Source: Klebsormidium nitens
Lineage: Eukaryota; Plantae; Klebsormidiophyceae
Length of the DNA stretch: 64,000 nt
NCBI GenBank assembly: GCA_000708835.1
Contig: DF237080.1
Coordinates: 1 to 64,000, forward strand
Direction: 5' to 3'
Position numbers and translations under genes: made by a program. Of this stretch, positions 1 to 64,000 are shown one piece after another (position 1 is the stretch's first letter; every line of letters starts with the position of its first letter). The notes below the pieces were generated by a model. That model was not told the origin of the DNA, searched no databases, and saw nothing but the letters and a program-made list of their open reading frames with translations.

Positions 1-39
1 GCATTGTCGTCGACCTTCCTCATCTTAACTCGAAACCGG

Positions 40-78
40 TACCGTACATATAGGTACCGGTACCCTATATGTACGGTA
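40..78. repeat. Perfect 15-bp inverted repeat (hairpin/cruciform)
   Basis: taccgtacatatagg (40-54) and cctatatgtacggta (64-78), separated by a 9-nt, nearly self-complementary spacer taccggtac. Confidence 0.8.
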
Positions 79-201
79 TCAGGCTCCTGAGTTCTGACTC
101 CTGAGACTTGAGTCCTGACTCCTCCCCAGCTTTGTCAAACGTGGTGCAGCTAGAAGTCAACGCCATGTGATTCCTGATTATTGAGTGGCAACGGTCGAGT
201 C

Positions 202-790
202 CAGGGGTTCTAGCAGGATTTTGCCCGGAGGTGCTGAGGCGCCCCTGCGCTTCGCCCCGGGGCGCCGACCAGCTTCCCTGGGGCGCCTAAGCCCGGGCGC
301 CAGCGCCCGGTGCAATGGGTATTCCGGCGAAAGCTGTGTTTAACCGAGCCGAATTTGTGCATACCGGTCCTGGGCTTTTGTCAACGGTACAAGCGGTCGG
401 CAGTGGGCACAAAGTCAAAAAAATCCGTGCCCAAATCTGTGCCCCCCTATCCAAAGCAAGTACCGTACCTACTGCAGGAACAATTGCTCTTATTGAAGCA
501 GTTTTTTGCAGATGAATGGTTAAAGCATTGAAGCATGAGACTCGGCTAACTGTATGTGTAGAGGGCTCGACTTGGAATCCGTCGCGTTTTACTCGTTTTC
601 AGTCAATTGTGAGTGCTTATCCCCAAATAATGGAACTATATGGGCCTCCTTGTGTCCTGATTATATGTGCAGGCAATGCTCTGCTTAGAGATCACCAGAG
701 TTCCCGGCCTGAATCTAACTTTCTTAAAGTAGGCGGGGCCTGCGGCCCAGGGCGCTCTGCGCCCCGTTTGGCGCCCCGCCAGAACCCCTG
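202..790. mobile_element. Non-autonomous hAT-type DNA transposon (MITE-like), 589 bp, 15-bp TIRs, 8-bp target-site duplication
   Basis: Left end caggggttctagcag (202-216) matches the reverse complement of right end ccgccagaacccctg (776-790) at 13/15. The identical 8-mer gtcgagtc flanks both ends (194-201, 791-798). GC-rich gggcgc/gcgccc subterminal repeats lie inside both ends. CAG-starting short TIRs with an 8-bp TSD are typical of hAT elements. No transposase ORF inside. Confidence 0.85.
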
Positions 791-3700
791 GTCGAGTCAC
801 TCTCGCACAAACGGTGACAAACCCTAATTTCCAGGCCACGGCCACGGGCCTCCACGTGGCAAGTCCAGGCTGATCGGAAGTCGAGACTGGACCAGAGTCA
901 GCTGTGCAACTTCAACGTCAAGTACCAAAATTGACGGCTTCAATACTTGCGAGTCCAATTGTTTGCAAGCTTAGACTACTCTCCGGCAATGAAATGCAAG
1001 TAGAGTTGCTCCATGGATATCTCTGTGTGGGGCGAACTTCCTCACTGTCAAAGTCATCGCATAGGAAGGGTCGAACCATCGACTTTCTCCTGATTCTGAC
1101 CGTCCATTTTCAATCAACGGATGAGATTGCAAGGAGCTACTCTCATGTCGGTTATATCCGGTCCCAGATTCTGCACTTTGCCAGGGGCGAAATGGCTGGG
1201 ACTTCAGCATCGAACTCAGCGCGTCGAACCAGGCTCTATAGCACATGCACGCCTGTGAACCGCACGATTAGGGTTTTGTCTAGCTTTCTACCTGGTTCCG
1301 GCAATGTAGGATTGCTATCTCGTCCTGCATCCTCGGTCATTTCGCCAACTGAAAGGGACTACCGGTATTAGATGGCATTCAAGCATGCTTCTTATTAGGT
1401 GCAGCATGCAGAATTGTGGATGAAGGGCGACCTGAAAAGCCTTTAGCAAAAAACACTGCACTTGGTTAGATAAGGGTGTGGTCCAGATGTACTCTTGACA
1501 TACCACGTGGTTCCATGTGACCCTCGACTTCGATACAGGCTCTGTTATCGTAATCCGGGGCCGGATATAATTGACATGAGACTCCTAGATCATGATCCAC
1601 CATTCCGTCGTATCCTCACCGGAATCACTGATATGACCGGAGTCCGGTCTCATTTTTATTCGAAAGCGAAAACCTCGCGGAGGATCCCAGATCTCACGGA
1701 GCACCAGTGCACCGACGTAGGTACTTGAGCCGCAGAGAGCTTTGACTCCAAATTCATCGACGGCCAACGTTCCAGATTGAGCCTACCAAACCAGCTTGCG
1801 TAATCCCGTGAAATCTGCAATCACAATCTGGGGGCTCCCTCAAGCGCTGCATTGCGGAGCTTCCGAGTCCGACTCCCCATGCAGCTTCTCTGTCCAGCGA
1901 TACTGCTCACGAAACGTTCGGGATTCCCGGGAAAGTTGTTCTTTGCAGGACAAACTCGAAGCCTTCTGGAACTAGGACTATTCAGGAACACGCGCAAGTT
2001 CCAGTCCACTCTGAACGAGCCAAGACCTTCGCGGGAGCTCGTTGAAGGCCCCAGTCTCCAGAGCCAGTCATTCCTCCTTGGCTTGCAATCGCTACCTTGT
2101 ACTTGTATCGATTCCTAAGATCGATGAGGGGGCCTCTGGCGTGGCAAACACACTTGGCGCATATGTCATACTTTCCCCAATCTCTTGGAGCGTGATATAA
2201 ATAGCAGTCAAAGTCGTCAAACATTGTTTGAAGGTTTCTGATTCAAGCTGTCTGGTTGGAAGACCAGCAGACATCACCCATCTATTTTGTGGCTGGGGCG
2301 TCGCAAGGTTGGAAAGCATTCTGTAGAGCAGATTAGCCACCATTAGGGATGGCTTTTGGCCCGAGAGGCCTTTGGTGATGTTTTTGCACCCCTTTAGGCA
2401 CCACAAGACTAATCTTGACAGCGCTCCGCTTCGACTTCTTCCAGCTGTCAAGCAGACTCTTTTGACGCGCAGAGCTTAACAGCCAATCGATTGCTTGGTT
2501 GATCATTGATTCAGTTGTGTCCCTATTCATGTGCCCCCCCCAATCAGTCATGGGCTCAACGACAGAAAAGGGTGGGGGAAGCAAGGATCAGCGAGGAACA
2601 GATGGGCAGAAGGGGGGACGAAAAGCACGTAGGAGATTGGCCCCTGTTCGATTGATCCTGATTGTTGGCGCCGCAGTTCTGACGTGCGGGGCCCTATGGA
2701 ACCACGCGATGCTGGACTTTCACACTGCAGAGGGGCTGATCAATCAACCGCACGGTGAGTTACAGGGCCTCACATGCGGGTTGCTTGTTTTTGCAAGGAC
2801 AGATCTGTGCAAAGACTCATCTTCCCTTTGACTTCTGTTGAATGTCTGGATGGGATGGAGGCATCAACAAGCTGTTGAGAAGTGGGCATTGCGTTGCTGT
2901 GATGGTCGTTCCCTAGAGTATAGGACAGAGCATTATCTAGAGCTCTTGGATGATGTGACAGGTTTCTTGGCACAAGGTCTCTAGAGAAAGACACACCCAG
3001 CTGATGGAGTCAAGCGCTTCTGTGGAAAGAGGATTCCTATGGCAAGAACTTGCAATCACTTGTGTCCCAAACTCCACCACCGACCAGCATGCATGTCTTG
3101 TACCTCCAAGACATAGCAACTCCCTTTTTCAGCCATGCATTGGCACTACCTTTCCTGAAACACGTAGATCAAGCTCATAGGAAGCTCAGGCCTTTACTAT
3201 GAAAAGCAATTTTGATGAGCTTGAGAAGCTAATCAATTTGGTGACTGAAGGTGTTTAACAGCATGGATCTCTCCTTTCATTGTGCCTGTGTGCCTTCTGA
3301 TATTGCTATATGAAGGGTGCATCTTTTAGGAGCTGCCAAGCTTTTTGGATACGGGTGCAACGGAGCTCAAGGGAGTCTTGCAATCTAAGTCTTTGGTGGT
3401 TTTCAGTGTCTGGGTTCGGTTGCATGTCTGGACATGCAAAATTGTTCAGAGTACCCTGGTGTGTACCACCCAGCATAACAAAGTACTGTGTCCTGAAGAA
3501 TGTAGAACGCAGCTATAATCCCTAGTCCGTGTGTAAATTGTTCTGTGCTGGAGTACTTTATCTTCTTCAAGTCTCTGCTTTGATGTTCTCATGGCAGAGC
3601 AATTGCTTAAAGAGTCTACCTGTGCAGATCTACCAGTCGTCCACACGATGCTTCGAGGCACTTAAAGAGAAACAAGCAGAGATAAAAGCAGGTCGAAGCA

Positions 3701-3842
3701 AGAAGCATAATGGTTTAGCCACAGCAGTTCACTTATCTCCCTTGAATCTCCTAAAACGGTTTGCAGTACACCAGCATGGCCACCCTCTTATACCAGCTTA
3801 AACCCCCACAGCCCTAACACTGACAGGCTTCTTCTTCTGCAG

Positions 3843-5428
3843 GTTTGCATCATCGGCGCTCCCTGCTCTCAATGGCAGCCTCCAGGGGCAGCTCTTCCGG
3901 AGGCCTTCCAATAACTAGTAAGGAGGGCTTGTCAACTGGCGCCGTATCTGGAGATCCTCAGCATGAAAGGAAAGAGGGGAGGGGTTCGAAATACATGCCT
4001 CTTAAAGTTGTAGAGGGTGAGCTGTCCTCTCCCGCTGTCAATGCGGGCAACGTGTTGGGCCGCTTGCTAGATCACAAGCTCCGGGGGCAGCGGCCTGCAG
4101 AGCGGCAGGGTGCAAAACGCGGGGAAAGTCCTGGGGGTGTTTTGGAAGACGAGTCAGCCTCCGAGGTTGAGCGTGAAATAGGTGATGAGCAAGCACTCCC
4201 AGCGGTATCCGGCGCCGATTTGGTGAGGCAGAGCGCATCCGTAGAGCAGAAGGCGGGTGCTGATGCCGCAGTCGATGATCTGGGTGGGGTGAAGGAGGAA
4301 ATCGTGCTTGGGAAGACTGGGGAAGCGTCAGCAAACGTCAGAGGTCCTGGGGCGCGCACTGGGCTTCTCTCCCGGCAGGGAGTGCTTTCAAAGCTCAGCT
4401 CCTTTCTGGCGGGTTCTCCGAGGATTAGGCAAGCGGGGGGGTCCCAAGCTGATGTCAGCACCGTTGCGGCGCCTGGCTTGCGAAACCAGACGGCCCAGAA
4501 AGACATGACAGTGCAGTCGAAACCGTCCGTCGTGTTGCACAACCTGCGAAATGCCCGTGGGGGTGCCCGGGAGACCTCCGATTCTGAGTTGAGGCTTATC
4601 GAGGAAGCGAGAAGGGCCCTGGGCGAGCCGGGTCCCGCCGGGGGGGCCGAAACGGGTGCGATGTCAGGGGGGAAGAACGAGGACATTTTGGAGTCGGCGG
4701 ATGATCGCTGGGACCTCATGCGGATTGAGAACAAGCTGAAAGCAGAGCAGGAGTATGCGGCGTACATGGGAAACTTAGAGGACGAGAAAGCGCGGGCGGA
4801 GGCAGCCGAAGCGACGAGGCTGAAGGCTGAGGCAGACGGGGCCGGAAAGGACAAGCAGAACGGGAACGCAGACGGGCGGAACGGACTAGCGGAAGAGCGG
4901 AACGGACTAGCGGAAGAGCGGAACGAGGCAGCGGAGGAGCGGAAGGAGGACGCGGGGTTGGGCGGAATTGGGGCGGGAGATGGGAACGGAGAAGAAGCGG
5001 GTGCCAAAGGGGAAGCGGAGGGGGGTGAAAAGGAAGCCGTCGAGACTGATGACAAATCTAAAGAGGCAGATGGGGATAAGCCGATGGAACTAGATGGGGA
5101 GCAAGGTGCGGCGTTGAGCGGGGGTCAGGAGGCGGAGTCGAAAAGCGAGGGGGGGGGCGAGGAACTGGAGGTTGTCACGGACTCCGAAGCAAAGGATCGG
5201 GACGGAATCAAAAGCGAGGAGATGACGACAGAAGAAGGAGTCGACGGAAATGATGGTGCGAGCAGTGCAGGAGAGAAAGCGGAAGACGAAGGGACTTGGG
5301 AGGCCGGTCTGGCGGCGGCCGTTGAGTTGGAGAGCCCTGTCAAAATTCAGGGGGCAGACGGAGCGGCCACAGATACCCCCTTTGAAAGGGACGCGAGCGA
5401 AGAGGGGGAGGGGAAAGCGGCCGAATGA
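3843..5428 (+). CDS. Long open exon encoding a low-complexity Gly/Glu/Ala-rich, probably disordered protein; function unknown
   Basis: 527-codon open frame preceded by a good acceptor (cttcttctgcag|, 3842). A phase-compatible candidate upstream exon lies near 3630-3690 (IYQSSTRCFEALKEKQAEIKA). It contains a short coiled-coil-like segment and 21-bp internal repeats. No recognisable domain. Confidence 0.5.
4877..4945 (+). repeat. 21-bp coding tandem repeat (RNGLAEE-type heptad), 3-4 copies
   Basis: gcggaacggactagcggaaga occurs twice exactly and is followed by degenerate copies. Confidence 0.8.
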
Positions 5429-6856
5429 GAGAGTGAGCCCGGAAAGAGAGCAGAAGAGGTTTGATCGACGCAATGAGCTGCCTAACACATGATTGACGCA
5501 CAGATGATTCTTTGCCCGGGGGTTTGCCCCGGGCCGCTTCGAGAGTGACGCCTGTAAAGGCCACGCTGACACCTGAAGCCTGCGTAGAGCATGTTGCGAA
5601 TAGGAGATGGCGAGGAGAGCATAAGCGATGGAGTGAAGGTGCACAGCCGCACGCGAATCGGAGAAGTTAGAGACCAGGATAAGGTTAGGTTTGCTTTTGA
5701 TCTTTCTAGTGTCAAAATGTCGTTGCCACTAGCTTTGTAGCAACAGAGAGACCCTCCATCAACGCCCTCCATAGTCATTTAGCAGTAGACGCGCATCAGA
5801 GAGATAGATAACCAGATGTCATGCCCGAGAAGTTCCGTAAGGCAGCAGTTTGACATTCACCCTTCATTGAGTTGCACATTGCAGGTATACTAACCGTTAA
5901 TCACTGTTCCGCACCGCTGGCACTATTTGCCTTGCCAGATGAAGCTTACATTGCGATTGTGATCAGACGAGGGGAATCATTTAAAGACACTGGCTGAGAG
6001 CGGGAATTTTATCCTTGATCATGCATTGAATGTCGCCCTCTACACAGATTCTCCATCCGCGGACGGCCTTTTTTGTCAGCCGCCGGCCAACTACGTGAAG
6101 CCAGATCATTGGCTCATATCAATGATGACGGTTCAGTATGTTGATGTCTTGATATACTATATTGACGTACTCTGGCCATCTTTCATCGCGGCCCGTTCTT
6201 ACGCACGCGCGGTCGTGCATTCTCATGTGTGCAGCGCAACTTGTGTACACTGCAGGCAGTAATGTCAAACTTCTGAGAGTGGAGATAAGCTACATGCCAA
6301 GTATGGTGTCAGCTATATGTGGGTGACCATGGAAATTGAGCCGTCAAACATACATGAATTCTGGTCCGCCTGAATATCAGCATCGTCGATGCCACATAAT
6401 CTGCATAATGGCCATGAATGCAAAGTCGACCGCATGTCTAGCAAGATATACTGGATCTGCATATCGACCTGGCTGTCACTTGGCACAAATGATCATCATT
6501 GTGGTCCATGACCGGACGACTCAGTGATCCCGAAGAAGAGGGGGAGTCACGGTGCCTTAAGGCAGTGCGGTATGCCATTAATTCCATGCAAGGAGTGGTG
6601 CTCTACTCGGACCTCTACTCTCTGCAATTGAAAAGGAAACCCGCGGTGTTCGATTATACCACGATAGGCCCATTTCACGTAACGTACGCGTGGTCCCCGC
6701 GTGGTATTGGGGTTGTTGGATTTCTGACGCCGTCGGAGATGCTAACCGGAGGCTGACGTCACGCGCCAGGCAAACACCGACGCAGTGACAACCCTGAAAT
6801 CATGCGTCAAGCCAGGCAAACCCTCCGCCAACACACACTGACAGAGCGGGGTCACG

Positions 6857-7055
6857 TCAAGGAGAATCAGTAATTTGGGCCGGGGACGTTGGAAGGGCTG
6901 ACGTGGCGGGGTTTAGAGGCGGAACCCTGGGTTGGGCTGCTCTCGACCAATCTTGTTGGGGGAGTCTCGGGTCAAACCTCAAACCTCGCCACGTCAGCCC
7001 TTCCAACAGATTGAGCACCCCCAGCCCCGGTCGCCAAATTACTGATTCTCCTTGA
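6857..7055. repeat. ~200-bp foldback (long inverted repeat) upstream of CFAP44
   Basis: tcaaggagaatcagtaatttgg (6857-6878) pairs perfectly with 7034-7055. gttggaagggctgacgtggcggggttt (6888-6914) pairs at 26/27 with 6981-7007. Confidence 0.85.
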
Positions 7056-7578
7056 TCCCGCCGATCGATCTTGACACAAGTTCAATGGTGCATAAGCGCG
7101 CGCGCGCGGCAGGCATTGACGCGCGTGACGGCCGCGCCGGCCGTTCGTGAGCGCGGCCGCGCTCCGAAACCGGTCATGTTGATCTCCCTCCGATACTGGT
7201 GCGATGAATTGATCGACGGCAGAGAACTTCTGAGAAGCAAGTCACGTCCTTCGTACCCCAACAAATCAGAAAACGGTTCGGGCAATGCACACTTGAGTAC
7301 CCACTCTTATCTTACTTAGGTCTGTATGTATGCTGCTCACATCACACATGCAACTTTTCATCGCTACCAGTATCACAGTGAGATCAACATGGTGCTTGAT
7401 CAGGAATATTGCCCTCAGCTCCCTGCTGTACCACAGACACTTCAGCTCAGACTGCCAGCAGAGTCCATGCATTGTGGTGAGCTGTAATTCACTGGAGACT
7501 GGAAGCTTCACAATGGCTGCCTAAGGGTGGAGAGCTACCTAAAGATTGAAAGGTAGCGGATTGACTCTGACAGAAAAG

Positions 7579-10500
7579 ATGGCCGAGAACCCCGTTCCTT
7601 CCACCGCCGATGATGCGGCGGTGGAAGAGGTTGTTGATCAATTGGTGCTACGAGAAGCTGAACAAGGGGCAGCCGGCCGGGAGGACCTCTTTGATGGACC
7701 TACAGAGCTGGTTGCTAGCTCGATACCTGCTGCAGGTGCATTGCTAGGAGATGATGTAGACTTGGCAGCAGCCAACTCCGTGATGTCTCAGTCCATGGAG
7801 CAAAGTCCAGCTGCATCAGAGTCTGCCGGCAATGTTGAGGATGCAAGTTTCAAAGATGGAGACACTGAGGGATCAAGCTCAGGGGCAACAAAGCTCGCCG
7901 CCAATCGAGAAAATGAAGTCCAGTCTGAAACGGACCTGGAGCTCTTGGCGAGACACAAGACTAAAGAGCAAGAGATTGTGGAGAGTGAAGAGGTGGTAGC
8001 GAGGATGGAGAGGATCGAGCAGAGGTCAAGGCTGGGGTTCACTGGGGAGGAAGCAAAGGCTGAGGGGCAGAGTGCCGCAGAGGTGGAACAGCAAGAGGAG
8101 GAAGAGGAGGAGGAGGTGAGCTCACAATGCAGTTCTGTTTGAGTGCTTTTGTTAGGTCCATAAAAATGTTCAGCATACCACCACAAGCGTGCCACTTTTA
8201 CCCCAGGGCTGTATCAAACAAGGCTGGAAACTTGTAGTTGTTGCTCGATCAGGTGTTGATCGAGCAACCGTTATATTACCACTGGTAATATTGCTGAAGA
8301 AGCTTCAAGGAGACACCAACTTGCTTCCCACCACCCTACCCTTCTTCGTGCACATTTTGATGAAACACTGTTCGCATTTTACATTCTAGCGTTACGATGT
8401 ATCCGGAGTAATTCTGTGAAAAAACGTCGTCAGATTGGTTCATGTGGCCCCTTACGGGCACAGCGCAGCATGTGGGACAAGCCAAAGTGTGCACCTTTCA
8501 GTCGCAACAGAGACACCCAATGTGCACCTTCAGGCTGAGAATGAAACTCCAGAAACAGTGCCTTTAGCTGGACACCTTTAGTTGATTCTGTGAGTGAAAA
8601 CATTGTCTACCTCCTTTTGATGGTTACGCCACTTCAGTCCAAACCAGTGCTTCCCTTACTGCCACTTTATGATGTATTTCTTCACAAACGAAACCGTGTC
8701 AAGTTCCTTTTACCAACAGTTCTAATTGTCCAACCGATGAAATGCTCTATTACCCTGCTCTCATTTCAGGAGGAGCCTCGATACTACGACCCTGCCACAC
8801 TGGACAGTCCTCCGGGCCCGTCGGAACTTCCGAGCAGCAGCGGGCGCTTGCTTTGCAGTTTCGGTTTGGACGGAAGCAAGCGGGGAGCCATGGACTACAT
8901 TGCAGAGGACGTTCTGATATTCCCGGCAGCAAACACGGTGCAGACGTTAAATGTGCGGACAATGGTCCAGATACAAATGCAGGTAAGGGGGATGAGTACT
9001 ACTAAAAGCACTATTAGAGCTGCAAAGCGATTCTTGGCGCCATGAGGGCGAGTTCAGAGTGGGCGTCAAGTCTCACGAACCAATCAAGGTTGATGATAAT
9101 CTGTTGACAGCAAAGCTTGCCCCCTGAGGCGGAGCGGCTTTGAAAATCATGAGGCACACGAGAAGCGGCAATAGACGTGTGGCTACTCAGCTCAGATTAT
9201 TGCTTCCAATGCTACAAGAGACCAGAATAAATGTGCAGAAGGAGAAGTCGAAGCGTCTGCCATGGTAGCAAGACTGGCTGTAAGTTCCATCGAGACAATC
9301 ATCGAGGGCGTTTGACATTAGAGAGTCTAATGACCATTGATGGGTGTACAGGGAAGCGTTTACTATCCATCAGACAAACTCCAAACGCACCTTGGCACAG
9401 CCTCATACAAACCCCAGTTGCAACGGCTGGTTTCTCGCCCGTAGGCAGTCTACAACGCTTGTACGCATCAAAAAGCGCATTCAATACAAAGCATGAGCCT
9501 AAAAAAGAAAGCTACTGCGCAGCCCCCGAAACCTCGCCACCCTGTTGCAGATCTTCGTGGGCCAGGGCGTTTCGACGATAACTGTGCACTCGTCGCGCCA
9601 GTGGTTCGCCGTGTGCGAAAAGGGAGTCAACCCCTCGGTCTTTATGTATACGTACCCAGCCCTGCAATTGTACAAGGTACGCCGCTAGTGTTTGAACCAC
9701 ACTTACCGGAGTAAGTATCAGGGTTTCATCGGTTCATTTGAGAAGGCGAGTTAACAAGTCAACAGAAGAGTGCTTTGCCCCGCATTCTGAGTTGATGAGA
9801 GTGGCCTCGACGGTTACCTTTTAACCTTTGGTCAAGCCGGAGTTGTTTATCGATTCGTGGTTCGTTCTCTCGTGGTTTGTTCTCTCTTCGGAGCCCTTGA
9901 GAGCTGGAGAGCGGGAAGAGTAACGGAGAGTCGGTGGATCGCACTCGATCGGTTCTCAGGCCTTCACCTGTGTCATCAGCAGCGGATATCAGCGAAGCTG
10001 ATATTTCCTTCGGTTAGATTTTTAAGAAGCTGTTGTAGAAGAATTTCGGCCTGCCCGTAACCTCTGCAAATTGCTGTCCTCAGTTTGTAACGTGTTGTAT
10101 GGACACCCGACATCCCGATCTTCTCTGTTCTCTGTGCTTTCAAGTAAGCTAAGACGAGATTGCCGAATGAGTGAAGAAGGTGGAAAAAACACTTTGTACC
10201 TCCAACTAGTCGAGATTGTGGAACAAAATTGAGTCAGGAAGGTGGAAACAACACTTTGTCCCTCGAAATGAAGATCCTGCGGGGCGGCACGGAGCGCTTG
10301 TTCGGGTGCGCGGTCTTCAGTCACGACGGCCGAGAACTGGCCACGGTCGGGGGCTACCCCGACTACTGGCTTACAGTTTGGGACTGGCGCCACGAAGCAA
10401 TCAAGCTGCGAGCCAAGGCTTTCTCGCAGGACGTTTTCAAGGTGGGTCAAAATCACGGGTGGAGCCAGTTTAACCGAAGCGCATCCGCCAAGAGGTGCTC

Positions 10501-13500
10501 AAGTCATCGCGAATCCCTTTTGCTTCGACTATAAGAGTTGGAAAAGAGACTCTGACCCGATTCCCCAGTGCGAAGTCAAACCGCTGGAATGTTGTCAATC
10601 TTGCACAAAGCGCTGCAGGCATTGCGTCCTTCAAGTCTTCACCCGGCGTCAGCGGAACCGGTTTTTCTGGCGACCGACGAGCACACTGGGCATTGCTCTT
10701 GTCGCCATTGTGACAGCCAGTTGCACGTCTGGATCTCGATTTCGGGCCTGCCCGTGCAGGTGTGCTTCTCACCCTCGTTCGCCGGGCAGCTGATCACGAG
10801 CGGGACGGGCCACATCCGCTTCTGGAAGATGGCGGCCACCTTCACGGGGCTCAAACTGCAGGTGCGCGCGCGGTACTTGGCTTACCGTTCCCCTGAGGTT
10901 TCAGCGGAGTCAAGGATTATTATGCTGTTTGTAAAACCGCATTGCTGGTTCTTTGGCAATCTTGTCATCTCGTCATCTTGTCATCATCTTATTCGAAGCT
11001 TTGAGTCCGCGTGGGCCGACTTAGTACTGAACTTTTGAGCGCAACCTTTGCGCCGTTATGCTCCAATAGAAACAAACGCCAGGTTGCAAATCTTGAGACC
11101 AATCTGGTTGATTGCCCTATACGAAATGGTAGTGGCATGGACGGTAACGACTTTGACGTCTATGCGTTACCAAGCCCTTGGAAGCTAGGAATCACAAGTC
11201 ACCTCGTTCTAACGAAGCCGGATAGAGTAATTAACATGTCGCTGGAAACTCTGGCCTTGTCTCGTCCGAGCTCAACTCCGTTTCGAATTTGCCTCCGCAG
11301 GGCCAACTGGGCAAGTTCGGCGCGGTTCCGCTGAGTGACATTTCCGGCTTCGTCGAGCTGCCGGACGGAAAGGTGTTGTCCGGCACGGAGTCCGGCAGGC
11401 TGCTGCTGTGGGACGGCGGCTTCATCAAGTGCGAGATTACGCGGCCCGGGGGGATCCCTTGCCACGTGGGCAACGTGGAGTGTGTCCAGCTGGACAGGAA
11501 GCGGCGGCAGCTGATCACGGCGGGGCACGACGGATACGCGCGCATCTGGGACTTCGATGTAAGCAGTCCTCTCCTTTTTGGCCAATGATTGCTTCCCTGA
11601 TTTAATCCGAAGCGGTTTGTGACGAAGACCAAAGTCCGCATTCAGAAATCGTTTGATTTGCTGCTTCTATGATTGGCTGAGGAAAAAAAACTCAGGAGAA
11701 GTAGATCCCTTGAATCCTGATCCTTTCCCAATCCGCGCGCGCAGGGACGGCCCAGACAGGGTCGACGACAAGCCGACGATTCATTCAGCCGATCTGAAAA
11801 GACCAAACACTCATTGCTGAAGGAACCGAAACCCCTTTCAACCCAAAAATATGGAAATCCTGACTCGGTTTCTTTCGCGCGTGCGCAGGCGCTGGACGGC
11901 GCGGACCAGGTGGACGACAAGCCGACGTTCGAGATGGCCCCCCTGGAAGAAAACTTCATTGGCGAGGGAGTGCGCTGCAAGACGCTGCTGCGCGAGCAGG
12001 ACCACTGGATTGTGCAGGTAGCGCGCGCGCATGAGAGGCCCTTATCGGAATGTTTCATTATGGGGGGAGAATTCACCCTGGAGATTGTAGATGAGGAAGT
12101 TAAAGTAGTGGCAATTTGCCTCACGCCGTAGTAGTCCAAAAAGCCGTGGTTGGTAAGCGGGCAACCTCCCTGTTGGACGAGGAGAGAGCGCTGATTGTGA
12201 GACTGGCGCACAGAACGCGGAGCAAAGCTTCATCATCACTTCGGGGCTATCTGTCTCTAGCCCGGACACCCGACATCCTGAAACCAAAAATCTACTGGGC
12301 CCAAACTGTCTCTCAAAGAGAAGAACGTTCAATCTCTCGCTTTCCAAGTCCAAGTCTCTTGGAAGGTTCCGTCGTCATTCCGTGCCCCGTTTTGCACCGT
12401 GGCTTCATCAGCTTGATTGTACAAGGTTGATTAACGATGATTAAATCGTCAACATTACGACATACAACCAAGCAATAATCAGAGTATTGACTTAAGTGAG
12501 TGCCTGGTCTGCAGGACGAGCGAGGCGCGGTGCTGCGCGTGGCGCTGCCGACGTTCCGCTCGACGCGCCTGCTGGAGTTCCACTCGGGGCCGATAACCGG
12601 GCTGGACACGCACCCGGGGGACCACGTGGTCGCAACTGCCGGGGAGGACGCCACGGTGAGCCTCTCGTTCAAAAACCCGAAAATGTTACTCCCTGCATAA
12701 CAAGTTTCCATACCCTAGTTTGCAGTCGCTGGCCCCTGAAGCGCCTCAAGTGCGATTTGAGAAAGTGTCGTCGGTTGGATCGAGGGCCCAAAATCGTGCC
12801 TGTTTGGAGCCCAATCCTCGGTACTCGATGGAGAAATAGAAGAGATCGCGCGTGCCAGTTGCTCTAGGGTTCGGCTTCAAAATCAGGAGGTTTATTCAAA
12901 GGAGCGCATCAATGCGGAAGTAGCGGCGGGTTAGAGGTGCTCCAAACTTCGGGTTAAAAAACTGTCCGATGTTCCAGCCCTGCTTGCGATGATGTATCAA
13001 AATAAGCCTGCGCGCGTACGTTCAGTATTGGAAGTGCATGATTTTGCGACAAAGCTTCGCCTTCTCTTTCTCCGGCTCCTTAACGCTGCCTTCGTACGCT
13101 GCCTTCGTTACTCATGAGTCCAACCGAATCACCACTTTCCTCCCTTCCCATCTACCAGGTCCGCTTGTACTCTTACATCGACGGCGCGCAAAAGCAGCTC
13201 CTGTGTCGCGCGTTCAACCGCGGCGCCCGCTGCTGCGCGTGGGCGCCTGACGGGCGGACGCTACTCGTGGGCTTTGCGGACGGCGTTCTGCGCGCGCTCG
13301 CGCGCGCGCCGGGCGCCTGGAGGCTCGCGCAGGTCGTCAAACCGCACACGGTGAGACCGCCGCCGCTGCGCGTTGCGCTAAAGAATGTCTGTTCAGGTTC
13401 GGATTCCCACGGAGGCCTGTCTGTTTGCAATGAGGAACATGGTCGCTCTCAATTTTGCAATCGGCGTCTCAGTGGCGCAACGCATCATCTTCAGGAGTCA

Positions 13501-16500
13501 ATACCTTCCGCTCAAAGCAGAACAGGATATCAGAAAGTCTCTCACTTCTGAAATTCCACCCTCGACGAAGCAGCATTGGCGCCGCACTTTACGGTCGACC
13601 GTTGGACCCCTTGTCTACCTGCGTTCCTCAACAGTGTTCTCAACTGCTTTTTCTCTTCCCCAGGGCGCTATCACGTGTCTGGCCCTTAGCGTCGACGGTC
13701 AGCACTTGGCCACCGGATCGGACGACGGCACAATTTTCTTCTTCCAAGCGGCTGAATCAGGCTGGAATCCTGTGGGGTAAGTCGTCGAGAACTCTTAGAT
13801 GTGAACGGTTCTCACAGATCTGGGGTCCCACGGTGTCAGTCTTGTACCGACCGCAGCGGATGTCTTTGTTCTGTAGTTTACGTGCAATCCTCATCGGCAG
13901 CCTCTATCTCCAGATAGACAAGTCTTCGGTGGTAACGGAGACAGGCTTAAAAAACAATGCTTAGCTGATGAGACTCCGGCCGCAACAAAAATAGAAACCA
14001 ACTCATTTTCCAATTTGAGTGTGAAGTCGATAAGATGCTGACAGCAGTCCTTTGCCAGGTATTTCGTGGCCCCTGGACCCGTCAGCTGCGCCACGTGGCA
14101 CGCGGACAGCCAGCGGCTTCTCGTCGGCTGCCGAAGCGGACACATCTCCGAAGTGACGAGACCTGGTTAGCGATCTGACCTCCTTGTTTCCTCTCTAATA
14201 GATAAGATCTCCGTGATTGAGAATCATGCTGTGATACCAAGAAAGTCCTCACGATTGGGAGGACTTCTCGGGTTTGTAAGGCTGAAGAGTTCACGGGTAA
14301 AAAGCGTGAGAAAGCTCTTAGAGGACGGAACTATGGGATGCTTTCATCGTCTTTCATAAAAGAAGCTCAGAGCATTCGACAGGACACTGTTTCCCCAAAG
14401 TATTTCACATCGTGACGTTTCGAGGTCAGCTGAATCTCGTAGCTCTTTTGCACCTGCTCTAGATCCTCTTATGTCCTCTTCAAGAGCTACTTGAACAATC
14501 AGATGTGAAGATAAACCCCGTCAAAAACGCCTCGAAGCAGATTATAAACGCATTCGTTCACGAAATGTGTTTTCGCTTAGTGCTTACAAAGGTTCCCTCT
14601 CCGCAGTTGGTAACGAAGACACCAGCAGAACCCTATCTCTGGACCTTCCCTCCACCACATTCAACTTTCTGGCGGCTCAACAAGCCGCGGCCGCCCGTGC
14701 CGCGGCCGCGGAGCGCGAGGCGGCCGCGAAGAAGCGCGCGGAGGAAAACCCCGACGGTCTCGCACTTGACGAAGAGCCTGCGCCGCCGGCCCCCCCCTCA
14801 CAGTCAGTGCCAGAGGACCCCCCCGCCGTGGGAGCGCTTTTGCGCCACGAGAAGAACCCTAATTTCTTCTACGTATCTTTCCGGGGGGAGAAGCATCCCG
14901 GCATGTACGTGTGTAACTTTTCGGGGGGGGAGATCGTCGAGCGAAAGTTGCTGGAGGCCGGGGGGCTGCGCGGGGTCAGCGTCTCGCGCGGTGGGCAGTT
15001 TTTGGCGGTTGGGGGCGAGGAGGGGAAAGTGAGGGTCCAGCCTTGGGGGAGCCCAGAGCGCGCGCGCGCGCAGGGCTGGCAAAGCCCCGCGCAAGACGGC
15101 GCGTGCCTGGCGGCCGCGAGCTTCGACGACGCGTTCCTGCTCAGCGGCGGCGCGAGCGGCGTGCTGCTGGTCCACCGGCTGAGCCTCGACGGGGTCGCCG
15201 AGCGGAGCTCCGTCCCCGACAGCGTTCCGGCGGAATCCTCGGGGCAGGAGCCGGCGGACATCACCGAGGAGAGCGCGTACAGTCTGGAGGACGCGAAGCA
15301 GAAGGAGGAGGCGGACAAGCTCCGCGCGGCCGCGCTGCGGCGGCAGATGAGCGTCAAGGAACAGCTGGCGGAAATCCGGCAGGAGCTCCGGGAGGAGATC
15401 GAGCGGAACCGGAACCTGCCCCCCGGACAGAGAGTTGCCCCGGAGGAGATGGAAGTGGATCCTGGGCTGCGAAGGTGAGGGAACGGGCGGCTCCGATTTC
15501 AGAAACCGACCTCCGATTCCGTACCAGACTTTTTCCTACACCTGGCTCTTCAGACGGGTAGCGGCATTCCTTCTTGGAGTTCGTTCTCAACTCAAATCAA
15601 CGCAGAGTCCTTTATTAAAAGAACTGCGGAGAGATTTTGCAATATCGAAGCTCCTTGAAAATCAAAGTATGGCCCACGAAGTTGTTGTCCTCTCCTCGCA
15701 GTATGATGGCCGCCGAGGTGGAGTCCCACGTGGCGCTCGCGCACCGGGAGCTAGAGTGGGAGACGGAGAAGGCGAACGTGGCGCTGGCGAAACTCCGGCG
15801 GCATTTCCTGGAACCTCTCGAGGTGAGACAATCGAGCGCTTCTATTGGACGAGTCCGGGATAGGTTGGTCTACAATCGAATTCCAGGCTGGTCTAGAATC
15901 GAATCCCCATAACCTCCGAATCCTCAATATTGTGAACTTGAGTACCTCGTCTGGTCTCTTCTTGCCCTGAATACCTTAAGATAGGTTCGATTCAATCAAT
16001 CGTGAGCTGATTTGAAGCTGCGAGCAAAGGGTGAAGAGACAGCGTCTTCCTTAGACTATCTGCCGGGTTATTTCCCATAATCTAGTGGCAAGATGGTCTT
16101 CTGAGCGGTTGGCTACGAGGAGTTTCAGTACTATTGTCGGAAGACAAAATCGTCGTCTTCTAAGCTTTGTGTTCCAACTTTTAACCGGTTCGTATTCTAT
16201 TATTGATCGATTCAAAATCGCGCGTGTGAGATCGCATCCTGTTTTTGTGCCACCTCAATCGAATCATCCATTTGTTTCCGCTGGTCGCTCACGGCGACTA
16301 CATTTCCCCTGTTCCTCAGACGGAGCGCATCGTCGTAGACGCTCTCTCCTCCGGCCGCCACGTGTCCACATTCCAGACCCTCCGCCTGAATGCCGACGTG
16401 CAAGCCGCGATCGCGGCTTTAGACGCGTCCGAGATGTTGCGGCGACAGCCCAGCATGATGACTCCGGGGAGCCGTCGCCGCACGCGGGAAGCCCAGGGGA

Positions 16501-19500
16501 TCCCTTCGCCGAGCTACCCCAATACGCCGTCCCCCCATCTAAACCACTCCGGGGAAAGCATCCGGGAAGTGCGCGAGGAGAGCGCGGCCGCGAAGCAGGC
16601 GCAGCGCAAGAAGCTGCGCGAGATGCGCGAGGTGCGCGAGCAGCAGTGGGCGGTGTTCAACAAGACGCGGCCGGACCCGGTGAGAAAATTTAGAGAGCTG
16701 AATACAGACGTGATGTCATAGCTGAATACAGACGTGATGTCATAGCAATTGTTGCGTCCCTCCGGTCTTGAAAAGATTGACAGATGTATGGAGAGCCTGC
16801 CAAATGAAAAACGAATCAGAGGGTTTTAACGGCGTGCTTGACAAGAGGTCTTAGCCTCATCAAGATTGCAAACATTCTTAAGATTGGATAATGCCGAGCG
16901 GTTTCAAATTGAGCGGAGAGAATGAAGCGCAAATCATAATCATAGCACGTACAGCGAAGACGCGAGATCCTGAATACGAGAAGCCGTAGACTTGGCCGCG
17001 ATTGAGACCGGAGTGATCACGCTCGCATATGGAAACCGGAGTGGGCCTACAACTTTAACTGGACATTTCCTTACGATTCCACCTCCATTCTTTGCAAGCC
17101 TGCGAGACCCTCAAGGCCCTTGCTCCGAACCAGATTACGCTCCCATATGCAAACAAGAACGAGTCAAAAGTCCTGGTAAATGCATCTACACAATACTACC
17201 TCCGGCGTACGCATTAGGAGAACCCGGCGCGATCCAGGCGGGGTGGGACTCGCTAGACTGTGCGAACAAGAACCTTTCAAATATTCAACGAGCGAAACAT
17301 CCAAAAACATTGGCTCTCTATGCGCAGGCATACGAGGACCCCACAGACCTGGCGGCGATCCAGGCGGGGTGGGAAAAGCTGGAGTATGCGAACTAGAATG
17401 GGAATGGTTTTTGAGTTTATTGTGTCTGATATGCGCAGGCGTACGAGAACCCGGCGGACCTGGCGGCGATCCAGGCTGGGTGGGACACGCTGGGCGACTT
17501 CAAGCTCAAGTCCGATCCGGAGTACATCGTTCCGGAGGCGCAGCGAATCGACGCCGGAAAGAAGCACGCCCAGATGCTGCGCCTCACGGAGGCCATGCAC
17601 CGCCACACGCGCGCGTTCAACCTGCAGGTGCTCAACCTGCGCACGCGTAGGGAGGGCGCGCGGGGCGCGCTCGAGGCGGACGTCGAGCGCGTGCGCGCGA
17701 TCAACAAGCTCCTGGGGTAGGAAACAAACGCGCGTTGTTCTTTTCATGTTTTAAAATCGTCGAACGCGAGTCGGGAGCTTTGATGCGGAGACACTAAGCA
17801 AGCGTCCGTTTCTTTCATGATTCTTATATGCCCACGTGCTTATCTTCTCAGTCATACTCGTTGAAAAGAAAAGCACTTGAAAGAGGCGCCTGATGCCATG
17901 GAAGCTGAAAATGGATCCATGGGTTTCAAGCCGCCCACGTTCAGCGCTCGGAGACCCCCATAGTGGGCATCTCGCTGAAGCCCACCTAAGCATCAAACCT
18001 GATTCAAGATCAATCTGTCTGGAACAATCACAACCAAGAGATTTTAATTCATCACGGCAGACACGCAGTTGAGTACTATTCGACATGTCCAAATAATCCA
18101 GGACAATGCCAGATCGACCAACACGGCTGATTTGGTTGCAGGCTGGAGGAGCCTCCGCTCTTCGAGTGGCACAGCAACGCGCGCGAGCGGCCGGAGGCGC
18201 GCGAGGAGGTGGGCGAGCGCGAGCTCGCGGAGTTCCGCAAGCAGCAAAGACAGGCCGCGCGCGACGCGAAGGTACGCGGCGCGAGCGCGCGCGTTCTGGA
18301 AGTTGCTGTTGATCCGTTTTAGCGGAACTTCTGTTTCAGCGTGTAGCAGCTGATAGGGGAACATTGACACCGCAGCTTTGCATTTCAAGTTCTCCCCAGT
18401 AAGTATGGTTCTGCTAATCTTCTATCTCCTGAGGTGATTTCAAGAAACGGTATGCTCAACTAACAAAGACTCCTCACTTCTTAAATGTCGCTGGCGCTTT
18501 CGTTTCATCTCCGCACTTGCACTTTGCGTGCTTTGCAATGAAATTTATCTGCGAAAATTTTCACCCCACTGGTCCTTTGATGAGCACGGCCTAATCAAAC
18601 TTTATTTCTGTGATGGTCGACTTGATACGGATGACTGGGTAGACTTTGATGCCGTGAGAAGCTCCAGCGTTTCGCCCTGTCGTACGTTTCTCCAATGTCT
18701 GGCTCTGTTACAAAAATAATTGTCAGGCATCCGCTAACGAGTCCGCCTTGCCTGATTCCCCAATTTTCTCATGCCGGGTACGTCATCGGATTACGTCATC
18801 TCACACCAAGTGGATCCCTTCTCTTTGCAGAACCAGGGCGGTAAAGGCCTCGGAGGCTTCGGCGGACAGGCGGCCTCGTCGCCCGAAGCCGACGCCGAAG
18901 AAGAGCCCGGGGTTCTTTCCCCGACCACTTTGAACACCGCGGAGCACGGCCCGGGGACCAAAGCCGGGTCCTCGGGGAAAGAGAACACGCCCCGGCGGGG
19001 GAAGAAGGGACGGGAGTACCGAAAGTCGGACCTTGAGGTAATGATCTCACTGCCTTTTGAAGTGCTGGCTGATTGATTATGGAAAAAGAGAACACGCACA
19101 TCCTGGTGCATTCATTTCTTGCTTATCAGCCGACGACCATTTCTGTTGCGTTTTTGTGACGGGTAGCCTCGCTTTGTCAAGTTGTGTCAGCTCTTCTGAT
19201 GTATTGCTTCGTTACTAACTCACTTACAATCAAATCGGAAGAGAGAGAGCTCTCTGGCCTAGGAACTACCACTGTTCAATAGTGCCCGTCTTAAGCCTAC
19301 GTTCAAGCAGCAAGAAGCTACCGAACGGCAGCAAGAAAGCACCACATACTCCGCCGTATACACTCTTTGAAGCGTTGACCCTGCTTTATCTTCGAATAGC
19401 AACATGTTGGTTTGCATAAGTCTTTGGCTTAAACCTCTGCGGCTCGCGCGGCAAGACGCTGCGGAAACGAGGCTGTCTTTCCAATACAATTTTAACTGAA

Positions 19501-22500
19501 AGATAAAAACAGCTTTTTCAAACCCTTCCTTAAACCCCGGCAGATCGCGGAGCAAGACGCGGCCGAGCGGCGGCTGCGCCACGAGAAGGCCGCGCTGGTC
19601 GCGAAGGTCGCGCGCGCGATTGCGGGGTTCGACGCTGACGTGGACCGGCTGCGAACGGAGAAGCTGTCGCTCAAGGCGAAACTTCAGGCCGCGGAGGGGC
19701 GCATGCTCGTGATGCAAAAGGTGACGTCATCTCATCTCCGCGCGCGCACCTTTCGGTCCAAAACATGCTTCTGGCTTGTCGTCTGTCCGGACATAAGTGG
19801 CTCAGTCGGATTCTGCGAGAAAGCCGCGATTCCGAGAGTATGTTTAAGGCTTTGGAGTATGTCGCAGGAGGACTTGTCTCGATTCCATGTTGATTAAGGG
19901 CCATGTTGACTAAGGAGGGCGCCCGGGGGACGGGTAGGGTTAGTTTGGGGGTTAGGGTGGGTACGGGTGCGGAGCGTGTTGAGTTTGGGTTTAGGTTTTG
20001 AGTTTTGTTCTGTCCCGAGCACTGTCCTTAGTCAACATGCTCTTAGTCAACATGAAATCGAAAAGTATGTCAAGAGGGCATTACGAACTATAAGCTAGTT
20101 GAATCCCGCCAGATTGCCAGCCAACCACTGAATGTCGTGACATCGTCTTCAGGAGCTGGATCTGCTGAAGGAGTTTGAGAAGAAGGACCATATGCTCAAC
20201 AGCAAGAGCGCCGCGAAGAAGGCAGAGCAAGAAGAACTCGGGGTGAGTTACAGACGCCTCGTGGACTCATTTTCCTGAAGCATGAGCAGTCTATGCTTAA
20301 CAGTCTCCATCTCATGTCCTAGAAACGGTATTTTATGATGTACTAGGGCTTTTTACCTGCAATCTTGTTCTTGATTCCCAAGGTCGTGCCGGGTTTTTGC
20401 ATCATGGTTTTGAGTCTAGCTGGCTTATGAGTGGGCGGACGTTCGGAAACGCTTTCTACACATCACCGGGACCAGAATTTGAACCGCTGTCCAAGTTGCA
20501 ACCGTCTGAAACCTAAATTCTCAGCACCCGACACTGCCGCAATCCTTGATAGGCTCACAGGATTGACACCTTGACGCCTTTCATGCCACGTGTCCTGCAG
20601 AAAAAGGCCGACGAGCTGGACGAAAAGCTGGAAGCCAAGCAAGCGGAGCTTTCCGCCGGAGCGGCGGCCAAGGCGGAGCTCCTGGCGGAATTCGACCGGT
20701 TGGTGGACCCGGGGCATTCACACCGGGAGGCGCTGCTGAAGGTTTACAATAAGAAGGTTAAGCGGGTCAAGAAGAAGGAGAATAACCGGGGCGCGGACGA
20801 AGATGAAGATGAGAGCGACGAGGAAGAAAGCGATGACGAGGATTTGGATGACGATGAGGTGAGGGGCTTCGCGGGGTTGTGGGCTGGGGTTTGAATTGGA
20901 AAATTTTGGTTTGCGATTTCGAGAGTGGGATTTGGAGTTTGAAATCCTGGGGTTTGAGGGCTGTCGTTCAGAGTTTGGTCCTGTCTGACCTTGGCGCGGT
21001 AATTTCGGGTGTGCCAAAATCCCTTTTCTTTCAATCTTGGCTTAGAAATTGACTGTAGAATCTCAAAGACGGACTCCCTACTTTGGTAGAAACGCCCGAA
21101 GGCTCACGGCAAACCAGGTTCTCGCAAAAGTAACGAAAATTTATTGATTTCTCTCGAAGTGTCTCCCATTCGGATCCATGTTAATGGCCCAAGCGCTGTG
21201 AGAGAGGGTTAGCCGCGGATCCTTTGTTAAACGGTCTCCACTGGTTTACTGACGCCATTTCCACCTATGTGAACCAGGAGGGCGACACGTGTCCTGCTGG
21301 TTGCGAGCGCGCGACCTTCGACAACGTGTGCCAGCTGCGCGAGAAGAAGCTCGATCAGGATGACCTCATCGCTGACGTCACCAAGGCCATGGAAGGTGCG
21401 CGAGACGTCAAGTGACTTGATCACCTGAGTAGACGATAGAGTGCGATTGGATCTCCACGAGAAGCTCCATCTGACGCAGTTGCTCTGTTAATGTACGCTT
21501 CCGCGGTTTGAAAGGAGTTGCAAAGGCTATGCAATCATACAAACTTTAGGAGCGGGGATACATGTGAGATATGTAATTCCATCTGACAATCAGGTTTACT
21601 TCAGGTATAGCCTGAGTTGCTACGTTTGTATCTTTGAAGCAAACCCAGCACTAGAGTCTTATTGTAGAACTGCCAGCCGAAATAAGCGATCGGCGCAGAC
21701 TAAGTTGCTACTTTTGCGTCTCAATGTACAGCCAAAGAATGTCCTCAAGCCAAACATATCCTGACCCCCGAGATTTCAAACCCCAACTCCTAAACTTAAA
21801 CCCCATCCCCTAGACCTTAAACCCCAACTCCCAAACCTTCAACCCCAACTCCTAAACCTTAAACCCCAACTCCCAAACCTTCAACCCCAACTCCTAAACC
21901 TTAAAACCCCAACTCCCAAACCTTAAACCCCAACTCCTAAACCTCAAACCCCGCTTTTCGCCGCCGCAGCGCTGAAGCGCGAGCAGGACGCGCTGGCCAA
22001 AAAGCTCAAGACGGTGGAGGCCGCGATGAAGGCCGTCGAAAAGGAGATGGACGACTTCCAAAAAGAGAAGCAGGGCGCGCTCAACCAGATCGACGTCGCG
22101 CTCACGCTCAGCCTGCACCAGGTAACCCTTAGCATTTGTCGTCGAACAAGCCAAATTCTTGTTGGAAGTGGTCGTTTATGAGAGTGGATTAGAGTAACGA
22201 CGAACTTGTGGGCGTCACAAATGATGGTAGGGATCGAAGCGCATGGCGATCTAAGTGTTTGGGGAATAATATGACAAATTGGCTTTGTTGTCATAAGACC
22301 ACGAGCCTTTTGACCGCCCTATGTCATGTTCAACCGCAGATGAGCAGAGACAAGATAAGATTTGGGATCATCGTTTCTGTCGCTCATAGCGAAGCAAACT
22401 TCGCTCGAAAGGAAATATGTACTGGATTAGAGACACGGACAGATTTGAGACTGGCGTGCAACTTCGGCGCTGTTCCTAAAGTTTCCATTTGTGCCTTTAT

Positions 22501-24713
22501 TACAGATCCAGCACCTCTCCTCCGAGGGCCGTCTCCCGGACGACCTCTCCTCGTCGCTCGTGTTCTCGAACGGCGCGCTCGCGCGCCTGGGCGCGCGCGT
22601 GCGCGAGCTGGGCGACGAGAAGAGCGCGCTGCGGCTCGCGCAGCGCGACTTGCACCGGCAGCACTTGGGGCTGCATAAGCAGAAGAAGGAGAAGGAGAAA
22701 AAGATCGCGGAGCTGCAACAGCGGGCTGTGGACGTCCAAATGCTCAAGTTTGGCCAGGTGGGTTGGTGCTTTCTGACAGGAAAGTTACAAGGTCTACTTG
22801 GAGATCGAAAGTCCATTTGGAAGGAAACGGAAACAGAAGAAGCTGGAATTTGGAACTAGTTTTTCAACGCGAGTTGGAGAAGGAGAAGAAGTTGCGGAAC
22901 TGCAAACAACGAGCGGTCAACGTCCAGATGCTGAGATTTGGCCAGGTGAGTGTCTTTGCTGCTACTGGGAGACGCTAAAGATGTTCGTTTGGAAATAACA
23001 GTCCACTTCGAAGGGAGACGTATCAGAACCAGGAAAGGAAGCTGGACACAGCCTACTTTGTTTTGGAGAGTTGAAAATTGCGGAGTGGCAACAGCGGGCG
23101 GTGGACTTCCAGATGCTCAAGATCGAACAGGTGGGTTCCTGGTTGCTTAGTAAGGGTCTCCCAGGGTGTCTGTCAAGGTCGCAGAATACTCTCCGTGAAT
23201 TGAGGAGGCGCTAGATCCGACCTACTTCTATCCGTGAAATGGAGGAAACGAACGAGAGTATCGAGCTGCAGCCGTGGAGATGGACATTCCGAGTTTAAAC
23301 TGTTTTGTAAGGAGATTACGGGGGAAATTCCGGAACCGGAGCGACTTTGTTCAGAATTTGGCAGTCTGAAAAGCCAGCCTTTTCAGTCCCTCTCAATCAA
23401 GCATCTTCCCCCCACTCCCAACCTCGCGCAGTGTACTTCTCGCACCTATTTGATCCCGTGCAACTTCAGTCCAGCAGCCGGTAACGCCAGTCCGCAAGCA
23501 TCAGCAGAAGCGGGATGATCGCTGAGCCGAAAATGCGGGCGCAGGTGATCGACCTGAAGTTGCTGGAGGCGGTGGGCGACAGCGCGGGCGCGGAGGAGCT
23601 GCGCGCGTCTCTCGCCGAGCAGGAGCGCGTGCACGCGCGCGAGCTAGGCGAGTGGAAGCGTGCGATCGACCGCGCGACGGACGTGCTGGCTGGTGAGGGG
23701 ATCTTGAGTTCCTTAAACGGAGAAGCGTCAGAATGCTCCAATTGAGTTGCCGTTTGGCGTTGGAAAGACTGAACATCAAATATCTGAAGTGTTGTGAGAA
23801 GTTTCAAAGGGCGTCCTGCGAGATGAGGAGGTCGAGGGGTCTACATTTTCAAGGATGATGGGTTTTGACGTCGGACAAGATTGTAAGACTGTCCTATCTG
23901 ATAGGGCGCTGAGTCTAAATACAAGACCTGGGATCTGACGTGTGGTGAGAAGGCGCAAAGGCCGTTTTGCAAAAAGCGGAGGTTGAGGGGTCTACGTTTC
24001 CCCAGTGAATGATGTGCTGAAAGTTGAAAAGGTTTCTAAGACTATCTCATCCGGTCATGTGTTTCCAAATGACGCAGTTGTGCCATACCCGCCCTCTAAT
24101 GCGCGCAATCTTACCTTACAGACGTGACTGCGGAGAACACGGCGTGCCTGAACCGGGCGGCCGAGTTGGGCGAGCAGCACCAGCGGCTGGAGCAGGGGCT
24201 GGTCGCCACGCAACACTCGGTGCTGGCTGATGCCGTGTCCATGAAACGCAAAGAAGCGGAGGAGCGAGACAAGATGGTGCAGGTCGGGCGCCTTGCTTTC
24301 CCTCCATTGTTCCTAGATGGTAATAGGAATTTGCACGGTGTTTCACCCTCGTTCTCGGCCATCAAACGAGCTAGGACTCGGTCTGATTATTGATCTTTTG
24401 ACTCCGTAAGAGGGACAACACGAGAAGGGCGATGTCGAGAGCCAATGCAAAAGTCCGCAACGAAGACAACTATCTTTTTGATTGGTTTGATACGCTTTGC
24501 TCTTACGTAAGCTCTGAGTTGATAAGAAAACTGCATTAAGCACGACTCTCTGGTCTTGACCTGACCATCATTATCCGTTAACCCTGTGCTTAACCCATCC
24601 TCGTTGTCAACTTTGTTATGCAGGTGGTAAACGACCAGGCGGGAGAGCTGGAACAGCTGAAGGCTGAGATCCGGGTGCTCAAATCAAAGGGGCCGATCAA
24701 GACGCGAGTGTGA
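7579..24713 (+). CDS. CFAP44: Cilia- and flagella-associated protein 44 (WDR52/FAP44): WD40 beta-propellers plus C-terminal coiled coil, 26 exons, ~1831 aa
   Basis: Phase-consistent GT-AG exons: 7579-8115, 8770-8982, 9551-9676, 10274-10441, 10760-10861, 11301-11558, 11889-12017, 12515-12655, 13159-13350, 13664-13776, 14059-14165, 14607-15474, 15702-15822, 16320-16679, 17439-17716, 18142-18271, 18831-19037, 19544-19720, 20153-20242, 20601-20858, 21278-21395, 21970-22121, 22506-22757, 23545-23692, 24122-24282, 24624-24713 (5496 nt). Family-typical peptides include [66 protein letters not shown] and QMLKFGQ, plus an acidic N-terminus and a coiled-coil tail. Confidence 0.93.
16696..16746 (+). repeat. 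Perfect 24-bp tandem duplication just inside CFAP44 intron 14
   Basis: agctgaatacagacgtgatgtcat x2, followed by agc. Confidence 0.9.
19879..20061. mobile_element. MITE-like element (183 bp) with ~37-bp terminal inverted repeats in CFAP44 intron 18
   Basis: The left end tcgattccatgttgattaagggccatgttgactaagga (19879-19916) is the near reverse complement of tccttagtcaacatgctcttagtcaacatgaaatcga (20025-20061). Each arm consists of two catgttgaytaag units. The interior is G/T-rich and telomere-like. No clear TSD found. Confidence 0.65.
21778..21952 (+). repeat. Telomere-like 21-bp minisatellite, ~8 units (aaaccccaactccyaaacctt)
   Basis: Eight near-identical 21-22 bp units, each made of three degenerate 7-mers resembling CCCTAAA. 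The array ends 17 nt before the exon 22 acceptor. Confidence 0.9.
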
Positions 24714-25613
24714 ATCTACAGATTTCTGACGAGATAGTCATGTGGAAGCAGCTGGCCGGCAGTCGCGCATGTGCAAAGCTCGGAGCAAATGCCGGATCGA
24801 AAGTCTGACAGAGAATCGCTAATCCATTGGAGTAAAGGCAATGAGCTTCTTTAAGGCGTTGGGAGTTACGTACCCTCGCGATACTCATGTCAAGCGAAGG
24901 TGTACTGCCTTACAGCGCGGCCCGCGGCCCACGGCCCACGTCTTATCCCACAATGAGACCGAGAGTGGAACATCGAGCTAGGGCAAACAAAGAATTGTCG
25001 GATATAAGTTTAATGTACGTATTATGAGGCTTGGCCGGTATGCTGTGACGACGTATGATATGCAGATGCGCAAATGAGCTCTGTGACTCTATATAGCGCC
25101 AATGTGATTACTTGCATGGTTCTCGCGAGTTACGAAGGCGCAATGATGACTGGCGCATGCATGCATGCTAGCTATGGATCTAGCTAGTCATGCTATATGA
25201 AGCGTCAATGACGCGAGCTCGTTGCGACCCGCCCTCGCTAGCTGGCGTCATGCAGTGACGCTATCCACGGGCATGGCCTTTGTCCGCGTATATGCCTGAA
25301 CGTTGTAAGTTCCGTTTCTGATTTTCTCAAACTATCACCTCGATCATCTGCAAGGTGACTTAGAGCCAGTCAGCTTCCCAACCCAGTTTGTAGCCCATAA
25401 GTACGGCTAAACGAGTTCAACACGGCTAATCAACAGTTAGTTGGACGAGGGTTCCCTGTCTTACGTACTGAAACTGGATGCTCCTGGTACTGCCAAAATT
25501 ACTGGCAGGCCGTCACGGCCGGACTACAGCATTTAAAATTGAAAACTTCCTCAAAGCAACGAAGAAGTGATATATATGGAGTTCGTCAGGCTACTGTTTA
25601 ATTATGTCCTTTC

Positions 25614-28600
25614 TCATACAATTTGCCAGTCCATCTTCTCCATTTTAGGGCACACCAATCTCACGCCGTCTCTGATTCCTCTCCCCCCTTCTGCGGCGAT
25701 CCAGCCCCTCAAGCATCTCAACTCCGGACAAGCAACCGTTGCGGACCGTAACTGCAGATCCGAAAACACTTGCGCTTCGCGAAGCTTCGGACACGTCACA
25801 TCCAGCACTAGTGACGGACCGTTAGGCGACAAATTGAGCGCATCTCTAGCTTTCCTTGGGTCAATCGAAGGCAACGGCACGGCTCCGTACATTCCCCCAC
25901 GCGCGATCGGTTCCTTTTGTGTGAGGCGCGAAACAAACGGCTCTTCTGGCGGGGGTGCGTCCGTGGCCGGACCGTCCCCTTCGACTTGTGTTGCAGCTGA
26001 ACGCGGGGCGCGGGGCGCTGCTGTTGAGGTCGAGGGCCCTACCGCCCTCCCTTCACCATTCATGCTGTAGGAACCTAGCATGTAGTCCGGCAGGAAAGGC
26101 GCAGGGGGAAAGTTGCAATAAGCGTCCAGGCTGCACAAAAACGCAATAGCTCCATGAGTGCGCTGTTCGTATGAGTCTCCCTTGGGTAAGAACAGAAAAT
26201 GCATCAAAGAGAGGGTGTAGTAATTGTGCTCGTCGTGATTGAGGGTCCCCTTTCTTTGCTGCCCCCCAGGCTTGCTTTGTTGCTTTAATAACAAGATCCA
26301 TTTGTAGGCACTTGCTCTTAAGGCAAGCCGTCGAAGGCCTGGTCTTGATAGCGTTACTGGTTGCGTAGGAATTTTGGAAACGTATTGTAATGGTCTGGAA
26401 CACCAGCGCGACCGACCAAAGCCCTAGAAAGGTTTAGCCGAGACACTACGAAAAGAGCGTAGACTTTAGCTGAGGTCAAAACAAAAAAGTCTTCCAGAAG
26501 ACTTGAGAAACAAGTCCGCTCACTCGTCTCCGTCCTGGGGTCCGTACGGATTGTGTTGTCCCGTGTTGAGACACATCATCGGCGGCGCAAAAAGGTGGCG
26601 GATTGGATCTTTCTAAGGAATGCGCATCGTGACAGCACGCTCAAGCGGACACTTCAGCGGAGGACAAAAGAAATCACCTTCTAAAACGAAGGAAGAAAAG
26701 CAAGCCTGCCCACTCTTCTCCATCCTGGAGTCCGTACGGAGTGTATCCGCCGTTGTTGAGGCGCAGTATCAACTGCGCAATCTGGGGCGGAACGGACTCT
26801 CCCATCGCGACAGCACGCATAGACTTCAGCCGAGAACAAATCTAGCAAGATTTGGAGAGAAGAAAAAGCAAAGGAGAGAAGAAAAAGCAAATGTGCTCAC
26901 TCCCTTCTCCGTCCCGGAGTCCGTACGGAGCATACCCGCCGATTTTTTGTCGCATAATTACTGCGCAATTGCGGCAAAATTTAATCTAGGCGACTGCAAC
27001 GCTTAAGCGTAGACTTCAGCCGAGAACAAAACAAGCAGGTTTTGGAGAAGGAAAGAAGAAAGCAAGTCTGCTCACTCTTCTCCGTCCTGGAGTCCATACG
27101 GGGCGTACCCGCCATTGTTGAGACGCCGCATTGGCTGCGCAAACATGCGGCGGAACGGGTCTTCCCACGGGTTGTGCATCGTGGGATGAGACGAATACGG
27201 GCCGGGGCAGATGCACCAGGAGTGGTCGGAACTGAGGCGGAAGCGGCGCTGGAAAGAGGGGGCCGGAGACGCCACGGTCCAAACCTGCAAGTAATTTGTC
27301 AAACATTTAAAAACCTGTTTAAATAGCAGAAATCAAATTTTCATTTATTTTCTTTTGTGTACTTGTGGTTTATTTAACCCATTGACCATAAGTACTACGA
27401 TTGGGGGTATATTCATAAGAAAAGGTTCGTCAACAGACTCTGTACTGAAAACGTTTTGTTGGTGTCCTTACAGGTGACGGTCAGGTTGGGATTTATCCTG
27501 TGATACTGGAGAGAGGGAGAAATTGTTTTGTCGGTGCTGAGAGACTCATGCATGTTGAATTGATCGTGTGATACTTGTCAAGCTGAGACAGAACTTCTGC
27601 TGGTGCACTACGGTTTTTCGTTCTGAAACAATGATGTGTTTTTGAGAGGCTGATTGAAAGCATAACCGGAAGCCGCAGCCAGGCTGAGACGATTACACTG
27701 GTGACTGAAACGCGCTGGAAGAAGGCCGATGGGGAAGCGAAGCTGGACTTGCACATGCCGAGGCCTTATGTGTTTTTGGACTGTCGTTTGTGGTGCTTTT
27801 CGTCAGAACCATACTCGGCTTTGTTACCGAACCCCGTGTGCAACTGATGGCTTTCGCGGATCCAATAGAAAGTAAAGAATGTCTGATCCAGTTATACCAG
27901 CGGATGTGTTGTGGGAACATCTACAGAGCGCCAGCAGGCTTGCATAAGCTTCCCAAAAGCACCAACCGTCGATCAGTCCGCAATGGGCTCATATTACAAC
28001 TTCCCACACGCCTTTGACACGAAACCTCTGAACATTCAGCCCGTGATGTAAGTTGTAAGAGCATCAAGCAGGCCGAACCCACTTCGCTAGACTGCCCAGC
28101 TCCCTCGGTTGCAGAGAGCAGAGCCACAAAATGCGAAAGAGCTTTCCCCTCCTCTCACCTGAATATGCAATTCCTTCAGGCTCGGAAACTCTTCTCCCAG
28201 TAGGGCCTGGTACTCCCACACGACCTTATTCTCCCCCCACCTCGTCCGCCTTTTTTCTTTTCCCCCCTCCTCAACCTTCTCCTTTCCTTTCCTCGACTGC
28301 TTCGCTCCTAGCCCAAGTGGATCGAACCGTCTCTCCGCCCCTCCCCTCACTTCGCTGCTTGAACGGCCATCCAGTTCGTTGAGAATGTTCTCTTCAAACA
28401 TGTTCATGTCGTTCAGTCGTACCCGCTTCGCCGATCCACTGGCTTCCGATTCCGCCGGCCTTTTGGCGCCTTTCGCTGCCCCGCTCTCTTCCCCCCCATT
28501 CGTCATTCCCTGCTCGCCAGGCTCCGCTGCCCCCCCAGGAGCGGCCTCTTCCTCCGCGGAACCTTTAGCCTTCCCCTCGCCCACGGGGGCGTTTAGAGCT

Positions 28601-31600
28601 TCCGGGTCGAGGGGGATCCCCCCGGCGTTGTGAAGCGCGGGAAGGAGGCTCGGCATGGCGGCGCGGATTGCGGAGAACATCTGGCGGCGGCTTGCCTCAG
28701 GAATGAAGTTGTTGGGGTCCGCCAATTCCATTGCGGTCGCAAACATGGACTGTAACGCCTCGTTGTCCTGCAGACCAAACGGTTCGAGGGTTTGCTTCGC
28801 GCATTGCAAGTTCGAATCTTCGGGTATAGAGCAGGCACTGGACGCCCTACTTCGAGCGCGCAACTCGTGACGTCAGCTGATTGCCTGTTCCAGTCTTGGA
28901 TTGCAGCGTCGTCGCAAGGACTGGATGAGCTGCCTTCCAATCGAAAGCCCTCTACCTCCAAACCGGTCGGATAAACCAGCCATTCTGCCAGAAAGGCTCT
29001 CTTCGCTTCAGACTTTCTCGCGGCTTTACTCAGTGACGGGCGCTCAAAGCGGCCGGAGCTAAGCGTTTCGGCGACGCGCTCAGTGCGAAACGTCGTGAAA
29101 CAACTAACCTTGGAACCCGGAGCTCTCACAAGTTTGAATTGTTTTGAGGCGTTTCTTTTGGAGACGGACCAGCTAATGGTGGGCTTGTGATATCTGCAAA
29201 CGGCCTGTTTATTGTTAATCGTTTGTGGAAATGGAAAATCTAGCACTGAAAGCGAGCGTCAAAGGTCGTTTCAAAGCCAAAAAAAGGTCAGGTCAGATCA
29301 AGCTTTCCTACCTGGAGAAAAGCGCTCATGTCGGGGGCATCCGGCAGGAAGTCCCGCAGGCTGCGGATCTGCTCGAGCGCGTCCTGCCCCGTCAGCCGTG
29401 ACGTCAGCTTTTCTACCACTTTCGGGTCGGACTGCGCGTCCGGGTCCAGGTGCAGGCCCCCCGCTACCACTAGCGTCTCCAGCTTTGGGCATCCCGCCTG
29501 TGGAAAACGAATGTGTGAGTTCCGATTTTATGAAGGGTAAGCGCCATGAAGGTAAACAGCAACACCTAGCTGAAAATCTAAACCCACACTGTACACGCTC
29601 CGCACCCATACCCACCCTAAGCCCCCAAGCTAAACCCATCCGTTCCACTTACCCTTTATGGTCCTCACCCTTCAAGATTTCGAGCGGCATAAAGATTGTA
29701 CTTAATTGGATAATGCGGCCTTACAGCTTCCAGTTTGACAAATCACTTTTGCATTGGTCGGCTTTTCAGGCTTCCGGGACGCTTCTTAGCTCGTTTTCAG
29801 ACTGCCGTCTGGGGCGCGGATGCTTTACACTGACAAAAGCGCCGGCTTTCTGCACCCGTTCGTCTCGCTCGTGCTTTCAACAGAAAACCAGAGAACCTGA
29901 AAAGAAGTTTCAAGAGCCAAAGAAAACAAGGTTCTGACGGAAGGATGGCAGAAGCGCCCTCTGAAGACTCAGCTAGGTCCCTTGCTGCTGGCAAATAAGA
30001 AGCGAGGAGCGAAAGACGAAAACCGCGACGAGACAGAATAGAAACAAGCTCAGTATCAAGACCGACAGAACGCGGGCTCGATTGACATCTCACCCCGATC
30101 GCAGTCAGCGACGGCGGCAGCACGTTGAGGTGCAGTTCCGTTAACTCGGGGCAGGCGAAGGAGCACGTGGACGGATTGCCGAAGGAACGGAACGCGAGCA
30201 GCTTGAAGCATTCCAGCGTCTTGGATTGAACAGTGAGAGTGTGGGGCTTGGCCTGCGAACGGAAAAAAAGGGCTAATCGTTCCCTTTTGATCCAGTCTTC
30301 CTGGGCCGTGTAAAATCCTGACTCTCCTAGGAAAGGCCTTGGTGGTGAACGACGCTTTTCGCGACTACTTTTTTCTGCAAAGTGGTCTTGTGGCAGTCTG
30401 TTTGTCGGTGTTTGAAGCTGTTTGAAGCCTTAACAAGATGATTCTTCCTCAACTGTCTCATTGTGAGCACCGGAAGTGTAACGGCTTGGCACGTCTGCGG
30501 GTATTGCTGACAAAAATCTTCCATCCTTTTTGTCCTCAGACGGTCGGACAGAGTGTTAGGAGATTTGAAAGGACAGCAAAGCAGAGGTGCGAGATTTTGA
30601 CACTGGGCGGCTGCTGCAAGAAACTTCAAGCAAGTTTGCTCACTAGTTGCCCTGTTTTGCCTTTCTCGAGGCAATCTTCCTTGGATCCAATTGCCGTGCA
30701 CAGTAGAGAGGTACCCTCACGTCAGGCGAACGCCGATCGGAGAGCAGCTTGGCCGTGCTGATGTCACATTCCTTCACTATGCAGACCGGTTCACGCTTGT
30801 ATGAAATGATGCCTACCAATTCCTATAAGTCTTTCAGATTGCTAATAGAATGCAGCTTCAACAGCTCGAGTCGCTAGAAACCAACTTCATCTTGAATGTG
30901 CTAAACACTGCTCAGCAAACCGCCAAAGAGTGTCCTTTGCTTCTGACCTTGGGCATCTCCATTTGGAGGGTTTTGATCGCTGGGAAGCTGCTGGAATCCA
31001 CACGCACAGCGTCCCCCAGGTACGCAAGCAACTGCACCTTCTCGAGACGCGGGCACTGCGCTGCAAACTTCAGTGACGTCACACCAAACGGCACAAGGAG
31101 CTCCTGGAGACAGATCGAGGAACTGAATTTGTTTGCAGTTCCTTCTTGGTGTGATTACGTTCCAAATGTCAGGAAATGTCACACCAATGGTACCCGAAAC
31201 TCTGGAAACGAGAACAAGAGTTGGGCTTGTGGGCGGTTCCTTTTTGGTGCGACGAGACTCCAGCGCCTAGCAACAAAGTCGAGGGGAAAAGAGGCGCATG
31301 CCGCACGAACGTAATGCCTATGCCGCTGTCTGCCTTAAGCCACAGCAAGGGAAGAATTAGGCGTTGAACAAGTGCGTCGGTTACAAGGACAGCAGCAAGC
31401 AATCTACAAACAACTGTCATGGTAGACAGTGGCATCGCAGCAAAACATGGTTTCTAAGATCACGGTCGGAATTTCCATCAAGAGGGCGCCGATTTTAGAA
31501 GCGCCAATCTATGAAAGAAACGCACTGCTCAGGACTGGGTGATAGGGATAAATCTTGCGTCCAAGCAGCCCCACGATGATCCAATCCTCAACGCTGAAGT

Positions 31601-34600
31601 CAGCGTCCGACGTCAGGCTGACGTCACACTCACCGTCACGTGCCCCAGCGCCAGCTTGAGCTGCCGCAGGTGCACGAGTAGGTGCCTAGGGTTACACAGG
31701 TCGAGCTCGGTGAGCTGAGGCGCTGCCACGTGTACTTGTCGGAGATCGCACGAGTGCGCCACCAGCTGGAACTCGACGAGGCTCTCACTGTCGACTGCGA
31801 CGACGTCGCACCCCTTGTCGCAGTAGATCTGCAGCTTGCGCAGCTTGCGGAGGGAACCCAGCACCGCTGTGTCCTGCACAATCAGATATGTGGACTTCAG
31901 CAGCATAGGTACATTTACATACCGTCCCAGCGTCTGATTTCATCAGTTCTGGATGCTGAAATATTCATTTATGAGGTGTTCGTCGTGTTCGTCGACTTGG
32001 TGCCACCTGCTAACAAATAACATCATCGTTTTTTGCCGCCCCTTGTTGGCAGACCGGATCATTGGATCATGTATTGATTGATCGGACCTTGGAACGGTGA
32101 TTGGGTACGGATGCGCACTGAGGAAGCGCACCGGAAAAACCAGATTCGAGAAGCGCACGAATTTTTCAGCATGACCAAGTGGCAAGAAGAAATCAATGTG
32201 CAAACCCCTGTCTCACCTGCGCTGTTTTCACGTGGATCTTGAGCTCTTCGACATCCGGCGTAAACTTTAGCGTGGCCGGCAGCGCGGCCGTCCGTCCCGG
32301 CAGGTTCGCCGTCCGCAAACACGGCGCCCAAATCTCGGACAGAAACCCGTCCGTCGCCGCGTCCGGCGGCTCCGCCCCGGGAAAGAACCGCCGGTGCATG
32401 GTCGGCCCGCGAACCTCTAGAGCTTCCAGCCGGCGGCACGAAATCGCCACGTGCTTGCGACCGTCTAGGTGTTTCGCGAAGCTGCCGAGGGCCGCCGTGA
32501 GGGTTTGCACCGTCGGGTGTTCGACCGTGAGCGACGTGGCGCACGAAGAGGTGAGGCCGAGGCGCAGGGTACGGAGCGCGGGGAAACCGCCGGACAGGAC
32601 GAACTCGGGTTCGAACAGCGCGTCGAGGACGAGCGTCCGGAGGGCGGGGAGGGTGGACCCGGCTTCGGACAGAGTGGCGCCGTTGATTGGGAAGCCCAAG
32701 CGGAGGTCCTGTGCGGGAAGCGACCGGAGGGTTGCGCACTTTCCGGGTTTTGGGGGCTTTCGTAGGGGCCTTTCTAAAAGAGTTGTCCTTAAGTACGAGG
32801 TACCGAGTAGAACAGCCAGGATGATTGAGATTCTAAGAGCTTGAACGGTAGTTTCTAGATTGGACAAGTCCCGATGAAACCCTTTCAGATTGTCAGCATT
32901 GAAGCAGGTCGCAGAAGGAGGTAATTCTGTGCACGCTCATCCCTTTGTATAACTCGCTGTCCAGCGCAAGCGAGCAAGTTTCTAAAGCTGAAACGGTACG
33001 CACCTCCAGGGCGGGGCAGTTCAGCTGCAACACACGCATGTCGGACGGTTTCGGGCGGTCCTTTCTGGAGAGACGCGTCCGAAGATCAAACACAGGCGCC
33101 CGCTCCTCGTCTGACTCGACTTCGGTTTCCTCATCGGGCCCAGCGCCAGGCCTGCAAAGAGAAACGATGGCCTTACTCGTTTGACACTATTTCGTTTCGT
33201 CACCGGGGACTCTCATTTAAACGACGTGCAAATGAAAGTAGCCGGGGGACTCCGTTTAATCGGGCATTTGCAAGGGCATTCTCGTGGCGACTGTCGAAGC
33301 CTTTCAGAGATGGGGCCAGATTCCAGAGCGAATCGGAATCAGTAATGATTGGGCAGCTTCCAATTGATGGAGAGATTTTTAGCGCAAATCCACTCAGCAG
33401 TCTTACATGGACCGAAAGGAAGTGAGGCGATCACTGCAGTAGAGAAGTGGCATTCTCAAGCGAGGTTCGATACTCTGGAAGGAAGGGCAAATGCCGGGCG
33501 CTAAATTGCATCTGTCCAGTTTGCTACATTTCTACTTCAGCCTCACCCGCTAGTCACATCCGCCAGCACTACTTTCGAAAACAAGGCTTCAAGGCCCTCA
33601 CCTGTACGGGCGTTTCAACACGAGTCGCTTGAGGCGAGGCATGTCAAGTGTAATGTCGCCCGGGTAAATAAACCCGTGCATCTCGATCGATTCGAGAGTG
33701 GTCGACGCACAGTGCCGGCTTTGCACCGGTCCCAGGTTGCTCGTCACCTCCTGCAAGTAGCCCCACGGCAGGCGGCTGGAGCAGGAAAGTGACAGGTGGC
33801 GCAACGTTCGGAATTGGTGCGTCAGCGCGTTGACGGCGTCGGTGCCTGTGATGAGGTCATGGTGCCGTCAGCAGGACATGGAAGCTATTGGGAAGATCCA
33901 TCGGAAATGGTGAAGCACGAAAGCGACAGGTGGCATCATGGTACGCAATGCCGTGATTGACCTAGATGGCGGCAAGGCCTGATGATGAGGTCACACTGAC
34001 GTTATAGGAGCAGTGAAATTATCACGGACCGGCAACAAAAATACTTTTGCTTTGGATACTCAGTCGCAGTGGAAGCATTCAAACACAGAAGCTAAAATCA
34101 CAAACACCGAATGCCTCAAGGAAAGCCGCTTCACCGATAACCCACGGAGGAACCCCTTGGCAGTCGAAGATATTAGATTGCCCTTTAAAGCCTCAATAGG
34201 AGTGCTAAACACCTGATCTCCTACAAACCATTTGATATTTACCAGCATAGATTTGTGTGTCGATTTGTTCAGAGTCTCGGAGAATCCTGGTTCAAAGTCT
34301 TGAAAAATTTAGGTCAGAAAAGTCAAGTCCCGGAGCCACTCACAGTATGCTACGTCGGCCATCCCCTTGACCCTCAGCGTCTCCAGCCGCGTGTGACGGA
34401 CCATCGAGAAGTGCTCCACCTTTCCATACGGCAGCTCCAGCGTCTTCAACACTTTGCACCCTTGCAACAAGCGCCTCACCGCCTCGTCGAAGTTCTTGAC
34501 GGGGGGCATCAGCCGCCCCCGGAGCAGCGCTCTCCGCCCGTTCGGGTCGCGCTCCCATGCCTTGTGCTTTCGCGCCTCGGCAGCCGCCAGTGGGCCCAGA

Positions 34601-37366
34601 TTCCCAGGGGCCAAGTCCGCGAGATTGGCATAGAACTGCTCTTCATAGGTTTTCTCCCAATCCTCTGGGGGAGTGTCCATCAGCCTGTCGAGCGCCCCCA
34701 TGGCTGGAGACTCCGCCAGCGCAGGGGCCCTGTTTGGTGGCCCGCCAAGACCCCCCACACTCTTGGAACTCGGCACTGCTTCATTTCTTGGGGCACTGCT
34801 CGCGGGACTGGCCGCAGCCCCCCCGTCTGAAGCGGACGGAGCATCCGCCGCAACAGGCACAGCCTTTTCTGCAGCCACTCCAAGGCCCCCTTCTTTCGAA
34901 GAGCTTGGTAGGTCCGCGCCATCAGTTGGCTGCTCGTTTCCAGGCGCATCAAGGTTCTTCTTCATGGCAGCTTTGAGTGAGTCTTCCAAAGACGATGGGC
35001 CCCCTCCTCCTGGCGGCCATTGCTCGCCCCCAGCTTCCTTTGCATCTTTTCCCCCAGGCGCGCGGTTCAGATCCCCAGGCAAGCCTACTTGTTCGGGCCC
35101 TTTTTCATCTTTGCTCCCATCATCCCCCTCACCCTCACTATCTGAGGAACCTGGATCGGACGGCCAGTCTCGTGCCGCCACACGACCTCCACGGTGGGGG
35201 GGATCCTGAGCCTTACCGCGAGTGGGGGGTATCAGGCGGTAGTGCCCTTGGTCTAGCACTACCCGACCCCGCTTACGAGGGGGCTGCACCCGCCTCCCTG
35301 CGTCGATTGCCCCAGGAACCCGCGGTCCTCTGCCGCCCCCATCTTCATCAGACGGCCCCTCCTCTTCAGCATTCTCCTCCCCTCCGCTAACATCAGCAGA
35401 GTCGAAAACTGGGAACCCTGGTGCATCCCCCTCTCCGTCACCTTGCTCTTCTCCCCCCCATACTTCCCCAGCATGCCCACCCCCCCACCCCCGCTTCCCG
35501 CCGCTGCCAGCAACCTGCGCCCGGAGTTCCTCCTCCAACATTGTTTGCAAGCTCTCTTCGTCGGACTCTACCTCCTCGTCCTCGTCTTGGTCACACACAT
35601 CCCCTGGGTTTTGAAACATCCCGGGAAACACACCCCCTGCTGGCATTGGCAGGATAGGTTCCCCTGGGACCGGCATCTGGTCGTATACGTCTTCCATGCT
35701 CCTAAATATCTGGCCTATGTCGTCGACCTTGAATTCTTCCTCAAGGTCCGAGTCAGCAAAGCGGGGGGGCGCGTCGTCGTCCGAGTCTCCGTCTGAAGGG
35801 CCGTCAGAAGGATGTGAAGGGGTGGGGTATCTGGAAGAAATTTTGGTCGACGGCGCCAGAAGGCGCAGGGTTTGCAAGTGGGGGCAGGCTTTGGCGACCG
35901 CGGCGAGAAACCCTCCCAATAGACTGCAGAAAAAAAGGTGCGCAGATAAGCGGTCTGTCTGTCAGCAAGAAGTGGCAGGGTGGATACCGAATCCTACAAA
36001 AGACAAACATCGTGCGACGAGCAGACAAAACTAAATGGGGAGCAGATGGAGATTTTTTCCTATCGAGGAGATCTGTATATGACACTGGCCAAACTGGTCA
36101 AAGCAGTTGGGTAGGAATTGAGGACTGTGTAGGAACGATCACAGAAAGCAATCAGGAAGGCAAAGGACTGATTAGACAAAGCAATGGGGAAGGCAAAGTC
36201 AAACCTGGAACTAGTGAAGTACAAAGTACAGAGGGGCATCATTGTAGGACATTTTGCTTCTGGTTAAATTACCTGGTCAACAAAGAGTGTCCCAGAATAA
36301 TCCCCTTAAATTCATCTACTCATAGACAGTCCGATTATTTGAAGCATCGATCGGCTCTGACAATGTCAATGTCAACCTTGAAAATGCAACCTGTTCCTTG
36401 TTGGCAAATTGAGTAAAATGCAGTGCAGCAGCCTCGATGTTTGGTCTTACTGATCGGCGCAAGAGCCTCAACCACATGGGAATCAGAATGCTGTATCAGC
36501 AACTACAATTACAGGACAATTTCAACCGCTTGAAGCATAGAATGCTCCCAGCCTTGGATTATCTGTGACCCTGACATTTTCGGACATCTGAGAATTAGCA
36601 AAGTAAGTGAACTCAACACACCCTTGATAAGACCGCTGTGCATTATGCACTCCGCTTCCCCACAATTGCTCAAATGTTTGATGAATGTATTTGATGCCAA
36701 TGTTGGCCAACTCCAAGAATTGATCAGGTAATCAATCAGAAGAGAGACAAAACAGATTCAGAGTTATTGAATCATATCAAAACAGTGAATTTCGAGAATT
36801 ACGCCTTTTTGAATCAATATAGCTTGAAAAAGCAGGAGAGCCATCAATTAGCAAACTGAAAGAAATCGTAAAGCACAATGTGCATACCTGAGGCCGCCCC
36901 TCTCAGGGAGAAACTGCAGCAGCACCTCCCTCATGTTGCCTTGCAGCAAGGGTGCAATCTCCGCCAGTTCCGCTGCTGGCACCGTGCGCCATTCCAGCGT
37001 CCTCAGTCTAGTTGGCACCTCCCCTGCCTGGATCATTGCCCCAACACACTGTGCAAGCTGGTTCCCTGTTCCATGGTTTACCATACGCAGAACCATGGCA
37101 TTCTTCAAAAACCCTGGGAGCCATTTCAGAATCAGAGACAGCTTAACTGTCTCCTGGAGCACTGGAGCAACGAGAGGCGGTGTGCTCCTGCTAGTACGAG
37201 GATTTTTGTAAAACTGGATTGTGTTATTTACGAAGGGAACTTGCAACGCGAGGCGCTTGAAGCGCTGGTCCACAAAGGAGATGCGCAGGACGTCCTTGGC
37301 AGACAGCAAGCTGAAGATGGAGATCCACTGCTCGTCGGGCAGGGTGTCGCATGTTGCAGCCTCCAT
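25614..37366 (-). CDS. Giant F-box/leucine-rich-repeat (RNI-like) protein, 12 exons, ~1682 aa
   Basis: N-terminal F-box LPDEQWISIFSLLSAKDVLRISFVDQRFKRLA and many CPxLxxLxL-type LRRs (ACPHLQTLRL, NCPALE, GFPALRTLRL, QCPRLEKVQL, ACPELTELHL, GCPKLETLVV, TCPKLREA). Phase-consistent exons: 37366-36888, 35923-34344, 33845-33602, 33151-33004, 32708-32217, 31873-31634, 31103-30948, 30252-30094, 29497-29312, 28863-28159, 27284-27076, 26064-25614 (5049 nt). The acceptor at 28863 is the least certain. Confidence 0.82.
26450..27130 (-). repeat. ~190-bp-period tandem array made of the 3' end of F-box exon 11 plus the start of its intron: 1 real copy and 3 decayed copies
   Basis: The core ctcactcttctccgtcctggagtccrtacgg recurs near 26519, 26708, 26895 and 27070. 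agacttcagccgagaacaaa-like sequence recurs near 26461, 26651, 26821 and 27012. Confidence 0.85.
29572..29643 (-). repeat. Inverted, TIR-less copy of the interior of the 19879-20061 element, in an F-box intron
   Basis: acacgctccgcacccatacccaccctaagcccccaagctaaaccc matches the reverse complement of 19935-19995 (gggttagtttgggggttagggtgggtacgggtgcggagcgtgt). Confidence 0.75.
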
Positions 37367-38132
37367 TTTGGCACCCGTCCAGCTACTTCTGAAAAAGTTT
37401 CCAAGTTCCCTCGTGTTGTCCTCGCACGACCCCAACCTCAGCAGGGCAAGAATTCTCCAGCAGAGAGAGCCAGCTTCACGTGCCTCAGGCTTCAGGCAGC
37501 TCTTTCAATCTGCATTGCAAAGCACAGATGCGCCTCTCGGCCTCTCAGTCTCGGGCTCTGGCTTCTATTCAGGAGTTCAAAGTTTAGTTCGTGGTGCTGT
37601 CTTAAAATTCTGCTGGGCAAGATGGTGTTATTATACGATCCGACCGTTTTACCGGTACGGATAGGGGTTGTGTCGATGGTTCTCATCCTATGCTCCTACA
37701 GATCCCCAAAAGAGCATAGAACTACCACAAGCAACTCGAGGCGTATACGCCGAGTTCTACTTCTAGAGGCAACCTATCTTCTAATCTTAAAAGGTTCGAG
37801 ATCATTATAGGCAACGCTTATGAATGTTTTCAATCGACTTGCATGCAAGCCTCACTCATATGGAGCTTCTAACACTATTCTACATCGAAGCCTGTCTAAA
37901 GTGGACTATGCTGGAGCCGTTAAAAACCCCCCCAGGGTCCTTTGGCTTCTTTCTTGGACCCGCCTTTTGCGGTGGGGAAAAGGTACTCCAAGTTCCAACG
38001 TGCTTCGATGTAGAATCGTGAAGAAGACCTTGCGCGCCGTCAATCTGAAGATGGGTTCAAAGATGCATGGATCCTGATTCCTTCGCCTCAATCCTGTGCC
38101 CGCTGCCCGGCGAATCTGCTGTCCGGTCACAG

Positions 38133-38302
38133 TACAGCTGTTTGCGTCAAACTTGCAATTGGGTCACTTCCAGACTCTTGGAGCGTGGTTCCTGATCTTG
38201 GGCCGTCCGATGCCTGCATTGTCGTCAAACGAACGGTTCAAGATCAGGAACCATGATCGGAGCATCGGAAACTCGACGGCAGGTTTGACGCAAAGAGCTG
38301 TA
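38133..38302. repeat. 170-nt foldback between the divergent F-box and MYND genes
   Basis: The outer arms 38133-38156 and 38279-38302 pair at 22/24. The inner arms tggttcctgatcttg (38186-38200) and caagatcaggaacca (38239-38253) pair at 15/15. Confidence 0.8.
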
Positions 38303-38932
38303 TGTCTCGGTGGGGGAGCAGCGCGCCATGAACCGTCAATTATTTCGCGGTCCGGTTCGTATTTTGCGGTCACACGACGACAACTGGACGTGCCGGTTAC
38401 TCGTATCTACGGTAGCGGTTTCCCGGGTTATGGAAACCGGCTGGATTCACAAATTCAAAGCATATGATGGAAAATTTAGCGCTGCGAGTTTGGTGGAGGG
38501 GAGAGACTCAGAGAGCCCAGCTGAATTTGGGGCTAGCAGAAGGGTGGGGAGACTTTGAAGCATAGGGAGCCAGCCAAACGTTGGCCCTGGCGCGGGGTGG
38601 GCTAACTGAACCCTGGTGTTGGCAGATAAGGCAATGCTGCAGCATCTCCTCAATAGACCCTTTGGAGCCCTGCGGACCACCGCCTCCTTGCGAACCGCCA
38701 AACAAACAGCTTCGCCAGCTCTACTTGTGCTGCCGTGTTGTGATGCTAGAGCGAAGATGGGTGGATAATGTGCAAGCAGGGGATGGAGCAAGTGCTCTTT
38801 GATAAGTACCTCCCTTCGATGCCTGATTCTCCTGGGGTTACTTCGGGTTGCGGTCATCGTGTATTGCGCTTCACGTGAGCTTTGTGTGGGATTCAGCCTG
38901 GCAGTGGCAGATCTTCTGAGTTTCTGAAGCAG

Positions 38933-41900
38933 ATGGCTTCTTCGGCTCAGGTAAGGTTTTGCAGTCCTTCAAACTCATGTAAGTTGGCTCATGAGATGAC
39001 TGCTTTAAGCATTAAATGAGCTTTGCGGTTTGCGTGCGTTTCAAGCCCTGTTGCGGGGCAGTTTAAGGCAATGCCGTCTCGAGTTGGGGAACCATATATG
39101 CGATCTTACCTTTTGAAGGCCACAGAATGTGAATCTCTACTGATGCCGCAAGCTGATTCAGGAAGGGATTTCTGCGGGAACCGACCACAGAACACCATCT
39201 TTTTGAATGTTTAGCAGTACAAATTACTCTCACTCCTGTAAGATGACGACTCAGATTGCTGAAGTAAACTGCAACACTGGGCATCCCTTTTGCAACCGAG
39301 AAATGCACATCTTGAACGTCAGCTCTTTTGCATCAACTTGCCGCTTTCATCCTTGATTTGATGTCAGCAATGTTTTGGGGCAAATGCTGAGGCTCAAAAG
39401 CAGAGCCTTTGCGAGACTTTGCGAGCTGTCTCTGCATTCACACAGGGATTCCGCTGCAGGTGCCTGCGTCGAGCCCTGCCAGCCGCTTTGTGAAGGCCGT
39501 CGAGGAAGGAAAGCCCTGGATTGCGGTGGACGATCTTTGCCACCTCCTGGATCCAATCAACCCGGGAAACGGGTTCTCTGAGCAGGACTGGAAGGTTGCG
39601 GAGCTCAAGTCTACCAAGGCCTTCAGAAAGGTGAGAAGAGTTCCCAAAGAGCGTACTGTTGGTCTCGCCTTCTAAGATGGAATGTGTCTCACCTGTCCAC
39701 TGTAGTGGCTTGGTTTGCATTCGGCCCCAAAACGGGGTCTCGTCGACTTTTTCTTCAATTTTTTCAACCTAGCATTCAGCAGCTGAGGTATGCAGTTGCT
39801 TTCCAGTGGATGATGCATAAGAGGCGCACTTGATTGACCTTGATAGGCTACATCAACTTATCCTACTCAAGCATTCGCATCTTTCACCATTCACATCTTT
39901 AAGGTCGACAAGGCCTGGCACTAAGGGACTACACTTGCGTGCTCAGAAAATCTCTGGACTACCTTACCACCCTGCTTTTCATTTCGGGCCCTGTCCCGAC
40001 TCCTGGGACCCTCGATCCATCTGGAACGCCATTGGCAAGGACCCCCCGAAACTGTGATTATCTGTCACGATTGCAAACTGTTTCTTAAAGCAGGCTGCGA
40101 GATCCATTGCGGGCATTCTTTCCGTCTCAGGTCTTGCGCTTCGTGAACGACGATGATGCGGTGCGCGCTCTCCTCTCTGTGCTGACCTCCTCACATAGGG
40201 GGAGCCACGCAGACTGCATAAAGCTCTTGTGGTGCATAAGCGGGTTGTCGCTGGTCCCAAAGTTTGCGAAGCAGGTAAGCAACATCACAGCGCTTGGATC
40301 CAGCCACTTGCTAATCCTTTCGGTTCTGCCACTTATCAGTTTGCTGTGCATCAATGTCAAAAAAACATGCGCAGATATGGACAAAGAAGCATCACTACAT
40401 GCGTGGACCCAGGCGAGATTTTGCTTTACGAACTTAAATCCTCGATGGCAGAACTGGCTTCGGTCCCTAACGTCAGCAAGTCTTCGTGTTGTGTTCGTGG
40501 GTACTGGCGTTCGTCCAAAGCTGGCTACTGGCTTTCAACGAGCAGCTTCGAAGATCTGATCTAAAACAGGCTTGTTAGAACTCTTTTGTGGAGCGCTGTG
40601 GACTTCAGACCGCAACTGCTTCAAAGTGTCCAGTACATTCCTGAATTGCAGATGACCGCTTCTGGAAGGCGACTCCTCTCAAGAAAGAGCATTCTTCGCT
40701 GTTTCGGAGGTCGATCAGTCTAGCACACAAGATAACGAGATTTCCGTGCTCAGAATGAATGTTTGACAGGCCAAAGGCTCTTGTGCAGAGGTCAGAGGTT
40801 GTCTCAGCCTGCTCTCTGTCTTGTGCAATTTGTCAACCCATTACTTCGCCAAAAACCTGCTCCTTCTTCAGCTTTTTCCGCTGTGCCTCAGATCCCAAAC
40901 TAATTTCTCCTATCTTCCGCAGCTTACAGACTGCGGTGCTGCAGACGCTCTCGCCAACATCTGCCCTCATCACCTCGGGCTCAGCCAACCGGGGCTCCTC
41001 TCCGCAGCCGAATGGGAGCGCGGGGAGTTCTTCCCGGTCACCAGGCTCTACCTCGAGCTAATCGAGTTCCTTCTCAAAAACAGCCCGGGTTTTGCGGCGG
41101 GGGCCTTCGAGCACAGACTCTTCTCCCGGTTGATGCGGCTCTCTGTGCTCGACCCCCATCTCTTGCCGAGACTCTCCCCAAAGGCCGTCGGCGCCGGTGT
41201 CGCCTACGCTCAACGGCTCCTTCACACTTTTTTCGTCTTCTTCGAAGTGAAGCTGACGAACCAAGTGTTGGCCGAGGTCACCCTCTCCGAACTCGGTACC
41301 TGGCTCGATCGTCACTGGGCCTTCACAGCGGTAGTCCAACGGATTCTGCCCCCGACGGAAGCGAAAAGCTTTGTTACGTTTGCCGGCACCACCATCTACT
41401 TCACGCTCACGCTCCTCTGCTCGCGGAACGAGGAGCGGGAGTTGTTCACACCGGCCCAGTTGGCCCGCGTTCGCGGGCGCGTCGAACGGTGTCTCGAGCT
41501 GCAAGGCCCCCCCGGGAAACCGGAGTTTCGGGAGATGGTGGAAGACTGTCTTCGCATGATGGACACCGGGCAGATGAACCAGCCCTCCCCCTTCGACACG
41601 AGCAACTTCTTCACGCCGCCCGCTCCCGGAGAACCGTCCCGGCAAGCGCGCGCCCATAGGCTCCTCGCGAGTCTGGGTCCGAGCGCCAGCCACAAAAAAG
41701 GGAGGTTGCGGGAGCTGGTTGACGTCGTCGTGAGCTCCAAGTGGGTCCACTCGGACGGCGAGGAGCTGACACGTGGCGGCGCCCTGTGGACGCTCTTCCG
41801 GCTGCTGGAAACGGACGTCGCGAAACTAGAGCGGCAGCGCGCCCGCCCCGGGCCGTCGCGGACGGGGCTGGTCCTGCGCGCCATGTCCTCGATCCTCGGG

Positions 41901-44585
41901 GTCGGGACGGAGCTCCTTCTCCGTTCCGCCCTCTTCCGGACGGAATCCCCGGACGGTCTTGAGGGCTTCGGACCGCGGCTCCTCGAGTGGGCGTTGCCGA
42001 CGTTCGAATCCCTGGCTCCCATAAACCGCGCGGACGTTCTTCAGGTCCTTTTCGCCTCGTTCCAAACCTTCCCCCGGGCGAAGTGGGCCGCCCGGCACAA
42101 GCTCGTGGGCCTCCCTTTGAGGGTTCTCCAGGAACCGGTCGAGAACTTCATTTTCGGCCGGTTGGTGTGGATGTGTCTCGCTTCTCTAGTTCTCTTCCTC
42201 CCCGACTATAACCCGCAAGTGGTCGCCCAAATGGACGCCTGCGAGCGGACCTTTCTTAGGCGGGGCGCGCTAATGGCCGCAGGGGACGAGTATCGAGCGT
42301 TAATCGACACCCTCGCGGCGGAGATCGACGGCGGGCGCGCGACGTGGCCGCCGGAAGCGCGGGCCGGTGACGTCACCGTCGAAGCAATCAGAGTTTTCAA
42401 CCGGGCGACCCTGCGGAAAGTGGACCACAAAAGCGCGTGCTGTGAGGCGGCCACCGTTTTCTTGTCGACCTTCCGCGACCCCGCTGTTCTCGAACAGTGT
42501 TTACTCCCGGCCGTCGAGGCGGTGATCCCGCTCGTGAGAAAGACCCATGGAGAGTTTGCCGAAGGGGTCTGGGACGGGGGGGTGCATTTGGGGCCGTCTC
42601 CAGTGGAAGACGACCCCCTCGAAACGAGTCTGAGAGCGGGACTCTCGCTGAAACACGGCCTGCGCCTCGCGGAGGCGATCTTCGAACGCGCCGCGGAAGC
42701 GAAGCTCGAGGTGGGCGAGCGCACGCTCTGGCGCGTGCGCACGGAAGCGCTCCAGACGCTGACGTCAGTCCTCGGCCTCCTGCTGACGTCACACCGAGCG
42801 CACCCCTCAGAGCGCGCCCCGTTCTTGCGTAAGGTGGGGGAGGCAGGGGGCGTCGAGCTAACGGCCGAGATTCTGCGGAAGGAGCCGCGGGTCCGCCTTG
42901 CGCTGGCCACGTGTCACAGGGATAACAATGCCACGTTGCTCAAGGAGTGGGTTCCGGGGATGCTGGAGCTCGCGCGCGACTTGTGGGACGAGCTTGCGGC
43001 GGAGTTCTGGTTTCTAGAATGCAGCAATAAGGTGAGCAGACGGCGCTGCTCATGTTCTCCTGTGCTCAATGCCTTGTCTGTCCAGGACCGAATTGTCTGA
43101 TCCGATCGCGTTTCTCCACTGGGCTTAACCAAGCCCGGTCCGAACATCAGAATTCAGAGCTGTGTTGCGGAAGGAACGGAGTAGGCGGTCTCAGAGCAGA
43201 ATTGCGAAGTTTGTTCTAAACGAGCATCAATTATAATTAGCAGAGATTTGGGTCGTCTTTGAGGTGCGGGCAGTGAGCTTTCAGTTTTGCTGTTCTTAGC
43301 CCTTTCTTCGCATGACAGTTTATCATGAACGGGTCTGCCCTCCTCGTACCTTAGTGGCCTGACCCGTAACCGGTTACCGAGGGGAAACGTTTCTTCCTTG
43401 AGAGAGGCATGGTGAAGCGGGTCGTCGCTTTGGCTGATTCTTGTTGTTGTTCTTCGTTGTGCGGCAACCTAGTTGCCTGCCGCCGTTCATACTCTCGTGA
43501 AGTGTCGTTGTTACGGTGGACTCGACGGTTTGTCTGCTAAGCATCTCGAAACGCTTGCCCAGTACTCCCGCACAGTACTCCCAGTGATCCCGCTCTCTCA
43601 CAACAGAATTACCGAAGGTAGTCGAGTTCCGGCATCGTCGTCCCGTTTCTTTGAGGACGTGGAGACGGATTGGCTGATTGCTGACGAATTTAAAGAGATT
43701 CTTGATTCATCCGGCACTGAGGTGATGTTTCACACGATTTGACACTGTCTCTTTCACAGAAATGCGAGCGGGACATGGTGGAGACAGTCAGGAAGACGTT
43801 CAAGCGGTGCAGCGGGTGCCAAAAAGCGCAGTATTGCTCAAAAGATTGTCAGGTGAGGCCTCTGTAGATGTTCAAGGTTCACAGCTATCTCTTCTTTGAT
43901 TCCTCTTGAAATTTCAGACCCCAAAATTCTCTGCAAATCAGCTCCCGGTGTAAGGCAAAGAAATCCCTCCCCGCTTTCGAGCTTAAGATTCAAACGGGAG
44001 CTGTCGACGTCGTTGCACGGGCTATGTCTGGTTCTTTCTGAGTATTTGTCAATAGATTCCACGCCGAAAACCACACACAATTGGCTGGGCGGCAGGAATC
44101 AGGCTGTGTCTGGATATCGCTTTTTGAACGGCCACAGAGATATTCGAAACTAGCTGTAAGCACTGAAGAATACGTATTCGCAGTCCTCGAAGTTCTGCGC
44201 CTACTGAAGGATACTTGCAGATGCCAATGCCAAAGAGAGCGGCTTCCTTTCGCAAACGAACTCTTTGTTTCGGCGTCGAGCAATCTTTGTTGACAGGAGT
44301 GCGCAACGCCCAGTGCTTTGAAAGGATCTAAACAGACAGTTTTCATTCCCCCTGTTTGTCAGGACAGGCTGCTTTAAACTGCTTGCTAAGCTCCAAAGGT
44401 ACCAGGATGTTGCTGCCTTGCCAATTCTGGGTATGTACGCAGTCGGCGAAGAAAGCAGCAGCCTTTCTTTCACTTGTCACCTTGTCACTGACGATGCTCT
44501 TTTTGTCTCTCAGCTTAGGCACTGGAAACACGGGCACAAGGCGGACTGCCGAAAAGTAGCTCAATCTGCAGCGCCGGGGAATTAG
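38933..44585 (+). CDS. MYND-type zinc-finger protein with a long helical (ARM/HEAT-like) N-terminal region, 6 exons, ~868 aa
   Basis: Phase-0 exons 38933-38950, 39460-39630, 40131-40274, 40923-43031, 43760-43852, 44514-44585. Splicing reconstitutes ECSNKKCERDMVETVRKTFKRCSGCQKAQYCSKDCQLRHWKHGHKADC, a canonical MYND pattern. The ARM/HEAT call rests only on Leu/Ala-rich amphipathic composition. Confidence 0.85.
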
Positions 44586-46037
44586 TAAGTTATGTCTTGA
44601 GCAACACTTCGACTGAAGAGTTCAATTGGTTGAGAGGTCGTCAGTACTTAGGTAACACTGACCGAGGCAACTGCGAGGAAAAGTTTGCGGACCCTTTCTG
44701 GTTAGGCCTGGTTTCTCTAGCAAGCAATCTGGCCGTAACCAGACAATCGAGGCACTACGTTCCTCTCTTGAGCCAAAAGGAATATGCAAGCAAACACGGT
44801 GATTCGTTCATGGTGGCCCTTGTGGTATTACTGATTCTGTTTTGACTTGAATATTGTTCTGGTGCACCTTGTTCAAAGAACAGAAAAGGTATTGCGCCCT
44901 TTGTATGAAAAGCGGTCCGTTGTTGGATACGAAGGCGCAGCCCATGCTCAGCCTTTTGCAGCAATGGATGTTAGCAAAGCAGAAGCTCAACGATTCCCAC
45001 ATTCAAGACCGTCGTACGCACAAGTATATGAGTATTTTATTTGTCCTGATACACCAGGCAGCTCTTCGTTACATGACCGTCAGTACTGATTTTTGAAACT
45101 GCTTGGGATTTCCAGCATGGTTGGGGCAGGCCATAGCGGGCCGGGATATTAATCAGGACGGTTGCTGTCGCCCGGCTCTTGGCGGCCATATACCTACCGA
45201 GACGCAAAGCATAATGGTATGCACCGAAAGACATACGTCACTATAATCATATGGTCTTCTGCAATGTCCCTACAGGCGCAAAATCTTACTAGCTGTGATA
45301 TTGACATGCACCATATAGTGCCAAACAACTATACGACCTGCCAGCCGACGGTAATGAAACAAATGATCGAAGACATGCGTTCCACATCATCGCAGTGTCA
45401 TTGAAATACAAATATCAATTGAGAAGTTTATGAAATGTCATTGCGAGCTTCGTGGGCCTGCATGTATTTTGGACAGCGCAACCGGCCCACAACCTCCAAT
45501 CAGTTATGAAAGGTGATCAGAAACTTAGTCGTAGTTTGAATGCTTGAGAACGATCGATAAGCCGCGCCATGCCACACTGCAACATATCATGTCAACGTGC
45601 CGCGCATGACTTGGACATGTAAAGTAAAAGGTTCGCGCTTGCAACGAACTGCGCAATCACATTCGGACGGTCACTAGATGATGGCGTTGATAAGGATATA
45701 TAAGCCCTCTTCCACTGAAACATCAAAATTGTCTAGTATGGGGAATCGTGTTTGAACTCCGGGCGCCCCTGGAGTTATTAGAGCCGAAAGCCTCCAGATC
45801 TAGAATACGAATTCTATCTGTAAACAGCACAAAGTGATTACTTCATGACTATTCCTGCTTCCTAAGAAAAGCTCCTCGAAATCAAGTGCCTCTCTGCAAA
45901 ACAATGATTCAAAAGCGCTGCCAAGGCGTTCCCCCTTGTCTCCGCCACGTGTTCCTTCACCCAGCAAGCTCGCGTGCCGCTTCGACTAACCAGGATTATG
46001 TCAACTATTTTGGGTAGTTTAGTCTAAACAGGGTGGT

Positions 46038-47804
46038 TTAGACTGGCACGAGGACCAGGTTGGAAGTCTGCTGCAGCTGCCAGACGCGCGCGCCGTTGAC
46101 GAGGTTGAAGCGCCAGATCGAGTCAGCGTTCAGAGTGTACTTTGCGGTGTACACCGTGATGTGCACGCTCGCCACGCGGGGGTCGTTGTTGTCCAAAAAG
46201 TGGTACTGGGAGATCTGGAAGAAGCAGGGGGAAAGCGTGTGAGATCGTGTAACGATGCAAGGGTTGACACGTGGTGGATTCGCAACGCTCCTCAGAGCTA
46301 CCGGCTACGGTATTCAGTTGACAACGAGTCTGCCTTCTGACTCGGTTGCACTTGAAGGCCGCATGGAGGAAAGAGTTCAAAGTGAAGACGGAAGCCTAAG
46401 CCACGAGAAGAATGGGCGCCATGATTTCCGAAAGAGTCAACCTTTTTCTCGTCGCCTTTTCTGAAAGTGACAGTAGTAGTTCACTTTTGGAGAAAGGTGC
46501 AAAAAACGTGGATAGAAGTGCTTTATCGAAATGTAAATCCGCAACGAAAGCTTGTATCGGTGCAGAAAACCACCGATATGACGTCACAGCACCCATTAGC
46601 AAAACGGATTAAGAATTAATCGAAGCTGCCCAGGTCTTTTTGCAGATCACTCAATCCTCTCTACCTAGCGGTATACGAGGAAGTTAAGGTGTCAGCAAGC
46701 TTGTCAACGAAGGAAGCCTTTAAGCCAGTACGTGTGCAAACAAGGATTGTCATGCTAATCTTTATCAAGGAAGCCTCTCTCAAATGAGCGGTGAGACTCC
46801 GGTTTCTCAAGCCTGTAAGATCAAACTCTGCAATCATTTCTACATTTCAACTTTGTCCTCTTACCTGGAAGAGGGCAGACTTGTCCGCCCCAGCGGGGAA
46901 CACCAGGACGTCCGCAACGAACTGCGCGATTGCCGCCGTGTCCGAGATGGGGTGCGGACCGTCCTGGAGCGCAATGGACGCGGCCGGCTCCACAAAGCGT
47001 CCGAAGACCGTCGCGTCGCCGTCCGCAATTCCGCCCAACAGCGACCGGAGGCTGTTGCCGATGCCGCGCAGGGAGCGCGCGAGGATGCCGGCCTCGTCCA
47101 CCTGGAACGTCTCCTGGCCTGTAGGGGATGGACACGTGTCCGTCAGACAGTGAGCGAAATACGTGGGCATGAGAGTTGGTATGATGAGCTGCAGATAATC
47201 TGATGAAGTTTTCGTGTTGCTCTGAGGACTTTGATTCGTAGACTTCTGAAATCTGGCTTACTTACTAGGTGATTCACTTGGGCGTACTGACCAGAGTCTC
47301 TTGCTCGAGCTGTGAGCAATCCAACTCCTCACAAAATTGTGGGTTATTAGCAAGAGCTGCAATTCAAATTCTGTCGACTTTCAAAGTCTCGCTGAGAGCC
47401 TCTCGGCCAAGTCTCTGAAGGCCCAGAGAGTACCTCGGTTCCCAGCGAGTTACAGCTTTCATGATCAGACATCATGAACCCGATTCTGAGCCACTCCACT
47501 GCAATTGCATATACCAGGAATTGTTACCAGTTGCCTGCGTAGCATTGCACCGCCCTAACACATTGCTTGAATGCTTGAAAACCCGGATCAGGGGCCACAT
47601 TAAGTTGACAGTACTGGAGCCAAACCTTGTCACCCTACCTTTGGTGCAAAACAGCGCGCTCCCATCCGCGTTGAAGTTGGGGTTGTACCCCAGCTCGAAG
47701 GGGCACAGAGTTGAGTCAGGGACGGCTGCTGCAAACCCGGAGGCCATCAGCAGGACGAGAGCCGCAATTGCGGGGGCGGCAGCGAGCTTCATGGCACCAG
47801 CCAT
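46038..47804 (-). CDS. Small secreted protein, paralog A (~198 aa); possible NTF2/SnoaL-like fold
   Basis: Phase-consistent exons 47804-47639, 47118-46865, 46214-46038. It has a hydrophobic signal-peptide-like N-terminus (MAGAMKLAAAPAIAALVLLMASGFAAA) and a Cys pair. Helices followed by alternating beta-strands ending WRFNLVNGARVWQLQQTSNLVLV suggest an NTF2-like fold; the fold call is low-confidence inference. Confidence 0.75.
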
Positions 47805-48008
47805 TGTGACGTAGAGCTGACGTTGAATATTGAGGCCCTTTTAAAAGAGATGGTTGCAGGCTGTGGGAGCTTGAGAAGACGTGGGGGCTTGGGAGGGCAG
47901 GGTTGATGTTGCGTACTTTCGGAAGGATGAGCAGTTTAGGAGACAGTGGCGAGGCGAAGGATCAAGTCTGGCTCTGAAGTGTTGGAAAATGAGAAGCCAG
48001 GGACCGGG

Positions 48009-48016
48009 TATATATA
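48009..48016 (-). promoter_or_regulatory. TATA-like box of paralog A
   Basis: TATATATA about 205 bp upstream of the ATG, conserved in the same context (gggaccgggtatatatagt) in paralog B. Confidence 0.5.
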
Positions 48017-48860
48017 GTGAGTCCTCCGGATATTGCCAGTCACAATCACTGACTGGTCTGCTGGTCTGCGCTGAGACGACTCAACAAGTCTTGATTGTAA
48101 TGGGAACGGCTCACGCAGTGAGAGCTCAGCCAAGTTGCAGATTCCCAGGATAGCAAGTCAATTCAGCCGTTGTTGCCAAACGTATTCATGCAGTAGAAGC
48201 GCTGTACATCTAGAAGAGTGGAACGGGATGAGTCAACTCGTCTGTCAAGGCCAGCTTTGCGGCGTGCTACCGCCTCAGGATTGCATCCACGGATCTTACT
48301 AGAAGTGTCCAACTGTTGACCGAAATTCAAGTCAAGAGTGCTTGCAGAATTAACTTTGCCTTGCAGTTGAGTCTACTCTGAGGAATCTTGGCGCAGCTGG
48401 GTTGGAAGCTCACACTGCAGGAGTGGCAGCGAGAATTCAGTCGCTGGAAGGCCATTGACCGCTTATTCAGTAGATTGTACTCGGACTCTGACAGCGAAAC
48501 CGCGTCATGATGATGCAATTCGAGCCTTCAAGCGGATGGGCTCAATGGGTCATTGGTCGAATGCATTGAATGCAAGCGCATGACGTCGACATGATCCTGT
48601 TGCCGACATGGTCCTTGTGCCATTCGGAGTCAAGCAGCTGAAAAAATACCGGAGCTAGCAGTCAACGATGACGTTTCGCCGCCGAGGGATCCCTCGAGTT
48701 CACGCCGGTGCCGGGAGCGGTCCGGCGGAATCCGGTGGAGGGTCAGAATCGACGGTGCAAGAATGCAGAGCAACAGACAGCTGCAGAAGGCACAGAACCG
48801 TGACAGAGCAGGGGGTCCTTAGTGGACAGCGCAAGGCGGCAACCTGGCCCAAGCAAGGCA

Positions 48861-49976
48861 ATGGCAACAGCAAGTTTCCTCAAGAATACCCAGCTTTCTG
48901 GAGCGAGTCCCTGTCAGAAAGTGGTCGCGTCATTAGGCGGCGCCTTCTTGGACAGAACGGGCCTGGCTGGGCACTCGTCAAAGCTGCGCTGTGCTAACAG
49001 TACCAGCCTGGAATGCCTTGCTCCTACAAGCACTATTTCCAAGAGGTGTGGACTGGTTGACATTTTTAGGCAGGGCACGCGGACTGACTTTCGTGGGGTG
49101 CCTGGAGTTGCTGTCTTGTCTTGTAAAGGAACGGGGTCAAGTCAATGGCATGCTGAAAGTGATGCTTGTAAGAAAGCCTCCCAGAGGCCTGTTGTGACTG
49201 CATCAGCGAGCCAGAGAGGGTGGCTGGAAAGAGCAGAAGCCGGTGATGCGGAGAAGCTGATTGAGGATCAGGAGGAACGGGAGAACACCCGGAAAGCAGC
49301 ATCTGCAATTGACTTCACTGACAAGAAGCTGTGCACAGATTGCGGGGTCCGGAAGCCCCTGCGGAACTTCGAAAAGCTTGTCACGAGTGCCGATGGGAGA
49401 CACCTTTCGTGCCGAGCGTGCCGAGCGTGCCTCGCCAAGCGCCGGGCGCAGGAGCAGGGCAGTGAACTGTATCACCTTGCTATGCCAGTGACTGAAGCAT
49501 GGGCGCAACCAAGGGCATGCCATCAGTGCAAGCAAGTCCAGGAGTTGCGTGACTTTGCTCGTCGCTCGCAAAGCAAGGATGGTCTCAGACCATACTGCCG
49601 AAGCTGTGCCAGTGACGATAATCATAGATGGTCCGAACAGACCTCCAGTGTGCCTTTTGCTGAAACAGCGACGTGCCCTAAGTGTGAGCAGCAGAAGCGC
49701 GCCGACGAGTTCTACATTCGAAAACGTCACAGACATAAGCTGGCGTCTTGGTGTAAGACCTGCACTAAGCAGGCTACTAGAGAACAGAAAGCAAGAGCTA
49801 GAGCAGCCGGGAATTACATTGAAAGAATCGATAAGGTCTGCAGGGTATGTCTCGTAAACAAGCCCAGAGAGTCATTCGGAATTCAAAGCAATAAAAGAGA
49901 CGGCCTTCAAGATTACTGCAAACAGTGCAGTGTTCTTCAGGGAATATCACGGAAACGCTCGTCGAACGAGGCATGA
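48861..49976 (+). CDS. Intronless protein (~371 aa) with four tandem CxxC...CxxC zinc ribbons and a putative plastid transit peptide
   Basis: Repeats: CTDCGVRKPLRNFEKLVTSADGRHLSCRAC, CHQCKQVQELRDFARRSQSKDGLRPYCRSC, CPKCEQQKRADEFYIRKRHRHKLASWCKTC, CRVCLVNKPRESFGIQSNKRDGLQDYCKQC. The N-terminal ~115 aa are Ser/Thr/Ala/Arg-rich and acid-poor, ending VVTASAS. The ORF track starts at a GTG (48822); the first ATG is 48861. Confidence 0.8.
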   Translation: MATASFLKNTQLSGASPCQKVVASLGGAFLDRTGLAGHSSKLRCANSTSLECLAPTSTISKRCGLVDIFRQGTRTDFRGVPGVAVLSCKGTGSSQWHAESDACKKASQRPVVTASASQRGWLERAEAGDAEKLIEDQEERENTRKAASAIDFTDKKLCTDCGVRKPLRNFEKLVTSADGRHLSCRACRACLAKRRAQEQGSELYHLAMPVTEAWAQPRACHQCKQVQELRDFARRSQSKDGLRPYCRSCASDDNHRWSEQTSSVPFAETATCPKCEQQKRADEFYIRKRHRHKLASWCKTCTKQATREQKARARAAGNYIERIDKVCRVCLVNKPRESFGIQSNKRDGLQDYCKQCSVLQGISRKRSSNEA

Positions 49977-51895
49977 GCCAAAGCTCAAGCTCTGGCATTG
50001 CTTCAAAGAGCGGTAAGAGCGAATCCTTCTTCTTGATGTGTATCATTCACCTTGTTTTCGGTTAGAAGGTTGTCTACTTCTATAACAGACTTTTCAGCAA
50101 ATTAGCTTCGGTGAGCGCAATCTGGACATTGCCTTAGATTTTAAGTCCTTTGATTATGCCATCAACAACACCGTGCTTTTTCAAAGCTTATCCTTTTTCC
50201 TTGGCGCTAAAGCAGAATCAGGTTGCTGCCGCTGATTAAGTGCCTGTTTGCACGTTGTTATTTGCTTGAATAACAGAATCAACCAAGCAATAATCATGGC
50301 AACCGCAAAGAAAGAGGCAATGTGATCTTACGGTTTGCAAAAGGGGAGGTTCTGCAATAGATGCATGCCAGCAGTTAAATTCTGAGTGACGCCCTTTTTC
50401 CCTGATACTCATTCAAGGGTCGTCCGCTGACATCACGTTAGCACTTTGGCAGGCACGCTGCGCCGTCCAGCGCTCTGCTACATGGTCCGCTGCAGACACA
50501 CATATATTTGGATTGAAAGCGTTGACGGACGGTAAGTGGACTTGCACTCGGGTATTCGCTCGATTCATGCCTTCTTTGCATCCACTTCCTGGACTACATG
50601 TCTAGTTTAGTTCCCGGATACACCAACTTTTCCTCCGCTCCATTCTTTGCCCAAAAGCTCCACAGATGATATGATGGAGTCAAAAGGGCGTCTTTGGGCA
50701 TCTGAGTAGCCTAATCCCGAACCGGCTTTTGCAAATCTCCTGCTAGTTCCTCGGAGGATTTTCAAAAGCGGTTCATTCTCTTTGGCTGATGCGTGCGCTG
50801 GCTTCTTCTCTTGGGCAATTCAGTCGTTCCATTCTGGGGCCGCCTCGTATTCGCACAAAGATTTGATGATATGACGGATCTGACCATGCGCAAGTTGCCC
50901 GCTCCTTTGCTAAGCACATCGAAAAAGCTGCCTGCCAACCTCAAAACAGTTGATCGAGTCTCGCTCTTCCGACCATGTCGACCAAAGTCTTACGAGACTT
51001 AGCGTTACCCTATAAAAGACGTGAGGCCAATTGGCTGTTGGGTGCCATTTAAAGGAACCCGTCCAGATCCTCGGCGTCGGACCTTGTTTTCACTGTATTC
51101 ACATTGCCTCGTCCCCAGGATTGCGAGCAGGATATGGGGAAAACCGTTAGGAAGACGGCAAGCGGTGCAGCGGATGCCAGAAAGTGCAGTAAAGCTTTTC
51201 GAAGGAGTGTCAGGTGAGGTCTTACAAACTTTCAGGCTTTTCGCTTATCCGTTTTTCAATCTTTTCAGGGTTGGTTCGCTTGACGCCATGGCCTTTTGCA
51301 ACACAGATCTGGTCTGAAGCATCGTATCCTTCTAGCCTTGTAGCTTGACGCTTCGAGTGGTTGTAGTTGCTCGGACCCGGATTCCATGTCGTGTCTGGAT
51401 CTTTTCTCCACATTTCTTCTCGTCAGGGAAGCTACTTCAGAAAGAGATGCGATTAAGCTACTGCACGACACCGCGTCATCCGACTAGGCGGCAAGAAACA
51501 GGCTGACTATCTGAAATATTCATTGCTTGACTGGCCACTCCGATGTTCCAAAATAGCTGGAAGCACTTACAAATCCGCTTTACGCGGTCCTTGAATACTT
51601 CACTACTGGATGTTCGCAACAAAGCAGCAACTGCAATTCTTCCTAAAAATCGGGCTGTTTTTTTCCTCTTTGACAGCAACGCCAGGCATCTGTTATGATC
51701 ACCAGTCGACTTGCGCTAGCAGAATGATCTTCGACTAGTCTTACAAGTCCTTGTTTCTCCTTTTTGGTGCTTCATAAGTGCTTCATAAAGTCCAGCAACA
51801 TTGGGGATTTGCGGCCGAGCCAGATCTGGACTTACATGCAGTCAACGAAGAAAGCTCCATGTGTGTCACTGACTCTATCCTGTTCGCTCAACCAG

Positions 51896-51970
51896 GCGAG
51901 GCACTGGAAACGGGGCACAAGGCGGAGTGCCGAAAAGAAGCTCAGTCTGCGGCGCCAGAGAGGTCATAAC
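51896..51970 (+). pseudogene. Orphan, frameshifted copy of the MYND gene's last exon
   Basis: aggcactggaaacggggcacaaggcggagtgccgaaaag versus the functional aggcactggaaacacgggcacaaggcggactgccgaaaag: a 1-nt deletion, with no upstream MYND exons. Confidence 0.8.
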
Positions 51971-53089
51971 TTATGTTCTGTGCGACGCTAAAAGTGCAAG
52001 AGTTTGGTTGAGGGGTTACAAAAACACAGGATCGAGACAACCGTTTGGTATTGTCTGCTTTAAACACAACCTGCCCGTTTTCAGGACCCCTCGACGGTTC
52101 GCAAATTTAACTGACGCAGGTTTAAGCTGAGACGATCAGTAGTCCCTGACTTGATTCATGTTACGTGTTGCCGTCCACGGGCAGTTTTCGATCCGTCGTC
52201 ATTGTGATGATCCAGATCCATGTATCTCCATCTTCCACTGTACTTTGGAAAGCGCAATCAGTCTGACCCGGCGGCCGACTTTGCATGTCTGGTAGACAAT
52301 TTCCTAGACGTGACTGTCATTGTCTAAAGCAACGTTTGCAGCATCATCATTTATAAAGCAAAAGCTTGCAGGGCTGCCTCCTACGTACCATTCTATAAGA
52401 TCTTACCGTCAACTTAGAAAGCCTGCATTTATTTGAAAGCGCGTAGGCACCAAATTCTGCCTTGGCGAGAAATGCGTTTCTCGAATATCCATGGCCGGGC
52501 ATGGTAAGGATTCTATGATCACGCGCATGATGCTGGTCTTGATTACCGCCGCTGCCTCCTGAAATCTGCACTTACGGACCGTCGGTGACGCAAAGTCTTC
52601 AAATATATACATGCCATGATGCACAATGGAGGTTTTCGCTATATATCCGGGCCAAAGGTGGGTATACATGCATACCAACATCGTGCACGTGTGTACCTGT
52701 GGGCCGCGCGTGTAAATAACGACGGTTGAGCTTGATAAAGATGAACTTATGTCATTGTCTGACGGTATAGTATTGTATATAAAAGAACTTGAGCGACTAG
52801 TACTTTTGAACAGCGGGCCACCCTGATCCGGAGAGCTATAGCTAGCTATTGAGTAAGTTCGCGACGAAAAAGTCTATCTTTAGTCAGCACGCGGACATCA
52901 GTAGTCAGGGTTTGCTCGCATAACTGCTTATGTTTGCAATCCGCATAAATGTTCGAACTGCTCTGAATCCCCTCAAGAAGCGACGGCAAGATGCTCCCTC
53001 TCTCCTCCGTAATACTAATACTCCGAACCAAGCAAGCTCGCGAGCCGTCCCTAGTGATTAAGGTAGATTACACCGTTGAACAGGGTGGT

Positions 53090-54892
53090 TTAAACTGGCA
53101 CGAGGACCAGGTTGGAGGTCTGCTGCAGCTGCCAAACGCGCGCGCCGTTGACGAGGTTGAAGCGCCAGATGGAGTCAGCGTTCAGAGTGTACTTTGCGGT
53201 GTACACCGTAATGTGCACGCTCGCCACGCGGGGGTCGTTGTTGTCCAAAAAGTGGTACTGGGAGATCTGGAAAAGCAAGGGGGGATCGTTTTGAGAATCT
53301 TGAAATGATGCAAGAGTTGACACGTGGCTGAGTCGTTAACGCTCACTCAGAGCTGCCGGCTACGGTATTCAGTTGACAACGAGTCTGCCTTCTGATTCGG
53401 TTTCAGTTGAAGGCCGCATGGCGGAAAGATTTCAAAGTGAAGACGGAAGCCTAAGCCACGAGACGAATGGGCGCCATGAATTCCGAAAGAGTCAACCTTT
53501 TCCTTGTCGCCTTTTTTGAAAGTGACAAGTAGTAGTTCACTTTTGGAGAAAGGTGCAATAAACGTGGATAAAAGTGTTTCATCGAAATGTAAGTTCGCAA
53601 CGAAAGCTTGTATCGGTGCAGAAAACCACCGATATGACGTCAAAGCACCCATTAACAAAACGGATTAAGAATTAATCGGAGCTGCCCAGGTCTTCTTGCA
53701 GATCACTCAATCCTCTCAACCTAGCGGTATAGGTGGAAGTTCAGGTGTCAGCAAGCTTGTCAACGAAGGAAGCCTTTAAGCCAGTACGTGTGCAAACAAG
53801 GATTGTCATGCTAATCTTTATCAAGGAAGCCTCTCTCAAATGAGCGATGAGACTTGGTTGCAGTCACGCACCGGTTTCTCAAGCCTGTAAGATCAAACTC
53901 TGCAATCATTTCTACATTTCGGCTTTGTCCTCGTACCTGGAAGAGGGCAGACTTGTCCGCCCCAGAGGGGAACACTAGGACGTCCGCGACGAACTGCGCG
54001 ATCGCGGCCGTGTCCGAGATGGAATGCGGACCGTCCTGCAGCGCGATGGACGCGGTAGCCTCCACGAAGCGTCCGAAGACCGTCGCGTCGCCGTCCGCAA
54101 TTCCGCCCAACAGCGACCGGAGGCTGTTGCCGATGCCGCGCAGAGAGCGCGCAAGAATCCCGGCCTCGTCCACCTGGAACGTCTCCTGGCCTGTAATTGA
54201 AGGACACGTGTCGTTCAGATATTGGGCGAGGTAAGTGGGGGCAAATGGTAAGATGGGCCACAGATTGACTCGCTGAATTTTCGTATGGCTCTGAAGAAAT
54301 TTGGTTCGAAGAGTTCTGAAACCTGGCTTCCGTGGGTTATTCACTTGAGCATGTTGACGAGAAACTTTGGCTACAGCTCTGAATGATCCAAAAAACTTCC
54401 CAGGGTTGTGCGCTATTGGGAGCTGCTGAAAGTCAACTCATCTCGCCGAGTTGACTTTCTTCACAGACTTTCTTCACTTTCTTCACAAATTCTCGGTCTT
54501 GTTGAGAGCCTTCCGGCCATGTCTCTTTGGGCCTACCAGTACCTCTTTCACCCCAGCCGAGTAACAAGCTTAGGAAACAGAGAACCAATTCTTTGCAACA
54601 CTGCAATTGGAAGTACCCAAGATTGATACCACGGCGCAATGGACCGCTTCTAACACACTGATTAAACCCCCTTCAATCACAGGCCACAGTAAGTTGACAA
54701 TACTATAACGAAAGCCTATCTCCTACCTTTGGTGCAGAACAGCGCGCTCCCATCCGCATTGAAGTTGGGGTTGTAGCCAAGCTCGAAGGGGCAGAGAGTC
54801 GAGTCAGGAACGGCGGAGGCAAACCCGGAAGCCATCAGCAGAACGATTGCCGCAATAGCGGGGGCGGCGGAGCGCTTCATGGCACCAGCCAT
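53090..54892 (-). CDS. Small secreted protein, paralog B (~198 aa)
   Basis: Exons 54892-54727, 54190-53937 and 53266-53090 have the same lengths (166/254/177) and phases as paralog A. The mature protein differs from A at only about 4 residues (PA>AT, P>S, A>S in exon 2). Confidence 0.75.
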
Positions 54893-55102
54893 TGTGACGT
54901 ATACGTAGAGCTGACGTACACTCTGAATAAGAAACGTTTAAGAAACTGAGCTTGAAAGCGGGCTGTGGCAAAATATCGAGAGGGATGGGCTAAGAGGGCA
55001 GAGGCAGCTGGTGTTGCGTACTGCTGAGAAACTGAGGAGCAAGAGAAGTGGAGGAGCTCTGATCAATTGGAGACAGTGGAGAGTGGAAGTCCAGGGACCG
55101 GG

Positions 55103-55110
55103 TATATATA
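55103..55110 (-). promoter_or_regulatory. TATA-like box of paralog B
   Basis: TATATATA about 210 bp upstream of the ATG, in the same context as 48009-48016. Confidence 0.5.
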
Positions 55111-56477
55111 GTAGAGAGCGCCAGGTGAGTCTTCCCAAAAGTGTCAGTCGCAATATTCACTGACTGAGTCTGCTACCAGATACTGAATGACGACACGTCA
55201 AGCTGGCTGTACCGAGAACGGCTGCAAAGCCCAGATGGCCTTGCCTGTGCAGGTTTCTACAAGCTTCGGCCAGTCAAACCAGTGAACCAGTCATGATCCG
55301 CAGCCGGACATAAGGAACGGCATGCGTAAGAGACTGAGCTGACATGCTGTCTGCAGCACTTCGACATCACTAGACTAAAGACGTAAATATTACCGCCCCA
55401 GCATTGCAGCCGTACCGGATCAAAGACCCCTGATCATCAATGTTGACCGCAGCTGCAGAACTTGTTCTGCCAGCTAGTCGCAACTGAGCAGTTTGAGCTG
55501 CTTCGGAAAGCCGCACATGCATGTACTGCGGCAGTTGGCAGCAAGAATTCAGCCGCTGGAAGCGTGCGCATTGCTGACTACCGGAGTGCCTAGGGTGTCC
55601 TAAATGTCGAGCAAATCATTGCATATTCGGACTGCCCACAAGTTATCGGACGTGGAAGTACGGTCAATAGGTCAATAGGTATCCACCGTCTGTGCCGAGC
55701 AGCTGAGATAATACCGGCCCCGCTGGTCAAAGTTGACCTCGGAGGGATCCCCCTCCGACTCGGAACCCGGAAATGCGCCCAGTCCGGGCGGATTCGCGCG
55801 CGCGGCGCGGACATCATGACAACGTCACTGGTCAGGTCAGAAACTGGGAAAACCTACCCCAGCTGGGGCCTAGTAGGTAGAGTTGAGCGCAGACGTCAGC
55901 GCAGCGGATGCGTGGAAGGAACTTCAAAATGATTTCGAGATTCGCACGCTTTTCGCTTGCACTGGGCGTGGCAAAGCTGCCCGGCGGCAGGAAGGCCAAA
56001 AGACGCTCTGAATAGTAGCTGAAACATGCATTCGCTTTTGTGCCTCGTGTAATTGTCCCCTCAGAATGGACCATAGCAGAACAGGAGCAACTTAGTTCGA
56101 GAGATAAGTCAGCTTACGGCTCCCAATACTGGACACGCTATACTATAGCCAGCGTCAGCTTCTTACTTCACTCCTTGTGGTGAGCCTCTGCAGGCTCTGC
56201 AATTTGCGTAAGGCTTTGATGACATTGCTGCATTGCAGCTCAATCACAATGTAATGTGAAAAAGGCCTGCATTCAGCTGCCTGCATCTGAACAACAACTT
56301 CAAGGGGCATCACAGTGGCTGCAAATGATGGATGCCCTACTAGAGGGCATCCATCTGAATCAGATGTTTTCACCCGTCTCTGGAGCTACTTAACATATAC
56401 CCCAACCACTTACGTCAGAAAGCCCCACTAGAAATGCTACTACTAGGCCCCTGAGACTTGAGCCAGGCGAGTCCAAG

Positions 56478-59400
56478 ATGTCGGAGCAGGAAGATGCATT
56501 CACCTGGAGCCGCGCACTCCCAACCGCACAGCTGGCGTTTAGTGGCGAGTCCGCAGCCAGCGAGGGGTGCAGTGCGAGGAAGCGGGATCGTTTGACAGGC
56601 GCCGATCTAAGCTCACCCCTTGCGGAACAGGGCCAAATCCCCTGGGAGGATCAGTTCCTCAATGTTGCCCCCCAAGAATGGCCGGAGCAGGAAGGCGCGC
56701 TCCTTTTCGCTGAGCAGGGGGGTGGTGATTTCCCAGCTGATGCAGCGGACCTTCCCCCCGCCAAGATGCAAACAGGGCGCTCAGCAGGTCAGCCCCCTCA
56801 ATCGACGCCGAGTGGGATCTTCCTTGGAGCTTTCAGCAGCATATCGAGTGTGGGGGATAGAGCCTCAGTGGGGGGCAAAGATGTGGCGGGGGACGCATCG
56901 CCTTCACCCCCCCACTCGCTCGCGACCGTCCTGCCGAACCCCGGAAGAAGGGAGCCGTTGGTGCTGACGACAGAGGAGATACAGCTTGCATACAAGGAGA
57001 GCTGGGGGTGGGGGGGCCGCCCGAAACCGCGGCCGCTCGAGGTGGCCCCGGTTGCACCGCAGCCTGCGAAGATTGACGTTGTTGAGGGATCCTCCCGTGA
57101 CACGGGGGCGACCAAAGTGCAGGCAGCAGCGATCATACGTGAACTGTTCCGCCGCCCCAGGGGGGTGCCTGTGGAGCAGGCGCCTGCCGGGGGGGGTGCG
57201 AATGCTCAGTTTCAAGACCCCCCTTCGGAGCATGGGGGGGCTTCCTCCCAGGAAAGCTGGATGGGGACAGGGGGGTCAGTATCGGGATCAGGCTCTGCGA
57301 TTGGGGCTGAGGCCGGGGGGGTTCCGTCCAGGGCAGAGCAGATTGAGACTGACGAGGCGCCGCTTGGAGTAGGTCCTCTTCCCGGCTCGTATGCCCCACG
57401 GAAGCCAGCGCCACAAAGAAGCGGATCTGAGCGAAACAGGGGGGTAATTGCAAGCGAGCAGGAAGCCCCCCTCTTTGACAAGAACGTAGAGCGGCGAAAG
57501 CGTGCAGCTGGCGCGTCTGGCTCCAATACTCTCGATGGCATGTCAGCTGAGCCGGCGAGCTCGACGCCTGAGGGCGGATCCGGCAATTCTTCGGAGCCTG
57601 CGGAAGAAGTGACGTCACTGGCGCTGGCGATCGAGCTGGCGAGCTGCCAGGTGGCGCTCGCGACTTCGATCACGGACCTCGATGTGGGGCTACCGCTTTA
57701 CGACCCACAAAAGGCTCGGGGCAGCCACCCTGACGTTTCTGTGGGGTTAGCGGCTGAGAAGGGTTTGGAGGACTGGGTTTCGGGAGACCCTGTCGTTGCC
57801 GGCTTCGAGTGGCTCTTGGAGGCGGACCCTGTACCGGGGGAGGAGCCTGAGAGAGGGACTTCTTTCGATGGTAGGCGTGCGGCAGGTAAGCGTGAGGTCT
57901 CATCCTCCGTCCTCATCTATTTCATCTGTTGTTTGATCGTTTTTTCTCTTCAATCCAGCAGAGGAAGGAGTATCTGATGGTAGGCGTCTCAATAACCTTG
58001 AGAGAACCACGAGCAAGGGTGTTTACAGCCCTCGCCCCGAATGCACGGGAAACCTTCATCAGCGGATGGCGTCTGATCACCTTCCCTCTAAGCTGATCAG
58101 CCAAAAGGTCTGCGGTCCTCATGTGCAAGATTTTTAAAGGCATATGATCGCTGCTTTGATCCTACCATGTGACGAGTCGCTGGATCATTGAAGATTCCGA
58201 AGCAGTATTCATTGCATCTGTGCCACAAGCTGGCTCACTTAGAGAATCTGCAAACAGCCGTATTTTTTACTCATCTGACCTGACTTTTGACCGTGCCGTC
58301 TTTGGCAGCTAAGACCGTCCAGGATTTGTAAAGTCCCCACGTTACTTAGCACAGCTGTCTGCTTTTCCAAAGCGCGTAAAGCAGTCCCCCAACAGGCAAT
58401 CGCCTGTATGTATTGCAGATTGACGGAACTGTGGTCAGCAGCCAAACCCCTTTTGACGTGCCCAGCCTTCAAACTAATTCTACAAGCCGCCCCGTTCTAC
58501 AGAAACCCTGTCGCAAACCCCAAAACTCCACCGCCTCTGGGCGGACCTGAGCCCATCGGAAGTCCGGCGGCCGCAGTTCCGACCGTTCCGAGAGGCGTAT
58601 AAGGAAGAACTCCGGCGGCTGCGCATCTGGACGGCGACCTACGCAGGCCCGGCGATCATTCCCCGGGTTGCCGAGCTGCACTACCTGGCATGTAATGCGC
58701 TACCCGGTTTGGGAGACCGGCACACACGGTGAGTCTGCCGGCCCCATCTGCGTCCTGCAATGCAATTCTAAGTCTCGTCGATTCCCTTTTGTGTACTGAG
58801 AAACATTGAGTGGAACCGCAGGGCCTAAGAGCATCTTCCCCCCTTTTAGGGATCTGCGGTTCCGGACGGGCAGAGCAGAAACCTTACTCCGGACCTAACA
58901 GATTTAGTCGGTAGGTTGACACACGTTTTTTGAAATAGTGTTCAAACAATCCGAATCTATAAAGTCCTGGCATGCTCGGTAAACTGCTTCATTAAGGTCC
59001 CGGTCGCTTTGCCCACCGTCTAAAGTCGAGAATTTTCGAAGTAAGGGCCAATAGTCTTTCTTCAGTGACAGATCGTCGAACCGCCGTCGCTTTTCCGCGC
59101 GCACGCAGGATGATGCTGACCAAGGGCGCGCTCTGGACTGCGTTTGTGCGCCACTCGTTGGGGCGCGCCAGCCCCGCGGACCTCTACTTCGCGTGCCATG
59201 ACGGTCAACGGGTCTACCGGGGGGAGAGCGGGCCGTGGCTGCTGTCCAAATTATCGCCCGCCATGCAAGACCAGTGCCGCACCATGTGCTTCCTGATGGA
59301 GGACCTCAAAGTGGGCCTCTCCACTCGCGAGTGCGTTTGGAATCGGACAGCATTGAAGCATGAGTCTCAATTATTATTTTGCAGCTCGGCGAGAAAGCAG

Positions 59401-61111
59401 TTGAACCGCTCCCGACGTTCCAGAGTTTTCCTTTGTTGTAGGAATCCGACGTGTCATTCTGCCTGACGCTTTTGCCGCGCTCTTAATAATGAACGGCTGA
59501 TCATCAAGCTAATCTCAATTCGAAAACCTGGCACAGGACGAAGCCGCGTATGGCCCGGAGACGTTCCGCGCGTACCAGGGCCTCCATAAGTCGGGGGGTG
59601 TAGACCTTCCCCCACCGCGCCGCGGCTGGGCTTATCGCCAGGTGTCATTCCCGGAGCTCGAAACCCCCCCAATATCGTGGCCCGCCGCGGTCGACGCGCT
59701 CTGCACGGAAATGGAGGGCTTAGAAACGGGCCCCGTCGAACGGATCGAATTCGAAGGCGACCCGGTTTTCAACGAAGTCTGCTTCACGCCCATGGGCCTC
59801 GCCGCGCGCTGGGGCAGCTTCTGGCACAACCGCGGCCCGCTGCTCGCGGCCGCGCGCGGCCTCGCGGCCGCGGGGGAGCGCGCGCGCCACCGCGTGGCGG
59901 ACCTCGCGGAGCGCGCGATGGACGGCCACGTGGCGCGCTTCGACGCGATGGCGGCCGGGGGATCATCCGGGTCGGTGGAGAAATTCCTGGAGTACGCGCG
60001 CGACGAGGCCGGGTGGCGGGTGAGCCTCGCGCTCGCGTTCTGCGCGGTCGGGCAGAGCCTCGCGGACGCCGGACGGTGGGAGCCGACTGCGGACGGAGTG
60101 AATGCGCTCTTTGGCGAGACGGGGAGGGGGCTCGAGCTGGCGGCGAACGTCGTACAGATCACGAGCGATCTCAGGTGCGTTCGCGGACCGGACGTCTCGA
60201 TTCTGGTCTGAGGCTTGACTCGCTTTTGCAACGCGCAAACGGCGCTGACTCCTCTGATTTGACAGTCGGGGCTCGGAATTCAGCGCCGATGGAAAGAACG
60301 GCGCTGATCTTCTCTTTTGAATGCGGAGGAGCAGAGTTTAGCACCCCGTCACTCTGCCTGGCAGCTTCCCTTGTCAATGTTGGTGGCTGATTGTAAGCTT
60401 GAAACCGGGTCTCGAATCTGAGTGTGTTTTTAGTGGCACTGTGACATCTCTGACGTAAGATCCATAGCGTGGACTGCTCCTTCTTACTGCGCCTTTTGGC
60501 GGCTGCTTTATACTCTTACAAAGCTGAGACGGAGCGTCGCTAATTCACAAACTTCCCCCCCACCTTTGGAAATTGACCGATTGTGCGTTAGGCTTCGAAC
60601 GATCATTGAACATAGAAAGACGCTTTAGCTGATTCCCAAGAGGACAATCTCGGGCGCACTCGCACACAAGATGTTGCACGGCCAGTTTGCAAGTCGCTAG
60701 ATGCGAAATCTGCGGAAGTCGACGATATACCATACTGTCCAGCCTCTGTGGGAGCTATTGGCCTCTCCGTCGAAAACAACATCTTGGGTGCCAGCTTAAG
60801 GGGCCCCAAAATCGTGTCGCAGGACGTACCAGGCTGACCTCAGCCAAGCCCGGCTCAACGCCGTCGCTGTCTGCATGCGCGAGCAGGACTGCGGCCACAG
60901 CCAAGCGGTCGCCCATCTGACCGCCCGGGCCGCCGCGGACCTCAGCCTGCTCGCGCAAGAACTGGTGGCGCGCGCGCCTGGCGGTGACCTGTTCGCGCGC
61001 AAATGTTGGCGACTGGTGTTCGACCTGTGCCGCACGGCCGCCACGTTGGTCACGTATACGGCCGCGGAAAGCGGGGGGAGCCGGCATGAAAATCTCTTTG
61101 AAACCGGTTAG
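56478..61111 (+). CDS. ~885-aa protein: disordered N-terminal half fused to a degenerate class I (microbial-type) terpene-synthase-like domain
   Basis: Phase-consistent exons 56478-57885, 58503-58728, 59109-59310, 59642-60174, 60823-61111. The spliced product has SVEKFLEYARDEAG (cf. sleeYlxxRRxtxG) and AANVVQITSDLRTYQADLSQARLNAVAVCMREQDCGHSQAVAHL (cf. NDxxSxxKE...N.v.v.m.e.g.s.qeAv). Gene-structure confidence is high; the fold assignment is by eye. Confidence 0.7.
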
Positions 61112-61604
61112 GGTTAGCGAATACGTTTTGCTGTTTGCGGAGTCGCGTGGCTCCTTGGGAGCAATGTTGTCGTTTTTAAGGCAGCGGCCTAGTAGGCATC
61201 ATACTCTCAGGTAGCCGGAGTTGATTGCGTCAAGAGGCGATACATGTCTTCTCAATGCTCGATCGTCAAATGGTGTATCAGAGCTAGCTAGCGCACAAGA
61301 TGTCTAGCTAGCTAGAGTCAGGTTTTACTGTACATACACTTGAAACTAGGAAGGGAATCACCGAAATAAGGTGCCATGTCGTTGCAGTGCAGATGGTGCA
61401 CTAGTCCATATCAAGCTAGTGTACGTACAAGATACGTTAAGTCAAACGTCTTGCGCGCATTCTGGGGTTGATGTCATCCAAATTTCATTTTCATTTGACC
61501 GATACACATGTGACGCTCCTTATATATGGCATGGATAGACAAACAGCTACGCATATGTATACCCTAGACGGTCAACCATGTAGCTGTGTTGGCTCAAGTT
61601 CTAT

Positions 61605-61850
61605 GTGAGATGGCAGGACATTGTCCTTGAGCCGTCAGCTCACGCATCGAAACGCCTGTTGCACAGGTTTAAGGTTCTCGGCCGTTGGCAATCCGAAATT
61701 CTACTTACCGTTAGCAGCCTGACACCGAGCAAAGTCTCTTGTTCGCAGTGGCTGTTCGAAGAAGCGCTGAAGGGCACCCTTGAGTACGACGATACGGAGG
61801 GGGCGCCATCATGGGAGTTTGCCAGACCAACGGACCTTGACTTTTCGGAG
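61605..61850 (+). other. Possible isolated coding exon or gene remnant, unassigned
   Basis: Open frame (RWQDIVLEP...PTDLDFSE) ending at a gtacgt donor. No downstream partner exon could be assigned. Confidence 0.25.
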
Positions 61851-62669
61851 GTACGTGACATTTTTGCGTGTGCGCAATACCTTTGCCTGATTACGAAGTG
61901 TTCTGATGCTGCAAATGGAAACGGCTCTTAGAATCTTGAGATAACAAAGAAGGACTGGTTATACTTTCAGCCGAATATATGGTAGCCAATTCAGTATTCG
62001 TGAGACAGGAAGCATTGGTGCTCTTGACTAAAGACTTGTGATTAGATTCAACACTGGCAACGCCAGTCTCATAACCGAGAATATGGAGTCAATGTCCTGA
62101 GTGGCGTTGAATGAGAGTCAGTAGTCGGACTGTCTGATTCAGCTTCAAGGAACTAGAATGTTGAAGCGTTGTTTTTTTTGACTTCTTGAATGGACTTGAT
62201 GTAACTTCGAAGCTTGTATTGGCCCCAGTACAAAAATACGAGGACATTGCTTCCAAACAAGCCGCCCGTTGATGGGGCCTCAACCCGGATCCTGGTAGAG
62301 GCTTCTATCTCTCGAGCCAAAAGCCGGTGTAGGGCCTCGCGAACCGAAGATCGTGACCAAGAAACCGCCTAGCAAAGCTGCGAAGCAAGGAGGGCAGAGA
62401 AAGAGGGGGTAAAAAATAGCAGTCCCGGACAATGAGACTGAAAGCGCAAGCGATGCAGAGGTTTCTGTCTCTGAAAGACAGGCCGCCTTCGAAAGTAGAG
62501 TCTGAGCAACTCTGGAACCCCGCTGGAACCAATTACCGACTGAAAAGAGCAGTTTGGTTCAGTACTTTCAACGATAAGGACCACGCCGCAGTCCTGCGCA
62601 GGTAGGGTTGAATAGGATTGAGTCGTGTTATGTTGACAGACTCGGCACGTTTAGCTGAACTGCGTGAAG

Positions 62670-62972
62670 ATAGCTTCCAACGGATTACGAATTCAGATCA
62701 GCATCGAACACAATTTGGACTCGATATGGACTTGATTCGGACCAGGGTCAGACAACCTAAACATCATGTGCGAAGCCGGGCTAAAAGTGTCTATCGGACA
62801 ACGTTCTGTTTCCAAACCAAGTCCGAATCTGATCCGAAGATGATCCGAACTCGGTCCGAAGATGCTTCCATCACCTTGCGCCAGTCTGAAACGTGTCCAA
62901 AGTGAGTCCGACCTGTCCGAACTCGATCCGAACCGCATACTACTTCGGATCTGCTTCGGACCTACTTCGGAC
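62670..62972. repeat. Cluster of TCCGAA/TTCGGA short motifs with an orientation switch
   Basis: Repeated gatccgaa/gtccgaa across 62821-62932, then cttcggat/cttcggac three times across 62943-62972. Further degenerate ttcgga/ttgga copies lie upstream. Confidence 0.65.
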
Positions 62973-64000
62973 AGAGGCTATCTCGCAGTCATGAGCTAAT
63001 TAGCCAGATCTAAGCTACATCATATTTTACCGGCGACTCTAACGGCGGCCTATAACCAGAACGCAAAACCTGACTCGCGGACGTCAGGTTCCGCTCAAAT
63101 CCGCGACGTGACCCGAATCCCGCCCATTTGGCGATCTGGCCCGACGTGCGTTTCCGGCTGATGATTTGTGTGTCCACTGAAGCTTGGAGGACACGATGAG
63201 GAGTGAACGGAAAACGCCATCATGCAGTCGCCGAGGTAAGAAAACAGCCCAGCACCGACGTCGGGTAACCCTCGGAATACTTTCGCTAAATAAGAATCAA
63301 ATTGCGGGCGATACTTCCGGAACGAAGTTCCGCTCCATGTTCGGAGAGCCGCAGGATTTATACGTTCTGGGTGATTCGAAAAACGTCACTCCTTGGTATC
63401 TTGGTATCAGTCGCTTGAGTGAGTGCAATCTCAGTCGAACTACTGTATACGGGGCATATTTACGAGCTGTCGGGTAATATTTCTGTCGCAATCAACTGAA
63501 TCAAGGAGCAAGTTATCAAGGTTTCCGAAACTCGTACTTGGCTGTTTGCCCGCTGTTTGAGCCGAGTAAACAAGCTTTCTAGATCGACGACGTGGCGTTG
63601 TCTCCGTTTTCCTTCAAAATCTGAGCGGGATCTTACTACGGGCTCTACTGTAGTACAATCACAGTAGATCGAGCTCGGAATCTGCGCGCAGCCGGCCAGG
63701 GTCGAAGTCGTCGCGCCGCGGGCGGGGCCGCGCGCGCGGCGCCGCGCAGGCTACGCTCGGCGCTGAGCTGAGCTCAGTCACCCACCTTCCTTGCACCTTC
63801 GTAAGTGCCCGGGGCCCGCTGTGATGTCAGCAGCTTGCTCATGGCACATGCCTTCCCACCGTCCGATCCAGAGATTCCGAGTTTAACAATCACCGTACCG
63901 AACAAGCGACGGCAAACGATTGCTTTCAGTCTCAGAGTGTACTGTTCATACCGGTACTAGGTACCTAGATGATGCCTGTGCAATTACAATTCAAACAGGC

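Follow-up and report, generated by a model that had tools for sequence, protein, structure and literature searches.

The window analysed here, a stretch of 64,000 nucleotides of contig DF237080.1 from the streptophyte alga Klebsormidium nitens, harbours on its forward strand (+) a gene of five exons spanning positions 56478-61111. Exon 1 (56478..57885), an open reading frame that spliced contigs connect to exon 2, contains the start codon and encodes an N-terminal region of 469 residues. Exon 2 (58503..58728) corresponds to the start of an alpha domain, with predicted helices at residues 24-66 of the C-terminal domain (C-domain), taken as helices B-C, and an invariant CNxLP motif. Exon 3 (59109..59310) comprises the helix taken as D (C-domain residues 70-94 in the AF2 model) and a degenerate aspartate-rich site, followed by a loop and short helices. 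According to the AF2 secondary structure, exon 4 (59537..60174) contains the end of the long helix taken as E, a family-specific insert, and the helices taken as F, G and most of H. Exon 5 and the stop codon (60823..61111) comprise the end of this motif-bearing helix and the C-terminal helices, with the invariant motifs RLNAV, MRE and CR. All of these exons lie on the + strand.

Spliced transcript contigs from four public runs, issued from four studies, locate the exon junctions at 57885|58503, 58728|59109, 59310|59537 and 60174|60823, and all four introns display the GT..AG boundaries. By sequence alone the donor of exon 3 could be placed at either 59311 or 59335, and the spliced contigs settle the junction at 59310|59537. 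Moreover, a single transcript contig links exon 1, with its 469-residue region, to exons 2-4. Once the exons are spliced, an uninterrupted frame of 920 codons spans the four introns and its product is identical, letter for letter, to GAQ82976.1 from K. nitens (920 amino acids), of which the locus 56478-61111 is the nuclear gene. An earlier examination of the DNA, hereafter the sequence-only reading, had proposed that exons 2-5 form an intact frame across four introns; all the peptide segments it quoted are found at their place in one open frame, the four runs confirm the junctions, and transcripts failing to join these exons look excluded. The gene is therefore already present in the databases under GAQ82976.1. 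The name given there, "Cupredoxin superfamily protein", is a misnomer, no cupredoxin domain having been found in the protein, and the literature search returned no mention of the accession numbers of the gene or the protein. The large neighbouring ORFs of the window offer no biosynthetic-cluster context, and no Rfam match occurs anywhere in its 64,000 nucleotides.

The N-terminal region (residues 1-469) is a fast-evolving, acidic sequence of low complexity, rich in A, G, S, P and E, with a net charge of -26 and 76.5% of disorder-promoting residues. No Pfam family matches it at E <= 10, and its dN/dS towards the orthologous contig L002 amounts to 0.46. Alignment of the N-termini of P0002, P0003, P0004 and P0005 reveals one conserved block, at about residues 374-445 (57597..57812, + strand), which is also the only hydrophobic window of the region and consists of a hydrophobic helix-like stretch associated with LP.YDP and F(E/D)W motifs common to the paralogs. 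The same architecture, a variable N-terminus followed by the terpene synthase (TPS) fold described below, is seen again in the paralogs, and also in a homolog that shares about 35% identity in the part compared. The predicted fusion of the fold to a long disordered region is thus substantiated by the lack of a Pfam domain, the low complexity and the junction of exons 1 and 2 in transcripts.

On the grounds of profile comparisons and structural modelling, the C-terminal domain (about residues 480-920) is assigned to the class I TPS alpha fold, in a strongly diverged form. The spliced region (residues 470-920) matches the Pfam family PF19086 (Terpene_syn_C_2) with 36.2 bits and an E-value of 7e-9, for a gathering cutoff of 23.7, along positions 63-192 of the 199 profile positions; two paralogs reach 35.8 and 41.5 bits. 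Taken unspliced, exons 4 and 5 each matched this profile weakly but in a colinear fashion, at positions 63-137 and 166-192, respectively. A profile of the algal family, built without P0023, a gamma-beta-alpha TPS from an uncultured bacterium (Logan SRR27422823), was aligned by hhalign to the alpha domain of P0023 with a probability of 99.3% and an E-value of 4e-20, over 279 columns at 27% identity, and exon 2 matches residues 453-567 of the same canonical enzyme by BLASTP (E 1e-9). The AF2 model of the C-domain, obtained with a pTM of 0.72 from an alignment of 28 rows (a two-row alignment gave a pLDDT of 37), may be biased by the inclusion of P0023 in that alignment. Searched with Foldseek, this model retrieves terpene synthases at all of the top 50 positions and, the matches listed by VIA-align comprise, at the top, 49 proteins of the class I TPS fold, besides a single ent-copalyl diphosphate synthase, with Z-scores of 17-26. 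An MSA-free model from the ESM Atlas has a bacterial PF19086 cluster as its best neighbour, with TM-scores of 0.55 and 0.77 when normalized to the query and the hit, respectively. Single-sequence searches of solved structures with exon 4 or the whole C-domain returned nothing useful, language-model features of exon 4 by itself yielded no usable match, and NCBIfam contains no match for the algal protein. Profile, profile-profile and fold evidence together exclude a chance resemblance to terpene synthases; the fold announced from the sequence is borne out along each of these lines, and an outcome in favour of another fold looks excluded.

The closest structural counterparts, such as alpha-bisabolene synthase (3sae), tolypothrichol synthase (9kgb) and selinadiene synthase (4okm), which represent the class I alpha domains of PF19086 and PF03936, superpose on the model with Z-scores of 23-26 and an rmsd of about 3 A over 281-311 residues. 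They share with it the colinear motifs CNxxP and PS(L/V)E.(Y/F)L, the helix-H skeleton and the N..V motif that follows the helix-H motif. In contrast to these enzymes, the algal protein is devoid of the DDxxD motif, has Ser, Thr and Asp as NSE/DTE ligands and lacks the RY pair, which is absent downstream of SDLRTYQAD in the spliced protein, as previously noticed; it possesses in addition an insert between helices E and F, extra residues past helix D and the disordered N-terminus of 469 residues.

The position of the DDxxD motif, at the C-terminal end of the helix taken as D, is occupied in the ungapped register against the DDFFD of P0023 by RHSLG (residues 559-563; 59149..59163, + strand). Depending on the method, BLASTP or hhalign, the register of this site is ambiguous by 6-9 residues, and hhalign sets the first Asp on His560; in any register, at most one Asp, that of the SPxD motif, is available, and the DDxxD motif is missing. 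The neighbouring ASPAD sequence (residues 565-569; 59167..59181, + strand) contains the SPxD motif, including Asp569, which is invariant across the family and falls against an Asp of DDFFD in the alternative registers given by BLASTP and hhalign. Asp569 is the sole conserved acidic residue in the vicinity of the lost motif, and P98, D100 and Y102 (C-domain numbering) are invariant in six lineages. The NSE/DTE position corresponds to SDLRTYQAD (residues 822-830; 60164..60838, + strand, divided by intron 4), which aligns with NDIRSYEKE of P0023, NDTKTYQAE of abietadiene synthase and NDIRSFERE of 9kgb. With respect to the consensus (N/D)Dxx(S/T)xxxE, its second Asp and its Thr conform but Ser and Asp occupy the first and last ligand positions, respectively, while a Gln precedes the motif in place of the canonical Arg. 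BLASTP, hhalign and the structure and profile alignments concur with the sequence-only reading in mapping both motifs to RHSLG and SDLRTYQAD. The roughly 80-residue insert (C-domain 161-241; 59588..59830, + strand) separates the helices taken as E and F and appears as a gap in the hhalign alignment with P0023. It is missing from canonical TPS and conserved among the paralogs, with the blocks YGPE..R.Y..LHKS and FPEL, and is of low confidence in the AF2 model, the pLDDT remaining below 50 over C-domain residues 148-250.

Among 1.84 billion proteins searched, relatives were found only in K. nitens (three paralogs), a related Klebsormidium (SRR23617307) and a few environmental contigs, to which is added P0023, the only canonical TPS relative among these representatives. 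As judged from these searches, the protein is a member of a small family of paralogs to date encountered in Klebsormidium-like algae alone. From one lineage to another, the first DDxxD position is occupied by R, A, S, T or Q, the second by H, D, Q, S or C, and the last by G, A, E, D, V or R; the first NSE ligand is S, N or T and the preceding Arg position Q, R or C. The helix-H skeleton xDxRTYxxD keeps its D, R, T, Y and final D unchanged throughout the family, and D100, D354, R356, T357, Y358, D361, R366 and N368 (C-domain numbering) do not vary between lineages at identities of 33-93%. The same variant motifs also occur in paralogs 43-50% identical. At least one paralog, on contig L005, has retained the Asn and its preceding Arg and displays TDTLD at the first site and NDLRTYQDD at the second; these more canonical motifs suggest that parts of the family may be active. 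The codon comparisons indicate that the gene is maintained by strong purifying selection, as had been surmised from the intact frame: dN/dS equals 0.145 over the 437 codons of the TPS fold (p about 4e-22 versus neutrality), and exon 3 differs from that of the ortholog L001 by 14 synonymous and 0 non-synonymous changes.

Since both the Asp pair of DDxxD and the NSE ligands are altered, the canonical cluster of three Mg2+ could presumably not be built; judging from the motifs, the protein probably lacks the canonical three-metal site and is unlikely to act as a conventional terpene cyclase. The fold and the xDxRTYxxD skeleton of helix H are kept and the Asp pair has disappeared, and the ionisation of prenyl diphosphates by the three-Mg2+ cluster would have been lost. 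Thr826 and Asp830, at NSE/DTE ligand positions, together with Asp823 and the nearby invariant Asp569, may delineate a reduced metal/diphosphate site. A pseudoenzyme of this type could still bind an isoprenoid-like or isoprenoid-diphosphate-like ligand and serve as a binding, regulatory or partner subunit, the TPS fold being presented on a long disordered tether. This reading of a non-cyclase, ligand-binding pseudoenzyme, in which both the loss of catalysis and the binding or regulatory role are deduced, is the one favoured here, with an even chance of being right. The variability among lineages at the lost site argues against a new chemistry fixed at the MgA/MgC site. In this respect, catalytically dead paralogs with an isoprenoid-synthase fold exist as regulatory subunits, e.g., the small subunit of the heteromeric geranyl diphosphate synthase.

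An enzyme that remains active through non-canonical metal binding is a serious competitor, considered somewhat less probable. Asp569, Thr826 and Asp830 would then form a one- or two-metal site, possibly assisted by Arg559 or His560, with which a prenyl diphosphate could still be ionised or transferred by a cyclase, a prenyltransferase or another chemistry. Counting against the pseudoenzyme, Thr826 and Asp830 (the MgB positions), Asp823 and Asp569 stay the same down to identities of about 33%, a pattern that metal-dependent chemistry would fit at least as well as binding. The eight residues invariant across lineages and the strong purifying selection point in the same direction, as does the occurrence of several paralogs, since several paralogs per genome are typical of specialised-metabolism enzymes. 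Against an active enzyme, the replacements of DDxxD are unconserved even between close paralogs, variation also affects the first NSE ligand and its preceding Arg, and a disordered region of 470 residues is unusual in a metabolic enzyme. When a TPS loses the first Asp of DDxxD, its activity normally drops by orders of magnitude, a textbook effect that weighs on the same side.

Other TPS folds offer precedents on both sides. The ent-copalyl diphosphate synthase 3pya, which matches the model with a Z-score of 17.6, likewise retains a relict alpha domain, in accordance with the plant class II diterpene cyclases, whose alpha domain has lost the class I metal motifs; these cyclases are active via the class II site of their beta-gamma domains, whereas the algal protein possesses no beta-gamma domains. 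Conversely, the TPS fold works with altered metal-binding motifs in AsR6, PhmA (8kih), VenA (7y9g) and the N-prenyltransferase DabA (6vkz), the last three being found among the structural matches with Z-scores of 17-20. [quoted passage not shown] However, the replacement motifs of these enzymes differ from SPxD and xDxRTYxxD, and no specific sequence relationship of any of the four with the algal family was detected.

As to its origin, the label "microbial-type" attached to the fold by the sequence-only reading has not been established, since the matches to plant TPS and to bacterial TPS are of about equal quality. The algal protein resembles the microbial-type (MTPSL) proteins by its stand-alone alpha domain devoid of a beta domain (PF01397, typical of plant TPS, finds no match in the 920 residues), its location in a streptophyte nuclear genome, its spliceosomal introns and its best Pfam family, PF19086. 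It differs from them by the absence of canonical motifs and the restriction to Klebsormidium-like algae, the MTPSLs of non-seed land plants being terpene-producing proteins with canonical or near-canonical motifs (cited in PMC12448838). None of the MTPSLs or single-domain bacterial TPS proved detectably close to the algal family in the sequence searches.

The opposite view traces the domain to a plant-type (PF03936-like) alpha domain or to the bacterial plant-like lineage, and not to the single-domain microbial TPS, an origin that would make the MTPSL label wrong; it is held to be less likely than not. It draws on P0023, the closest canonical sequence to the algal fold, which associates PF01397 and PF03936 in its gamma-beta-alpha structure and aligns through the N-terminal helices, including the EL..L..W block. 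In addition, the best solved-structure match of the family profile is the plant abietadiene synthase, whose NDTKTYQAE resembles SDLRTYQAD, and plant enzymes are the top structural matches. On the other side, the two paralogs for which both scores are available match PF19086 about 18 bits better than PF03936, PF03936 gives no match at E <= 1 with the protein identical to GAQ82976.1, the beta domain is missing, no more than about 3 Z units separate the bacterial single-domain enzymes from those of plants, the MSA-free model has its best neighbour in a bacterial PF19086 cluster, and the presence of P0023 in the AF2 alignment may bias the model. P0023 itself differs from the algal protein by its DxDD, DDFFD and NDIRSYEKE motifs and its PF01397 domain, and no relative of it turned up among the bacterial and archaeal genomes scanned. 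Its gene is located among bacterial-type genes and adjoins a P450.

That the gene is a decaying relic, which once encoded a terpene synthase, now drifts neutrally and is still transcribed by chance, is very improbable: the catalytic motifs are indeed lost and the contig L001 shows a 1-nt deletion in exon 4, but the dN/dS of the fold and the intact frame of 920 codons exclude a pseudogene, the variant motifs persist in the paralogs 43-50% identical, and the original frame of L001 is conserved past the deletion, which may be an error since it falls within a T-run of a single-run assembly.

Typical plant TPS genes have been reported as absent from green algae, and MTPSLs as present in only one charophyte species (PMC9169658, PMC6681836); the former study mentions Klebsormidium matches that "lacked the conserved features" (PMC9169658). 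At least one such TPS-like Klebsormidium gene is a member of a real family, expressed, spliced, represented by several paralogs and under strong purifying selection, with a signature composed of SPxD and xDxRTYxxD, an insert that follows the fifth, long helix and an extended disordered N-terminus. A more far-reaching scenario, held to be a long shot, is that of an early streptophyte offshoot of the bacterial plant-like lineage ancestral to the land-plant TPS alpha domain, re-purposed as an isoprenoid sensor or regulatory subunit tethered to a disordered region, not a cyclase; if true, streptophyte algae would already have possessed an alpha-domain gene prior to the emergence of the land-plant TPS family. 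The family provides a data point on the origin of plant terpene synthases and a natural test case for what the TPS fold does without its three-metal site.

The gene occupying positions 56478-61111 of the forward strand lies in a region of eukaryotic character, with GC-rich exons and GT..AG introns, and its five proposed exons translate as a single open frame, the exon 3 donor being placeable from the sequence at either 59311 or 59335. Comparison of positions 56300-61400 with Logan contigs from four public runs, belonging to four studies, yielded identical GT..AG joints in all four runs, at 57885|58503, 58728|59109, 59310|59537 and 60174|60823, the third of which fixes the exon 3 donor. These contigs, one of which (2646 nt) extends from upstream of 56300 through the whole of exon 1 into exon 4, are taken as RNA-derived although the runs carry no RNA label, since the joints require spliced molecules; intron sequence is covered by low-depth contigs of one run only. 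The contigs end inside exon 4 at a GC-rich tandem repeat (24-nt unit, 2.2 copies, window 59831-59882) that matches the break point in three runs, and the breaks are an assembly effect. The four introns and the intact frame proposed in the sequence-only reading are thus borne out, the coding sequence of 2763 nt giving a product of 920 residues identical to GAQ82976.1 (UniRef A0A1Y1I2K7) from Klebsormidium nitens. The gene is real, spliced and expressed. The name "Cupredoxin superfamily protein", attached to GAQ82976.1 in GenBank and UniProt, is unsupported, Terpene_syn_C_2 being the only Pfam family recognized across the 920 residues. The neighbouring large ORFs, at 48822-49976 (+; sub-threshold Stc1-domain match, 23.9 vs 24.8 bits) and 40821-43100 (+; 759 aa, no Pfam family), do not point to a terpenoid gene cluster in its surroundings.

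Taken singly, exons 4 and 5 give weak, colinear matches to Terpene_syn_C_2 (PF19086; E 0.02 and 0.05), and the spliced C-terminal 451 residues match profile positions 63-192 of 199 at 36.2 bits (E 7e-9), where the gathering threshold is 23.7 bits. Among canonical enzymes, the one closest to the algal family is P0023, a plant-like terpene synthase with three domains from an uncultured bacterium (PF01397, PF03936, PF19086; contig L004 4750-7032, Logan SRR27422823) with DxDD, DDFFD and NDIRSYEKE motifs and bacterial-type neighbours, i.e., an ABC transporter, a PAS/GAF histidine kinase, four response regulators and a P450. A family profile from which canonical synthases were left out aligns by hhalign with the alpha domain of P0023 over 279 columns, N-terminal helices included (probability 99.3%, E 4e-20), and four of its five matches among solved structures are terpene synthases, abietadiene synthase ranking first (E 0.014), ahead of tolypothrichol synthase 9kgb (E 0.022). 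The ESM Atlas contains the exact protein, and the closest structural neighbour of this alignment-free model is a bacterial PF19086 cluster (TM 0.55 on the query and 0.77 on the hit, 290 residues). AlphaFold gave a pLDDT of 37 with a 2-row alignment, and a pTM of 0.72 with a mean pLDDT of 66.9 for the C-domain with a 28-row alignment, where only C-domain positions 1-10 and 148-250 (residue 470 being position 1) are of low confidence; P0023 being among the 28 rows, this model depends partly on a canonical synthase, whereas the Atlas model is independent. All 50 best Foldseek matches of the AlphaFold model in the PDB are terpene synthases. When 48,161 chains were compared exhaustively by VIA-align, the best 50 all had the terpene-synthase fold, one being an ent-copalyl diphosphate synthase and the others class I synthases; their Z of 17-26 (237-313 residues, rmsd about 3-4 A) clearly exceeds the value of about 13-14 cited for helical models that are unrelated. 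As proposed from the spliced exons, the C-terminal domain is a terpene-synthase alpha fold. The accompanying label "microbial-type" is defensible operationally, since PF19086 is the top Pfam model and a beta domain is absent, but it is not demonstrated, because the canonical sequence closest to it belongs to a bacterial enzyme with three domains of plant-like type, the family profile matches a plant enzyme best when compared with solved structures, and plant and bacterial structures lie within about 3 Z units in VIA-align.

With respect to the metal-binding motifs, the DDFFD of P0023 falls on R559-H560-S561-L562-G563 in the ungapped register following a common LW, at the C-terminal end of a predicted helix (C-domain 70-94), which is the usual location of DDxxD. 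BLASTP and hhalign introduce a gap that pairs one Asp of DDFFD with Asp569 of ASPAD, so that the register is uncertain by 6-9 residues; an Asp pair is absent in every register. Mapping of the second motif is unambiguous, SDLRTYQAD pairing with NDIRSYEKE in P0023 (BLASTP, hhalign), NDTKTYQAE in abietadiene synthase, NDIRSFERE in 9kgb and DDLGTSYFE in bornyl diphosphate synthase; N is changed to S and E to D, and Thr can replace Ser in the canonical motif. The DDxxD motif is therefore lost and the NSE/DTE motif altered, and no RY pair follows SDLRTYQAD in the C-terminal sequence, all as had been read from the sequence. Three positions before the second motif, GAQ82976.1 has Gln where P0023 and several paralogs have Arg; in tobacco epi-aristolochene synthase this Arg contacts the diphosphate. 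Compared with P0023, the algal C-domain possesses extra residues following putative helix D and an insert of ~80 residues between putative helices E and F (C-domain 161-241), modelled at low confidence and kept among the paralogs (YGPE..R.Y..LHKS, FPEL, WGSFW.N).

The DDxxD-equivalent positions vary by lineage (R/A/S/T/Q, H/D/Q/S/C, G/A/E/D/V/R), and the first NSE ligand may be S, N or T. In the absence of the Asp pair, a canonical MgA/MgC site could not form, and conventional ionisation-dependent cyclisation would accordingly be unlikely. The chances are about even that the protein is a non-cyclase binding or regulatory pseudoenzyme. The residues that stand in place of DDxxD differ among paralogs, which speaks against a new catalytic arrangement having become fixed there. 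Asp569 and the residues at the remaining NSE/DTE ligand positions are invariant, which suggests continued use of some metal/diphosphate-type site. A non-canonical enzyme is a serious candidate, if somewhat short of an even chance, with precedents in AsR6, which uses a binuclear Mg cluster and an essential Lys (PMC8457177), and in PhmA, VenA and DabA, found among the VIA-align structural matches. Neutral decay of the gene is very unlikely: against orthologous genomic contigs from a related Klebsormidium (dS about 0.3), the alpha domain has a dN/dS of 0.145 (43 non-synonymous and 84 synonymous differences; p about 4e-22 vs neutrality), and exon 3, the exon that encodes both RHSLG and SPAD, shows 14 synonymous changes and no non-synonymous one. 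The introns differ in length between the orthologs and are only 62-70% identical over their alignable parts. A 1-nt deletion in an exon 4 T-run of one contig (L001 about 1630, window about 59985), with the original frame conserved further downstream, is due either to an error in the assembly or to a frameshift that arose very recently. Purifying selection on the gene is strong.

The N-terminal region (residues 1-469) evolves at a dN/dS of 0.46, matches no Pfam family at E <= 10, is made up for 76.5% of A/G/S/P/E/Q/K/R/D/T, and has a net charge of -26. Its single hydrophobic window coincides with the only block common to the long, poorly conserved N-termini of the family (residues about 374-445), those of the paralogs measuring about 260 and 350 aa and that of a distant lineage about 460 aa. 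The disorder claimed for this region of some 470 residues is supported by composition and evolutionary rate, rather than by structure prediction of residues 1-469.

Typical terpene synthases are reported to be absent from green algae (PMC9169658); the same study mentions Klebsormidium matches devoid of the conserved features, which may correspond to the present family. Earlier work summarised in PMC6681836 found microbial terpene synthase-like genes in one charophyte species only; our literature search found no paper naming the family accessions. Among 1.84 billion representative proteins, the profile search returned 25 matches only; terpene synthases of land plants, of fungi or of the ordinary single-domain bacterial kind all failed to reach E 1e-3. 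They comprise three K. nitens members, i.e., GAQ82976.1, GAQ89969 (KFL_005840010; 43-50% identity with GAQ82976.1) and GAQ78407 (KFL_000120530), exon-sized fragments from a related Klebsormidium assembly (SRR23617307), a distant lineage at about 33-40% identity on two environmental contigs (JGI 3300060284 and ENA ERZ26165376), a few proteins that are repeat-rich or of low complexity, and P0023. Residues about 790-1054 of GAQ78407.1 form a GDSL/SGNH lipase domain (PF13472, 69 bits), which may be a real fusion or two adjacent genes merged in the model. The KFL_005840010 locus repeats the end of exon 4 (DF237533.1; L003 4710-4952 and 5006-5077), and its annotated protein contains ...VVQILSDLR twice and a stretch of 26 aa located precisely where exons 2 and 3 meet, probably gene-model artefacts plus a small local duplication. 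In P0028, exon-2-like repeats occur in tandem. A fourth paralog, in the related Klebsormidium (L005 739-795, 2282-2359 and 2462-2662), is bordered by duplicated pieces of exon 2 and of the beginning of exon 3, and stands nearer to canonical enzymes, with TDTLD, NDLRTYQDD and the Arg before the motif retained. Projected on GAQ82976.1, 51 positions are invariant in all lineages, including, in C-domain numbering, P98, D100 and Y102 (SPxD.Y), D354, R356, T357, Y358 and D361 (xDxRTYxxD), R366, N368, A369 and V370, C64 and N65, and an AFCA block. The paralogs thus constitute a lineage-restricted family with an invariant signature of its own.
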